A DNA stretch of 63,683 bases, filler included, from Anaerolineae bacterium (GTDB lineage: Bacteria; Chloroflexota; Anaerolineae; Epilineales; Epilineaceae), in NCBI GenBank assembly GCA_029262755.1. It is 6 parts of 6 records of this genome, joined end to end, with 100 filler letters (N's around TTAATTAATTAA, not from the genome) between each part and the next. Parts side by side here need not be neighbours in the genome. Positions count along the whole stretch, not along the records: positions 33,301 to 44,720 come from JAJCYU010000328.1; 5 more parts are not named here. One strand, given 5' to 3'. Below, piece by piece: positions 1-63,683 of this stretch; positions within the stretch are counted from its first letter, which is position 1; each line of letters begins with the position of its first letter. The notes under the pieces are model-generated. The model ran no database searches and had not been told where the DNA came from. It worked only from the letters and a program-made list of their open reading frames with translations. Position numbers and translations under genes: made by a program.

Positions 1-40
1 CCTGGAGAATGCCGCGTCGAGACGCGGCCGGCAGCCTCAG

Positions 41-140
41 GCGTGGTCCGTTAGGCCGACCCGGCTGTGGTCCTTTGACCCGATCTAGGTGTGGTCCGTT
101 GGGCCGACCTCACCTGTGGTTTGTACCCCGGTCTGTGACA
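41..140. mobile_element. Probable terminal end of an IS21-like element (rest lies outside the window)
   Basis: Four copies of a GTGGT(CC) motif at 43, 67, 91 and 116 (24-25 bp period), ending in ...GTCTGTGACA, i.e. a 5'-TGTCAC terminus on the minus strand. Periodic subterminal repeats with a TG/CA end are typical of IS21-family ends. No transposase is visible. Confidence 0.5.
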
Positions 141-495
141 CCGCTGCCAGGCGATCGCGATGCGCGGAGTTCGCGACGCGGTGACCCTCTGTCGGCAGCC
201 TATCGATCTACTTGTTCGATTCGGATCGGTTGGGTGCTGCCCTGCTCAACGCCGGCCATTTCCTGGAGAGTTCGTGCGAGAACATGGCGTTGGACGATTC
301 GGCCTGCGCCCCGGACACACGCGTCCTTCCGGTTCGCTGCGACACAGAGTGGTGGAGGTCGTATGCTGACCGTGGTCGTTCGGTGCGTCGCGGGCCGGGT
401 GGGGGTACGATCGCTCGTGTGCCTCGGCCGCTCGGACGCGGTGTGAGGGATCGCGTCCCGACGAGACGAGCCTTGAGGCGAGCGAAGGATTGGTC

Positions 496-819
496 ATGCT
501 GAACAATCTCCTATCACTAGGCCCGCTCTCTTACTTTGTCCCGTTGATGTTCTTCGCGATTGCGGCCGGCGTCCTAAGCTTCCTCCTAACGACCCGTGTC
601 GGTTCGATTGTCGCCGGCCTAGCTCTCTTTCTACCCGTCGTACCGCTTTGGGCCGTACGGGACGACCTAGCCCCATGGCCCTTGGCTCTTTATGTGTTCA
701 CGGCGACCTGTGTGGTATTCGCCAGTGCACGGCGCATGCAGCGGTTGACGAAGGTGCTGGCGCTGGTGCATTTCGTGGTCGCGTTGATTGTGTTGTTGCA
801 CGTTGTGGGCGATAGATAG
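496..819 (+). CDS. Small hypothetical integral membrane protein (~4 TM)
   Basis: ORF 490..819; ATG at 496 preceded by GAAGGA; almost entirely hydrophobic segments. Confidence 0.65.
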   Translation: MLNNLLSLGPLSYFVPLMFFAIAAGVLSFLLTTRVGSIVAGLALFLPVVPLWAVRDDLAPWPLALYVFTATCVVFASARRMQRLTKVLALVHFVVALIVLLHVVGDR

Positions 820-919
820 GCGGCGGCGAGACCGTCGCACGCGACGCGACGCGGCTGGCTCGGATCGATGGCCGTTCACCCGGTTGCCGTGAGAAGTGTG
901 AAGGCGTAGCCTGAGCGGC

Positions 920-1498
920 ATGCACGAAGTCATCGATCACGGTTCTCCGGTCCCCGTAGCGACTGTCCGCCCGCTGGACACGCGCCGCCTGGCCGTTTCC
1001 GGCATCCTGCTGACGCTGCTCGCGTTGCGTGGTCCCCTCTACAGGTATGCCGGATCTGATGCCGACCTTGCCGCGATTAGCCAGATCTATGGTCCGCCAG
1101 ACGGTGGTCCCATAGCGTATGGACCAGCGCTATACGCACTGCCGGCTGGTTGGATCCTACTGACGGCGTGTTCGCTTCTGGCGGTCTCAGCCATGCCAAG
1201 GGCGCCCCAGCGGCTGACGAGCATCCCGGTGGGGAGGCTTTGCCTTCTCACAGGAGTCGCGATGCTCGTGGCAACAGCATTGACTCCTGTGGAATCCCTG
1301 ATGCAAGCCTATCTCGGCGTAGACGGGATGTTCCATCTTGAGTTGGGGAAAGGTTTGTATGAGTTCTATGCCTGCCTTGTAGTGCTAACTGGCGGCATCG
1401 CCTCCCTTCTCCAACGCGGAGGGGCCAGCATCGGCGGAACGCTTCCGAACAGCCCCTCAACCGTCGAAGGAGATTCCGATGGTCATGCTCGGACGTGA
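920..1498 (+). CDS. Hypothetical membrane protein
   Basis: 192-aa ORF with about four hydrophobic stretches; its stop overlaps the next ORF. Confidence 0.6.
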   Translation: MHEVIDHGSPVPVATVRPLDTRRLAVSGILLTLLALRGPLYRYAGSDADLAAISQIYGPPDGGPIAYGPALYALPAGWILLTACSLLAVSAMPRAPQRLTSIPVGRLCLLTGVAMLVATALTPVESLMQAYLGVDGMFHLELGKGLYEFYACLVVLTGGIASLLQRGGASIGGTLPNSPSTVEGDSDGHART

Positions 1499-1825
1499 TC
1501 TCAACGACGCCTGGCGAGCGCGCTGCCTTCGGCGATTCACGACCGTTCTCGGCATCGCCCTCACCTGGGTCGTGACGGCTGTAGCCATCGGCATTTACCC
1601 TCCGATGGCCGCAGATTCTGATCAGGCTCGCAATGCTCGGGCGTTGACGTTTCAATCCGTGGGCGGATTCGGAAGCACAGTTTCCGGTGTCGTGGTCAGC
1701 GGCACCATCGCGTATGCGTCGCGCGGTCGTGTGCTCGATGTGCTCGATGTGTCCGATCCGGCCGCGCCTCAATTGCTTGGTACGAGCGCGCGGCTGCCCT
1801 CGCTAGGGACCGTTCGGGCGGTGGG
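1479..1825 (+). pseudogene. Truncated secreted LVIVD-repeat (beta-propeller) protein
   Basis: AAGGAG SD, hydrophobic leader, then VVVSGTIAYA...LDVLDVSDPAAPQLLG (LVIVD-type repeat). Homology to the IS66 fragment starts abruptly at 1826. Confidence 0.6.
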
Positions 1826-2443
1826 CGAGAAGACTTCCTGAGCGTTTCGCTTGCTCATTCCGGGCCAGCCCGTCATCCAAGCCGTCTTCGCGTGCCCTCG
1901 CGATCCGAACGCACTTGCGACCTAGCACGGTACATCGCCACGGATGACATGCCGGCAGCAGGTGCACCGCAGGCGATGAATGCGATTCTCGATGACCTGA
2001 ACCGTGGGCTTTGAGATCTCGGTCACATGCCATCGATGCGGGGTCTGATCTTCACTCAGCAAGAGCGCCGAGCAGCGCTCACAACTCAACGGTCGATGAT
2101 GGATCACACCACCCACATGGTCCACCGACATCAGCGCTCGATTCCGTCGTGGATAGCCCTGCTGGCCGCCGCGCTTGCGCTTCATCGGCCGGCCGCGCTT
2201 GCGCGGTTTCGCCAATGGCGCGTCGCTCGATGGCGGCTTCGACGAGGTCTCATAGTTCTTCCCCAGGCGTTGCTTGAGCCCTCCACAATCCGCACCTGCA
2301 ACTCTGTAATGATCGCCACAATCGCACGGAGTTCCGCGTTCTCACGCTGTAACTCACGCACTTGCTTTCGGAAATCCGCCGCCTCAATCATGCCACCGAG
2401 GCCGTCCCCGCTTCCTCGCCGAGGCAACCCGCTGAACAGTTAC
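1826..2443 (-). mobile_element. Degenerate 5' half of an IS66-family element (left IR plus frameshifted transposase start)
   Basis: Starts GTAACTGTTCAGCGG at 2443. Encodes a coiled coil, an SKPPSSD motif, RKRGGQQG and the CERC...CTCC zinc finger, with a frameshift and an in-frame TAG. 1826-~2110 is an imperfect inverted copy of 2444-~2728. Confidence 0.85.
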
Positions 2444-3577
2444 GTGTGATCGAACATAGACCGCTGAGTTGTGAGCGCTGCTCGGCGCTCTTGCTGGGCG
2501 AAGATCCGGACCCGCGTCGATGGCAAGTGACGGAGATACCGAAGCCCACGGTTCAGGTAATCGAGCATCGCATTCATCGCCTGCGGTGCACTTGCTGCGG
2601 GCATGTCAGCCGAGGCGACGTGCCCCGCGAGGTCACGAGTGCGTTCGGATCGCGAGTACACGCGAAGAAGGCTTGGATGACGGGCCGGCTCGGAATGAGC
2701 AAGCGGAACGCTCAGGAAGTCTTCTCGACGTTCTTCGGATTGGAGCTTTCGGTGGGCAGCGTCAGCGCGATTGAGCGACGTGTGGCAGCGTCGCTCGAGG
2801 AGCCGTATACCGAAGCGTGGTCGAGTGCACGTGGTTCGCCGGTTATCCACGCCGATGAGACGCCTTGGTATGAAGACCGGCGTCTTGCCTGGCTGTGGGT
2901 GATGACCACGGGGGATCTCACCGTCTACCGCATCCAAGATCGGCGAAACAAGGAGGCCGCGATGGCCTTCATCGGTGAGGACTTCGCCGGCACGGCGTGC
3001 ACCGACCGCTATGGCGCCTACGTGTGGATCGCCAAGCGTGGCTTCTGCTGGGCGCATCTGAGACGAAACTTCGAGGCGATGTCTCTGGCTCCGGGCGGCG
3101 AGTGGTATGGGCAACGTCTTCGAGCGGCTGCGAGCCAGATCATGATCACGTGGTACCAGAACGCGCGCGGCGAGATCGACGATGCCCAGAAAGATGCCAA
3201 ACTCGCGACGGCTCGACGTCAGGTGGAAGACGCGCTCCGATGGGCGGCTGCGCAGCCGCATTTCGAGCGTGTCCAGCGCCAGGCGGCTGCGATGCTCGAA
3301 CAGAGCGATCATCTCTGGGCCTTTCTCGAGGTGCCAGGACTGCCGCCGGATAACAACATCGCCGAACGGGCCATGCGCCGAGGCGTCCTTTGGCGCAAAC
3401 GCAGTTATGGCACGGACTCGCCGGCCGGCAGCCGATTCGCCGAGCGTATCCTGACAGCCGTGGAGTCTCTGCGAGCTCAGGACCGCGACGTTCTCGAATT
3501 CCTCGCCGAGGCCTACGACGCGACGCTCAACAAGCGACCTGCGCCCTCGCTGCTTCCGTGAACCGCTGAACAGTTAC
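2444..3577 (+). mobile_element. 5'-truncated IS66-family element: transposase (TnpC-like) ending at 3561 plus right IR
   Basis: Motifs HADET, TDRY, CWAHLRR and DNNIAERAMR; right IR CCGCTGAACAGTTAC at 3563-3577. The transposase N-terminus is missing. Confidence 0.9.
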
Positions 3578-3985
3578 CGTAAACGTATACTCCAGACTAT
3601 TGGACACGTCTTCACGCTGCTCTTCGTCCCAACCAGATTCGGTTACATCGATCGTCTCTCCAGGTACGTCAGGAGCAATTCCGCCGCTTCCAGCGAAATA
3701 ACTCTGGCCACCTGCTATGAGCTCCAGTCGGGACCACACATTGGCAATTGCATTGGTTGATTGCCCGCACCCGGAGGACTTCTTAAAATATATTCGCACT
3801 GTTGTGGGTCGGCCATCAATGATATCGACAGTATTTCCTACATCTTGAATAGCTTGTGTCACTTCCCAGTGCGCGACTGTCGCGCGGCAAACTGATTGTC
3901 CTTGAGCCATTTCATTGGCACCCACCGCGCTTGCAAGGACAATTGCCACGCTGAGCAGAATAGACTGAAGTTTCCTTGTGTTTAT
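3578..3985 (-). pseudogene. Secreted protein truncated by IS66
   Basis: Signal-peptide-like N-terminus (NTRKLQSILLSVAIVLASAVGA). The SD AAGGAG lies 7 nt upstream of an in-frame ATA at 3985. The frame runs into the IS66 right IR at 3577. Confidence 0.55.
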
Positions 3986-4028
3986 CCCGCATCTCCTTTA
4001 TTCGCTGAACAACAGGGTTCACAGTTGT

Positions 4029-5021
4029 TCATCGACAAGAATAGGTGAACTGTTTCTCGTAGTCTTCGGCCGAGCGCACCATTCCGCTTTCGCGCGCCAG
4101 CCGGTTGTCAGCACTCCACTCATATGATATCAAGTATTGGAAGTCGCCATTTAGCCGCGACTCCTCTCCGACCAGCCTTGTCTTGTCATCATAGGTGAAC
4201 TGTCGAGACGTAATCGGCGCTGACAGGTCGGCGCCAGTGGTTTCTGAACTAATCAATAATCCAAGCTCGTTGTAAGAATAGTGCGTTATATAGAACATTG
4301 TTCCGTCGATATCAATTGTTTGGCGAAACACCTTGTCCTTCTCCCACTGCAGGGACGTCACAGTGGTAGTGCCCGACTCCAAATCGAGGTAATTGACTTG
4401 CACTAGTCGTACTGCCTCGTTGATCACTTCGTACTCGTGTGTGTTTTGCGAGTCCCAATCTCCATCCCCATCGCGATCGGTTTGGGTTTTGGCCACTCTA
4501 CCATCCTTGCGATATGTCTTTCGTTCATTGCTCTGATGGCCACTGATATTGTTCCTTGTAGTGGTGTATTGCGCGGTATTCCTCTCTTGATATCGTACGT
4601 ATTGTTGCTGCTCAAAATCTCCACTTCCTATTGTGTCTTGCCGGGAATGATTGATACTCCCATGGGAGTCAAAGTCCACCATGGAGTGAAGCCAGCTGCG
4701 GCCGGTGCGCACATGCTTGATATTTGTCCACCGTACGCAGTTGGAGTATTGCATTCCCGCATGAAGGCCCGGAGAGCTGGTAGAAATTGCATCGAATCTC
4801 GGCGGGAAAGGAATCGCAGTGCCATCGCTGGGACTCCCGCCAGATGACACCGACGTCTCTGTTGGCATCAATGCCGGAAACCACAGGCTCATGGCGTTTT
4901 CTGAACACATGCAACCTGTTGGTGTGCTGAAGCTGTCGGCATTGGCAAACACCGGTGTGGCAGTACATATATAGAGTATTGCAGTTGCCGTGCAGACCAA
5001 TAGTCGGATGTACATAATCAT
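4029..5021 (-). CDS. Secreted protein with YD/RHS-like repeats
   Basis: 330-aa ORF with a signal peptide and repeats such as YSYNELGLL, FTYDDKTRL, YEWSADNRL; visibly lower GC than the host. Confidence 0.65.
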   Translation of the reverse strand: MIMYIRLLVCTATAILYICTATPVFANADSFSTPTGCMCSENAMSLWFPALMPTETSVSSGGSPSDGTAIPFPPRFDAISTSSPGLHAGMQYSNCVRWTNIKHVRTGRSWLHSMVDFDSHGSINHSRQDTIGSGDFEQQQYVRYQERNTAQYTTTRNNISGHQSNERKTYRKDGRVAKTQTDRDGDGDWDSQNTHEYEVINEAVRLVQVNYLDLESGTTTVTSLQWEKDKVFRQTIDIDGTMFYITHYSYNELGLLISSETTGADLSAPITSRQFTYDDKTRLVGEESRLNGDFQYLISYEWSADNRLARESGMVRSAEDYEKQFTYSCR

Positions 5022-5708
5022 TGCACCCTGCCGCTACGTAGGTCGACCCCGCCATTCGTGCATGGTCCATGCCGCATTGTTCACATGGCGTTATGTCCAC
5101 CATCGATGTTTCTGACGTGTAGTCCATGACGCACGCGAACCACATATCGGGGACGGTTCGGTCTCGAGACTTGCCAGCTACAACACCTAGAGTACTCCAG
5201 GTCGGACGGCTGTATCCCACTGATCGCCCGATGCTCGCCCAACGATTCTCGTGCTCCGCCGCCTGGCCCTATGTATATCGTCTCCGCCCAGTTTGCGACG
5301 GAGGGCGCGGCGCTCCGGTCCGAAGGCCCCTCCACGCCGCCCAATGGTGATTATGGCGACTCGAGCCGGACAACTTGGCTGCTTCAACACTCACCATACC
5401 CGAATCGGACTGCGACTTCAATCTCTGAACCAACCGACTTCCCTTCGCTTGCCCTACGCTCACCTTCGTTCGCACTGCGGTGCAGGAGCCGGTGGTTCCC
5501 ATCACCGGGTCCTGCCTTGCTAGTCGATTTCGCCGAGACTCAGCTGCTTCCGCAGTTGATCCACTCCGAACTGGCGCTTTGGATACCGCACTCTGATGGC
5601 GTCACTACGATATCGATCACATCGAGCGGGCTGAATGGAGAGCTGTTGCAGCCGCTCGTCCACTGATAGGCCCCGGGGAACGGCAGAGCCGTCAACTCGA
5701 CAGTATCA

Positions 5709-8700
5709 GGGGTCGCGGATCTAACGGAACGACGAACGTGCATAGACATAACGGGCGACGATGTGGAGGGTCGACGCTGCCAGGTTCTCGTCAGCCCCCC
5801 TGGCTCCGGCTGGCACATTGCGAGTCCAGCATAGACTGCTTCGTGGCCGGATTCAATGGCGTTGTCGACGTTGAGCCCGCGTCCGGCCGACACGGGGCCG
5901 GCGGATGGCAGGGCTTGGCGGATTGGGTCGCGAATCGGGTCGCGAATCGGGGTGCGATGCGGTGGCATCAGGGAGTTGCGTCTGAGAGCCGGGCGGTTGG
6001 ATGGCGCTAGCCGTCATCCGGCTGGAGGCGCAGAGGGCGCAGCTGCTCCGGCGAGAGCTTGGGGTCGAGACTGAAGTGGTAGCGGCCATGGATGCGGATG
6101 TGGTGGTGGAGTAGCGGCGAGAGGGTGGCGGCGTGGTCGGTGGAGGCGGTGCGGCCGTGGCGTGCGAGGTGGTCGATGGTGTGACCGATGTAGCGACTGT
6201 TCCAGAGGACGACGATGTTGAGCAGGAGCCCGAGAGCGCCGAGCTGTTCCTCTTGGCCTTCCTGGTAGCCGCGGCGGAGCTGGCCACGTTGGCCGAAGAA
6301 GAGGGCGCGGGCGAGGGCGTGACGGGACTCGGTTCGGTTGAGCTGGACGAGGATGCGCCGTCGGTAGGCTTCGTCGTCGAGGAAGGCGAGCAGGTGCATG
6401 GACTTGATGATGCGGCCGAGATTGCGCAGTGCGTTGCGGAGGCCGGAGGCACGCGAGCCTTCGCCGAGAAGGCGCAAGAGTTGTGAGGGGCGGACGTGGC
6501 CGGCGTGAAGGGAGGCGGTGAGGCGTAGGATGTCGTCCCAGTGGTCGCGGATGGGTCGGGTGGCGACGCGGTGACGGGCGACATCGCCGAGGGGGCCGTA
6601 GTCGGCGCGGGCATCGATGCGCCAGATGCGCTGCTCGGCGAAGGGGCGCAAGCGGGGGCTGAGCTGGAAGCCGAGGAGGTGGAAGAGGGCGAAGACGATC
6701 TCGCTGGCGCCGGCGGTGTCGGCCATGAGCTCGGTGGGCGCGGCGGAGGTGTCGTGCTCGAGCAGGCCGTCGAGGATGAAGAGCGAGTCGCGCAGGGTGC
6801 CGGGGATGACGATGTGGTGGAAGCCGGCGAAGCGGTCGGAGAGGTAGTTGTACCAGGTGGCGCCGGGGCGGTTGCCGAAGTACTTGCGGGAGAAGCCGGC
6901 ATGGAGGGCGCGCACGGGGACGACGAAGCGCAGACCGTCGACGCCGGCGACCTCGCCGCTGCCCCAGAGGGCGGAGATGGGCAGTTCGGACTGCGCCGTG
7001 ACGAGGCGGGCGTTGGCCTCGGCGAGGGTGTCGTTGCGGACGTAGCAGCGGCGGATCCACGCGAGGTGGTCGGGTGCGAGGGCGGGCAGGTGCGCCTCGG
7101 CCAGGGCGTTGAGGGGTAGGTTGCAGCCGTCGGCAAGCAGGACGGCGGCCAGGGAGACGGGCAGATCCTTGGAGCGTGAGCGCTGTCGGCCGATGTGGTG
7201 GAAGGCGTCGAGGAGGCCGGTCCAGCGATGGACTTCGAGGATGAGTCCGGGCAGATCGACCAGAGGCAGTGCACGCGCGAAGTCGGCCTGGAGCCGTTTG
7301 GCAGCCGGGATCGTGGATTGGAGCGCGAGGGGGGCGAGCTTGACGTAGGGAGCGCGGCGGTCGTAGGCCACGACGGCGTGGGGGTTGTAAGGAAGTCGGC
7401 GGGCGACGTCGCGCAGTCGTTGATGCAGGCCATCGCGGAGACGTTGGACGGCGGTGAGGCCGTCGGTGGGCAAGTCGAGCTGATCCGCGGCTGCGGAGCG
7501 CAGGTTGGGCCAATCGCGGAAGTCGATGAGGCGGGCGAGGGGGTCGTCCCAGCGCTGGCTGGCGGGGGCGTGGACGTCGCGGGTGCGCAGCGAGCGGCGC
7601 GGTTCGTGGGCGAGCCAGACGGTGAAGGCGCGGCGATCGGTGGATCCGTCGGGGCGACGGACGTGTCGCCGCCAGCGTGGGGCGAGGGCCTCGAGCGGAG
7701 CTTCGGGCACGGTGGGCTGCGGGCGATCGGGCAGCTCGCGCAGGAAGCGCAGGGCACGCTCGAAGTCGCGCGCGGCGGGACTGGCATCGAAGTCGAGGGT
7801 GCGCAGAAAGCGGGGCAGGAAGCGCTGGAGGGTAAGGGCCTTGGCGACGAGATGATCGAGGACGAGGTCGTCCTCGCGGCGTAACGACTCCTCGACGACG
7901 CGCAGCGCGGACTGGATGCGCGTTCGAGGAACGCGGGCGAAGATGGTCTCGCGCAGCACGGCCGGCTCGATGGCGTCGTCGAGGAGGATCGCACAGGCCT
8001 CGTGGAGCTCGAGTGCGGCGGCGGGGAAGGCGTCGCGGCGTCGGCGGCGCTCGTGTTTGGCGTTGAGGCGCGCCTCGGTCTCCAGCTTGGCCAGGAGGAG
8101 GTCGTAGAGGTCGAGGCAGTCGTCGACGGCACGGCGATGGCGCACGTGCAGGAAGGCTACGAGGGCGGCGCGACGATGGCGGGTGCGCAGAGCGGCCAGA
8201 GCGGGGCGCGGAAGGATGGCGGTTCGTTGAGCCAGGCGCAGGACTCGGCGCGCGGGCACGGCGGAGAGGTCGAGGTCGTGGCAGGCGACGGCTTGGATGC
8301 GATCGATGATGTCGAGCGCGTGGCCGATGCCGGTGCTGGAGAGGCGGGCGGGGCGCTCGTGCAGGCGGTCGAGGGGGGCGATGCCGTCGTCCTCGGGCAC
8401 GAGCAGCCGGTCGAGCTCGGCGCGGTGGTCGCCGTCTAGCGCGGCATCGATGCGGCGCGCCGCGCGGTCCTTGGCCCGGCGCACCACGCGCGCAACGAGT
8501 CGCTCGAGGGTGGTCACGCCGGGCAGGAGGATGCGTTGCGCGACGAGGCGCTCCACGGCCGCGTCGAAGAGCGGGTTCGCGCGCGCATCACCCAGCCAGG
8601 CGCGCCGCAGGAGCCAGGTCACGAAGCGCCGCGCGCAGGCCGCGTCGCGCAGGTCGCGGTAGCCGTAGGCGGCGACGATCTCGTGGCGATGGCGGCGGCG

Positions 8701-9106
8701 GGTATGGGCGCCGTAGGCCTGGTCGAGGTCGTCGATGGCCGAGATGCCGAGTGCTCGCGTGAGACGACGGTGGACGATCGCGGGCACGTCGCAGGGCCGG
8801 TCGGGGAAGCGGCCCGTCGCGCGCAAGGCAACCAGCTGCAGCGCATAGCCGAGGACGTTCGCAGGGCCGGCAAGGGCAGCGATACGCATGCGATCGAAGG
8901 CATCGACGTGGCAGAGCGCATCCAGCGTCTCGTTGGGCGGGGCCGTGGGGAAGCGTCCGTAGGCTCGGCGCCGCGTCGGCGAGAGGAAGGTCACCGGCAC
9001 GCGCAGGCGGAGCCGGAGGTCGGGGGAACGGTCAAGGGCGAGCGCCCGGGCTACGCCATCGCGCTGCTCCGATGCGCATTCGCCGTTGCGTTAGATCCGT
9101 GACCCC
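5709..9106 (-). mobile_element. Tn3-family IS-like element (transposase only)
   Basis: 38-bp inverted repeats starting GGGGTC at 5709-5746 and 9069-9106 (31/38 identical) enclose one TnpA gene; no resolvase gene. Confidence 0.9.
6007..9000 (-). CDS. tnpA: Tn3-family transposase
   Basis: 997 aa; N-terminal MPVTFLS and LLPGVTTLERLV motifs; DDE residues in VDGLRF, ADTAG and LNRTESRH. Confidence 0.95.
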   Translation of the reverse strand: MPVTFLSPTRRRAYGRFPTAPPNETLDALCHVDAFDRMRIAALAGPANVLGYALQLVALRATGRFPDRPCDVPAIVHRRLTRALGISAIDDLDQAYGAHTRRRHRHEIVAAYGYRDLRDAACARRFVTWLLRRAWLGDARANPLFDAAVERLVAQRILLPGVTTLERLVARVVRRAKDRAARRIDAALDGDHRAELDRLLVPEDDGIAPLDRLHERPARLSSTGIGHALDIIDRIQAVACHDLDLSAVPARRVLRLAQRTAILPRPALAALRTRHRRAALVAFLHVRHRRAVDDCLDLYDLLLAKLETEARLNAKHERRRRRDAFPAAALELHEACAILLDDAIEPAVLRETIFARVPRTRIQSALRVVEESLRREDDLVLDHLVAKALTLQRFLPRFLRTLDFDASPAARDFERALRFLRELPDRPQPTVPEAPLEALAPRWRRHVRRPDGSTDRRAFTVWLAHEPRRSLRTRDVHAPASQRWDDPLARLIDFRDWPNLRSAAADQLDLPTDGLTAVQRLRDGLHQRLRDVARRLPYNPHAVVAYDRRAPYVKLAPLALQSTIPAAKRLQADFARALPLVDLPGLILEVHRWTGLLDAFHHIGRQRSRSKDLPVSLAAVLLADGCNLPLNALAEAHLPALAPDHLAWIRRCYVRNDTLAEANARLVTAQSELPISALWGSGEVAGVDGLRFVVPVRALHAGFSRKYFGNRPGATWYNYLSDRFAGFHHIVIPGTLRDSLFILDGLLEHDTSAAPTELMADTAGASEIVFALFHLLGFQLSPRLRPFAEQRIWRIDARADYGPLGDVARHRVATRPIRDHWDDILRLTASLHAGHVRPSQLLRLLGEGSRASGLRNALRNLGRIIKSMHLLAFLDDEAYRRRILVQLNRTESRHALARALFFGQRGQLRRGYQEGQEEQLGALGLLLNIVVLWNSRYIGHTIDHLARHGRTASTDHAATLSPLLHHHIRIHGRYHFSLDPKLSPEQLRPLRLQPDDG

Positions 9107-9148
9107 ACTAATGCCGGTCCTCCCACCACTAATGCCGGTCCTCCCACC
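9107..9148. repeat. Perfect 21-bp tandem duplication containing the amidase stop codon
   Basis: ACTAATGCCGGTCCTCCCACC at 9107-9127 and 9128-9148, flush with the Tn3 IR. Confidence 0.9.
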
Positions 9149-11186
9149 GCGCCGGCCGCTGCTTGGCCGGCGGCGCATCGGCCGGCGTCGGTGCGCGTGC
9201 GGCCGCTCCCGTGCCGCCGACGAGCGCGTCCCGTCCCGCAATCGGCATGTACGCGCAACTACCATCGCTCCGGCTCGTCCACGGGGTCGGGGGCGTCGTG
9301 CTCGCGAGTAGCGCGGGCGCTTGGCGGGGTTGCATGGCCTGCTCGTAGGCGAAGGCGAGGCGCAGGAGCGTGGGCTCGCTCCAGGCGGGGCCGAGGAAGG
9401 AGATCGCGACCGGCAGGCCGTGGATGTAGGTCAGCGGCAGGGTGATGTGGGGGTAGCCGGACGAGGCGGAGAGGCCGCCTGACCAGGGGCCACGGCCGGC
9501 TTCGCCGTAGACCAGGTCCAGTGCGGCGGCGGGGCCGCCCATCGGGGCCACGATCGCATCGAGGCCCGTGTCGTTGAAGGCCGCGTCGAGGCCTTCGTCG
9601 CGGGATAAGCGCTGTACTTGAGCCAGGGTGTCGAGGTAGTCCTGGCCGGAGAGAGGGCCCTTGGCTTCCGCTGCAAGGAAGACTTCCTGGCCGAAGTAGC
9701 GCAGCTCCTCGTCGGCGTTGGCTTCGTTGAAGGCGATGAGGTCGGCCAGCGTCTTGTGCGGCGTGGCGTCGCCGAGGCCTTCGAGGTAGGTGGCGATCAA
9801 CGCCTTGAACTCCCAGAGCATGACCTGGTAGGCCGGCCCGCCGACGCTACGGCGGTTCGGCAGCGCGACGTCGTCGACGATGGTTGCGCCGCTGCGCTCC
9901 ATCTCGACGATGGCGGTTTCCATCGCGTCATCTTGCGCGGCGAAGGAACCGAAGAGCTCGCGCGCCACGCCGATCGTGGCGCCGCGCAAGCCCTCGGGAT
10001 CGAGGAATTGCGTGTAGTCGGTGTGCGCGTGCTCGGCGCCGGCGGCCGTCTTGGCGTCGGCCGGGTCGACGCCGGTCATGCCGCCAAGCAGGATCGCCGC
10101 GTCGCGCACGCTGCGCGCCATGGGACCGGCGGTGTCGAAGGCATCGGCGATGGGGACGATGCCGCTGCGGCTGATCAGGCCGACCGTGGGCTTGATGCCC
10201 ACCAGCCCGCAACGGCTGGCCGGCGAGACGATCGAGCCGCTTGTCTCGGTGCCCACCGCGGCGGCGCAGAGGCTGGCGGCGGCTGCGGCCGCGGAGCCGG
10301 AGCTGGAGCCCGATGCGGTGCGGTCGAGGCTGTAGGGGTTCTTGACCAGCCCGCCGCGCGCGCTCCAGCCGCTGGACGAGTTGAAGCCGCGGAAGTTGGC
10401 CCACTCGCTGAGGTTCGCCTTGCCCAGGATCACGGCGCCCGCCGCGCGCAGGCGGCCGACGACGTGGCTGTCGGCGGCCGGACGCGCGCCGACCAGCGCC
10501 AGCGAGCCGGCGGTTGTCTCCATCCGGTCCGCCGTGCCGATGTTGTCCTTCACGAGCACCGGGACGCCGTGCAGCGGGCCGAGCCCCTGCGGCCCCGCCT
10601 CCGCGCGTTCCCGGTCGCGTTCCGCCGCGATCGACAGGGCATCCGGGTTGGTCTCGATCACGGAGCCGAGCCGCGGGCCCGCGGCGTCGACGGCCGCGAT
10701 CTTGTCCAGGTAGGCCTGCGTCGCTTCGACCGCCGACAGCGTGCCGTCGGCCATCCGGGCGCTAAGGTCCGCGATCGCGACCTCGTCGAGGGGGTGGGCG
10801 GCGATCGATGCGTGGGCGCCGGCAGCGTCGGCGTTGGTCGGGGAGGCCTTCACGCGCGCAGGCTCCGTGGATCCGGCCCGCCCCGCGGCGCCAAGGGCCG
10901 CCGCGCCGACCGCGGCCGAAGCCGATGTACCCAGGAAGGCGCGTCGGGACAGCCCGTCGCTCGGACCCGATGGAGCAGCTGACCCGCGCGCTTCGCTCGA
11001 CTCATGCGGCTCGCCCGCTGCGCCGGTCTCGTTCGATGCGCCGGCTGCGTTCGAAGCATCGGTTGCGCTTGCCGCGGTCGTGCCCGCAGCGTCGGTCGCG
11101 CCGCTGTCGCTCGCATCGATCCCGCTCGCATCGATCCCGCGTCCATCGCGATCCACGTCGCCCCTGGCGTCATCGTCCGCTCCCAT
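9129..11186 (-). CDS. Amidase-signature family enzyme with twin-arginine motif
   Basis: VKDN Lys, SGSSSGS and GTETSGSI catalytic motifs; SRRAFLG Tat motif; AAGGAG SD upstream of the ATG. Confidence 0.93.
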   Translation of the reverse strand: MGADDDARGDVDRDGRGIDASGIDASDSGATDAAGTTAASATDASNAAGASNETGAAGEPHESSEARGSAAPSGPSDGLSRRAFLGTSASAAVGAAALGAAGRAGSTEPARVKASPTNADAAGAHASIAAHPLDEVAIADLSARMADGTLSAVEATQAYLDKIAAVDAAGPRLGSVIETNPDALSIAAERDRERAEAGPQGLGPLHGVPVLVKDNIGTADRMETTAGSLALVGARPAADSHVVGRLRAAGAVILGKANLSEWANFRGFNSSSGWSARGGLVKNPYSLDRTASGSSSGSAAAAAASLCAAAVGTETSGSIVSPASRCGLVGIKPTVGLISRSGIVPIADAFDTAGPMARSVRDAAILLGGMTGVDPADAKTAAGAEHAHTDYTQFLDPEGLRGATIGVARELFGSFAAQDDAMETAIVEMERSGATIVDDVALPNRRSVGGPAYQVMLWEFKALIATYLEGLGDATPHKTLADLIAFNEANADEELRYFGQEVFLAAEAKGPLSGQDYLDTLAQVQRLSRDEGLDAAFNDTGLDAIVAPMGGPAAALDLVYGEAGRGPWSGGLSASSGYPHITLPLTYIHGLPVAISFLGPAWSEPTLLRLAFAYEQAMQPRQAPALLASTTPPTPWTSRSDGSCAYMPIAGRDALVGGTGAAARAPTPADAPPAKQRPARWEDRH

Positions 11187-11553
11187 GTTCAGCTCCTTGC
11201 GCGCGACCGGTCATCCCGATCGCCAAGCGGCCCCACCAGCCGAACGTCATCTCGCAAATGGCTTCTGCCCGTGGGTCCGCAGCGTACGGTCGAGCCCTTC
11301 ATACCCCAGCGACGAACGCCGGTCCAACCGTGCTCGCGCCGCGCACGGCCGTGCCGCGGTGGTCGATGCGTGCGAAGCGACTCTGGCACCCAGTAGCGGG
11401 TCGCAGGCAGCAACTGCGTGTCGCGACGCCGTCGCGAGCGTGGCGCGCGCCCCCTCACGGTGCGGGCACGGGGCCGGGTAGCCTCCCTACACGCCGCCGT
11501 TGCCCTCCCGGAACCGACCGGGTCGGGCGCGGCCGCAGCGAGGGAGAGGGACC

Positions 11554-13120
11554 ATGGTAGGAAGTCGGTGGATGGTCGGAGGGCTGGCGTGCGCGATGGC
11601 GTTCGTCGTGGCCGTTGGGAACGGGGCGTCGGCACAAGCGACGCGGTCGGCGCAGGGGGAGATCGTGATCCTAGAGGTGCAGTACGACCCCGCACCCAGC
11701 GGTAGCGAGAGCGCGTTCGAGTGGGTCGAGCTCCACAATCCCGGGGGCGAGTCCATCTCGCTTGCCGGGTGGACGATCTCCGACAACCGTGCCGAGGATC
11801 CGCTGCCCGAGCTTGCGGTTGCGCCCGGCGGCTACTTGATCGTGGCCGGACCGCGTTTCGCAGAGCTGTACCCGTCCTACGACGGGCCTCTCGCGACGTT
11901 GTCCACCATCGGCAACGGGCTGGGCAACGGCGGCGACCGGCTGCGACTGCGCGACGGAACGGGTCGCGAGGTGGATGCGATGAGCTACGGCGATGACGCC
12001 GACGCCTTCGATCCGCCCGCGCCGCTCGTGGCCGCGGGACACAGTCTGGAGCGGGCATCCGCGGGAGGCGACACGGACACGGCGGCCGACTGGGTGGAAC
12101 GGGAACATCCCTCGCCGGGAGCACACGGCGAAGGCGACGGACCGTCCGCCCCGCCGGCCACCGCGCCCCCGGAGGGAACGTCGCCCGCGCCGAGCGCCGA
12201 GCCGGCCACGCCTACGGTGGGCGCGGTCGGGACCCCAGTGCCGGAGGGGGTGGTGCGCATCAACGAGCACCTGCCCGCGCCCTCCGACATCGACTGGGAC
12301 GGCGACGGCGAGGCGACGTCTCGGGACGAGTGGATCGAGCTGTACAACGCCGGCCCCAACCCCATCGACCTTCGTGGGTGGCAGGTGGACGACGTGGCCG
12401 ACGGCGGCAGCTCGCCCTACGTCCTGCCGGATGGCGCCGTGATCGCCGCCCGCGGACGCCTGCTCCTGTTTCGATCAGCCACCGGCATCGCGCTGAACAA
12501 CGGCGGCGACGCGGTGCGGCTCATCCGGCCCGACGGCCTGGAGGTCGATCGCCACGAGTACGACACGGCCGGTCGCGACGCAAGCTGGGCGCGCGTCACG
12601 GACGGTGCGACAGCCTGGGTCGATGACCTCCCTCCCTCGCCCGGCGCTCCCAACGGCGGCGCAGCGGTCGACGGGACGGCAACCCCGCCCGCCCCGCCCG
12701 CCACGCCCGACCCCGGCGCGAGCGCGACGCCGCCCGTCGCGTCGCCGAGCGCTACCGCGCCGCCCCCGCCTCCCGGTGGCACGACGCCCGGTCCGGGCGT
12801 GACCCCGCCCGTGCCGACCCCGTCGCCGGACGCCGGCGGGCCGCCGCGCGGCGCGGTCTTCCTGCCGCTGCTGCTCAGCGAGGTGCTCTACGACGCCGCG
12901 GAGGATGGCAACGACGCGGCCCAAGAATGGGTCGAGATACACAACCCGGGCACGAGGCCGGTCTCGCTCACCGGCTGGGCCGTGGGCGACCGACGCACGT
13001 GGGATGCGTTGGGCGATGCGGTCGTGCCGCCGCGCGGCTTCGTCGTCATCGCGGCGAGCGAGGGGCTCTCGCGCACGCTCGGCGCTGGGACGGGGCGCGT
13101 GGGTGGGGCGCGGATCGCGG
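11554..13120 (+). CDS. Secreted lamin-tail-domain repeat protein (partial, runs off contig)
   Basis: Signal peptide; three LTD units (EWVELHN...LAGW, EWIELYN...LRGW, EWVEIHN...LTGW) joined by Pro/Thr linkers. Confidence 0.88.
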
Positions 13121-13220
13121 NNNNNNNNNNNNNNNNNNNNNNNNNNNNNNNNNNNNNNNNNNNNTTAATTAATTAANNNNNNNNNNNNNNNNNNNNNNNN
13201 NNNNNNNNNNNNNNNNNNNN
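13121..13220. other. Artificial contig spacer
   Basis: N44-TTAATTAATTAA-N44 (stops in all six frames). Confidence 0.99.
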
Positions 13221-13505
13221 TCGCCGTCGGAGGGCGCGGCGTGTCCGTCGCCGTCGGCGGGCGCGGCGTAGCCGTCGCCGTCGGCGGGCGCGGCGTGTCC
13301 GTCGCCGTCGGCGGGCGCGGTGTGTCCGTCGCCGTCGGCGGGCGCGGTGTGTCCGTCGCCGTCGGCGGGCGCGGTGTGTTCGTCGCGGTCGGCGGGACCG
13401 GCGTGTTCGTCGCGGTCGGTGGGACCGGCGTGTTCGTCGCGGTCGGCGGGACCGGTGTGTTCGTTGCGGTCGGCGGAACCGGCGTGTTCGTCGCGGTCGG
13501 CGGCG
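13221..13505 (-). repeat. 27-bp coding tandem repeat (PPTATNTPV / PPTATDTPR), at least 10 units
   Basis: Directly visible in DNA and protein; the contig breaks inside it. Confidence 0.95.
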
Positions 13506-16155
13506 ACGTGGGTGTCGGCGTCGCGATGCAGGCGCAGTCGTTGATCCATACCTCGTCGGGTGCGGCGCACATGCCGTCGGTGGCCAAGTAGACGTCGGGC
13601 GCCAGCGCACCGTCGCCGTTGATGTCGCCGATGGCGAGATCCTGGCTGTCGGCGCTGCCGAGCCGCGTACCGCTGTCGACCACGCGCAGGCCGCCCGGCG
13701 TGCGCGTGATCAACCAGATCGCAGCGCCGCGCTGGACGGGGCAGGCCGCGTCTGCGGGGCGAGGCCGCAGGTGACGTACGCCGGAGGTGAGCGCATCGAA
13801 GCCGCCGTCGCAGTCGAAGTCGGCCAGCCGCACGCCCGTGCTGTTGTCGTTGCCGAAGGTCGGGCCTTCGTCGAACTGCCCGTTGCCGCGGTTGAGCCAG
13901 ATTACGTCCGGCGCGCCGGAGAGGTCCCCGTTGGCGGCGTACGCATCGAGGTCGCCGTCCAGGTCGAAGTCGGACAGCGCAACGCCGAAGGTGTAGCGCT
14001 GTGCCAAGCCGGGCGAGGCGGGTTGATCGCCGGGCTGGCTCTGATAGTGGAAGGCGCCCTGCCCGTCGTTGAGCCACGCCGTGTTGCCGGTGAAGCCGGG
14101 CTCGGCCTCGGCGTTGCCCACGAACGCGTCGAGGTCGCCGTCCCCGTCCAGGTCGCCCAAGGCAACATCTTCGCTGTTGGGCGCGAGGCCGCTTGGGTGC
14201 TCGAAGCCAAGGCCGACCCGCCCCGGAACGTCGTTAGGTTGGGCGATGGCGCTCATCGTTCCCGTGCCGTCATTGCGCCACACGAGGTTCAGCTCCGTGT
14301 TGGCCACGAACACGTCCAGGTCGCCGTCGCCGTCTAGATCGCCCAGCTCGGCGGTGTTGCCACGCTTGCCGCCGAGACGCTGGCCCGAATCGCGGAAGCC
14401 GAGACCGTTGCGGCCGCCTTCGTTGAGCCAGACGCGATCCGGGGCCCCTTGGCGGTTGGTGACGCGCTCGACCACGAAGACATCGGGGAAGCCGTCGCCG
14501 TCTAGATCGCCTACCGCGACGCCGCGAACGTCGTTGGTGCCCATACGGATGCCGGTGTCGACGAAAGCGCCCGCGTCGTTGCGCAACACGCGGGCCCGGT
14601 GCTGCGAGGTGAAGTCGGGCGCGCTGACCACGACCGCGTCCTCGTCCCCGTCCCGGTCGAGATCCGCGAGCACGACGCCGCGCGAGAGCGGCGCCGGCGA
14701 GCGCTCGGGCGCACCGAGGTTGCGCTGGCCGTTGCTCGTCATCCGGCCGCTACCGTCGTTGAGCCACGCTTCGTCCGGCTCGTCGCCCTCGACGAAGCGG
14801 CACACACCGTCCGGCGCGCCGCCGTAATTGGCCAGCCAGGCGTCCAGATCGCCGTCGCCGTCTACGTCGGCCACCGCGGCGCCCCACGAGTTACCCGCGC
14901 CCAGCTGCTGTCCGGTGTCTGAAAAGGCCACGTTGCCGCGGCCACTCGAGTCGTTGCGCCACACCGTGTTGGCTTCGCCGCAGAAACTGGAGTGCCCGAC
15001 GACCGCATCGAGGTCGCCGTCGCCGTCCAGATCGCCGAGATCGATCGCAAAGCTGTACTTGAGCGGGAACTCGATGCCGCTGCTCTCGAAGCTTCCCGTG
15101 CCATCGTTGAGCAGCACGTGGTTGCGGCGTTCAACGTCTTGGATGCCGGCGTTGACCGTGAACGCATCGAGGTCGCCGTCGCCGTCCAGATCGCCCAACG
15201 CCACGTCGCGGGTGTTGGGAAAGAGCTTGTCGCTACCGTCCTTACCCCACGGCACCCACACACCGACTACCTGACCGCGATCGACGAAGCGCCCGTCGCC
15301 CTCGTTGTGATAGACCTTGTTGTAGCCGGTGTTCGCCACGAACGCGTCCAGATCACCGTCGCCGTCAACATCACCTACGGCCACGTCGTTGCTGCGCCGC
15401 GAACCGAGGCGCTGTCCGGTATCCGTGAATCCGCCCGCGCCGTCGCCCAGCCAAACGCGGTTCGCCGCGCCCTCGCCCTGACCCGGCAGCGTCACGTGCC
15501 GGTTGTTGACCACGAATGCATCCAGGATCCCGTCGCCGTCCAGATCGCGCAGCGCGACGCCGCGGCTGTCCTGATCGCCGAAGGCCGTGCCCGCCCGAAA
15601 GGCGCCGGCGCCGTCGTTGAGCCACACCTGGTTGGGCGCACCTACCGCGCGATCGGGTGCAAATAGGCGCACGAAGGTGCGCAGGTTCGTGTCGTAGCCG
15701 CCATTGGCGATCACGGCATCGAGATCGCCGTCGCCGTCCACGTCGCCAAGCGCAACGTCCCAACTGTTCGCGCTGCCGAGACGCTGGCCGCTGTCGGTGA
15801 AGGTGCCGTCGCCCTTGCCAAACCACACTTCGTTGCCGCCGCGACACATGGGGCAGTCCGCCACATGGGACACGACCGCATCCGGGTGACCATCGCCGTT
15901 GACGTCCCCGAAGACCACGCCGACACCTTTGCTTCCGACGCCACGCAGATCCGACCCTTGGTCGTTGCCGGCCACGAAGGAGGGGCAGCCACTGCGTTGG
16001 GCCGGCGCGGCGGCCTGCGGTGCCGCCGCCAGCTCACGCGACGGGGAGCCACCGAACGCGCCGAATACCGCTGCTGCGATCCCGAGGGACAGCATCCAGG
16101 CCCAACGGCCCGAGGCGTACGGCGCATGGATTTGATGGCTTGTGGCGTGGCTCAT
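13221..16155 (-). CDS. Secreted FG-GAP/VCBS-repeat beta-propeller protein with Pro/Thr tail (3' partial)
   Basis: Many GD(L/V)DGDGDLD repeats, signal peptide; likely start MSHATS at 16155 with GGAG upstream. Confidence 0.9.
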
Positions 16156-16331
16156 GAAGGTCTCCGTCGGCCCCGCACACGAAGCGCGCACGGGCAGTTG
16201 CGCATCCGAATCATGACACGCGTACCGCGTTCGAGTTACACGTGGCCGCCTTCGAGGGGTCACGTACGTGATTCGGCTGGGTAGCACCACCGGTGACGTT
16301 CAGCGGCGCCTTTCGTTTCATCGATGGAGGC

Positions 16332-18281
16332 CTACGGGTCGCCACCGGGATAGATCCAGGCGACCTCGACGCCCTCTACCAATGCGACGAAGGTGGGCGT
16401 ACGAACGCCGTAGTAGCGGGAAACCACGTCGGGCTGCCCGATCTGGGCGTCGTCGACGGTAAGGACGACGAAATCGGCCGTCGCCCAGTCACGCGCCTTT
16501 CGCGTCTCGCCTACGAAACCCGGGCCGATCAAGGTCATGGCCGGCGTCGCGACGCGCAGCGACGCCGCGTTCGGCTGTGCGTTCAGCCACGCCACGGCTC
16601 GCTCGCTGCCCTCGCCCCAGCCGATGGGCAGCCAGCGGCTCGCGTTACGGGCACCGCCAAGGTGCGGGGCGAAGCGTGTGAGGTAATAGGGCTGCGCCGT
16701 CAGCGACCAAACGGCCTGTATGGCCACCGCGACCCCAAGTACACCCATCGCCCACGTCCCTGCCTGTCGCTGACGAGCCCGCGCCGCCAAAGGATCGCTG
16801 AGGCCGCCTGTCGCCGGCGCGCTCTCGCCATCGCCCTCTTCCTCCTCTCGGCCTCCACCGTTTATGCGACCTTCTCGCCAACGACCCTCCGCTGCGCGTA
16901 GCGCCAGCGCCGCGAGACCGGAAGCGGCGGCGACATCCAATGCCACGAGCGCCGGAAGGGAGTAGCGGGTGAACTTCTTCGCACTCTGGCCCATCGCCAA
17001 CACGAAGAGCAGCGCGAACAGCAAGAGGATCGGGCCCGTGATACGGCCGCCGCGCAGCATCACAGGTGCGAGCAACACGAGCGCGACAAGGCCGATGGCC
17101 ACCAGCGGCGTCATGCGAAACGCGAGCGCGGTGAGATAGAAGACGATCCCGGGATCTGGTTGCACGGCGCCGGCGAAGAACACGGCTTCCCGTGCTCCGC
17201 CTGCTGCGTCCAACGCATACCCGAGCATGCGCCCGCCCGTCCCGAGGGGATCCACCCACATCGCGGGCCATGCGAGGCCGTAGCTGAGCGCGGCCGCTAG
17301 CAGCCAGCCCGCGCCGTCACGTACCGCGCGCACGATGGAACGGCCGGATAGACCCTCGCGGGCCAGGATCAGGCCGAAGATCAGCAGTAGCGCAAAGGGC
17401 GCCGCAAACAACCCAGGCGACTTCTCGAGCATCGCCAACCCGCCCAGCGCACCGCCCGTGAACAACCAGAATCGGCCATCGCCATGCAAGTCGCGCAGCG
17501 TCGCTACAACGCTTGCCACCAGCAGCAGGCTGAGCACGGCGTCCAAATGCAGCACGCGCGAGTGGGCGAGCAACCACGGATCGAAGGCCAACAGCATCCC
17601 CGCCAACAGCGCCGTCCACGGCCCCACAAGGCCGATGAGCAGCCATGCGATCCACGCGATCAACGCGGCGCATACGACCGCGATCGCACGCCTTCCAACG
17701 CCGAGCCACGGCAGCACCTGCCGCAGCAACGTCACGTCGTCCTCGTCGAATTCGGGCAACGCATCGACGAAGGCAAGCGAACGCGTCGGCGTACGTCCGT
17801 GGACGAGATAGGGAGTGTCGGCATGGATGGCGTCCGTGTCCGGACGCGATCCGTCCGCCGAATCGCCCGACCCGCTACCCGCTCCGTTGCCGTCGCTGGG
17901 AACCTCTACCCCACCGTCGGCAACCCCGACCTGACCGTCGGCCTCGGCCGAACCGTCTCCCTCTTCCGGCAACGCCAGCCGCTTCACCGTGATGCCTGCC
18001 GTCGCGGCCCACATCGTGACCACACCGGGGTGCGGGCTCTGCCACGTGTCCTCGAAGGCGCCGGTCTCCAACGCGCGGGCAAAGCGTAGGCTGCGGTAGG
18101 TCCACGTCGGCTCGTCCCACGTCAGGAAGGGCGAGGGCGCGAGCCAGCGCGGCAGCAATGCGGCGACTAGGACCAGCAATGGGACGATCCAGGCCCACCC
18201 TCCGCTCACGCGCGGCCCGCGCCGCGCGCGCGGTCGTGGATCGAGGGCCGGCCGATCGGCCCGGCGCACGGTATGGATCAT
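16332..18281 (-). CDS. GT-C (PMT/ArnT-like, GT39-type) membrane glycosyltransferase
   Basis: TWDE loop motif, HPGVVTMW, SRVLHLD, KKFTRY; multiple TM helices; ATGA overlap with the upstream gene. Confidence 0.85.
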   Translation of the reverse strand: MIHTVRRADRPALDPRPRARRGPRVSGGWAWIVPLLVLVAALLPRWLAPSPFLTWDEPTWTYRSLRFARALETGAFEDTWQSPHPGVVTMWAATAGITVKRLALPEEGDGSAEADGQVGVADGGVEVPSDGNGAGSGSGDSADGSRPDTDAIHADTPYLVHGRTPTRSLAFVDALPEFDEDDVTLLRQVLPWLGVGRRAIAVVCAALIAWIAWLLIGLVGPWTALLAGMLLAFDPWLLAHSRVLHLDAVLSLLLVASVVATLRDLHGDGRFWLFTGGALGGLAMLEKSPGLFAAPFALLLIFGLILAREGLSGRSIVRAVRDGAGWLLAAALSYGLAWPAMWVDPLGTGGRMLGYALDAAGGAREAVFFAGAVQPDPGIVFYLTALAFRMTPLVAIGLVALVLLAPVMLRGGRITGPILLLFALLFVLAMGQSAKKFTRYSLPALVALDVAAASGLAALALRAAEGRWREGRINGGGREEEEGDGESAPATGGLSDPLAARARQRQAGTWAMGVLGVAVAIQAVWSLTAQPYYLTRFAPHLGGARNASRWLPIGWGEGSERAVAWLNAQPNAASLRVATPAMTLIGPGFVGETRKARDWATADFVVLTVDDAQIGQPDVVSRYYGVRTPTFVALVEGVEVAWIYPGGDP

Positions 18282-21200
18282 CGGACGCGCACGGACGCTG
18301 CGCGAACGCGGTCGTCCGGAAGCACCACCGCATCGTCACCGCGGACCGGCAGGCGATCGCCCGTTGAGGGATCGTAGAGACCGGTGATCAAGCGCAGCGC
18401 GCCGGAGGGCACGTCCGTGGGCAGCATGAGCGGGATCGTCTGCACCAAGTACTCGCCCTCCAGCCAGGAGCTCGTGGGCCGCTCCGCGTCGCCGGGCGGC
18501 GCGTCCTGCTGCGCGACGATGCGCCCGTCCTGCGCAACGAGATGGACGAAGGCCGTGAGATTGTCCGCCGTCTCCCGGCGTGCATGCCAGATCAACGTGG
18601 CCGTCACGACGTCCCCGGCCGACGCCGTCGCCGGATGCGTCCCCGCGGCGACGAGATCGGCAACGTCGCCGATCTGCGCCGGAGCGGGTAGCGGCTCGGT
18701 GCCGGGTGGCCCGTCTTCGGGAATCGCGAAGTGCCGCCCCGGTCCCGTAATCGGCACGACGAGGTCCGCCCGATCATCGCCCTCCACCGGGCCGAGCACG
18801 CACGCGAAGCGACCGTTGTCGTCGGTCGCACCGTCGTCGGTCGCGCCGCCGTCGTCGGTCGCACCGTCGTCGGTCGCCTCTGCTCCGGCGGCATTCGCCC
18901 CCCCCGCATCCACGTCGATCGGGTCGACGAGCCGAACGAACAGCCGGCTATCCCCCGTGATCGCACGGCCGTCCACCTCAACGTCCACCCACATGCGGTG
19001 CGGCTCGCCGTCCACGAACGTGAAACCGTCCGGCTCCGCAACGAGCGGTGTCAGCGCCGTAGCGATGCTACGCCCGTCCGCGTCCACCCACCGCAGCCAG
19101 ACGTGCGGGTTGTCGATCGTTAGGCCGGTGCTGGCCCGTGTTTCGGAATCGACCTCCTGCGAACACGTGCGCACCGAGGGTCCTGCCTGCGTGTCCCCCG
19201 CGACCTGTCGCCACACCAACCCGACCGAGACCGTCCGGCCACCGACCGCCTCGCCGCCGAGCGTGCCGCCGACCAGCTCCAGGCGGTCGAAGAGCGCGCC
19301 GCTGCGCACGTCGAGTTCCAGCAGGTCGTCGGCCGGGACGAAGGGCGAGCGGCCGACGATGACCGGCACGGTCAATGCGTCGCCGTCAAGCGCGATGGCG
19401 ATGGTGCGCGGCGTCGTTGCAGCGCGCGTATCGGCGTCCGGGTTCCCATCGACGTTCGGGTCCCCATCAACGTCCGGGTTCCCGTCGACGTCCAGGTTCT
19501 CGTCGCCGTCCGAGTCCCCGTCAACGTCCGAGATGACGTCCGTTGCGCCTCCCTCGGCGGTCGCCACGTCACGATCGGCACCGCCCTCCCCCGGCTCACC
19601 GGCTCCACCGGCGGTCGTGGTGGTCGTGGTGGCGGTCGTGGTGGGCAGCGCGAACTCCGCCGTCGACGCGAGCCGGGGCGCGAGCCGCACATCCGCGGCC
19701 GGATCGTAGACGCCGATCAGCAGCGTGTATCGGCCGGGCGGCGTGCCGGGCGGAATCGAGAGGAAGTAGGTGTCGTCCGCGCCGTCGCCGGCGGCCCAAC
19801 GCTCCGTGGGTACAAGCCGCTCGTCGCCGATGCGGCGGTCCTGTTGCGCCCACCGTCTGCCGTCCGGGCCGATCAGGTGCAGGAAGGCCGTGTAGTTGGC
19901 GTCGAGATCGGTCAGAGCCCGCCAGGACAGCGTCACGTCAAGACCGCGCCCCCACTGGATCGGCTCGGAGGAGAGGCGGATGCCGGAGAGGGCCAACCGG
20001 TCGTCGAAGGTCACGTCCAGCGCGCGCACGGGGGCCGTCACGGGCGCGCTGAAGTCGACCTGGGTCGCGCCGGGTGGGCGCTCGTAGCGGGCGACGCGCA
20101 GCTCGGGGAACGCGGCGGTCCACGTCTGGTACGTCCGCACCGCCAGGGCATGATCGGCCTGCTCCAAGCCTGGCCGTGGGATCAGGTCGTCGTAGCGCAC
20201 CCACCACACCCGCGCATGGTCGCGGAAAGCCGCCTCGAGCGTCGTCAGGATCGTCTCGCGGTCCGCGTCCGGCTCGATGCCGATCAGCGGCAACGGCCCG
20301 TCGTAGCGCGCCGCAAAGCCGCTGTCGGCGCGCGTGACGATCGCGTCCGTCGCGGGGTTCGCCCGCTCCGCGATGGCGGCCAGCGCGGGGTCCGCGTTCC
20401 GGTTCTCGTAGAGCAAGCCGTATACAAGGTCGTCGATGCGGGTCACGTGGTCCGGCGCCTGCGCCCCATCCGCAATCCGCGCCTGGACCACGTCCCACCA
20501 GGCCGGCGTGCCCGCGGCAACATTCTCGACGGCCAGCCCGAAGCGCTCGATCAGCTCCGGGTCGAGGTCGCGCTGCAGCTGGTTGAGATAGAAGAAGTAG
20601 TAGTCGACCGTCGCCGGATCGATCTTGTTCATCTCGAGCGCGCTGCCGCGAAAGAGCGGCCCGAAGGCCGACCGGTAGCGTGTCGCGACCTCGAGTGATT
20701 CCGCGTCCGGGCGTTCGTTGAGCCAGAAGGCCGGATCCCCCGTCCCCTCGCCCCAGCCGACGAGTAGCGTGGCCGGTGCTTGGACCTGCCCTCCGGCCAG
20801 CGGGTTGAACCAGGTCAAGAAATAGGGGCGGTGCGACGCCGAGGTGAACGCCAGCGCGCCTGCCAGCACGAGCCATGTGGTCGCGAAGGCCTGGGTTCCG
20901 GCACGATGGGCGGATGAATCGCGGGTGCGACCGCGCGAGACGCCGGCCTCCGAATCGTCCGCTACGTCTGCCGCGATGGTCGCGGCACCGTCCGGCACGT
21001 CGCCCGACCCGCCGCGGATCGCAGCGCTCGCCGCGTCGATCACCGTCTGTCGAGCCGAGCGCGCGTGGAGCCATGCGGCCGCGCCGGCCGCCGCACGCCG
21101 CCAGCCCCAGGCCGCGACGATGAGCAGGGGCGGGATCGCGGGGAGCAGGTAGCGGTCGAACTTCTTGGCGCCGAGGCTCATGAACAGCGCAAAGAAACCC

Positions 21201-22528
21201 GCGAAGAGCACGAGGCCGAGCAACGGGGCGAGGTCGGCGCGGGCATTGCGCTCGGTCGCGCGATCGTCGGTTGCGCGGTGCGACGATGTCCTGCCGGTCG
21301 CGCGATCGCCCGGCACCGCGACCTTGGTCGCCCGCTCGCCTGTTGCATGGGCGGTGCGCGTGCGGTCGCTCGCCTTCAGGCGGTCGCCGCTCCTCGCCCC
21401 CGCGAACGCGCGCCACGCCGCACCCGCGGCCAGCGCTAGCCCGGCGAGGGTCCACGGCGTCGTGCGCCACCACCAGGCGACCGGGTAGAACCAGCGGCCC
21501 GGATCGGCAATCGGGCGTCCGCGGAAGTAGTTGTGGCCTTCGTGCGGGTTCGCCGCGTAGTCCGCCGCGCCGCCGAAGACCTGGCTGAGCGTTTCGATCG
21601 GGGCGACCCACATCGACGGCCACGTGGCCATGTACGCGGCCGCGGCGCCGATGGCCCACGGCAGAAGGCGCAACGCGGCCTCGAGGACGGCGGCGGGCAG
21701 CGCGCGCACGGCGGCGACGATCAGCGTGCGGACCGTTGCGGCGGGCACCATGCTACCGCTCTCCGTCCGCGCCATCGCCACCCTACGCCCCCACGCGTCC
21801 AAGCCGAGGACGAGTCCCGTCCACGGCACAAGGAAGATCGCGGGGCTCTTGGCCAGCGCCGCCCAGCCGCCAAATGCACCGGCCAAGAGCAGCCAAAGGG
21901 TCGACGGGGCGCGCGTCACGGACGCGCCGTCGCGGGGCGTGCCGCGCGCGCCGTGGATCGCGACGAGCGTGGCGAGCGCGGACAAGAGCATGAGCGACGT
22001 GGAGAGCGCGTCGACGTGGAGCACGCGGCCGAGCGGGATGAAGAAGGGATCTAGGGCAAGGAGCGTGCCGGCCAGCAGCGCGGTACGCCGGTCGAAGAGC
22101 CGCGCGAGCAGCAGCACCGCCAGCGCGATGCACAACGCGACGAAGACCGCCACGCGCTTACGGCCGGCGAAGAGCCGATCGCGGATCCCGTCCAGCGCGG
22201 GGCGCGGCGCATCGACGACGAGCTTGCTCATCTCGAGCTCGCGACAGGCCACGGCCCAGTCCGCGTCGGGGTCGACCTCTTGGCCGAGCCCGCCGAGCCA
22301 CATCGTGATCACGCCCGGGTGTTCCTTCTGGTAGGTCCCGGCCGGATCGCCGGTGGACAGTGCGTTCCAGAAGTTGGCCGAGCGGCAGGTCCAGCGCGTC
22401 TCGTCGGGCGTCAGGAAGCGGTCGAGCGCGGGCAGGCGCATGGCCAGCGCGGCGGCCAGGACGAGCGCGATGCCGACGGCGAATACGACCCTGCTGCGCA
22501 GTAGTGCGTTCAGTAGTAGCGCGTTCAA
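18278..22528 (-). CDS. GT-C (PMT/ArnT-like) glycosyltransferase with extracellular C-terminal repeats
   Basis: TPDE, HPGVITMW, RVLHVD, KKFDRY; C-terminal FLHL..Q.D..PT..W..G..GxYD domains. The TTG start at 22528 overlaps the upstream stop. Confidence 0.85.
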   Translation of the reverse strand: MNALLLNALLRSRVVFAVGIALVLAAALAMRLPALDRFLTPDETRWTCRSANFWNALSTGDPAGTYQKEHPGVITMWLGGLGQEVDPDADWAVACRELEMSKLVVDAPRPALDGIRDRLFAGRKRVAVFVALCIALAVLLLARLFDRRTALLAGTLLALDPFFIPLGRVLHVDALSTSLMLLSALATLVAIHGARGTPRDGASVTRAPSTLWLLLAGAFGGWAALAKSPAIFLVPWTGLVLGLDAWGRRVAMARTESGSMVPAATVRTLIVAAVRALPAAVLEAALRLLPWAIGAAAAYMATWPSMWVAPIETLSQVFGGAADYAANPHEGHNYFRGRPIADPGRWFYPVAWWWRTTPWTLAGLALAAGAAWRAFAGARSGDRLKASDRTRTAHATGERATKVAVPGDRATGRTSSHRATDDRATERNARADLAPLLGLVLFAGFFALFMSLGAKKFDRYLLPAIPPLLIVAAWGWRRAAAGAAAWLHARSARQTVIDAASAAIRGGSGDVPDGAATIAADVADDSEAGVSRGRTRDSSAHRAGTQAFATTWLVLAGALAFTSASHRPYFLTWFNPLAGGQVQAPATLLVGWGEGTGDPAFWLNERPDAESLEVATRYRSAFGPLFRGSALEMNKIDPATVDYYFFYLNQLQRDLDPELIERFGLAVENVAAGTPAWWDVVQARIADGAQAPDHVTRIDDLVYGLLYENRNADPALAAIAERANPATDAIVTRADSGFAARYDGPLPLIGIEPDADRETILTTLEAAFRDHARVWWVRYDDLIPRPGLEQADHALAVRTYQTWTAAFPELRVARYERPPGATQVDFSAPVTAPVRALDVTFDDRLALSGIRLSSEPIQWGRGLDVTLSWRALTDLDANYTAFLHLIGPDGRRWAQQDRRIGDERLVPTERWAAGDGADDTYFLSIPPGTPPGRYTLLIGVYDPAADVRLAPRLASTAEFALPTTTATTTTTTAGGAGEPGEGGADRDVATAEGGATDVISDVDGDSDGDENLDVDGNPDVDGDPNVDGNPDADTRAATTPRTIAIALDGDALTVPVIVGRSPFVPADDLLELDVRSGALFDRLELVGGTLGGEAVGGRTVSVGLVWRQVAGDTQAGPSVRTCSQEVDSETRASTGLTIDNPHVWLRWVDADGRSIATALTPLVAEPDGFTFVDGEPHRMWVDVEVDGRAITGDSRLFVRLVDPIDVDAGGANAAGAEATDDGATDDGGATDDGATDDNGRFACVLGPVEGDDRADLVVPITGPGRHFAIPEDGPPGTEPLPAPAQIGDVADLVAAGTHPATASAGDVVTATLIWHARRETADNLTAFVHLVAQDGRIVAQQDAPPGDAERPTSSWLEGEYLVQTIPLMLPTDVPSGALRLITGLYDPSTGDRLPVRGDDAVVLPDDRVRAASVRVR

Positions 22529-25500
22529 GGGAGCGCTGCGCCCTTCGGCACGACGACCTCGATCACGCCCAGATCCACACGGTTGCCGGCCGGGTTGCCG
22601 GCCACGTCCCGCACCTCGAGCCGCTCCAACGTCTCGTAGTCGTAGAGCCCGACCAGCAGCGAATAGCCGCCCCGCGGCGCGTCCGGATCGATCTCGATGA
22701 CGCGCCGATCCACGATGACATCGCCCGGCCGCCACATGGTCGTCGGTCGCGGCGGGCCGCACACGCCCTTGGCATCGCGGTCGTGCGGCGTGCCGTCGTG
22801 CTGCCCGACCAGGCGCTCGCCTTCGCGCTCAACATGGGCGAAGACCGAGTAGTCCTTGTCGAGCTCCGCCGTTGCTTCCCACCACAGGCTGAGCACCACC
22901 TGCCCGCCGGGAACCACGACCTCGCCGTGCTCCACGCGCCAGCCGCGCAGGCGCGCGCGGCCGCCGAGGTCGATGTCGACCGGGTTGGGCGCGAAGCGCA
23001 GCGGATCGCCGTAGGGCAGCATGGTTTCGAAGGAGGGGCCGCTCGCATCGCGGTCGAACGCGGCCGAAAAGCCGTCCTCCAAGGTGGAGAAGGGCGGTGG
23101 CGCGCCGGCGGGTCGCGCCAAGCCGCCGGCACGGGCGGTGGCGCCGAGCGCCGTCGCGGGATCCACCATGGCAAGCGACAGCGACAGGACATCGTCGGAG
23201 TACTCGATGAGCGAAGAGCCTTCCTGAACCTCGGCCGAGCTGGCGGCAAGGAGCTCCCAGACCACGATGCGGGTCTGTCCCATCGTCTGCACATAGCCGG
23301 TCGGCCGGTAGCCTGCCGCCCCAAGATCCTCGGGAATCGGTCGCACGTCCTGCACGTCCTCTGCCACGAACACGAAGCGAGGCGCCACGTCGCAGCGCGG
23401 CATCCCGCGCGTGTACCAGGCGGTGACCGGCTGCTCTTCGTTGCTGTCGTAGTCGCCGATCATCGGTGTCTCGTCCGAGCCGCGCGGCACGTCCGGCGAG
23501 AACAGAACACCGACCGTCTTCCATCCTGCGCGATACGGGAAGCCGAACCAACCACTGGAGGGCAGATCGGGATAGGGCATCCAGTAGCCGGCCATCCGCG
23601 TCTCCGGCCAACCGCGACGGTACTCGAGACCGCGATCGAGAAAGGCGCCGACTGCGTAGCGCGCACCGTAGGCGTACAGCGCGACGCCGGCCAACACGAG
23701 GCCGAGGCGCACTGCGCGCGACGTGGTGGAGGACGGCAGGGAGGTCGGTGGCAGTGGCGATGTCGATGAGAACGCAGCCGAGGAGGGCGATGTCGCGAGA
23801 TCCGGTGTAGGTTGTCCCAGCGTTGAGGGAGGCTGCGAAGGCGCGCCGGTCCCCGATCGATCGTGGGCAGCCAGCGTGTCCGGCGTCCGATCCCACGGCC
23901 GCCATCGACCCCGCCACAGCGCCGCCAACGGCAGCGCCATCAGGAGGCTCCACGCGGGGAAGGCTGTGTGCACATGCGTGCGCGGGCTCTCCACCATCGT
24001 CACGTAGAACACGAAGGGCACCATGAGCCACAGCCACACGGCCTTCCAGCCGTCGTCGGGACCGCGAACCGCGAGGCCCGCGAGCGCGACGGCGCCGACG
24101 AAGAGGATCGTGCCGTTGAAGGCGCCCCACTGGAACCAGGTGGGGCGCAGGAGGATGGCCGCCGAGCCGAGCACGAACAGCACCGACGCGACAGCGCTCG
24201 ATGGAGCCGGGAGCCAGGCGCGCAGCCGGCGCACGAACTCGGCGCCCAGACCGAAGCACCAGACGAGCAGGACGAGCGCGGGCGTGTAGAAGGCAGCGAG
24301 GGTCGCGGAGTTCGTCAGCGTGTTGTGGAAGAACGATCGTTCCTCGTCGCCGCCGCCCAGCCGGACATCGAGCAGGTAGGGCAGGGTTGTCGACTGGAAG
24401 TAAGGGTGGCGCGCGAGCGGCGCGTAGAAGGCGCCGAGCAACACCGTGCCCAGCACGGTCGCCGCGCCGACCCACGGCAGGTCGCGCCGCCAGGCGCCGG
24501 CTTGCGTCCGCCAACGACGCACGAGCAGCCACAGCAGGGCGGGCGCGACGAGGCCGGCGTCATAGTGCGCTAACAGGCCTGCGGCCAGCAGGAGCGCGGC
24601 TAGGAGAATCCAAGCGGGCGCGTCGCGTTCGTCGGGCTCCGCCTTGTCGCGTTCGGCGCCGCGCAGGCGCAGAAAGCACCACAGGGCGAGTGTGGACAAC
24701 AAGAACACGACGCCCTGGTACTGCACGATGCGCGCGAAGGCGATGAAGAAGCCGTTGAGGCCAAGAGCCAGGGCCGCGATCGTCGCCGCGGTCCCGCCGA
24801 AGAGCCCACGACCCACGACGAAGAGCGCGAGCAGCCCTGCGAGCGTCGCGAAGGTGAAGGGCAGGCGCGCGCGGGTCTCGTCGACGCGCTCCTGGAGCGC
24901 GTAAACCTGGGCCGTGAGTAGGATCTCGGCGGGTCCCTTCTTGTGGATATAGTGGGCGTCGTCACGTCCTTCGACCGCGGCGGCAGCCTTGGTCAGCACG
25001 ATCGCCTCATCGCCCTGGAACTCGGACCAGCCGACGTGCGGCAGGCGCAGACCCGCGGCCAACACGAGGACGAGCGCGACCTGCGCCCACGTCCGCGCCG
25101 GCACGGGCCGCGGCCGTCCGGCTGCGCCCCGTCGCCACGCGGCTACCGCGTAGAGCAGCAGGGCGAAGCCGTGCAGCGCGACGAGGCGGTTGACGGTGAT
25201 CGGACCGGGCAGGTCGTGCAGCAGCAAGCCCGCGAGGATCGCATGCGCGAAGCCGGCGCCGAGCACGAGGGCGATGCGCTCCAGCACGTCGGTCGCGGCA
25301 CGTCGCGGCAGGAAGACGTCGATGAGCAGCCAGCCGGGGCCGAGGACTGCCAGTACCGCGGCTGCAGCCAACACGTACGGCCACGCGAGGCCGGCGGCGG
25401 GACCGTCCGGACCCGCGAGCAGCAAGACGGGCATCGCGAGTCCGGCCAGGCCAAGCGCCCAAACGCTGCCGATCGGCGCTCCCCGCCGCTGCCGTGCGAC

Positions 25501-25575
25501 GCCCGCATCGGACGCGGGCGGGGCTACGGGCGGCGGCGCGGTCGCGGGCGTGGGCGGCGTGTCGGCGGACGGCAT
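22525..25575 (-). CDS. GT-C (PMT/ArnT-like) membrane glycosyltransferase
   Basis: EFQGDE loop motif, HKKGP, ARIVQYQ, many TM helices, C-terminal DYSVFAH...PTTMWRPG...GLYD domain. The start is inferred (MPSADT). Confidence 0.82.
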   Translation of the reverse strand: MPSADTPPTPATAPPPVAPPASDAGVARQRRGAPIGSVWALGLAGLAMPVLLLAGPDGPAAGLAWPYVLAAAAVLAVLGPGWLLIDVFLPRRAATDVLERIALVLGAGFAHAILAGLLLHDLPGPITVNRLVALHGFALLLYAVAAWRRGAAGRPRPVPARTWAQVALVLVLAAGLRLPHVGWSEFQGDEAIVLTKAAAAVEGRDDAHYIHKKGPAEILLTAQVYALQERVDETRARLPFTFATLAGLLALFVVGRGLFGGTAATIAALALGLNGFFIAFARIVQYQGVVFLLSTLALWCFLRLRGAERDKAEPDERDAPAWILLAALLLAAGLLAHYDAGLVAPALLWLLVRRWRTQAGAWRRDLPWVGAATVLGTVLLGAFYAPLARHPYFQSTTLPYLLDVRLGGGDEERSFFHNTLTNSATLAAFYTPALVLLVWCFGLGAEFVRRLRAWLPAPSSAVASVLFVLGSAAILLRPTWFQWGAFNGTILFVGAVALAGLAVRGPDDGWKAVWLWLMVPFVFYVTMVESPRTHVHTAFPAWSLLMALPLAALWRGRWRPWDRTPDTLAAHDRSGTGAPSQPPSTLGQPTPDLATSPSSAAFSSTSPLPPTSLPSSTTSRAVRLGLVLAGVALYAYGARYAVGAFLDRGLEYRRGWPETRMAGYWMPYPDLPSSGWFGFPYRAGWKTVGVLFSPDVPRGSDETPMIGDYDSNEEQPVTAWYTRGMPRCDVAPRFVFVAEDVQDVRPIPEDLGAAGYRPTGYVQTMGQTRIVVWELLAASSAEVQEGSSLIEYSDDVLSLSLAMVDPATALGATARAGGLARPAGAPPPFSTLEDGFSAAFDRDASGPSFETMLPYGDPLRFAPNPVDIDLGGRARLRGWRVEHGEVVVPGGQVVLSLWWEATAELDKDYSVFAHVEREGERLVGQHDGTPHDRDAKGVCGPPRPTTMWRPGDVIVDRRVIEIDPDAPRGGYSLLVGLYDYETLERLEVRDVAGNPAGNRVDLGVIEVVVPKGAALP

Positions 25576-25940
25576 GGCGGCGTGCACTCTCCCAGCGCGC
25601 GGAGGGCAGTCACGCGCCGCAACGGTCGGACGCGGTGGTCGGACGAAGAGGCGTCCGCACCTACCGGGCCGGTGGCACCAGCGATGCCGGTCGGGGGCGC
25701 CGCGCGATGGCACTGCACGTCGATCCAGGCATAGGACCCTGGCGACGTTTTCGCGCGGCGATCGGCGGGCGACAGGGTAGCCGGGTGGGTAGGGGGCGGC
25801 AAGCGTGTGGGGGGTGGCCGTTACCGGGTCGATGGGGCCACCGAGGCGGACTCGCGCATCCCTGGCGGCCCGCCTGGTGCGACCGCCCCTGGCGGTGCCC
25901 CCGTGGTACGACGGCTCCGCTATCCTGCTCCTACGCTTGC

Positions 25941-25988
25941 CCCATCGCGGCAATTCCATCGCAGCAATCCCATCGCGGCAATCCCACC
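25941..25988. repeat. 3 x 14-bp tandem repeat upstream of surE
   Basis: CCCATCGCGGCAAT / TCCATCGCAGCAAT / CCCATCGCGGCAAT plus a partial fourth unit. Confidence 0.85.
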
Positions 25989-26008
25989 GAACTAGAGCGG
26001 AGCCCGCC

Positions 26009-26989
26009 ATGCACATCCTCGTCACCAACGACGACGGCGTCGACGCGCCCGGACTGGCGGCGCTCGCCGCGGCGCTGCGTCCCTTGGGCCGGGTGACGAT
26101 CTTGGCGCCGGATCGCAATTGGTCGGCGTCGGGGCACGTGAAGACGCTCCACAAGCCGCTGCGGCTCATGGCCACGTTCGCCGCGGATGGTTCGGATGCC
26201 CTGGCGTGCAGCGGTGCACCGTCCGACGGCGTGGCGCTCGCGATCCTCGGTGCCGTGGACGGGCCGATCGACCTCGTTGTGTCGGGCATCAACCCGGTCA
26301 ACAATCTGGGCCACGACGTCACGTACTCCGGCACCGTGACGGCCGCCATGGAAGCCGCGGTGTGGGGCATCCCCGGCATCGCGGTGTCGGTCGGCGGACG
26401 GTCGGGCGATGACGCAGTGGTCGAGTACGGGCCTGCCGCGGCCATCGCACGGCAGGTGGCCGAGCGGGTCATCGCGCACGGCCTTCCCAGCGGCACGCTG
26501 CTCAACGTCAACGTGCCGCCGGGTCACCGGGCGGACCTACGCGGCCTCGAGATCACCCGCCAAGGCCAGCGCGTCTACCGCGACAAACTCGTGGTGCGTA
26601 ACGATCCACGCGGCCGACCCTATTACTGGTTCGGCGGCGACGCTCCGGCCGGCGTCGAGGATCCGGGCACGGACATCGGCGCGGTAGCTCGGGGCATCGT
26701 GTCCATCACGCCGCTGCGCCTGGACCTGACCGCACGCGACATGCTGGAAAGCGTGCGCTCCTGGGATCTGGACCTGGACGCTCTCGTCTTTGAGGCCGAC
26801 GTGACCGGCGAATCCGACGCGACCAGAGCTTCCGGCGATTCCGGCGATTCCAGCGGATTCGAGGAGATCGATGCGACCGGCGCGACAGGCGGGGCCGGCG
26901 CGACAGCGAAGAGGACAGGGCCCGGCACCGGCGCCGGCGGGAGCGGGAGCGGGTCGGCGTCCAGCGAGACCACGGCCCCGACACCGTGA
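26009..26989 (+). CDS. surE: 5'/3'-nucleotidase SurE
   Basis: MHILVTNDDG, SGIN, YSGTV, SITPL motifs; low-complexity C-terminal tail. Confidence 0.96.
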   Translation: MHILVTNDDGVDAPGLAALAAALRPLGRVTILAPDRNWSASGHVKTLHKPLRLMATFAADGSDALACSGAPSDGVALAILGAVDGPIDLVVSGINPVNNLGHDVTYSGTVTAAMEAAVWGIPGIAVSVGGRSGDDAVVEYGPAAAIARQVAERVIAHGLPSGTLLNVNVPPGHRADLRGLEITRQGQRVYRDKLVVRNDPRGRPYYWFGGDAPAGVEDPGTDIGAVARGIVSITPLRLDLTARDMLESVRSWDLDLDALVFEADVTGESDATRASGDSGDSSGFEEIDATGATGGAGATAKRTGPGTGAGGSGSGSASSETTAPTP

Positions 26990-27693
26990 GCGACGCGACG
27001 GCGCCCGGCGCCCAACTCGCCGCGCTCGAGGCAGAGCTCATCACGTGCCGGCGCTGCCCGCGCCTGGTTGCCTGGCGCGAGCAGGTCGCGCGCGAGAAGC
27101 GCGCGGCGTACACGGACCACACCTATTGGGGGCGACCCGTGCCCGGCTTCGGCGATCCGGAGGCCTGGCTACTCTTGGTCGGCCTCGCTCCGGGCGCGCA
27201 TGGCTCAAACCGTACGGGGCGCATGTTCACCGGGGACCGCAGCGGTGATTGGCTCTTCGCATCGCTCCACCGCGCCGGCCTTGCCGATCGCCCCACGGCC
27301 GTAGACCGCGACGACGGGCTGGAGCTCAACGGCACGTGGATCACGGCGGCCGTACGCTGCGCGCCGCCGGCCAACCGCCCGACCGGCGCGGAATGGCAGG
27401 CATGCCGACCATGGCTCGAGAGCGAGTTCGACATACTCCTGCCCCGCACGCGCGTAGTCGTCGCGCTCGGCGGCTACGCCTACGATCGCGTGCTTCGCAG
27501 CCTGCGCGATCGCGGTGAGGCCGTCCCGAAACCCAAGCCCAAATTCGGGCATGGCGTCGAGGTTACGGTAGGCGCGCGCACCGTGATTGGTTGCTACCAT
27601 CCCAGCCAGCAGAATACGTTCACGGGACGCCTGACGGAGGCGATGCTCGACGACGTGTGGCGCCACGCGAACAGCTTGAGCCCCAGAGACTGA
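26986..27693 (+). CDS. Uracil-DNA glycosylase family 5 (UdgB-type, Fe-S)
   Basis: CRRCPRL, GLAPGAHGSNRTGRMFTGDRSG, HPSQQNTFTG. Confidence 0.93.
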   Translation: MSDATAPGAQLAALEAELITCRRCPRLVAWREQVAREKRAAYTDHTYWGRPVPGFGDPEAWLLLVGLAPGAHGSNRTGRMFTGDRSGDWLFASLHRAGLADRPTAVDRDDGLELNGTWITAAVRCAPPANRPTGAEWQACRPWLESEFDILLPRTRVVVALGGYAYDRVLRSLRDRGEAVPKPKPKFGHGVEVTVGARTVIGCYHPSQQNTFTGRLTEAMLDDVWRHANSLSPRD

Positions 27694-27723
27694 GCTTCGC
27701 CGCGGAAGTCCGCAAGTTGGCCA

Positions 27724-27752
27724 TTGTCACCAGCGTCGGCATGTTGTACCAT
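27724..27752 (+). promoter_or_regulatory. Putative sigma70-type promoter for rho
   Basis: TTGTCA-N17-TACCAT, about 425 nt upstream of the rho ATG. Confidence 0.55.
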
Positions 27753-28178
27753 GACGCCGCCGCGGGCTCCCATCGAGCCTGAGCACGGCACCCCACCTCA
27801 ACGCGATCCCTCGCCTGCGCCCTTCGGGGCAGCGATTTGGCATGGATCGATCAAGAACCGCCCGCCCTACGGGGCGAGGCCGAGCGTGGGCAGACGTCGC
27901 GACGCAACCGTCGCGCTCACCGCGCCGCCGCGAAAACAAGGTCCGGACGGCGCTATCACCCGAAGTTCCCAGGCCCGGAGCATTGCCTCCGCATCGCGCA
28001 GCCGCGACCGCCGCGGATGACCTCGGTTATCCGCGCGCCCGGTCCCGATCAAGCGCCGCCCTTCCGGGCTTCGAGCACGTTGGAAATTTACGACCGCGCC
28101 CCGTGGCTCGGCGACGGCACCCTTCCAGCGCCCGAATGGCGGGCCTGGCGCGGGTGCGCAACCCCAAGAAGGAAATCC

Positions 28179-29672
28179 ATGTCTGACATCTATGAAGAGC
28201 AATCAACCCCCGGCGGCGGCGATAGCGGCGGCGGCGGTTCCAGCGGCGGATCGGGAGGCAGCGAAAGCGGCGGCGATTCGGGCAACAGCAGCGGCGGCCG
28301 ACGTCGCCGACGCCGACGACCCACCAACCCGGACAGCCAAGGCGGTCAGGGCGGCCAAGGCGGCCAGGGCGGCCAGAGCAACCAGAGCGACGATGGTTCG
28401 CAGGGCAACCAAGGCGGAAGCAAGCCGCGCCGCAGACGTCGGCGACGACGCAGCGGGGGTGGCGGCGGTGGCGGCGGCGGGAATACCAACAACAGCAGCA
28501 ATCGCGGCGGGCAGGGTGGACGAGGCGGGAACCGTCGGAATCAGCGCAGCAATCAGGGCGGCGGCAACCAAGGCGGCGGCAATCAGGGTGGCAACAGTGG
28601 TGGTGGAGGTGGCGGCGGTCCGGAGCGTGAGGTAGACGGGTACCTTGAGCTCACCCGCAACAATGCCGGCGTGCTCCGCTCGGGTGGGCTAGCCGGCTCG
28701 CAGGACCCCCACCTGCCCGTGCACCTCGTGCGCTCGATCGGCCTGCGCGAAGGCGATCTCGTCGAAGGCACGGCGCGCGGCAACACGGTCAAGACGGTCG
28801 TGAAGGTCAACGGCCGCGAGATCGAGGGCATCAACCTCAACGAGCGGATCGATTTCGACACGTTGACGGCCATCCATCCGGAACACGCCTTCTTGCTCGG
28901 TCCCACGGACGACGCCATCACGGGGCGCCTGCTCGACCTCATCGCACCGGTCGGACGCGGCCAACGCGGCCTCATTGTTGCGCCGCCGAAGGCGGGCAAG
29001 ACGACGCTGCTCAAGGACATCGCCCAGGGTCTCGAACAGGATCCCAACATCGAGCTGATCACCATCCTCGTCGGCGAGCGCCCCGAAGAGGTGACCGATA
29101 TGCGTCGCACCGTCGGCGGGACGATCCTGGCCTCCGACCTGGACATGCCGACCACCGACCATATCCGCGTCGCGACGCTCGGCATCGCACACGCGAAGCG
29201 CCTCGTCGAAGAGGGCCGCCACGTCGCCGTGCTCATGGACAGCCTCACCCGCATGGCACGCGCGGTCAACCTCAACACGCGCGGCGGTGGGCGCACCCTC
29301 TCCGGCGGCATGGAGGCCAGCGCGCTGCAGCCGGTCCGCAAGTTCTTCGGCGCGGCGCGCGCCACGGAGGAGGGCGGCAGCCTGACCATCCTGGCCACCT
29401 GCCTGGTCGACACAGGCAGCCGGCTGGACGATGTGGTCTACGAGGAGTTCAAGGGCACGGGCAACATGGAGGTCCACCTGGACCGCAAGCTCGCCCAGAT
29501 GCGCCTCTTCCCCGCGGTGAACATCCGCCGCTCCGGCACCCGTCGCGAGGAACTCCTGCTCGACAAGCAGACCCTCGAGCACGTACGCGGCCTGCGCCGC
29601 AAGCTCAGCGCCGCCTCCGACGACGACGCGCTCAGCGCGCTGCTGACGGCGCTGCAACGGCAGCCGGTGTAG
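28179..29672 (+). CDS. rho: Transcription termination factor Rho with low-complexity N-terminal extension
   Basis: GRGQRGLIVAPPKAGKT, ERPEEV, DSLTR, EEFKGTGNME, SGTRREELL; AAGGA SD before the ATG at 28179. Confidence 0.93.
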   Translation: MSDIYEEQSTPGGGDSGGGGSSGGSGGSESGGDSGNSSGGRRRRRRRPTNPDSQGGQGGQGGQGGQSNQSDDGSQGNQGGSKPRRRRRRRRSGGGGGGGGGNTNNSSNRGGQGGRGGNRRNQRSNQGGGNQGGGNQGGNSGGGGGGGPEREVDGYLELTRNNAGVLRSGGLAGSQDPHLPVHLVRSIGLREGDLVEGTARGNTVKTVVKVNGREIEGINLNERIDFDTLTAIHPEHAFLLGPTDDAITGRLLDLIAPVGRGQRGLIVAPPKAGKTTLLKDIAQGLEQDPNIELITILVGERPEEVTDMRRTVGGTILASDLDMPTTDHIRVATLGIAHAKRLVEEGRHVAVLMDSLTRMARAVNLNTRGGGRTLSGGMEASALQPVRKFFGAARATEEGGSLTILATCLVDTGSRLDDVVYEEFKGTGNMEVHLDRKLAQMRLFPAVNIRRSGTRREELLLDKQTLEHVRGLRRKLSAASDDDALSALLTALQRQPV

Positions 29673-29974
29673 GGGGGAGAGCGGCGCATCGTTTCGCCGG
29701 AGATTGTCTCGCGTCACCGTCCATTGGCGGGGTTGCGCATCTCCGGAGCCCCCGTATCACGCGAACTAATAGCAGGGTCACCGCCCTCAAGGCACCCGCT
29801 TCCAGCACGTCGCGCTCGACCCGCGATCGCCGCAGGAATCTGCCCTAGATGGTGGCTCGAGTGTTCCGATCGGGGCGGCCCTGCTCACACCGGATTGCGA
29901 TGGGCCCGTCCCCTACGCGTCCCTGGCGGCATCTAGAGGTCATTCGCATCGACGATGACTTCGGAGCCCCAACC

Positions 29975-32900
29975 ATGGACGTCTCGCCCCGACCGAACCG
30001 GACCGCCACCCTACATCGACCTCGCCTCTTCGGCCGGTGGGCGACGTGGTCGTTCGACCTATCGCTTCCAAGCGCCGTAGAGCACCGCCTGCGCGACTCG
30101 AGCGCCACGGCATGGGCACGTCGTTCTCCGCGCCCGCTCCTCGCCGCGCTCTTCGCGCTGTGTGTGCTTGCAGCGAGCGCCACGGGCGTCGCGGCGCAGG
30201 GTGAGCGCTGGCGGCTGCTTGAAACGTGGGGCGACGAACCACCGGTGACCGCCGTCACGGCCTTGGAGTGGCCCACGGGCAACATCCCGGGCGGGCTGGG
30301 GTCCGATTGGGCCGGTGGCACGGTGTACGTGTGCGACCACACGGCGGGGCACGTGCGCATCTATGACGTGAACGGCAGCTTTGTCGGGCTCTTGAACGAC
30401 GAGACCGGCAGCCCCTACGTCTTTGACGAGCCGCGCGACGTCGTCCCCTTCCGCGCGGATCCCGCGGACCCGGCATCGTTGCTCGTGATGGTTAGCGAGG
30501 GCGGCGCCGACCGGGTCTTGACTATCGACGCCACGGGTGCCGTGGTGGAGTCGCTGGACATCGCCGACCCGGTCGGAGTGATGGTCCGCGACGGCTCGCG
30601 TTGGGTCGTGAGTCGGGCGGATCGAATCCTCCACCGCTTCACCACGATCGGCGGCCCGGTCCGTGACCGGATCGACCTCGTGGGCGCGGTCGCGCCGGAG
30701 CGCGTGGCGATCGACTGGCGCGTCGACGACGACGTTCAGTTGCTCGTCGCCGACCCTGGCTTGCGTTCGCCGCTGGCCGTACGCGATCGGGGTGTCGAGC
30801 CCTGGCGCTTCGGCCGCGGCGACGTCGATCCGGGCTTGCGTGGTCTGACCGCCGTGCCGGCGCGGGACCCGCGCGGCGTTCTTCGCCAGTACGTCCTGGC
30901 CGCCGGTCCGGACGGGGTCGTCCAAATCGACGACGACGCGCGGCCGGGAGCCGTGATCTCCTTTGTCCGCACCCACGACGTGGAGCTCTACTTCGCGGAA
31001 GGAACGAGCCTCGTTTTCGCCACCGTCGAACCGCAGGGGCTGGTGAGCCTCGGGACCCTCGACGATGTGCTGCGCTACACGGCGACCTCGCTACAGACCT
31101 TCACCAGGCCGCGCCGGATCGCGGTGGATGACCTGGTGCTCCTGAGCGAGGACAGTCCGCGCGCGCAGGTGCTGCGCCGCACGCGCGAGGTCATCGCGCG
31201 GATTCAGCTCTCCCGCGCCCCCAATCCCGCCCTGCCCGTTCGGGACGTCGCAACCTCGGGCGGAGACGGATTCTTGCTCACCGGAACCTTCGGCGGAGCG
31301 GTCACCCACATTCTCGAGGATCCCGGCGGACGCGGGGTGGTCGGCGGCAACCGCAACTGGATCGCCGAATCGCCCCGGATCATCACCGCAATCGACGCCG
31401 ACGAGCGAGGTCATCTCGCCCTGCTCGACGCGTTGAACCAGGAGGCCCTCGTCTTGGACTTCGTGGCGGGCAGCGAGCGCGCGGTCGACCTGCGCACGGC
31501 AAATTTCCGCGGCATCCTCGATCTGGCCTTCGGCCAAGAAAGGCTCTTTCTCGCCGATCAGGAGCGCTCCGCCGTCGAGGCTTGGTCCGACACCGGGGTG
31601 CACCTGTGGACCACGGAAATCGTGGGCGGTGTGGACGCGATCACCGCCGGACCGGTCGGAGACGTCTTCGCGCTCTCGGACAGCGGCTGGGCCACCCACC
31701 TATCCGCGGACGGATCGCTGCTCGGTAGCTGGCCCGCCGGAACGCCCGCCGAGTCGCCAGCCGACATCGCGCACGGAGCCGACGGCCGTGTCTACGTCAC
31801 GGACTACATCCGGGACCTGCGCGTCTACGCCCGCGACCCGAGCGCACCGCCCCCGGGCGCACGCATCACGGGCGCGAGTCCCTGCGTGCTCCAGGGCGAC
31901 AAGGCCGCGGCACCCGATGAGATCCTGCTCGGCGAGACGATCGAGGTCTCCCTCGTGGTCGACGGGCGCTGCCCGGCCGAACGTGACGAGGCCAACGTGG
32001 CGCTCGTGATCGACCGCTCGGGCTCCATGCAGGGCGAAAAGATCATCGCCGCGCGAGACGCCGCTTTTACCTTCGCCGCGCGCACCGATCCCGCGCTGGT
32101 CAAAATCGGCATCGTTCCCTTCAACAACACGTCGAACGTGGACCACCCCATTCGCGATCCCGACCGCAGGGCGATGGCCGGGGTGCTCGGCGCGCTGAGC
32201 GCGGGCGGCGGCACCGACATCAGCGGCGCGTTGGAAGCGGCCATCGCAGAGCTTAGCCAGGCGCGTCGACCCAATGCGAAACGGGTCATCGTGCTGCTTT
32301 CCGACGGTCGGCACAATGGTGCGGGCGACCTGAGAGCCGTCGCAGCGGGAGCACGACAGTCGGGCCATCTGATCTATACGATCGCCCTCGGCGGTGACGC
32401 CTACGAGTCGGAGCTGAAGGCCGTCGCGGGCGACGACGATCGCTACTACTTCTCGCCTTCCCCCTTCGACCTGCTCAACATCTACCGCGAGATCGCCCTG
32501 CGCGTCGAGGCCGACACACTCTTCCGCAGTGCGGAACTCGTGGATGTAGTCCCCGCGAACATGGAATACGTTGTCGGCTCGGGGAGCCCAGTTGAGCCTG
32601 CCTGGGACTCCGTCGACAGCACCCTTACCTGGACCTTCGCCGACCTCCCCGAACCCGGATTCCGGGTGCGCTACTCGCTACGTCCGCTGGAGGAAGGCAC
32701 CCACCCGACCAACGTGCGCGCCGATGTCGAATTCATCGACGGTTTCGGACACGCAGGCCGCGTCGAGATGCCCGTGCCGATCGTACGCGTCCTGCGTCCT
32801 GGCGATCCGACGGGGACGCCGTGGACTCCGCAACCAACACCGACCGACGGCCCCTCGCCAACGCCCACGCTCACGCCGCCGGTTGGAGCAACGTCGATCC

Positions 32901-33200
32901 CCGCGACGGCCACGGCGACGCGTACACCGGCGGCCACGACGGCGGCTACCACGGCCCCCACGCGCGCGCCGACGCCCTCGGGTACGCCCACGCCCTCCGC
33001 GACCCCGCTCGTCGGCGGAGGCTCGGCCACGCCGCCCGGCCCAGGCGCAAGCGCGACGCCCGATCTTGTTGCGAACCGGATCTATCTACCAGTGATCGTG
33101 CATGAAAGCTGCACGACGATGCGCCGCCTAGTCGATGTCGTGCTCGTCGTGGACGCCTCCACAAGCATGCGCGACACGCGCAACGCCGCGGGGCGCTCGC
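29975..33200 (+). CDS. Secreted NHL-like beta-propeller + VWA domain protein (3' partial)
   Basis: MIDAS motifs VIDRSGSM, GGTDI, LLSDG; second VWA start VVDASTSM; Pro/Thr linker and IYLPVIV motif. Confidence 0.85.
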
Positions 33201-33300
33201 NNNNNNNNNNNNNNNNNNNNNNNNNNNNNNNNNNNNNNNNNNNNTTAATTAATTAANNNNNNNNNNNNNNNNNNNNNNNNNNNNNNNNNNNNNNNNNNNN
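33201..33300. other. Artificial contig spacer
   Basis: N44-TTAATTAATTAA-N44. Confidence 0.99.
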
Positions 33301-33301
33301 A

Positions 33302-34219
33302 GAAGCACGCTGTCCGAACATCGGGGAGTGTTGGGGCGCCGGCACGGCAACATTCTTGATCCTAGGCGAGGTGTGCACGCGCAGTTGCGGCTTTTGCGCC
33401 ATTCAAACCGGTCGACCGGGTTTGTTGGACGTGCTGGAGGCCGAGCGCGTCGCACAAACCATCGGCCGGATGGACCTTACGCATTGCGTGATCACATCGG
33501 TCAATCGCGACGAGCTGCCGGACGGCGGGGCGGCGATCTACGCGCGCACGATAACCCGCGCACGGGAGCTTTCGCCTCAAACTTCGCTCGAGGTGTTGAT
33601 CCCCGACTTTCTCGGAGATCGCGGTGCGCTGCAGGTCGTCATGGACGCCGCTCCGGAGATCCTCAATCACAATCTGGAGACCGTACCTCGCCTCTACGGC
33701 ACGGTGCGTCCCCAGGCTATCTACCAACGATCGTTGGACGTGCTCAGCAGAGCCAAGGAGATGGACCCCACGGTGCTGACCAAGACCGGCATCATGGTCG
33801 GTCTCGGCGAGACGTGGGACGAGGTTGAGACGCTCATCGCCGATCTGGTCGCGATCCAAGTCGATATCCTGACCGTCGGACAATACCTGCGCCCCTCGGA
33901 ACAGCATCTGCCGATCCATCGCTATTGGCGGCCGGAGGAGTTCGAGCGGCTGCGCGATCGCGGCTTGGCGTTGGGTTTACGTTGGGTGGAGGCCGGACCA
34001 CTCGTGCGCAGCTCCTATCGCGCGGAGCAACAAGTGGCACGGCTCAGCCGGCGCAGCCCACACGACGGGCAGCGCCGCTCTACCGCGGAGTTGCGGATGC
34101 TGGCCCGCGAGGACGAGAACGTGAACGGGAACGAGTACGGGCTCCGGGACAAGGACGGGGACGTACCCACGATCGGCGCGTCGGCGACGACGGAGCATGC
34201 AGCCGACGCTACGGATTGA
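33302..34219 (+). CDS. lipA: Lipoyl synthase (5' partial)
   Basis: [11 protein letters not shown], radical-[31 protein letters not shown]. Confidence 0.96.
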
Positions 34220-34288
34220 CGTGAGCGTCCTGGTCCGCGGTGGCGAGGTACCGGCGCGCCCTTTCCGCGAACCCGAAGCACGGCTGCG

Positions 34289-35200
34289 ATGGACGACAGA
34301 ACGTACGGTGCACCGACTTGGGCGTCGCCGCCCGTGACTCCGTCTCCCGACGCACCCGTCGATCTGCACGCGCATACGACCGCGAGCGACGGCGCCCTCG
34401 ACCCGGCGGCGCTGGTGGCCCTCGCAGCGGAGCGGGGGCTGGCTGCGCTCGCGCTCACCGACCACGATACGACAGCCGGCTACGACGAAGCGTGCGCGGC
34501 CGGAACGACGCTCGGCGTCGAGATTATCGCGGCGGTCGAGATCAACACGACCGATGCGCAAGGCGGGCACACGGACATCCTCGGCTACCTGCTGAACGTT
34601 CGCGACCGGCCCCTCCAATCCCTCCTCTCCGACATCCGCGATGCGCGGATCGTGCGCGCGCAGCGAATGGTCAGCTTGCTCCAGGCCTTGGGCGCGCGGC
34701 TCGACTACGAGGACGTGCTCCGGCACGCGGGCACCGGTGCGGTGGGGCGCCCGCACGTGGCGCGTGCCCTGGCGGAAGCCGGATTCGTGGATTCGGTCGG
34801 CGCCGCGTTTCAGCGCTATATCGGCAACGACGGGCCCGCATACGTGGACCGGTTCAAGATCACACCGGCCGAGGCGTGCCGTGTGGTCCGCGCGGCCGGC
34901 GGCGTGCCCGTCGTTGCCCATCCGGTGCCGCCACGCGATCCATTCAGCGATCCCAAGAAGCTGCGCAGCTATCTCGGGCCCTTGGTCGATGCAGGTCTTG
35001 GCGGTCTGGAATGCCGCTACCCTGGCTACCGCGCCGGCGTTGTGCGTTGGTTGGAATCGCTGGCGTCATTCTTCGAACTCGTGCCGACCGGCGGCAGCGA
35101 CTTTCATGGCCCGTGGCGGCCGGAAAACGCCCTGGGCGGTGTCTTGGTGCGCTACGAGACCATCACGCGCTTGCGCGATGCAGCCCATGTCGTCGCCTGA
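34289..35200 (+). CDS. PHP-domain metal-dependent phosphoesterase (TrpH/YciV-like)
   Basis: DLHAHTTASDG, LTDHDT, GRPHVA, AHP, TGGSDFHG. Confidence 0.92.
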   Translation: MDDRTYGAPTWASPPVTPSPDAPVDLHAHTTASDGALDPAALVALAAERGLAALALTDHDTTAGYDEACAAGTTLGVEIIAAVEINTTDAQGGHTDILGYLLNVRDRPLQSLLSDIRDARIVRAQRMVSLLQALGARLDYEDVLRHAGTGAVGRPHVARALAEAGFVDSVGAAFQRYIGNDGPAYVDRFKITPAEACRVVRAAGGVPVVAHPVPPRDPFSDPKKLRSYLGPLVDAGLGGLECRYPGYRAGVVRWLESLASFFELVPTGGSDFHGPWRPENALGGVLVRYETITRLRDAAHVVA

Positions 35201-35288
35201 ACGGACGACGGCTCCCGCCGTCCCCGCTGTCGCCACCTCCGTGGCCGCCGCCCGCGCTCCTCAGCCCGCGACGTCCGCTCGCGGCTCT

Positions 35289-36419
35289 ATGTCCCGCCCG
35301 CAGCTTGTGCTCGGCATCGAGACGTCGTGTGACGAGACGGCCGCGTCCGTCGTCGAGGACGGTCGCATCGTGCGGTCCAACGTGATCGCCAGCCAGGCCG
35401 AACTACACGCGCCCTACGGCGGGGTCTTCCCGGAAGTCGCCTCGCGCCAGCACGTGCGCGACATCGTGCCCGTCCTGCGGCAAGCATTGGACGAGGCGAG
35501 CGTGCGCTTGGACCAACTCTCGGGAATCGCGGTCACGAGGGGTCCCGGTCTCTCCGGTGCGCTCCTGGTCGGCCTGAACGCGGCCAAGGGCCTTGCTTTG
35601 GGGTCCGGACTTCCATTGGTCGGGGTCAACCATCTGGGCGGCCATCTCGCCAGCCAGTGGCTGCACCACGACGGCGTGTTGCTAAGCCCCGACGTTGTCG
35701 CCTCTTTGGGGGGGCTCCACGCGATTCCATCGCCGCCGACACCGCATCTCGCGCTTGTCGTGAGCGGCGGCCACACCGACCTGGCTCTCGTGCACGAGCG
35801 TGGCCGCGTCACGCGCCTCGGCGGAACGATGGACGACGCTGCCGGCGAGGCCTTTGACAAAGCTGCCCGCATGATGGGGCTTGGCTATCCGGGCGGGCCC
35901 GCGATCCAGGCGGCGGCCGCCGACGGTGACGATCGTCGGTTCAAACTTCCGGTCGGCCGCACGCCGCTACCGCTCGACTTCAGCTTCAGCGGGCTCAAGA
36001 CGGCCGTCCGCCGCACGGTCGAACGCCTCGGCGGCGACCCCGATGCCGGCCGAGGCTCCGCAAAGGCCGTCGAACCGGCTGAAGCTGTGGGTTCTGAACT
36101 TCCTGTCGCCGACCTGGCCGCTTCCTTTCAGCGCGCGGTCGTCATCGCCCTGATCGGCCGGATCGGGATCGCGGCAACACAATATCCGCAGATTCGGGCG
36201 GTCTGCGTTTCCGGTGGCGTCTCGGCCAACCATGCGCTTCGTACGGCGCTCACGACGTGGGGCGCAGAGCACGAGTTGCCTATTCTCCTGCCACCCCTCG
36301 TGCTGTGCACGGACAACGCCGCCATGATCGCAGCCGCCGGCGCCCACGGCCTTGCGACGGGCAGCGACGACGGCGTCGAGCTCGACATCGCAGTGGGGCT
36401 TGCGATCGACGTCACGTGA
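35289..36419 (+). CDS. tsaD: tRNA threonylcarbamoyltransferase TsaD (alternative start 35187)
   Basis: LGIETSCDETAA, PEVASRQH, GPGL, VSGGHT, DDAAGEAFDK, FSFSGLKT, CTDNAAMI. Confidence 0.95.
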   Translation: MSRPQLVLGIETSCDETAASVVEDGRIVRSNVIASQAELHAPYGGVFPEVASRQHVRDIVPVLRQALDEASVRLDQLSGIAVTRGPGLSGALLVGLNAAKGLALGSGLPLVGVNHLGGHLASQWLHHDGVLLSPDVVASLGGLHAIPSPPTPHLALVVSGGHTDLALVHERGRVTRLGGTMDDAAGEAFDKAARMMGLGYPGGPAIQAAAADGDDRRFKLPVGRTPLPLDFSFSGLKTAVRRTVERLGGDPDAGRGSAKAVEPAEAVGSELPVADLAASFQRAVVIALIGRIGIAATQYPQIRAVCVSGGVSANHALRTALTTWGAEHELPILLPPLVLCTDNAAMIAAAGAHGLATGSDDGVELDIAVGLAIDVT

Positions 36420-36553
36420 CGGGCCGAGCACGGTGCTGCCTGCATGGGGCAACCGTGCAGCGGCTGGACCGAAACGGCGCAGCGCTCCAACATGCGTGAC
36501 GCACCCAGGCGCGGTATCCTCACGCCACGCGGACGTGGTCAAGGAAACAGGCA

Positions 36554-39500
36554 ATGGGCAATGCGCCAACGGGAACAGTCACGTTCCTGTTCACGGACAT
36601 CGAGGGCTCGACAGAGCGTTGGGAACGGCATCCCGACGGGATGGCCCGTGCCCTGGCGCGTCATGACGCCTTGCTTCGCGGCGCATGTGAGACGCGAGGC
36701 GGGTACGTGTTCAAGACCGTGGGCGACGCGATGTGCGCCGCATTCCCGACCGCCCTGGCCGCCGTGGAAGCCGCCGTCGACGGCCAGGTCGCGCTGCGCG
36801 ACGAGCCTTGGGCGGGATACGACGAGGGCTTCGAGCCACTGCGGGTGCGAATGGGGATCCACACCGGAGCGGCGCAAGAGCGCGACGGCGACTACTTCGG
36901 CCCTCCGCTAAACCGCTGCGCTCGGCTGCAAGCCGCCGGGCACGGCGGACAGGTGCTGCTGTCGCTTGCGGTGCAACAGCTTCTGCGGGACAAGCTTCCC
37001 GCGTCCGTTCGGCTACGTGACCTCGGCAAGCACCGCCTTCGGGACCTGCGGCATTCCGAGCACATATTCCAGGTCGTTGCGCTCGGGCTCGAAGACGTCG
37101 TGCAGCCATTGCAGACGCCCGAACAACTGCACGTCGGCGACCGGATCTTCATCGACGTGGAGGCCGAGCAGCGCAGCTTCGGCGAGGCCCTCGCCGCATT
37201 GCGCGCCGTGGTGCTCGATGCAGAGGTCAATGCGAGGCTGACGCCGGCGCAAGTACGCCAGATTATCGAGCATCGCCCGCGCGACGTGGACGCCTACCGC
37301 CTGAGTCGCGTCGCAGCCTGGAGCCAACCGCGGCACCGCGTGGACGGCCGATTCGTGGCGCTAGAACTACTCGTGGACCGCGGCGAGACGTCCGTGGAAG
37401 ATCGGTGGGAACCACCCGAGGCCCATTTCGAAGATCTCGGCCTGTTACTGGGCGAGATCCTGGATCCCGCGCTCGTGTTGCTCGGTCCGCCGGGGGCGGG
37501 CAAATCGACGTTGCTGAGGCGCTTCGAACTCGATACCGCGATTCAAGGTCTCGTAGAGTCCGATGGCTCCGTATGGAGCGCGGGCACGACTCCGATCACC
37601 TTCTATGTGCAGCTGAACCACTATCGGCCGGAGCAACGGGGCGGTCCGTTGCCTTCACCGGAGGAATGGTTGGTCGAATTGTGGCGCATGCGCTACCCAG
37701 ATCTGCCCGCACTCAGCCAACTGCTCGCCGCCGGTCGTATCGTGCTCTTGCTCGACGCGCTCAACGAGATGCCGATTGCCGGAGCAGGGGCATTCCGCGA
37801 AGGTCTCCTGCGCTGGAAGGACTTCGTGGGGAGGCTCGTGCACCGGTGGCCCGGCAATCGGGTGGTCATTAGCTGTCGCAGCTTGGATTACAGCCAGCCG
37901 CTCTCCACGCCGGCCCTGCGCGTACCGCAGGTGCGCATCGAAGCCCTGAACGATCAGCGCGTCCGTCACTTCTTGCAGCTCTATAGCCCACTGCATTGGC
38001 GGGGACTCTGGCGGCGACTCGAAGGGTCGCGCCAGCTGGATGTCATGCGGAGCCCATACTTCTTGCGCTTGCTGACCGACCAAGTCGAGGCTTCCGGAGA
38101 GATGCCCGAAGGCAGGGCCGGATTGTTCACCGGATTCGTACGCCAGACGATGCGACGGGAAGTGGAGCTGGAGCATCCACTCTTCGGGCCGGATACATTG
38201 GTCGCGGCGCGCGACATACGGCGCATCACGCACTGGAAGTGGCGCACGGACTACGAGCTGCCGGAACGCGGCGTGTTGTTGCCGAAGCTCTCCGAGCTGG
38301 CGTTTAGCATGCAATCGACGCGCGGAGGGACGGATTTGGCGCAAGTTCGGGTCTCCTACGACGAAGCGCTCCAGATGCTCGATGACGAGCATGCGCAAGA
38401 GATCGTTCAGGCCGGCGTCGCGATCAGCGTTTTGGACGAAGACCCTGCCTCCGACGAGGTGATGTTCGTCCACCAACTGGTGCAGGAGTACTTCGCCGCA
38501 CGGCGCATGGCCGTCTCGAACGAAATCGATAGGACCCGTGTTGAGTGGCGTGCCGGCCTCGCCAAGCCCGAACTCGAAGACCTGTTTGAATCCTTGGATC
38601 CGGCGGATCCCCTCCCAGGTCCCGCACAGACCGGTTGGGAGGAGACAGCGCTGCTGGCAGCGGCGATGGCCGATGACCCTTCCGCCTTTGTCGCTGCGCT
38701 GATGGAAACCAACTTGGCGCTTGCAGGCCGTGCGGCCGCCCAAACCGAGGTGGCTACGCGCCTCTCCGCGGACCTCCTAGAAGAACTGCGGGGCCGACTG
38801 GTTCGCCGCAGCCGATCTCCGGAAGCCGACTTGCGCGATCGGATTTTGTGCGGCTATGCGGTAGGCGACCTCGGTGACCCACGCTTCGAGCTGCGCGAGG
38901 GCCCCAATGGCCCCTATGCGCTGCCGCTGCTTGTGAGCATACCCGCCGGCGCGTACCCGATCGGGGAACATGGCCCCATCGAATGGGTCGGTGGGACGAG
39001 CGAAGCGCACGTGCCGCAGCATCCGGTGGAGCTCGCGGGCTTTGAGATCGGCGCATACCCCGTCACCAACGCGGAGTGGGCCTACTTCCTGGAGTCCGGC
39101 GGCTACGACGAGCCCCGCTACTGGGACACGGCGGTCGGTCGACGATGGCGACGTGGAGAAGGCACGTCTGCCGGCACCCATGCCGACTATCGCTACTGGC
39201 GCACGAAGCTGCTGGCCGAGCCGGAGTTGATGGATCGCTACATCGAGCACGGTGTCTGGGACCAACGGATCCGCTTGAAGTGGCTCGAACGGCTGCGGAT
39301 GAACGACGTAGAGTTCGAAGCCCATCTCGCGGAGCTCTACCCGGACACGCGCCATTCCGAGCCGCGCTTCTGGCGCGATGCGCGCTTCAACCACCCTGCG
39401 CAGCCGGTGGCGGGAATCTGCTGGTACGAGGCGCGGGCCTACGTCTGCTGGCTATCCGAGCAATCGGGTCGCGCGTTCCGTCTTCCAACGGAGGCAGAGT

Positions 39501-39907
39501 GGGAGGCCGCCGCGCGGGGGCCCCAGGGGCGCCCGTACGCCTGCGGCGATGCCTTCGATCGGGACATGGGCAACACCTTGGAGACCCACATTCGGCGCCC
39601 CACGCCGGTCGGCGTGTTCCCGCGCGGTGACACGCCGCAAGGGGTCAGCGATCTCACCGGCAACAACTGGGAATGGACGAGCAGTGCCTTTGGCGCAAGC
39701 ATCGATACACCGGAGTTCGGCTATCCCTACCGCATCGATGACGGACGCGAAGAACCGGACACCTCCGCGGACATCCGGCGGGTGGTGCGCGGTGGATCCT
39801 GGAACTTCAGCCACATCAACGCGCGGGCGGCGTTCCGGGTGAACGACCGTCCGGACGATCGCAGCAGCAACGGCGGCTTGCGTGTCGTCGCCAGCCTCGA
39901 GGCCTAG
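36554..39907 (+). CDS. Class III nucleotidyl cyclase - NACHT NTPase - FGE/sulfatase-modifying domain protein
   Basis: Cyclase motifs FTDIEGST, KTVGDA, RMGIHTG, DYFGPPLNRCAR; Walker A GPPGAGKST and Walker B LLLDALNE; FVHQLVQEYFAA; FGE motifs PVTNAEW, RLPTEAEWE, GNNWEW, RGGSW. Confidence 0.9.
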   Translation: MGNAPTGTVTFLFTDIEGSTERWERHPDGMARALARHDALLRGACETRGGYVFKTVGDAMCAAFPTALAAVEAAVDGQVALRDEPWAGYDEGFEPLRVRMGIHTGAAQERDGDYFGPPLNRCARLQAAGHGGQVLLSLAVQQLLRDKLPASVRLRDLGKHRLRDLRHSEHIFQVVALGLEDVVQPLQTPEQLHVGDRIFIDVEAEQRSFGEALAALRAVVLDAEVNARLTPAQVRQIIEHRPRDVDAYRLSRVAAWSQPRHRVDGRFVALELLVDRGETSVEDRWEPPEAHFEDLGLLLGEILDPALVLLGPPGAGKSTLLRRFELDTAIQGLVESDGSVWSAGTTPITFYVQLNHYRPEQRGGPLPSPEEWLVELWRMRYPDLPALSQLLAAGRIVLLLDALNEMPIAGAGAFREGLLRWKDFVGRLVHRWPGNRVVISCRSLDYSQPLSTPALRVPQVRIEALNDQRVRHFLQLYSPLHWRGLWRRLEGSRQLDVMRSPYFLRLLTDQVEASGEMPEGRAGLFTGFVRQTMRREVELEHPLFGPDTLVAARDIRRITHWKWRTDYELPERGVLLPKLSELAFSMQSTRGGTDLAQVRVSYDEALQMLDDEHAQEIVQAGVAISVLDEDPASDEVMFVHQLVQEYFAARRMAVSNEIDRTRVEWRAGLAKPELEDLFESLDPADPLPGPAQTGWEETALLAAAMADDPSAFVAALMETNLALAGRAAAQTEVATRLSADLLEELRGRLVRRSRSPEADLRDRILCGYAVGDLGDPRFELREGPNGPYALPLLVSIPAGAYPIGEHGPIEWVGGTSEAHVPQHPVELAGFEIGAYPVTNAEWAYFLESGGYDEPRYWDTAVGRRWRRGEGTSAGTHADYRYWRTKLLAEPELMDRYIEHGVWDQRIRLKWLERLRMNDVEFEAHLAELYPDTRHSEPRFWRDARFNHPAQPVAGICWYEARAYVCWLSEQSGRAFRLPTEAEWEAAARGPQGRPYACGDAFDRDMGNTLETHIRRPTPVGVFPRGDTPQGVSDLTGNNWEWTSSAFGASIDTPEFGYPYRIDDGREEPDTSADIRRVVRGGSWNFSHINARAAFRVNDRPDDRSSNGGLRVVASLEA

Positions 39908-40037
39908 ACCTCACGCTGACCCGCGACCGGCGCTTCACTCCGAGTAGGCGCGGACTCGGTTGCTCCGGCGTTGCGTCGGCGTCGATCCGGGCAAGCGAGC
40001 ACGATGCGTCGTCGTGAAAGCCTGCGCCGCCGCCCCG

Positions 40038-40973
40038 CTACTCCGGCTCCGGCCCACCCTTGAGATAGGGCGCGATCGCCGCCGTGATCGCCGCCCATTC
40101 CGGAAGCGAGAGCGTCTGCGCGCGCCGCGCATGGTCGACGCTTGCGACGGCCAGGGCGTCCTCGATCTCGCCCGTAGTGCGGTCCAGCCCGTTCGCGAGG
40201 CTATTGCGAAGTTGCTTGCGCTTCTGGCCGAAGCCGGCGCGCACGACCCGGAAGAACTGCTCCGTGTCCTCGACGTCGACCGGCGGGACCGGGTGAACGT
40301 CTAGGCGCACGACCGCGGAATCGACACGCGGTCGCGGGTGGAAAGCTCCGGCAGGCACGACGGCGACGCGCGATGGACGCGCGTAGAACTGGGTGGCGAT
40401 GGAGAGAATGCTGTGCTCCCCTTCGCCGGTCATCATGCGATCCGCGACCTCGCGCTGGACCATCACGACGGCGCGCTCGGGGCGAATGCGCGCCTCGAAC
40501 ACGTGGCGCAGCACGGCCGACGTAATGTAGTAGGGAAGGTTCGCTACCACCTTGTAGCCGGGAACTACGCCTTCAGTCGGGGCGCCGGCGGGAAGAACTT
40601 CGGCCAGCAACGCGGCCAGATCTGTGCGCAGGACATCGCCGTCTACGATTCGTAGATGAGGACGGGAACCGAGTCGTTCGCGCACGATCGCCAGCATAAT
40701 GGGATCGATCTCTACGGCGACCACCTGTCCAGCGAGATCGGTCAGCACTTCGGTGAGCACGCCCAGACCGGGCCCGACCTCCAAGACCGTGTCCGACGGA
40801 CCGAGCTCCGCGGCCCTGACGATCCGCGCGAGGTAGGATCGATCGACCAAGAAATGCTGGCCGAGGCCCTTGCGCGGTCGGATCCCGTGGCGGCGCAGCA
40901 GCTCAGCCGGTCGTGGAATTCGCAGCTGCGCCGGATCGACGCCGTCCGGAAGGGGTGTCTGGTCTGCGCTCAT
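40038..40973 (-). CDS. rsmA: 16S rRNA dimethyladenosine transferase
   Basis: LGQHFL, LEVGPGLG, VANLPYYIT, MVQREVA, PRVDSAV, QKRKQL; ATGA overlap with the upstream gene. Confidence 0.96.
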   Translation of the reverse strand: MSADQTPLPDGVDPAQLRIPRPAELLRRHGIRPRKGLGQHFLVDRSYLARIVRAAELGPSDTVLEVGPGLGVLTEVLTDLAGQVVAVEIDPIMLAIVRERLGSRPHLRIVDGDVLRTDLAALLAEVLPAGAPTEGVVPGYKVVANLPYYITSAVLRHVFEARIRPERAVVMVQREVADRMMTGEGEHSILSIATQFYARPSRVAVVPAGAFHPRPRVDSAVVRLDVHPVPPVDVEDTEQFFRVVRAGFGQKRKQLRNSLANGLDRTTGEIEDALAVASVDHARRAQTLSLPEWAAITAAIAPYLKGGPEPE

Positions 40974-42658
40974 GGCAACAGCCAGCGAATCTCGCTCTCG
41001 GGGGGAAGCGGCTCGAGCAGGTAGAGGTCCACCCACTGTCGCCAACGCTTGTAGTTGTCGTCGTCGTAGCCCAGATCGATGTGGTAGCTGCGAATGCCGC
41101 CGCCGGTGTCTCCCGCGATGCCGACCCCGTAGCCCGGCACGAACAAGTTGGTGCGCATGGGGATAATCCGGGGGTCCACTGCCACGATGCCCTTGCGCAT
41201 CTCCCAGCCGAGGCGCGTGCGCCCATACCACGGCACCCAGGTGGGCGTGCCTGCCCGCGACGCGCTGTAGCTGGTCGCGAGCACCCGCAAGTGCCGCCAA
41301 TAGCGCTTTGGGCCTTCCGGAGTGTCGATGCTTCGCCACTCGATCTGGGTGCCGTAGGCGACCAGCTCGGCCTGGGGCTCGCTCAGCACAGACTCCTCGA
41401 CCAACTCGCGCTCAACCTCTTCGCCGTCCTCGTAGATGATACGGATGCGTTGGGTCTTGCTGCCGGCAACGCCGGGTCGGACAACCCGCGAATCGTCAAG
41501 CGCCATCGAGTGATCGGCCTCGGTTTCCGTTCGGAACGGAAGCGACACCTCACGCACGAGAAAGTCCTCGACCACGCGGACAACCTGAACGCCCATTCCC
41601 TCGCGTAAGCGAGTTGTGCCTGGTGGGATGGCGTAGTCCTTTCCCCGGAGCCGAACGCCGGCCTTCGCCAACGCCTCCGCCACCGTATCGGCGCGCGCTC
41701 GGGCCTGGCGCACTTCACCGTCCGCGTCGAGCTGGAACGAAGTGGCCCGATGGATGACCACGGTCCGCCGGCCTGCGAGCGGCGCGTCCAACGACGGGCG
41801 CACGACGTCTTCCGGCCAAAGATGCAGGCCGGCGGCACGCAGGGCGATCCCAACCGTAGGGCCGGCCAAGGCCAACGTGAGCGGGATCCCCTCTTCAACC
41901 ACGGTAACCGGAACAGCGCGAAGGACTTCGATGGTAGAAAGTGATTCGTCCAGGGTCGGCGCCGCAGCCAGAGCGGCGAGACGCCGTGCTTCCGAAACCG
42001 GGCCCTCCGCCGAAGGACCGGGAGCGTCCACAATCGGAACGCTCCGCACGTCGCCCGCGGCATCCGCGACGCGCCGACCTGCGCTGGGCGCTGATCGCGC
42101 GTCGCGGTCTGCGCTCGGCGCTGGAAGCTCATCGTCGAGGCCGACGATCGCACCGTCCACGACCACGACATCGCCCACACCGAGGGGGACATCCAAACTC
42201 GTCAAGATCGCGCGGGGTGTTTGCCCTTGGCTACGCAGTCGATGCGCAACGCCATCCGCGCGGACCCGCAAGGTGCGACCCTCTCGGATCCGGATCGTGC
42301 TCCCCTCCCGCAGACGCGTCTCAAGCGGCGGTGCGATCAGGTCCCCTGCCGATACGTCGATGGCATGCGAGACGAGAAACTGTCCGACCGAGCTGGCCCG
42401 GGTACGCATTGCGGTCACGCGCCCTGCCTGCTCGATGCGCACCTCGATGGTGCTCCAACGCTGCGCGTACACGACGGCGGCGATTGCCAGAGCACACAAG
42501 GGCCACGCCGCAAGGTCACGGGCGCTGGTGCTTCCGGTGCCGGCGCTGCGGGCGGGGGCTCGCCGCCCGCGTTGCTCGGAGCGGGGCACGGCCGTAGCGT
42601 CGGGCGCCCGCTCCGTGCGAGTCTCTCCCGAGGCGGATGCTGGGACGGGGACGGGCAT
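40970..42658 (-). CDS. YabE/RpfB-like protein: ubiquitin-like (DUF348) repeats, G5 and 3D domains
   Basis: N-terminal TM, TV..AL..AG repeats, G5 segment, ATSY...VAVDPRIIP...DTGGGI...IDL 3D motif; located upstream of rsmA as expected. Confidence 0.88.
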   Translation of the reverse strand: MPVPVPASASGETRTERAPDATAVPRSEQRGRRAPARSAGTGSTSARDLAAWPLCALAIAAVVYAQRWSTIEVRIEQAGRVTAMRTRASSVGQFLVSHAIDVSAGDLIAPPLETRLREGSTIRIREGRTLRVRADGVAHRLRSQGQTPRAILTSLDVPLGVGDVVVVDGAIVGLDDELPAPSADRDARSAPSAGRRVADAAGDVRSVPIVDAPGPSAEGPVSEARRLAALAAAPTLDESLSTIEVLRAVPVTVVEEGIPLTLALAGPTVGIALRAAGLHLWPEDVVRPSLDAPLAGRRTVVIHRATSFQLDADGEVRQARARADTVAEALAKAGVRLRGKDYAIPPGTTRLREGMGVQVVRVVEDFLVREVSLPFRTETEADHSMALDDSRVVRPGVAGSKTQRIRIIYEDGEEVERELVEESVLSEPQAELVAYGTQIEWRSIDTPEGPKRYWRHLRVLATSYSASRAGTPTWVPWYGRTRLGWEMRKGIVAVDPRIIPMRTNLFVPGYGVGIAGDTGGGIRSYHIDLGYDDDNYKRWRQWVDLYLLEPLPPESEIRWLLP

Positions 42659-42691
42659 CGGGAGGGGCGTTCCTCGGGCTTGAGTAGACCG

Positions 42692-42834
42692 CCATCATGC
42701 ACGGCGCAGGCTCGGCCAAGGCGCTCCTGCGGCACCCAAAGGGCACCCCTTAGCGCTGCTTCCTTCCGGACCTGACGCGATTCGGAGGCCTTCGCCGCGC
42801 AGGACCCTGACCGAGCCTGCGCCTTGCATGATGG
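42692..42834 (-). ncRNA. ffs: Signal recognition particle RNA
   Basis: Minus strand carries the conserved GTCAGGTCCGGAAGGAAGCAGC helix-8 motif; the ends pair in a long helix (CCATCATGCA...TGCATGATGG). Confidence 0.93.
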
Positions 42835-42850
42835 GTATCGTCGGGGCGAA

Positions 42851-42879
42851 ATTCTAGGGGCCGGCCCTGGGGCGGTCAA
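42851..42879 (-). promoter_or_regulatory. sigma70-type promoter of ffs
   Basis: TTGACC-N17-TAGAAT immediately upstream of the SRP RNA. Confidence 0.85.
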
Positions 42880-42900
42880 CGGTGCGCCGCCGCCACCTTA

Positions 42901-42947
42901 ACCTTAATGTCACCTTTATGCTTTGCTAACCGGCTTGCCGGTATACT
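42901..42947 (+). promoter_or_regulatory. Putative promoter (-10 TATACT) with 11-bp-spaced direct repeats over the -35 region
   Basis: TATACT at 42942-42947; TTAAT/TTTAT/CTAAC at 42904, 42915 and 42926; no canonical -35. Confidence 0.55.
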
Positions 42948-42953
42948 CGCCTC

Positions 42954-43080
42954 GTAGCACAAACACGCCAGCGGCTGTGTGGGGGTCTGCCACCAAATGT
43001 GGCGACGCGTTGAACGTGGGCGTGCTACTCGGGTCAGCGCTCATGGGCTGTGGTTGCGGGCGCTGACCCACTTTTGCTAA
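42954..43080 (+). ncRNA. Candidate structured small RNA (contains a 27-codon sORF, 42997-43080)
   Basis: Starts 7 nt after TATACT; GTAGCAC/GTGCTAC closing stem, GCCAC/GTGGC hairpin, 12-bp GGGTCAGCGCTC/GGGCGCTGACCC stem plus U-tract, then a strong terminator. Confidence 0.6.
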
Positions 43081-43082
43081 CC

Positions 43083-43120
43083 AACGGCCCGGCGCGAAAG
43101 CGCCGGGCCGTTTTCTCTTT
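43083..43120 (+). terminator. Intrinsic terminator
   Basis: AACGGCCCGGCGC-GAAA-GCGCCGGGCCGTT followed by TTCTCTTT. Confidence 0.85.
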
Positions 43121-43247
43121 CGGCGCTACATGCTGCGGGGCAGGACGAGGCGATCCGCGATCCGCATAGGCGTGCCTAGGCCTGCGATGGGCCGCCCGGG
43201 CGCGTTTTCTCGTTGCGTAGCGGAGTCGCAGTGGGCCGAACGAATGG

Positions 43248-43487
43248 TTACGTAATGTCCTGGAGCTTCAGCCCCTCATCCCGAAGATAGGCCATCAAGC
43301 CCTTCTTGGACACCGTGCGCAGGGCACGCGTCGACAAGCGCACGCGGACCTTGCGACCGAGCTCCGGCACGTAGAGCGACTTGTTCTGCAGATTGGGCAG
43401 CCACACCTTCTTGGTGCGCTTGTGAGAGAACGACACGTTGTTGCCGAAGTGCGGCCCTTTCCCTGTCAGCTTGCATTTTCTCGACAT
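43248..43487 (-). CDS. rpmB: 50S ribosomal protein bL28
   Basis: MSRKCKLTGK...GNNVSFSHKRTKKVWLPNLQ; 79 aa. Confidence 0.97.
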   Translation of the reverse strand: MSRKCKLTGKGPHFGNNVSFSHKRTKKVWLPNLQNKSLYVPELGRKVRVRLSTRALRTVSKKGLMAYLRDEGLKLQDIT

Positions 43488-43613
43488 CGTCCCAATTCCT
43501 TTGGCTTCGAGGCGCGCGAACGCGGCTCGTTTCGTTTCGACTCCGGTGTCCACGCCGTCCGTCCAACCATCTTTGAGGCACGACTGCCTGCTACTGGTGA
43601 CGAACAGTATCGT

Positions 43614-44162
43614 CTACTTTTCCAACTCCCAACGGATATGACCCAATTCCGGCCCGATCAACGCGTCCCAAGCCAACCGGACCGCTGCCGTCGAACCCGG
43701 AAGTGCTGCAACGAACATGGTGCCGATCGTGCCGGCCACGGCGCGTGAGAGCATTGCCGCCGCTCCGATTTGCTCGTAGCTGAGCACGCGAAAAAGCTCT
43801 CCGAAGCCCGGAAGTTCTTTGTCGAGCCTCCTCCGAACAACTTCGACCGTCGTATCGCGCACCGCGATGCCCGTACCGCCGTTCAAGATCAACGTATCGG
43901 CTGCTGAGCCCAAAGCCTGGTTCAGTGCCGCATCGATCTCGCTCGGCTCGTCCGGAACAAGCGTGTACGAGTCCACGACATAGCCGTCACGCTCCGCCGC
44001 CGTGCGTAGATACAAACCACTCTCGTCACGTGCCTTGGAGCGCGTATCGCTAACGGTGATGATCGCGATGCGCGCCGCGGGCCGGCCCTCCGCCAGCGAA
44101 CGATGTTCCTGCGCGCTGGCCGAGACGTTGTCCCGTGAATCGCCGGTCGGAACCGGCGGCAC
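43614..44162 (-). CDS. moaB: MoaB/MogA-family molybdenum cofactor biosynthesis protein
   Basis: ITVSDTR, NGGTG, RDTTVE, LPGFGELFR, AMLSRA, LPGS. Confidence 0.88.
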   Translation of the reverse strand: MPPVPTGDSRDNVSASAQEHRSLAEGRPAARIAIITVSDTRSKARDESGLYLRTAAERDGYVVDSYTLVPDEPSEIDAALNQALGSAADTLILNGGTGIAVRDTTVEVVRRRLDKELPGFGELFRVLSYEQIGAAAMLSRAVAGTIGTMFVAALPGSTAAVRLAWDALIGPELGHIRWELEK

Positions 44163-44163
44163 G

Positions 44164-44328
44164 TTACTTGGTCTCGCGGAACAGCACGTGCTTGCGGACG
44201 ACGGGATCGTACTTCTTCAACTCGAGGCGACCCGGGTCGTTTCTTCGGTTCTTCTCGGTGAGGTACGTATGAGCGCTCTCTGTGCTGCGCATCTTCACCA
44301 AGATGCGCACGCCCTTCTTCTTGGCCAT
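44164..44328 (-). CDS. rpmG: 50S ribosomal protein bL33 (absent from the ORF track; 54 aa)
   Basis: Manual translation gives [62 protein letters not shown] upstream. Confidence 0.96.
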
Positions 44329-44366
44329 CGGTACGGCCCTCCTGGAGACTGGACTACAACATTACG

Positions 44367-44395
44367 ATTCTACCGTACTGCGGAGCGATTGTCAC
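44367..44395 (-). promoter_or_regulatory. Putative sigma70-type promoter of rpmG
   Basis: GTGACA-N17-TAGAAT about 40 nt upstream of rpmG. Confidence 0.7.
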
Positions 44396-44494
44396 AAAGT
44401 AGTTGGTTGAGGCGATAGGGCTGAGGGCGAACCATCGCACGGGCGCGTCTTCGTCGGCGCTCTCGAGATCGCCCTGGCCATCGGGAACAGGCAC

Positions 44495-44720
44495 CTACGG
44501 AACCGGCTTCTTGACCGGCGCACCGGACGCCCTCCCGGCCGGATTTCTCTCGCCGAGCACCCACATCGGCTCGTGGGTGGCACGCCAACGGAGACCGATC
44601 TTATCCGTCGCGAAGCGCAGGATGTACGCGAGGGCCTCCTCCGGCGAGTCGGTGCAAAAGAAGCGGTCGTAGTCTTCTTGGTTGATGGTTCCGGCGGGCA
44701 CCATCGTGTCACGTACGAAG
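44495..44720 (-). CDS. C-terminal fragment, probably LOG-family (Rossmann-fold) protein
   Basis: MVPAGTINQEDYDRFFCTDSPEEA resembles LOG-family C-termini; the 5' part is off the contig. Confidence 0.55.
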
Positions 44721-44820
44721 NNNNNNNNNNNNNNNNNNNNNNNNNNNNNNNNNNNNNNNNNNNNTTAATTAATTAANNNNNNNNNNNNNNNNNNNNNNNN
44801 NNNNNNNNNNNNNNNNNNNN
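44721..44820. other. Artificial contig spacer
   Basis: N44-TTAATTAATTAA-N44. Confidence 0.99.
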
Positions 44821-46352
44821 AGCAGCCCCTTCGCGTCGTAGGCCGTGGCCGGCACCGCCACGCGCAAGCCCGGCACATGCGCGAACATCTGATAGAAGTT
44901 CTGCGAGTGGGATGCGCCGAGCTGCACACCGCCGGTATTGGTGCGCACCACGAGCGGGACATTGGCTTGGCCGCCGAACATCGACCGAATCTTCGCGGCG
45001 TGATTGATGATCGCGTCGCTGGCAAGGAGAGCGAAGTTGATGGTCATCAACTCCGCGACCGGCCGCAAGCCCGCCATCGCCGCGCCGGTTGCAAAGCCGC
45101 AGATAGCGCCTTCGGCGATCGGTGTGTCAAACACCCGCGACTCACCGTACTTCTGCGGCAGATCGCGCGTGACCGCATAGGCGCCGCCGTAGTCGTCGAT
45201 GTCCTCGCCCATGATGAAACCGGATGCGTCCTCGGCCAGGAATTCATCCAGCGCGGCATTCAGCGCTTCGGACATCGTGAGCTCGGTTGTCGGCCCGTCG
45301 GCGGCAGGCGGCGATGCTGCCGGCGGCTCGGCGACGATGTCGGCGAAGAGCTCCGACTCGTCCGGCCGCGGGCTCTCGTTCGCGAACGCGACCGCCGCAG
45401 CGACGATCGTGACGTTGTCGGCCTGCATGGCCTCCCACGCCCTTTCGTCGAGCATCTCGGCTTCGACCAGCTGGTCGTTCAGGCGCTCGATCGCATCCCT
45501 GTCGCGCCACTGCTCGACCTCGTCCTTGTCGCGGTATAGGTCGGGATCGGCCATGGAATGCGCGCGGTAGCGATAGGTCATGACCTCGAGCAAGTAGGGC
45601 CGCCGCTCCGTTCGGACGTACTCCGCCACCTCACGCATCGCCTGGTTGACCGCGAGGACGTCCATGCCGTCCACGGTGGACGAAGGGATGTTGAAGGCCT
45701 TGGCCTTGTCCGCGATCCGAGTGACGGAACTGTGCTTCTCCAATGCCGTGCCCATCGCGTAGCCGTTGTTTTCGACCACGATCACCAAGGGCGCGTCCCA
45801 AAGCGCCGCGAAATTGAGCGATTCGTAGAAGTAGCCGATGTTCGTGGAGCCATCGCCCATCACCACGGCCCCGATCGCGTCGGAGTCGGTACCCATGTGC
45901 GCGTTCTTGTAATCGTTGGCCCAGGCGTAGCCGACCGCCAAGGGGACATGGCCGCCCACGATGGCCCAGCCGCCAAGGAAATTGTGCTCCGCGGAAAAGA
46001 AGTGCATCGAGCCGCCGCGGCCACGCGCCACACCGTCGACCTTGCCGAACAACTCCGCCATCAGGCGGTCGGCCGGCACGCCGCGCGCCAGGGCATGGCC
46101 GTGATCGCGATAGTGCGTCATCACGAAATCCTGCGGTTGGAGCGCGCTCATGAGCCCGACCGCGGAGGCCTCGCTGCCGTTGTACAAATGCAAGAAGCCG
46201 GCCACGTTGCCGCGCGTATACTCGCGCGCCGCGTTATCCTCGAATTCGCGAATCAGGTGCATCGTGCGCAGCATTTCGCGCAGCGCGTCCGGCTCGAGGC
46301 CGGAGGTATCGATGGTCGGCAGCGTGTCCACCGTAGGCGGGGTCATCGCCAT
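44821..46352 (-). CDS. pdhA: Fused pyruvate dehydrogenase E1 alpha + beta subunit (3' partial)
   Basis: Alpha motifs GFLHLYNG, GRGGSMH, GDG...ENN, YRYRAHSMADP continue in frame into beta motifs MGEDI, DTPIAE, GLRPVAE; GAGGAG SD. Confidence 0.9.
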
Positions 46353-46489
46353 GCGCGGCGCTCCTCGGCGTGGGGCCAAAAACGGGGGCGGGATGGGCTT
46401 GCGCCCGCGGGTCGGATAATAGTGGTGGCGTCGGAGGAGGGTCAAGGATTCGGGCGGGCCGTGTACGGTCACGTCCGCTCTCGATGCGC

Positions 46490-47611
46490 TCAACCCAGGA
46501 TTGTGACGCTCACCCGATCCATCTCGCCTCGCCCCTCCTTCGCCTCACCGCCGAGCAACGAACGTCGCTGCTTCTGCTGGCTGCGGCCTTGGCCGTCGGT
46601 CGCTCGCGCGCGGATCACATGATTGCCGGGCGGCGGATCGTGCCACGTCCAGCTCCAGGCCGTCCACGATAGCGGGCCGTCAGGCGCAGGCGCCTGCACG
46701 AGCACGGCGTCGCCGCTGGGTCCGTTGTCGACTACCACTTCCACGCGGGCCACACCGCTCGCATCCGCGAACGCGATGCCCCGCACCTCGATCGGGCCTT
46801 CGAGGCTGGCGCGATGCGCCGGCGCGTCGATGCGACTGTTGGCCACGATGGCGGCTTCATCGCTCCAACCCTGGCGTTCATAGTAGCCACGGTGGCGTGC
46901 GTCCAGGACGTGGATCTCGCTCAACCACTTCGGCTGCTTCTGCCCGTAGCGACCGGGAAAGAGGCAGCGAATGGGAAATCCGTGCTCAGGCGGCAACGGG
47001 ACGCCGTTCATCAACCAGACCAGATACGACTCCGGATCCTGAGCCAACGCCGTGGTGACACCGGTGTGGAAACCGTCGACGGAGGCCAGATGCAGCTCTA
47101 CGCCCGCGGGCAAGGGGTCAGCGAGTGCAAGAACGTCGGCGAAGCGCGCTCCGGTCCAGACGGCGTTGCCGATCAGCTCGCCGCCGGGATCGTTGCCGAT
47201 GCATTCCAAAGTGCGCATAAGCGTGTGCTGCGGCAGCGCGCGCAGATCGTTCAGAGCGAGCGTCATGGGACGTGTGACGAGTCCGTCGATGGTCAGCCGG
47301 TGCTCTTCCGCCCGAATCTCCGGCACAAGGCCGCGCTTCATCACGTAGAACGCTTCGTTCGGAGTCAGCGGAAGATCGGTGTCGAAGCCAAGGTCCCGGG
47401 CCGTGACGAACTCGTCGCCGCCATCGGACCCGGCCCGAGACCCGGCCCCGGCAGGCGTCGGAAGATTGGATTTGCCGATCCGCCCCGGTCGACAGCCGGC
47501 GATCCAGGTCCCCGCGCCACCGGCGGCCAACGCAAGCAGACGGCGACGGCTCAGCGACCGTAGGTCGTTCGTGGTCTTTGTGGGTCCGTCTTGCGCTGTT
47601 GGGATGGGCAC
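46490..47611 (-). CDS. Sulfite-oxidase-family molybdopterin oxidoreductase, Tat-exported
   Basis: SRRRLL Tat motif, LECIGN, NAVWTG, HGFPIR, YGQKQPKWL, C-terminal Ig-like dimerisation domain. Confidence 0.88.
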   Translation of the reverse strand: MPIPTAQDGPTKTTNDLRSLSRRRLLALAAGGAGTWIAGCRPGRIGKSNLPTPAGAGSRAGSDGGDEFVTARDLGFDTDLPLTPNEAFYVMKRGLVPEIRAEEHRLTIDGLVTRPMTLALNDLRALPQHTLMRTLECIGNDPGGELIGNAVWTGARFADVLALADPLPAGVELHLASVDGFHTGVTTALAQDPESYLVWLMNGVPLPPEHGFPIRCLFPGRYGQKQPKWLSEIHVLDARHRGYYERQGWSDEAAIVANSRIDAPAHRASLEGPIEVRGIAFADASGVARVEVVVDNGPSGDAVLVQAPAPDGPLSWTAWSWTWHDPPPGNHVIRARATDGQGRSQQKQRRSLLGGEAKEGRGEMDRVSVTILG

Positions 47612-47630
47612 GCCTCGCTTCGGACCGCCC

Positions 47631-48758
47631 TCAGGACAGGATCGAGAGATCCGGATCGGCCTGGAAGAGACGTTCTTTCGGCTTGTTGAAGTTCAGGACC
47701 GAGATCTTGCCGGCCAGGTCCGCCGCAATCGTATCGATGGCCTTGGCCGCTGGAGAGTCCGGCGCGCTGATCACGATCGGGATACCCTCGTCACCGCCGA
47801 TGCGCACCGCGGGGTCGATCGGGATCGTCCCCAAGAACGGCACGTCCATGTCCTCGGCTACCGTGCGACCGCCGCCGGAACCGAAGATATCGTAGGACAC
47901 ACCCGTATCGGGGGCGATGAAGCCGCTCATGTTCTCGATGACACCCAGCACGGGCACGTCGATCTGCTCGAGCTGGAACATGGCGATGCTCTTCACGACG
48001 TCGGCTTGCGATACGGCCTGCGGGGTCGAGACCACTACAGCACCGGTGAGCGGCAGTGCCTGGGTCAGCGAGAGCTGCACATCGCCGGTGCCCGGCGGAA
48101 GGTCGATGATGAGGTAGTCGAGCTCTCCCCAATTCACGTCGCCCAGAAACTGACGGAGCGCCCCATGCAGCATCGGGCCGCGCCAAACGAGCGGGGTCTT
48201 GGCATCGACCAGGAAGCCGATCGAGATCAGCTTCACGCCGTGCGCCTCGATGGGCTCGATGTTCTTGCCGTCACGCGAAACGGGGCGCTCGCCGGTCACG
48301 CCCATCATCAAGGGCACATTGGGACCATAGAGATCGGCGTCGAGCAATCCCACCGTAGCGCCGCGCCGAGCAAGGGCGACCGCGAGGTTGACCGCCACCG
48401 TGCTCTTGCCGACACCGCCCTTACCGCTGCCCACAGCGATCGCGTTCTTGACCGGCACGTCGACCTGGCTGGAGAGCCTGTTGTCACGTTGTACCTGCGC
48501 ATCCCAAACAACCGTCACTTTCTCGACGCCGGGAATGCCGGCCAGCGCGCGCTCGCAGTCTTCTTGAATGACGCTCTTGAGCGGACAGGCCGGTGTGGTG
48601 AGCACGACGGTGAACGTCACATGCCCCCCGTCGATCTCGATATCACGGATCATGTTGAGCGACACGAGGTCGCGGTGCAGCTCCGGATCGTTGACGGTCG
48701 AAAGGGCGGCGATGACATCCGCCTCGATCACTGGGGCTTCGCTCGTGCGGCCAAACAT
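47631..48758 (-). CDS. mrp: Mrp/NBP35 (ApbC) Fe-S carrier ATPase
   Basis: N-terminal DPEL...TTPACP domain, GKGGVGKST, DADLYGP, WRGPM, DLPPGTGD, ENMS. Confidence 0.93.
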   Translation of the reverse strand: MFGRTSEAPVIEADVIAALSTVNDPELHRDLVSLNMIRDIEIDGGHVTFTVVLTTPACPLKSVIQEDCERALAGIPGVEKVTVVWDAQVQRDNRLSSQVDVPVKNAIAVGSGKGGVGKSTVAVNLAVALARRGATVGLLDADLYGPNVPLMMGVTGERPVSRDGKNIEPIEAHGVKLISIGFLVDAKTPLVWRGPMLHGALRQFLGDVNWGELDYLIIDLPPGTGDVQLSLTQALPLTGAVVVSTPQAVSQADVVKSIAMFQLEQIDVPVLGVIENMSGFIAPDTGVSYDIFGSGGGRTVAEDMDVPFLGTIPIDPAVRIGGDEGIPIVISAPDSPAAKAIDTIAADLAGKISVLNFNKPKERLFQADPDLSILS

Positions 48759-48855
48759 GGATGCAAGCTCCTTGGCGGCGCCGTGCGAGCACGAAGCCGG
48801 AATGTGCGGGTCTCGGCCCGAGGGGCCGACCGATTAATGATAGTCGGGACGAGCA

Positions 48856-50502
48856 TTATTCCAACGCGTCACCCGAATCCAGGGCGGCGGCCAGGACCTC
48901 GGCCACATCGCGCACGTCCACGTCCTGCGCGCGTTCGCCGATCGTGCTCTTGGCGGCGTCCATCATCGTAAGGCAGAAGGGGCACGCAACGCCGACTACG
49001 TCCGGCTTCGTCTCGAGCAATTCCTCCATCCGAATGATGTTGACGTCGGTGTCCGCCTCGCCCTCGAACCACATCTTGCCGCCTCCGCCACCGCAGCAAA
49101 GTCCCTTCTCCCGCGCACGGGGCGGGTCAACGACCTGGACGCCCGCGGCCCGCAGGCTGTCGCGCGGCGCGTCGAACTCGTTGTTGTAGCGGCCGAGATA
49201 ACACGAATCGTGGAAGGTCACCCTGGCCGCGTCCGCCGCGGCCGGCGGCACCTTCAATCGTCCCGATTCGAGGAGCTCACGCAGGACCTGCGAGTGATGG
49301 ATGACCTCGAACGAGCCGCCGAAGTCCGGAAACTCGTTGGCGATGGTGTTGAAACAATGCGGGCAGTGGCATACCACGCGCTTGAACGAGTACTTGCTTA
49401 GGTTGGCGATGTTGACCTCCGTCGCCGTCTGGTAGAGGTACTCGTCGCCGAGGCGCCGTGCGCTCTCGCAGGTGCAGCTCTCTTCCTTCATGATCGCGAA
49501 AGAAACGTCGGCGGCTTGCAGCAAACGGACAAAGGCGCGTGAGACTTTTTGGTTGCGCTGGTCGTAGCTGCCGGAACAGCCGACCCAGTAGAGGAACTCG
49601 TATTCCTCGCCCTCTGTGGCCACCGGTACATCCAGCCCTTCGGACCAGGCCGTGCGGTCCTCCGGTGCATAGCCCCACGGGTTGCCGCTAGTTCCCATGC
49701 TGCGCAAGGTCGTAGCCGCCGTGCCCGGCAACGCGCCCTCGGTGAGCGCGAGATAGCGCCGCATGTCGACGATGTCGTCCACGATTTCGATGATGGCTGG
49801 GCACACCTCAACACAAGCCATGCAGGTCGTGCACGAGAACAGCGCGTCGGGATGGACGAGCGCCTCCGCGCCGACGATGATCTCGCCGTCCGCGTTCGCC
49901 GTGAAGACCGGTTGGTCAAGTTCCGCGCGCAGACCGTCGGAGAGGCTGACGATGATCTGCTTCGGGTTGAGCGGCGTACCGCTCATGTAGGCCGGGCACA
50001 CGGTCTCGCAGCGGCCACAGCGCAGGCACGCATCGAAGCCCATACGCTGCTTCCACGTGAACTCCTCGAGCTTGCCGACGCCAAAAAATTCGGCGTTCTC
50101 GATGTCCATCGGCTGCAGCCTTGCACCGGCAGGCAGCGCCGTGCCGAGTGGCTGCATGATGAGGTTGGCCGAGGTCGTGATCAGATGCGCCGCGTTGTTG
50201 AACGGCAGCGCAGCGATCCACAGAAGCGACACGCCGGCGTGGAGCAGCCACAAGCTCAGGTGCCATCCGGCGGCCATCTCCGGGCTCACACCGAAGCCGA
50301 GAAACACCTGCGCCAAGCCGTAGCCGGCCCAAGACCATATCCCGTGCGGCACGGGGGCGATGGTCAGCCGTAGACCCTCGACCAAGAATCCGGTGACGTT
50401 GATCAACAACAGGCTCCCGATCATGAAGTCCCATTGGCCTTGAACGTGGTGCGGCCGCACGACGTAGCGGCGCACCATGGCCAAGGCCAGTCCGATCACG
50501 AA
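48856..50502 (-). CDS. Membrane Fe-S oxidoreductase, HdrD/FadF-like (5' partial)
   Basis: TM region, CLRCGRCETVCP and CTTCMACVEVCP ferredoxin motifs, CCG domains (HDSCYLGR, CCGGGG, ACPFC). Confidence 0.9.
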   Translation of the reverse strand, partial: FVIGLALAMVRRYVVRPHHVQGQWDFMIGSLLLINVTGFLVEGLRLTIAPVPHGIWSWAGYGLAQVFLGFGVSPEMAAGWHLSLWLLHAGVSLLWIAALPFNNAAHLITTSANLIMQPLGTALPAGARLQPMDIENAEFFGVGKLEEFTWKQRMGFDACLRCGRCETVCPAYMSGTPLNPKQIIVSLSDGLRAELDQPVFTANADGEIIVGAEALVHPDALFSCTTCMACVEVCPAIIEIVDDIVDMRRYLALTEGALPGTAATTLRSMGTSGNPWGYAPEDRTAWSEGLDVPVATEGEEYEFLYWVGCSGSYDQRNQKVSRAFVRLLQAADVSFAIMKEESCTCESARRLGDEYLYQTATEVNIANLSKYSFKRVVCHCPHCFNTIANEFPDFGGSFEVIHHSQVLRELLESGRLKVPPAAADAARVTFHDSCYLGRYNNEFDAPRDSLRAAGVQVVDPPRAREKGLCCGGGGGKMWFEGEADTDVNIIRMEELLETKPDVVGVACPFCLTMMDAAKSTIGERAQDVDVRDVAEVLAAALDSGDALE

Positions 50503-50602
50503 NNNNNNNNNNNNNNNNNNNNNNNNNNNNNNNNNNNNNNNNNNNNTTAATTAATTAANNNNNNNNNNNNNNNNNNNNNNNNNNNNNNNNNNNNNNNNNN
50601 NN
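50503..50602. other. Artificial contig spacer
   Basis: N44-TTAATTAATTAA-N44. Confidence 0.99.
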
Positions 50603-50902
50603 ATCAGGTCGGTCGCCCACTCCATCTGGTGAACGGACCAGTAGTACTCGACCGAGTCGGCGAAGAGCCGAGGCAGGACCGGGTTGGCGGTCTTCAGGAG
50701 TCTGTCGAGCGTCTTCGGCCAGTGACTGCGCAGCTGTCGATCAAGGAAGGCCTGCGCCTTTCGGGGGTCGTCGATCCACCGGAAGCAGTTGTCGGCCTTC
50801 CTGTAGTTGACGTCTGCGCGGTCGAGCTGGCGTGCTAGCCACTCCCGACCGTTGATGCAGACGCGCACGGTCAGAGGGAGCCACGCCTGAATCCGAACGT
50901 GC
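50603..50902 (-). pseudogene. Internal fragment of an uncharacterised protein, 5' end removed at the transposon terminus
   Basis: Protein-like sequence HVRIQAWLP...CINGREWLARQL...DNCF...YYWSVHQMEWATDL begins exactly at the transposon IR (50903). Confidence 0.65.
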
Positions 50903-51222
50903 TGTTGCGTTGCATGCCCCGAGGCGGGAGTCGTTGCATAGCGGTTGGCACAGGAGACTCCCTCGGCCATCGAGATCACGGGCAGGTATGACAGGCGGAG
51001 GATTGCAGCTGGCCAACGATCCATGATCGCTGAATCAGGCTCGTGAGAGCGCTTGGTGTTCTGCCGTTCCGTTCTGCACGGTCACTGCGAAGGCACGGCA
51101 CGGAACGAGGCCAGAGGAGCAGGCAGAAGAGTGGAAGGTGCCGAGCCCCCTCGGGGTGAGGATCCCCACTCTGCCCCAGGGTTCGAACACGAGGAGGCGC
51201 GTTGCCTCGGGTGGGATCGATT

Positions 51223-51687
51223 TCAGGAGTCCGTGTCGTCGACCTTCTCGAAGGTGACCTCGCCCCAGTGCCCTCGGTCGATCACGGTCGCGCGTACGGT
51301 CCAGTCGATCAGGCGTGCTCCCTCGGACTCCGCGCGATCCTCCAAGGCGAAGAAGTTCTCCGCGGAGGTCGCCGGCAGATCGAGGACGTAGACCAGCCGC
51401 CCGAAAGCCAGCTGTAGGCGCAGCCGAGGCTGGCAGCAGGGGTGCTGGCACTTCTCGCAGAGACAGCCAGCCTCCGATCGGATGCCATCGCTGGAGGAGC
51501 ACGCCAGAAAGCCGTCGTCGAAGAGTTTGCGAGCCAGCGATGTTTTCAGGATCCGTCCTCGCAGCTCATCGAAGTGGTTCTTGGCGACGTCGAAACCGTC
51601 GGAGACGACGCGCACCGGGAAGTAGCTCGGCTTGCGGAAGGCTTCACGAAGACGCTGGCGCTGCTGCTGAGTCTCTTGTGCTGGCAT
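51223..51687 (-). CDS. Cys-rich hypothetical transposon accessory protein
   Basis: 154 aa; CSSSDG...CEKC...CC.PRLRL motif; co-oriented with the transposase operon. Confidence 0.65.
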   Translation of the reverse strand: MPAQETQQQRQRLREAFRKPSYFPVRVVSDGFDVAKNHFDELRGRILKTSLARKLFDDGFLACSSSDGIRSEAGCLCEKCQHPCCQPRLRLQLAFGRLVYVLDLPATSAENFFALEDRAESEGARLIDWTVRATVIDRGHWGEVTFEKVDDTDS

Positions 51688-51790
51688 GGCGATGTCAGTT
51701 CTCTGTGGTGGTCGACTTGGACGTTCTGCGACCTCTGGCCGTCGAGGTTCCGGGCGTAGGTGACCGTCGACCTCGTTCGAGATCGAGACC

Positions 51791-52600
51791 TCATGGCCAC
51801 AAGACCTTGCGTGCCGAGACGACGTGGTTGTGATCGACGACGTCGGCGTCTTCGCGATGGGCGACCTCCAGGGACTTCAGGGCGAGGTGATCGGTGGCGC
51901 GCAGATTGCCGCGGCCGATCTCGTAGATCGCTTCGAGTGCCTTGGGGTCGAAGGGAACGACGGTCGCTCCGGAGATCGTCGAGCGGTGCTCGACGTAGCT
52001 CCCCGTCTCCGAGCGCGACAGCGGTCTCAAGACGGCGTAATGGGCCAGTCGCCCCGAGACATCCGCGAGGGCCGTTCGCCGCAGCAGTTCCCTCAGCGGC
52101 GTCTGCCCGACCAGGAGGATGCTCAGTACCAGACGGCTATCCATCTCGAAGTTCGTCAGCACCCGGAGAATCCCCATCACCTCGGGCCGCAGCTCGTGCG
52201 CGTCATCCAGAACGAGGACCGGGCGCAGACCATCGGTGTCGCTCAGCGTCAAGAAACGCTCTTGGAGATTGCGCACCAAAGAGGGGAAGGTCCCGGCGGG
52301 CGCCACGCCTGCGGCCAGAGCGAGCTCGCGACACATGTCTCGCTTCGACAGCCCGGTCACCTTGGTGTAGTGCACACGGTAACGGACCTCGGGGAGGTGG
52401 TCCTCTACCAGCGCTCGCAGCAGCGTCGTCTTGCCCACTCCGGAAGGAGCGATGAGGACGGCTGACATGCGCTCCTCGAGCACGCCCACGAGAGCAGCGA
52501 GTACTTCGTCGAAGATCTCGTTGCGGTAGCGCTCCCGGACCGCTATCTCTCGCGTGAACGGGGTCGTGTGAAAGCCGAAACGGCTACGGAAATCTCTCAT
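51791..52600 (-). CDS. ExeA/TniB-like AAA+ ATPase (transposition helper)
   Basis: FGF..TPF N-terminus, Walker A APSGVGKTT, Walker B LVLDDAH, LLVGQ; its start overlaps the transposase stop. Confidence 0.9.
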   Translation of the reverse strand: MRDFRSRFGFHTTPFTREIAVRERYRNEIFDEVLAALVGVLEERMSAVLIAPSGVGKTTLLRALVEDHLPEVRYRVHYTKVTGLSKRDMCRELALAAGVAPAGTFPSLVRNLQERFLTLSDTDGLRPVLVLDDAHELRPEVMGILRVLTNFEMDSRLVLSILLVGQTPLRELLRRTALADVSGRLAHYAVLRPLSRSETGSYVEHRSTISGATVVPFDPKALEAIYEIGRGNLRATDHLALKSLEVAHREDADVVDHNHVVSARKVLWP

Positions 52601-53976
52601 CAGAATTCCTCCTGAGAATCGGGATTGGACGACGGGTCACAGTCCGGATAGCCGCCGTCGGGACTGACGACGGGGCCGAAATCACGTTCGTACGCAAGGT
52701 CCGCGGCAGAGGCAGGAAGCGGCTGTTCGACCTCCTCCTGGTGCTTCGGGCCTCGCCCTCGTGGCGAGCGGGCATTCACCTCCAGGTCGACGGGGTGTAG
52801 CTCGATGAAGCGGCCCTCGTGCAGGAAAAAGGCCTTCCCTCCGTCCAGGAGCCGCCTTCGAAGGATCACCTTCGTGCCGTCGTAGCCTCGCGGTATCTCG
52901 TAAACGACCGAGTCGAGGCTGACGGTGTTGTCCGCCGTAACACGGCGCTTTACGGAGACCTCGAACTTCCTCTTGAGGGCCTCGCGGTCTTCGGGAAAGC
53001 GCAGGGGTCTCTCGTCGTTCGCGAAGCACTCCGAGGGCGACTTTCGCGCGAGGCTTTCGTGACCGCGAGGGTTGTACTGTCCCTCGAAGTAATGCCGGAT
53101 GCGTAGCTCCAGTGCTTGCAGATCGGGATCGACCTTGGGGTTGCGGTCGTAGCCACGCAGCACATCGTGCAGCGCCGTTTGGTTGAAGCGCTCGATCTTG
53201 CCGTGGCCCTCCGGGTACGCGGTCTCGCCGTGGATGAGAAGCCGCTCGAGGTTCGCGATCACGGAGGTCGAGTCATCGGCGATAAAGCCGGGGCCCTTGT
53301 CGAGATAGATGATGTCGAAGATGCCGTACTTCGAGATCATCTCGTAGAGGCCCCTCTGAAAGAGGGCGGCGTTCTCCGAGGTGCCGACGACGGCGTGCAA
53401 AACCAGGCGCGTCGCGTCGTCCAGAAAGAAGAGGACGACCCGCCGCGCTCTCTTCGCACCGGCGCGAAAGTGCTTCCCGTCGCACAGGACCATGTCCATT
53501 CGGTGCGGGTAGGCGAAGCGACGAGCATCGCGGTCCTTGGCCTTCTTGCGCTTTGCGACAGAGACGCCGAGTCGCTTCAACGTGCGGTACACGGTGGTGC
53601 GATCGCAGCGTTCAGTACGGCCGAGGTGTCCGTGCTCGCGTGCCCTTCGGATGAGCTCGGGTACGGAGACCCTCGGGTCCTTCGTCTTCTCCTCTCGCAT
53701 GAATCTCAACAACGCTGGGGAGAGGACCGTCGACGGCGCCGAGCTGTCATCGACAGGGACCGGTTCGAGGCCCTCGAGTCCCAGCCGTCTGTACGCGCCG
53801 AGCCAGCGATAGATGCTCCGCGTCGAGACCTTCTTCGGGCACTCTGACGGATCGAAGTGGTGCGCCATAGCGGCGACGACGCGTACCGCCGGCGCTTGGT
53901 TCTCTCCGCCGCGGATACGCGTGAGGACCTGGGAGACGATCTGGTAGCGAAAGAGGGTTTGGTCAGAATGCAGCAT
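52600..53976 (-). CDS. DDE (rve/Mu-like) transposase
   Basis: HTH (STRSIYRW), catalytic LCDGK, YLDKG and GKIERF, FLDDATR, Mu-transposase-C-like tail. Confidence 0.92.
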   Translation of the reverse strand: MLHSDQTLFRYQIVSQVLTRIRGGENQAPAVRVVAAMAHHFDPSECPKKVSTRSIYRWLGAYRRLGLEGLEPVPVDDSSAPSTVLSPALLRFMREEKTKDPRVSVPELIRRAREHGHLGRTERCDRTTVYRTLKRLGVSVAKRKKAKDRDARRFAYPHRMDMVLCDGKHFRAGAKRARRVVLFFLDDATRLVLHAVVGTSENAALFQRGLYEMISKYGIFDIIYLDKGPGFIADDSTSVIANLERLLIHGETAYPEGHGKIERFNQTALHDVLRGYDRNPKVDPDLQALELRIRHYFEGQYNPRGHESLARKSPSECFANDERPLRFPEDREALKRKFEVSVKRRVTADNTVSLDSVVYEIPRGYDGTKVILRRRLLDGGKAFFLHEGRFIELHPVDLEVNARSPRGRGPKHQEEVEQPLPASAADLAYERDFGPVVSPDGGYPDCDPSSNPDSQEEF

Positions 53977-54074
53977 CGCTCTCGTCCTTCTCGCAAAGCG
54001 TGGCGAGAAGGTACGAGGGGCTGCGTTCGCCGTCGACGTGCCCTTTTCGTGGACGGTGCCGGTGCCCAGTGGCG

Positions 54075-54860
54075 TCAGGTCGGCGCCGGCTTTCCCTCGA
54101 TGTAGAACGGCAGCTCTTCAAGACAGCGCGATTTCGGATGGCAGCTTCGAGGTCGTCCCCAACGTCCGGCGAGGTGGCCCGCGAGAAGGAGCCGCAGAGC
54201 ACGCTGGCGACCGGGCTGGACCGCGGCGATGACGTTCCAGACCGCGGCACCTCTATGCTGGTAGCCAGAAAGCCGTCGCCGAGATTCTTCGCGGATCAAC
54301 AGAAGCGGTACGCCGAGGACGGTGGAGATCAGCTGTCGTGTGCGCTCGTCGATTGCCTTGCCGATGCCGGTGAGGCTGAGAGCGAGCTCGAGGTGGCGAC
54401 GCTGAGTGCTCCACCAGCGTTCGGGAACACCGTCGTTGGAGTCTCGTGGCCATGCCTTGCGTTGCCGCGCATCCAGAGCGGCTTGAAAGACGCTGTCCTC
54501 GAAGGTGTCGAGATCCCCGCGGGCCTTACCGTCCTCGCCGAGAATCGCGGCGCCGTCTGCAGAGAGGGCAAGGACGGGGGCTCGCTGGTACGGCGCGTAA
54601 CCTGGAGGATAGATCGTGAAGATCGTGCCATGCCGATGGCACTTGGCGACGGTCAGAGCAAAGCGAGGACCGGTCTTGCGGGACCTCAGGCTCTTGCGTC
54701 GTACGTCGCAAGGACCAGACGCCGAGTGCATCGGACACTCTGTCGGAAGCACCGGGACGAGCACGCCCTCGGAGTCGGGCGAGTACGGCGCCACTACGAA
54801 ATCGCGTGCGCGATTCCGCTCTCGCGGGGACAATCGTGAGCCTGTGGTACCCTGGTGCAT
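54075..54860 (-). CDS. Putative Zn-binding protein upstream of the transposase (DUF6431-like by pattern)
   Basis: C-x8-C ... KCHRHGTIFTIYP pattern; first gene of the element. Confidence 0.6.
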   Translation of the reverse strand: MHQGTTGSRLSPRERNRARDFVVAPYSPDSEGVLVPVLPTECPMHSASGPCDVRRKSLRSRKTGPRFALTVAKCHRHGTIFTIYPPGYAPYQRAPVLALSADGAAILGEDGKARGDLDTFEDSVFQAALDARQRKAWPRDSNDGVPERWWSTQRRHLELALSLTGIGKAIDERTRQLISTVLGVPLLLIREESRRRLSGYQHRGAAVWNVIAAVQPGRQRALRLLLAGHLAGRWGRPRSCHPKSRCLEELPFYIEGKPAPT

Positions 54861-55137
54861 TCAGGGTGCCATGCCTGGCCCGTAGTGCGTTCTTCACTAC
54901 GGGCCTTTCTCCATCTCGCCAAGATTCGTTCCAGGGGGCGATCGGGATCCGTTCGCCTGCACGTCACGGAGTACCGTAGCGCCAGAGGAGTCTCGATGGC
55001 AATGGGCTGCGGACGGGTGAACAACCGGCACTTAACTGATCAGCGCCCCTCGAGCCCCCCGTGGGAGGGCCGCCATCTGTGCCATCGATCGTGCAACGAG
55101 GGCCGTGGATCTGTGCCAAAGGGCAAGCCGCGTAACA

Positions 55138-55638
55138 CCCCTCGGGTAGGTTTCCCCGCTTCGACGGTACTATGCAGACGCTCTGACCACTGACGCCCGT
55201 CCCGCTCGCTCGGTCTCCCTCGCTACGCGGTACCGGCTCGTACGTCCTTGTTTCGCTCCCTTCGAGGGGGGACGCGCCCTCTCCGGGCCGGGCCTTGGTC
55301 GACCGGGCTTGCCCAACCGGTTGCTTTGAAGCCGGAGACGTCAGTGCCTCACGAGTTCCCTGGCAACCCTCTCATGCGTCTGCTCCGCTCGAGTGACCCC
55401 GCCGGGCTCTCCGCACATGGCACGCGTGCTTCGTTTCTGCTGCCGGACCTTCGCACGTCGACAGCGCACCGGATGGGTTGTTTCGAGGCTCGATGACGCA
55501 GCTTTCGCATTCCCTGTTTACGCTTCGCAGGCAGGGTCACCCCGTACCCACGCAAAACTCGGTTCCGGCGGTCGCCAACTTTGCCGGACGGGACTTGCAC
55601 CCGCAGGGCTGCGATGCAAGGTTTCCGCTCAATCGCTC
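55138..55638 (-). ncRNA. 5' part (domains I-III) of a group II intron, truncated
   Basis: Minus strand reads GAGCGATTGAGCGGAAACC...GGTGCAAGTCCC...GAGTTTTGCGTG...GCGAAGCGTAAACAG...GAGCCTCGAAA...CATAGTACCGTCGAAGCGGGGAAAC, all typical group II intron DI-DIII motifs. It is cut by the transposon end; no RT ORF or DV/DVI. Confidence 0.8.
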
Positions 55639-55730
55639 ATGGGCATCCTCCTTGTCAGGGCTGCTGGCTGAAGAGCCAGGGTCCCGAGGGACCGCTTGTC
55701 GCACCAGAAGGCAACAGAGGCAACGAAGGA

Positions 55731-55830
55731 NNNNNNNNNNNNNNNNNNNNNNNNNNNNNNNNNNNNNNNNNNNNTTAATTAATTAANNNNNNNNNNNNNN
55801 NNNNNNNNNNNNNNNNNNNNNNNNNNNNNN
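55731..55830. other. Artificial contig spacer
   Basis: N44-TTAATTAATTAA-N44. Confidence 0.99.
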
Positions 55831-58800
55831 GTTGCCGTCCAGGCCGCGGTCGCGCATCGTCGCCGTGATCGTGTCCACGACGGCGTCATCGCTGCTGGCC
55901 AACCTCACACCCGTGCCGCGGCGGCCCGCGGGGGGCCCGCCCCAGCTCAGGTCAAGCAACGTCATCGTCACGCGATCGGAGCTGACGACGTGCAACGCGC
56001 GGGAGTCAGCGCCCGTCACCGCGAGGCTCGCGAGCACGGAGTCGTCGGCGCCGCTGAGGGAGAGCACGTCGCCGCCGCTGAAGCCGCTCGCGTCCAGGGT
56101 GATCGGCATGAGCCCGGCCGTGCCGGGCTGGGTGGCGCCGTCGAGGAGGACGCCCTCGGTGACGACGGGCAGCGTGCTCGTCAGCAGGAGCGTCTTCTGT
56201 CCCCCGGCGCCGATGTTGAAGGGGATCGCGTCCACGCCGACCGTGGCGTTGGTCGCCAGGATCGCCTCGCGCAGGCTGATTGCACTGTCCGCACCGGGGC
56301 TGGCCACGAGCGCCGCGATGCTCGAGGTGTCGCCGTCGTCCACGTCGTAGATCGTCGTGACTTCGAAGACCGAGGGAGCGATACACGGCGGGAGCATGCC
56401 CAGGAAGGGCGTGGCGGCCACGCTGCCGGGCGTGCCGATGATCGCGTCACCTATGCCGGCATTCGGCGGCGCGCAGGCCGTCGGGCATGCGGGGCCCGAG
56501 GGATCGCCCCACCAGTTGAACAGGGCGTCGACCGGGCTCGGCGTGCTGTTGTCCAGGCCTGCGGCCGTGTTGCCGTCGACCTCGTTGTTCGTCAGGCGCA
56601 CGCCGGAGGATGTTCCGTCGAGCAGCACGCCGGTCGTGTTGAGCACGATCGAGGAGCAAGTGATCGTCACGGCGGAGCTGCTGGAGACGTGGACACCGTC
56701 CACGCGGTCGCTGACCTTGATGTCCTCCATCGTCACGTCCGTGCTGCCGGCCACGGCCACGGACTTGCCCGCGGCGGGGCCGCCGGGGCCAGGCAGATCC
56801 AGGTTGCGCAGCAACGCACCCGTCAGACCGCTGAGCACGATCGCCTCGTCCGGCGAGTCGACGATCGCCAGGTCGGTCAGCACCGTGCCGTCGCCCGTCG
56901 AGGTCAGGACGGGACCCGCGACGCCGCCGGCGTCGAGCGTGATCACGGGCAGCCCGGCGAAGCCCGGCTGCGTCGAGCCGTCGATGGTCAGCGACTCGCT
57001 GATCGTGGGCAGCGCGCCGACCAGGATGATCGTGGCCGCGCCGGTCGGGCTGATGTTGAAGGTGATCTCGTCCGCACCGGGCGTGTTGTTGGTAGCGAGG
57101 ATCGCCTCGCGCAGACTGATCCGGTCGTCCGTGCCGCGGTCGAGCGTGAGGCTGGTCACGCTGGAGACGTCGCCGTCGACGGTGTCCGCCGTCGTCGTGA
57201 CCTCGAAGGGGACCGGCGCGCAGGCCGGGGGGCTGGTGAGGAAGGGGTCCGCATCCACGTCATTGATGTAGCCATTGCCCGCGCCGCCGAGGTTGGACGG
57301 CCCGTCCGCCGCGCCCCACCAGTTGCCCTCCGCCGGCAGCGTCCAACTGTTCGTGTTCCAGCGGATACCGTTCGTGTTGTCCTCGATGAGGTTGTCGACG
57401 ATCGTCACCGGCTCCTCGCCACTGATGTTCCAAAAGGCCTGCGCTTCGATGCCGTCGTTGTTGTCGACGAGGCGCGTGCAGCTGATCGCGAGCAGAGGGT
57501 TGCCCTGGTTGAGGAGGATGCCGTCACTACGACCCTCGATGTCGAGGTAGGAGATGTTGACGTTGTTGTTCTGCCGCAGCAGGTTGGCGGCGGCGAAACC
57601 GGTCTGAGCGAAGCGGTGGCGCACCTGCAGCCCCGTGCCGCTGCGCGATCCCGTGACGTCGCGATACTCCCAGCCCAGGTTGAGGCGGGTGACGGTCACG
57701 TTGTCGATCGACCAGTTCACCGCGTCGTTTACGTTGAGTTCGAGCGCTGTCCCGGACACGCGGCGCAGGGTGTGCTCGCCCGCCTCGTTCGTGACGTCGA
57801 TCAGGTTGGAGCCCGTGACCGAGCCGTCGGAGATCGTGAGGTCGGTCGTGTCGTTGCGCTGGATGCGGATGCCGCTCGTGCTGTCCGAATAGTCGTTGCC
57901 CTCGACGAGGGTGCCGGTGACAAGCTGCCGGAAGTGCAAGGCCGAGCTCCCGCCGCTCAGCCGAAGGTCGTTGCGCCGGATCGTGACGTCGCTGCCGGAA
58001 TCGAAGTAGATGCCGCCGTTGTTGTCGGAGACAACGTTGTCCTCGATCGTCCACTCATCGCCGCTAAAGTCGAAGCCCTGGTCACGGTTCGACGCACTAA
58101 CGTCGGAGACCGTCCAGCGGTCGCCCCGGCCGTGCAGGGCCGTGCCGCGCCGTACGCCGTCGCCGGTCCAGCTCAGGTCCATGTTGCCGGCGACGACGTC
58201 GTCGATGCTGGAGAGGTACAACGCATTGCCGGTCACCTGGCGCAGAGTCTCTGCTCCGCTGCCGTCCGTGACGTCGATGTCCGTTCCGGGCAATGAGCCG
58301 TCCGAGACGGTCAGGAAGCCCGTGGCGCGCTCCACGCGGATGCCGTTGGTGCTGTAGCTATGGTCGTTGTCCTCGATGAGGAGTTGTGCCCCGCTGACCG
58401 TGTCGGTCAGGATATCGTAGAGCCACACCGAGTTGTTGTCATCGGATAGATTGTTGTCCCGGATCGTGATGTCGGTGTTGCCGTTCGTGAGATTGAAACC
58501 GATGGACTGGAACCCAATGCCGTAGTCCCGGTTCGTGATGACGTTGTCCTCGATCGTCAGCCGGTTCGAGCGTCGCTCGTTGTAGATACCGCGCCCTCGT
58601 CGCGTGCTGTCGCCGAGCCAGCTGAGGTCGAGGTTGCAGATGATTGCGTCGTCAAGGTCGTAGATGTAGATCGCGTCGCCCGACACGGTGGTCAACGTCT
58701 GCGTGACCACGCCGCTGGAGAGGGTCAGCGTGATGTCCGTGCCGATCTTCGAGCCGTCGGAGACGGTGATGTTGCTCATCGATTGCAGGCGTACGCCATA

Positions 58801-61800
58801 GATCGCGTCCGTGAAATCGATCTCGTCGACGGAGCGCGGGGCGTCGATGCCGATGAGGTACATCGCCATCTGGTTGACGTCTTGGCCAGAGCGACTCAGG
58901 TCCAGTCGACGTATCGTGACATCCGAGCCGCCGTTGTAGAAGATTCCCATGAAACGATCGGTGATCGTCAGGTCCTGGACGACGTTGCCCGTAGAGCCAC
59001 CGTCGACGTGGAGCCCTCGGCCACTGCGCCCCCCACCGCCCGTCCAGCTCAGGTCGAGATCGGTGATGAGCGAGTCGTCCACGTTGTTGAGGTACAGCGC
59101 GTACTCGCTCACGGTGTTGAGCGTGTGGTTGCCGCCGGAGTCGGTCAGCTTGACGTTCGTGCCGATCGCGGAGCCGTCACTGATGGTCAGCCCGCTCATG
59201 GCGTTGATGCGCACGCCGTAGCGGCCGTCCGTGAAGTCGTTGTCCGCGATGTCGATCGGCAGGTCGATGGACGCCATGTAGAGGGCCCACTGGTTCGTGT
59301 CCTGCCCGCTGTTGCCCAGGTCGTTGTCGCGGATCGTCACGTCGTCGCCGCCGGAATAGAAGATGGACATCTGGCGGGCCTTGATGACGTTGTCCTCGAT
59401 GACGTTGCGCTGAGAGGAGCTATCGACGTTGAGGCCCCTACCCGTGCAGCAGGTCGAGCCGTCCTGCCAGCTCAAGTCCAGGTCGGTCACCGAGCTGTCG
59501 TCGATGTTGGAGAGATAGAGCGCGTAGCCACTCGTCTCGGTCAGCGTGCCCGCGCCGGCCAGGTTGTGCAGGTCGACGTTCGTGCCGGGCTGCGTGCCGT
59601 CCGAGATCGTCAGGAAGCTCATGCCGTCGAAGCGCACGCCGTAGGGCGCGCCGGTGAAGTCGTTGTCCTCGACGATCACCCCACCGACGAGCGTGTTGGA
59701 GATCGCGCTCAGGATCTGCAGCGCCCACTCGTTGGTATTGAAGCCACTCCGCGTGAGCGTGTTGCGACGCACGATGAGGTCTTCGCCGCCGCTGAGGTAA
59801 ATGCCGCGCCGCCGGCTGTCGATCGTGTTGTCTTCGACGCGCATGCGATCCGAATTGGTCTGCACCTGCAGCGCGTACCCATCTTGGCTGGTGCTGCCCG
59901 TCCAGCTCAGGTCGAGGTCCGTCACCGAACAGTCGTCGCAGTTGACCAAGTAGAGCGCGATGCTCCCACCCGTGGCCACCGTGTTCAGCGTGTGATTGCC
60001 AAGCTGGTCCGTGAGATCGATGTTGGTGCCGGGCTCGCTGCCGTCGGAGATCACCAGGTTGTTCGCGCTGTCGATGCGCAGGCCGGCCGTGCTCTGCGAG
60101 AAGTCGTTGCCGGACATCGAGATGCCGCCGGGCAGGGTCGTGCTGAAGACCGAGCGGATCTCCATCGCCTGGTTCGTATTCGTGACAAAGTTGTCCTCGA
60201 CGATCAAGTCACGCACGTTGGCGACCAGGTAGAAGCCCCGGTTGCGATTCGAGCCGTTGACGTCGCGAATCTCGAGGTTTTCGCATTCGCCGCTGTCGTG
60301 GTAGATCGCCGCGTCCCCGGGACGGCCGGCAGCCGACCAGCTCATGTCCAGGCGCTCGATGCGCGTATCGTCGATGTTACGCAACCAGAGGGGCCTGTTC
60401 GTGACCGTGCGCAGGGTCTCCGTGCCCCCGCCGAGCGTGGGCGTGATGTGGGTGCCCACGATCGTGCCGTCGGAGATGATCAGGTCGCTCATGTTCTGGA
60501 GATACAAGCCGTAGGTGTTGTCCGTGAAGTCGACGTCGTCGATGCGCACGCCGCCGGAGAGCGTGGTGCTCACCACGCCGTTGAGCTCGAAGCCGTAGTC
60601 GCTATCGCTGAGGTCGGCGCCCAGGACCGACAGGTCGCTGCCACCGTTTGCGAGGATGGCTTGGCTGCGGCCGGTGGCGGTGATATCGCGCAGCACGGCG
60701 CCGTCCGTGCCGGTCTGGAGGGAGATGCCCGTGCCGCCACGCCCACCCGATACGCGAGAGACGTCCACGTTCTCGAGCGTGGCGTCGTCGGCGTTGCTCA
60801 ACAGGACCTGCGTGCCGCCCGGGTTGTTGCGAAAGGCCAGATTCTGGATCGTCGAGCCGCTGTGCCCGGAGAGCGTGAGCACCGTGAAGCCGCCACCGCC
60901 GCTGTCGAGCGTGATCTGCGGCGCGCAGCACCAGGGCTGGGTCGCGCCGTCCATCGTGATCGCCTCGGTGACGTTGGGCAGCGAGGCCGTCAGGTTGATC
61001 GTCTGCGCCCCGACACCCGGGATATTGAACTCGATGTCGTCCGCGCCGCCGCTGCCGTTGGCGTCCAGGATGGCTTGGCGCAACGTGCCCGGCCCGCTGT
61101 CCGCGGTGCTGGTGACGACGAACGTGACGGCCATCAGCCGCGCCGTCTCATCCGTGCCCGCCGGCCGCGCGTCGTCGGCGAAGCGGCCTTCGCGCGCCGC
61201 CAGCGCCTCGTCGAGGCTACGCACGGGATTCTCGTCCGGTCGGCCGCGCAGATCCTCGGACGGCTCGATCAGGGTGAGATCGGGATCGTCAAGGGTTGGA
61301 TCCACGGTCGGCGCCACGCCCCGCATGGCGAATTCGTATGGATCCACATTCTCCCAAGCGTCCGGAATGCCGTTGTTGTTCAGGTCCGGCCCGGCCAACG
61401 GGTCCGATCGCTGAGCCAGTTCAGCGCGATGCCAGCCGTCCACGAGCGCGTCGCCACCGGAAGCACCGGTCTCCGATCCAAGGTCCGGGCCTTGCCCCAT
61501 CGCTTCGTCCACGAGCGCCGGATCGTCCGCGTCGGCACCGGTCGTTTGAGCATCGAGCTCAGCCACCGTCGGCGGGTCCGCGTCCGTCGTTTGCGCATTT
61601 TCGTCCACGATGACGTCGGGCGCGGACGCGGACTCCTCCTGCAACACCACGTCACGAGCGGACGGGGGCGCGGCGACCTGCACCTCGGTGCCGGCGTCGC
61701 GCGCGGCAACGGCAGCGCCCAGCGGCAGCGCGACGAGCACGCACAGGGCGGCGAATGCCCAGAAGGTGGCGGCGCCGGCAAGGCGACTCAAGCGGCGGAT

Positions 61801-61833
61801 GGGACGATTGGACGCTACGCGATTTGCGCGCAT
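55831..61833 (-). CDS. Giant secreted right-handed parallel beta-helix protein with CSLREA-like modules (3' partial)
   Basis: About 2000 aa open frame; signal peptide, VTSTADSGPGTLRQAI and ISLREAI modules, many beta-helix turns, NWWG motifs. Confidence 0.88.
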
Positions 61834-62318
61834 GACTAGCTCCGGTGGGGCGTTCACTTGAGGCAGGGGGCGATCGCATCCGTCCCAAAGGCGACGTGCT
61901 CGGATGCGGTTGGAGTAGACAAATTCAAATGTTCGGGGAACAACACGCTGCGCCCCGGCCCCTTAGGCCGCGGCAGATCTCCGGCGTGCGGGATCTTCCC
62001 CCGCGCTGTCCGAAGCGGATTCAACTGCAACGTCACTCTCCCCCCACACAAAACGGCGTCGCGGTCACCAACATGGCCGCCGCGTCCAGTTCGGGCGGTG
62101 TGCGAACTCCCCGCTCGCGCGCCTTCCATAGGCGCCAACTCCCTGCCAGCAGGGAGCGACACGCCACGTGACCCGGTAGCTCGGGTCCATTGTGAGAACG
62201 GGATTAGCGGCGCGCAAGATACGGGTGCCCCGTGAATCCGCGCGATTCACCGCGAATGATGATGCTGGGCCGAATTCTTGGAGCGTGGGAACCAGCGGAA
62301 AGTGCCACACCTTCGCCC

Positions 62319-63176
62319 TCAGGGATAGAGGACCAACCGTGCGCCGGTCTGCGGATCGGGCCCGACCTCTGCGTTCACGGACGCCAGCGCGACCGCCAGG
62401 TCTTCGCCGCCAACATTGTCCACCATGCGTGCGAGCAGCCGCAGCGTCGCCTCGTCCGTGTGGCCGGCGACGACGGGCTCGTCCCAGCTCACAAACGTGG
62501 AGGCCCCGCGCGCCACGAAAGCCTCGGCCAGCGCGCGCGAGCGAAGTCCGTCGCAGCCCATGTGCACCACCGTGGCACCGTCGGGAAAGGTCCCATCGAA
62601 GCGCTCGCGCACGTATCCGGGCCGCAGTCCAAAGTACGGGAGCTCGGCGCCGTCCACGGTGAACACCGCGGGGACTAAGTGCGCGAAGTCCTTGGAAGTG
62701 AAGCGTGCGCGCCCTGCGGAATCGACCGCTCCGTCGAGTCGAGCGAGCTCCTCCGCGACGGCCGTGGCCGCGCCGGAAGGCACACCCTGCACCGCAAATT
62801 GACGCAAATCGATCAGCTCGCCGGTGAAGAGTGCCACGTCATCGCCCAATGCCTCGCCCTCGAGCAGCCGCGCCGAATGAGCCCGCAGCAGCACGAAGTC
62901 GTAGCCGGCGGCCGGGAGGCCGCGGTAGGCCTCGACCGTCACGTCCTTGCCGAGAATGTAGTCGACGGTGTAGCCGCCTGTCTCGAGGAGCGCCGTCGCC
63001 TCGGCCACGAAGTCGGGATTCGGCACGGTGAGCGAGAGCTGGTCGACGATTACGGCGCTGCGGGAGTCGGCGGTCGTGTGACCGTTGCAGGCGGTGAGGC
63101 CGACCAAGAGCACGATCGCGAACCACGCGTTTGCGCACCGTGTTGCGCATGGTCGAAAGTCTGAACCGGTCTTCAT
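62319..63176 (-). CDS. Hypothetical lipoprotein
   Basis: Lipobox-like LLVGLTAC; AHS and MGC motifs suggest a caspase/CHAT-like alpha/beta fold (uncertain). Confidence 0.65.
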   Translation of the reverse strand: MKTGSDFRPCATRCANAWFAIVLLVGLTACNGHTTADSRSAVIVDQLSLTVPNPDFVAEATALLETGGYTVDYILGKDVTVEAYRGLPAAGYDFVLLRAHSARLLEGEALGDDVALFTGELIDLRQFAVQGVPSGAATAVAEELARLDGAVDSAGRARFTSKDFAHLVPAVFTVDGAELPYFGLRPGYVRERFDGTFPDGATVVHMGCDGLRSRALAEAFVARGASTFVSWDEPVVAGHTDEATLRLLARMVDNVGGEDLAVALASVNAEVGPDPQTGARLVLYP

Positions 63177-63247
63177 TGCCTTCCCTTTCCCTTCGAATGT
63201 GCTCGTGATTTCCCACCCAGCGCCCCGCTATTGTGTCGGAGCGCCCT

Positions 63248-63683
63248 TCAGCCCACGTGGCGCCAGCCGTCCGCCGGGAGCGGTCGCGACTGCCCGTCCG
63301 CATCGACCAGCCGTCGGCCCGCCGACGGATCCACGATCTCCCCGACGTCGAACAAGCCGCCTTGCGCGACCGCATCGTGTAGCGTGGCCACATATTGGGG
63401 AGCCACCGTCAGCACGAGCGCGTAGTCCTCCCCGCCGCCCAACGCGAGACCCAGCGCCGGGTCGAGGTCCGCGCTCATGTCCTTCGCCCCCGACGCCTCC
63501 ATGGCCTCCGCAACGGCACGCACACCCGGCGCAAGCGGCAGACCGGACGGGTTGATGTGCACCCCGATGCCGCTCGCATCGCAGATATGACCAAGGTCTG
63601 CCGCGAAGCCGTCCGAGACGTCGATCATCGACGTGGCAAGCCCTGTCGCGGCTATCGCCTGCGCCGCTGCGACGCGCGCCTGC
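63248..63683 (-). CDS. thiL: Thiamine-monophosphate kinase (5' partial)
   Basis: MIDVSDG, ALGGGEDYAL, C-terminal GWRH. Confidence 0.9.
   Translation of the reverse strand, partial: QARVAAAQAIAATGLATSMIDVSDGFAADLGHICDASGIGVHINPSGLPLAPGVRAVAEAMEASGAKDMSADLDPALGLALGGGEDYALVLTVAPQYVATLHDAVAQGGLFDVGEIVDPSAGRRLVDADGQSRPLPADGWRHVG

Follow-up and report, generated by a model that had tools for sequence, protein, structure and literature searches.

The window analyzed here (the whole stretch of 63,683 nt, filler included) carries on its minus strand the SRP RNA gene ffs (42712..42811; RF00169, 70 bits), with a promoter at 42879-42851 located by promoter scan, and rpmB, encoding ribosomal protein L28 (43248..43487; TIGR00009). 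The gap between them, with ffs as its divergent neighbor and rpmB as its convergent one, almost certainly holds a conserved, structured RNA gene of roughly 120 bases on the plus strand. It was placed at 42954..43076 (~123 nt, both ends predicted) from the start of homology and from covariance model (CM) matches, and is referred to below as type A. It likely has its own -10 box and terminator, and is predicted to be transcribed. The -10 box, TATACT, is at 42942..42947 on the plus strand, where the original prediction had put it. Upstream of it are a direct-repeat regulator site of the TTAA-N7-RTAACC type with an 11-bp period (42898..42914, plus; -56 to -40 relative to the predicted start), which is kept in homologue promoters, and a second, weaker direct-repeat site across the -35 region (42915..42931, plus; 12.4 bits). 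The RNA itself begins with a long interrupted stem enclosing an inner hairpin (42954..43028, plus). The previously proposed pairing of GTAGCAC (42954-60) with GTGCTAC (43022-28) is there to the letter, as are the other sequence elements given with that prediction, and the stems covary among relatives. An intrinsic terminator hairpin and U run follow (43031..43076, plus), the 12-bp stem extending from 43031 to 43069 before a short U run, as had been described; its loop (43043-43055) is common to a subset of the RNA copies. A second, GAAA-loop hairpin of 13 bp (43083..43112) had also been called a terminator. It is indeed terminator-like, on the plus strand only, but is not conserved, being absent 3' of the homologues as judged by eye; it is likely a back-up or shared terminator facing the convergent rpmB. 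Downstream of ffs are a gene for a 3D/G5-type cell-wall protein and ksgA (40038-42658), an order kept in most loci of the family.

Homology begins exactly at 42954 in same-family relatives (BLAST, 41 genomes). A CM was built from 17 copies, omitting one copy with Ns. The homologue search suggested with the original prediction returned, by this model, 18 strong copies (64–130 bits) in 14 of 17 family genomes, four of them with two type A copies each, plus eight copies from metagenomes. Neither G004 (97% complete), where the next gene directly follows ffs, nor G006 (65% complete) has a match to the RNA, and G014 (87% complete) has only a second type of RNA (type B, described below). Among 146 sampled genomes from other families of the class, searched with stricter filters, there was no strong match and three weak ones (21–23 bits). 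An exact 20-letter pattern run against 185,579 GTDB genomes gave 15 stretches. Fourteen of these, scored by pattern only, are in Chloroflexota MAG records (Anaerolineae, Ardenticatenales, Caldilineae, UCB3, and Ca. Epilinea brevis), and one is from a Firmicute (15 bits). Firmicute pattern matches (L213, L230, L232) were rejected at 15–16 bits, appearing by eye to be coding, as were ten viral ones considered as phage copies (25 bits at most, and no promoter box in any). In metagenomes the pattern found 15 stretches, nine with copies above 45 bits; after three loci were dropped as repeats of known sequences, this set contributed six extra loci with the eight copies. The RNA is near ffs in 12 of 14 genomes. 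As judged from sequence matches in the genomes searched, the RNA family is confined to one family of uncultured Chloroflexota, the Epilineaceae, which the accessible part of PMC10746286 presents as a proposed family of three sludge MAGs.

The 5' structure put to the test is a manual drawing based on the copy in the window: a long interrupted stem with an 11-nt bulge on its 5' side and an inner hairpin, followed by the terminator. Folding energy is beyond chance for the 3' hairpins (z -4.06 for the terminator, -6.13 for the GAAA hairpin) and not for the 5' domain (z -0.70), with the whole RNA at z -1.50, so the structural case rests on comparison. With the MAFFT alignment left unfitted, 88.5% of cells are paired, and two-sided changes are found in 20 of 35 pairs, against 4–9 pairs when the structure was slid along the same alignment as a control. 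The model-fitted alignment of 25 distinct rows has them in 24 of the 35, and the eight metagenome copies, which were not model input, in 16. None of 500 shuffles did as well in any of the three cases; note however that kinship among copies inflates shuffle-type controls of this kind. Of the 24 pairs that vary on both sides, 16 are in helices 1–4 of the 5' stem; within the terminator, 8 of 11 pairs do so. RNAalifold, applied to the MAFFT alignment, recovered the terminator, with a 5' fold different from the drawn one.

The 5'-side bulge contains a G/U-rich 12-mer, CUGUGUGGGGGU (42975..42986, plus), which is the same in all 26 aligned copies, where mean column identity is 66%. The eight metagenome copies, one of them found by CM, came from a search pattern containing the motif, which leaves the 18 genome copies as the independent count. 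Bases 1–9 are mostly predicted to be unpaired and the last two to be paired, and the two base pairs flanking the bulge likewise never vary. This 12-base loop is likely a partner-binding surface, modeled below as most probably one for surface-protein mRNAs. The triplet CAU is confined to the terminator loop, where some of the copies have it. Neither the invariant loop, nor the upstream direct-repeat box with its regulon, nor the paralogues were part of the original prediction.

At the gathering threshold the RNA has no match in Rfam, a check the original prediction had named; the best sub-threshold match in Rfam 15 was to sX2 (25.8 vs. 40 bits), to hairpins only. ARAGORN and Rfam call neither tRNA nor tmRNA in the window, and there is no RF00013 match for the RNA, in agreement with the earlier exclusion of these classes and of 6S RNA. 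6S RNA is a rod of about 180 nt with a central bubble. A separate 6S-like locus was seen in the host genome, G000 (L306, C264:1101-1282, minus strand; 35.7 bits, below cut-off), with a site for the direct-repeat box ~90–110 nt upstream that is also 5' of a divergent RND exporter gene; family genome G004 has a 6S match above the cut-off. A CsrB/RsmZ-type decoy was rejected (no repeated GGA loops in the alignment, CsrA in none of five genomes), as were a bacterial Y RNA (Ro60/TROVE gene in none of five) and a split SRP Alu domain (no SRP-clan match, different fold). SRP RNA itself is of the short form in three of four family genomes tested and a partial large form in the fourth (95 bits), while four of four tested outside the family have the full large form (196–206 bits). 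The loci compared were the window copy (42712-42811) with L010, L012, L015, and L031 inside the family, and L018, L023, L029, and L034 outside it. The SRP Alu domain was likely lost in the same family that gained this RNA. No description of the RNA was found in the literature searched, subscription papers and preprint supplements being outside its reach, and the RNA may already be in some motif-discovery supplement; nor were papers on regulatory small RNAs of this lineage found there.

The type B RNAs have the same promoter, a similar terminator, and a U-rich inner loop. They were found in five genomes and one metagenome contig (L064:10028-10177, L066:16814-16957, L072:9321-9468, L092:1318-1466, L093:1556-1705, and L228:868-1011), with no Rfam match among the loci scanned. 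In two genomes they lie apart from ffs. G003 and L228 have tandem arrays of three RNAs with separate promoters. No type B copy was found by nhmmer in the host genome, which is 84% complete. Two large genes that by eye resemble SARP/BTAD-type regulators lie between the RNA copies in G005 and G012 (L067:6619-12899, L073:4729-10971).

The homologue promoters have no consensus -35 element. What they share is an AT-rich direct repeat, together with a -10-like hexamer, located by pattern, at matching spacing in 18 type A and 5 type B copies. The upstream box of the window copy scores 18.1 bits, against a background 99th percentile of 11.9, with a matrix made from 15 other sites in the host genome; the RNA promoter and that of the C301 operon (below) were left out of the training set. 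A strong upstream site is present in 15 of 23 RNA promoters, and six others have an inverted site beside or over the -10 element. In four of five promoters of the U-rich paralogues, the position of the second site scores 11–19 bits. The host genome has 12 occurrences of TTAA...RTAACC at period 11, compared to 0–3 at each of 11 other periods. The box lies within 300 nt of 17 genes, and spacers of 5, 6, 8, or 9 gave none. These genes are biased toward the cell envelope: 10 of the 17 look exported, compared to 828 of 3069 (27%; p 0.006), with gene starts (3419 genes called) and "exported" calls coming from simple in-house scripts. Pfam matches among box-adjacent genes include PBP1A (a bifunctional PBP), sortase, LysM, VWA, DUF11/SdrD, RND/HlyD, and GT4; unrelated divergent neighbors are also in the set. 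In the 1.6 Mb covered of G013, the box is found at three genes, including the sortase orthologue, and other spacers at none.

A family of giant DUF11 proteins is present in all 17 family genomes, and 16 of 23 of their leaders are in the top 1% for the box (one is a training locus, and the windows were 330 nt compared to 250 nt for the background). These putatively secreted proteins are multi-copy, with frames of about 2000–6000 aa and N-terminal regions without Pfam matches; the loci seen were L080 (G000:C57:291-340), L083 (G000:C296), and L182-L211, most with the box in the leader. The C57 leader has an array of overlapping box sites on both strands. The direct repeat resembles the cyanobacterial Pho box. 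A Pho regulon was considered, but there is no box before either pstS-like gene of the host genome, so it is not a Pho box. Control of the RNA through the box is considered very probable.

The host genome has 24 Trans_reg_C matches. Among their operons, one kinase-regulator pair (G000:C301; L257, 123-2061; relatives L289-L303) has the box in its own leader, by eye over a -10-like element. The regulator is single-copy in 16 of 17 genomes, at 72–88% identity, and the box in the leader of the C301-type operon is in the top 1% in 15 of 16, while none of 11 other regulator leaders exceeds the 95th percentile. A stricter regular expression finds the box in just 4 of the 16 C301-type leaders. The regulator fits no NCBIfam family (best RpaB, 196.8 vs. 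a cut-off of 330), and the kinase, of 390 aa, has HisKA and HATPase domains only. From these comparisons the C301 pair is probably the system that binds the box, and it could act as a master regulator of the cell envelope within the RNA's family. For Synechocystis RpaB, the accessible part of PMC6525291 describes activation from sites ~50 nt upstream and repression from sites near the start. By analogy, the site at -56 to -40 suggests that the RNA would be activated, and promoters with overlapping sites repressed, by the same regulator.

Our preferred reading is that an OmpR-family response regulator at -56 to -40 would activate the RNA and repress promoters where the same box overlaps the -10 element or the start, while the invariant G/U-rich bulge would pair with C/A-rich leaders of a few surface- or secreted-protein mRNAs and damp their translation. 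RNA and box together would then form a feed-forward loop lowering surface-protein output at two levels. For this model as a whole, from box to mRNA pairing, we estimate a probability of about 0.5. Complements of the 12-mer are the most leader-enriched 8-mers of the whole RNA, being the most concentrated at -50 to -6 of start codons (8.5–10%, compared to a base of 1.2% and 3–4% for composition-matched permutations). They peak at -30 to -21, just 5' of the Shine-Dalgarno (SD) sequence (30 vs. ~4 per bin), and the leaders that bear them lean toward exported proteins (34 of 82, vs. 27%). With three internal-start rows dropped, complements of at least 7 nt are found in 7 of 26 giant-protein leaders, compared to 72 of 1200 background leaders; the reversed motif reaches 2 of 26. 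The C296 leader of the host genome has a perfect 18-nt complement, ~145 nt upstream of the start and in part unpaired in the predicted fold, which may be either a target site or a degenerate antisense copy. The surrounding region (L083, G000:C296:7650-7720) folds into a stem in which part of the complement is bulged out, mirroring the RNA.

Several broader comparisons were negative. Shuffled motifs match as many leaders (82 vs. 74.6 ± 21.6; equaled or exceeded by 23 of 60 shuffles), and in the 17 family genomes a permuted control precedes GGAG more often than the complement does (288 vs. 215). The 570 ortholog pairs with G013, a two-genome test covering 1.6 of its 4.3 Mb, show no excess of common sites (26–90 of 100 shuffles as high), and by duplex energy the reversed motif does equally well on giant-protein leaders. 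No broad, conserved target set is apparent from these tests; a few lineage-specific mRNA targets are possible. Exact 10-mer complements in relatives are scattered, with no orthologous target in common. The C296 complement is absent from its nearest homologues, and its cofold gain (-14.7) is beaten by at least 1 of 120 random leaders (minimum -20.2). Hfq was not found in any of five genomes, of which four are 90% or more complete; KhpA/B is in all five. Pairing with SRP RNA (-13.4) or tRNAs (best -16.3) was rejected as weak, with at most 6 nt perfect.

In the first alternative the gene and its regulation would be the same, with the invariant bulge binding a protein, so that the RNA titrates or carries an RNA-binding protein and the U-rich paralogues bind the same or a related one. 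Strict invariance of the motif, without detectable conserved mRNA sites, would fit a protein site, as would the two unvarying pairs that flank the bulge, and RRM proteins are encoded in four of five genomes and KhpA/B in all five. RRM genes persist, however, in G004, which is without the RNA. CsrA, Ro60/TROVE, and Hfq were found in none of the five genomes tested, the RNA has no repeated motif as in Csr-type decoys, and no adjacent protein gene is common to all copies. On balance we regard this as possible, if on the unlikely side.

It is more doubtful that the bulge pairs with the host 16S rRNA, affecting assembly or activity of the small subunit under envelope signaling. The site would be the 3' strand of helix 12 and the bases following it, and the match is a good one: 11 contiguous pairs (10 Watson-Crick and one G-U; -23.2 kcal/mol), equaled by 2 of 500 permuted motifs. 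The 12-mer is the best of 38 sampled from the RNA, and pairing is better in just 4 of 3100 leaders. The site is present in all seven family genomes where the pattern found the stretch, and a single unchanging partner would explain the invariance of the 12-mer. But the match was found post hoc, after many candidate partners, and of the 10 matching genomes from other families, in which the RNA was not found, 7 have the site too, which indicates no co-evolution. The site is paired in the mature 30S subunit. The type B loops have no comparable rRNA match, and the duplex retains one G-U wobble, where perfect pairing would have been open to a dedicated guide. A fuller version, with a two-component-controlled sRNA that displaces helix 12 of 16S rRNA during assembly while its U-rich sisters, answering to the same envelope signal, hit other partners, would be slightly harder still to credit. 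If the 16S reading were true, the RNA would be a trans-acting rRNA guide or brake in bacteria, for which a limited literature search found no precedent.

That the locus is a cis element, either a leader or attenuator of the downstream gene or simply a terminator region between ffs and rpmB, is very improbable. There is a terminator at its end, and the next gene is on the same strand in 5 of 18 clusters; but in 12 it is convergent, which argues for a trans-acting RNA (one cluster is at a contig end), and on this distribution a riboswitch or cis-leader was rejected. In addition, neighbors vary, tandem copies have their own promoters, and the 5' domain covaries. The original proposal of an undescribed, self-contained, trans-acting sRNA is supported by these clusters together with the homologues, the conserved promoter, the covariation, and the missing Rfam match. 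Its other suggestion, a small-protein or dual-function gene for a 27-aa peptide, is close to refuted on conservation: the 27-codon ORF (42997..43080, plus) is there as an open frame with ATG and stop, but the ATG is in 2 of 26 copies, within the most indel-rich loop, and absent from the closest homologue (L233), and the alignment has non-triplet indels throughout with no common peptide, so the frame was judged incidental.

Under the preferred reading, of a box-controlled RNA pairing with a few surface-protein mRNAs, the RNA would work most like the streptococcal csRNAs and the RpaB–PsrR1 loop, yet it fails their defining sequence tests. OmrA/OmrB and Mcr7 are sRNAs activated by OmpR-family regulators that tune envelope or secretion genes, and OmrA and OmrB are tandem paralogues; they are a lead only, any sequence relation having been checked through the Rfam search alone. 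The csRNAs belong to the CiaRH regulon, in which a two-component regulator binds a direct repeat of 11-bp period, NTTAAG-N5-TTTAAG (PMC3091779). As far as the accessible part of that paper goes, the likeness extends to paralogous RNAs behind an 11-bp-period repeat, a conserved unpaired stretch, and a terminator hairpin, but the csRNA stretch is an anti-SD/anti-AUG sequence between two stem-loops, whereas here it is a G/U-rich bulge in one long stem. The csRNA box is given there as 10 bp before the -10 element, and the main box here lies further upstream by about one helical turn or more. The two boxes are thus analogous, differing in consensus and spacing, with no sequence or Rfam relation.

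GcvB is described, in the part of PMC3879156 available, as using a single-stranded seed to silence an ACA-containing enhancer just upstream of the SD. The present RNA has a comparable conserved G/U-rich seed, predicted to be accessible, with CCCCCACACAG as its complement. GcvB depends on Hfq, according to the portion of PMC4474525 available, whereas Hfq was not detected in the hosts of this RNA; the fold is also different, Rfam has no match, and no multi-target footprint was seen. The RpaB–PsrR1 system of Synechocystis likewise has a direct-repeat box regulator, an sRNA within its regulon, and dual control, but RpaB represses PsrR1, whereas the present RNA has an upstream site, and the targets differ (PMC6525291, accessible part). 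The WalR box of Firmicutes, given as TGTWAH-N5-TGTWAH in the available text of 10.1101/2022.04.01.486798, is near the present consensus on the other strand, and its regulon is likewise one of cell-wall and surface genes; the C301 regulator, however, scores 164.7 against the YycF cut-off of 340, and its kinase has just HisKA and HATPase domains.

The locus leads to a complete candidate circuit, made up of a kinase-regulator pair, a predicted binding site, and an envelope regulon with giant DUF11 proteins. It includes sister RNAs, which come in two loop types and have two layouts of the promoter, in hosts without detected Hfq. The mechanism would be unusual if the partner were rRNA or a protein. 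Among these bacteria are short filaments observed on other filaments in activated sludge, with an adhesion mechanism called unclear in the accessible part of PMC10746286.

Two minor observations concern other sequences. At 55386-55597 on the minus strand, the window has a match to group II intron domains D1–D4 (101.9 bits). Host genome contigs C29, C41, C233, C326, C423, C427, and C428 contain AT-rich stretches in a genome of 67% GC, and are possibly foreign DNA or misbinned.
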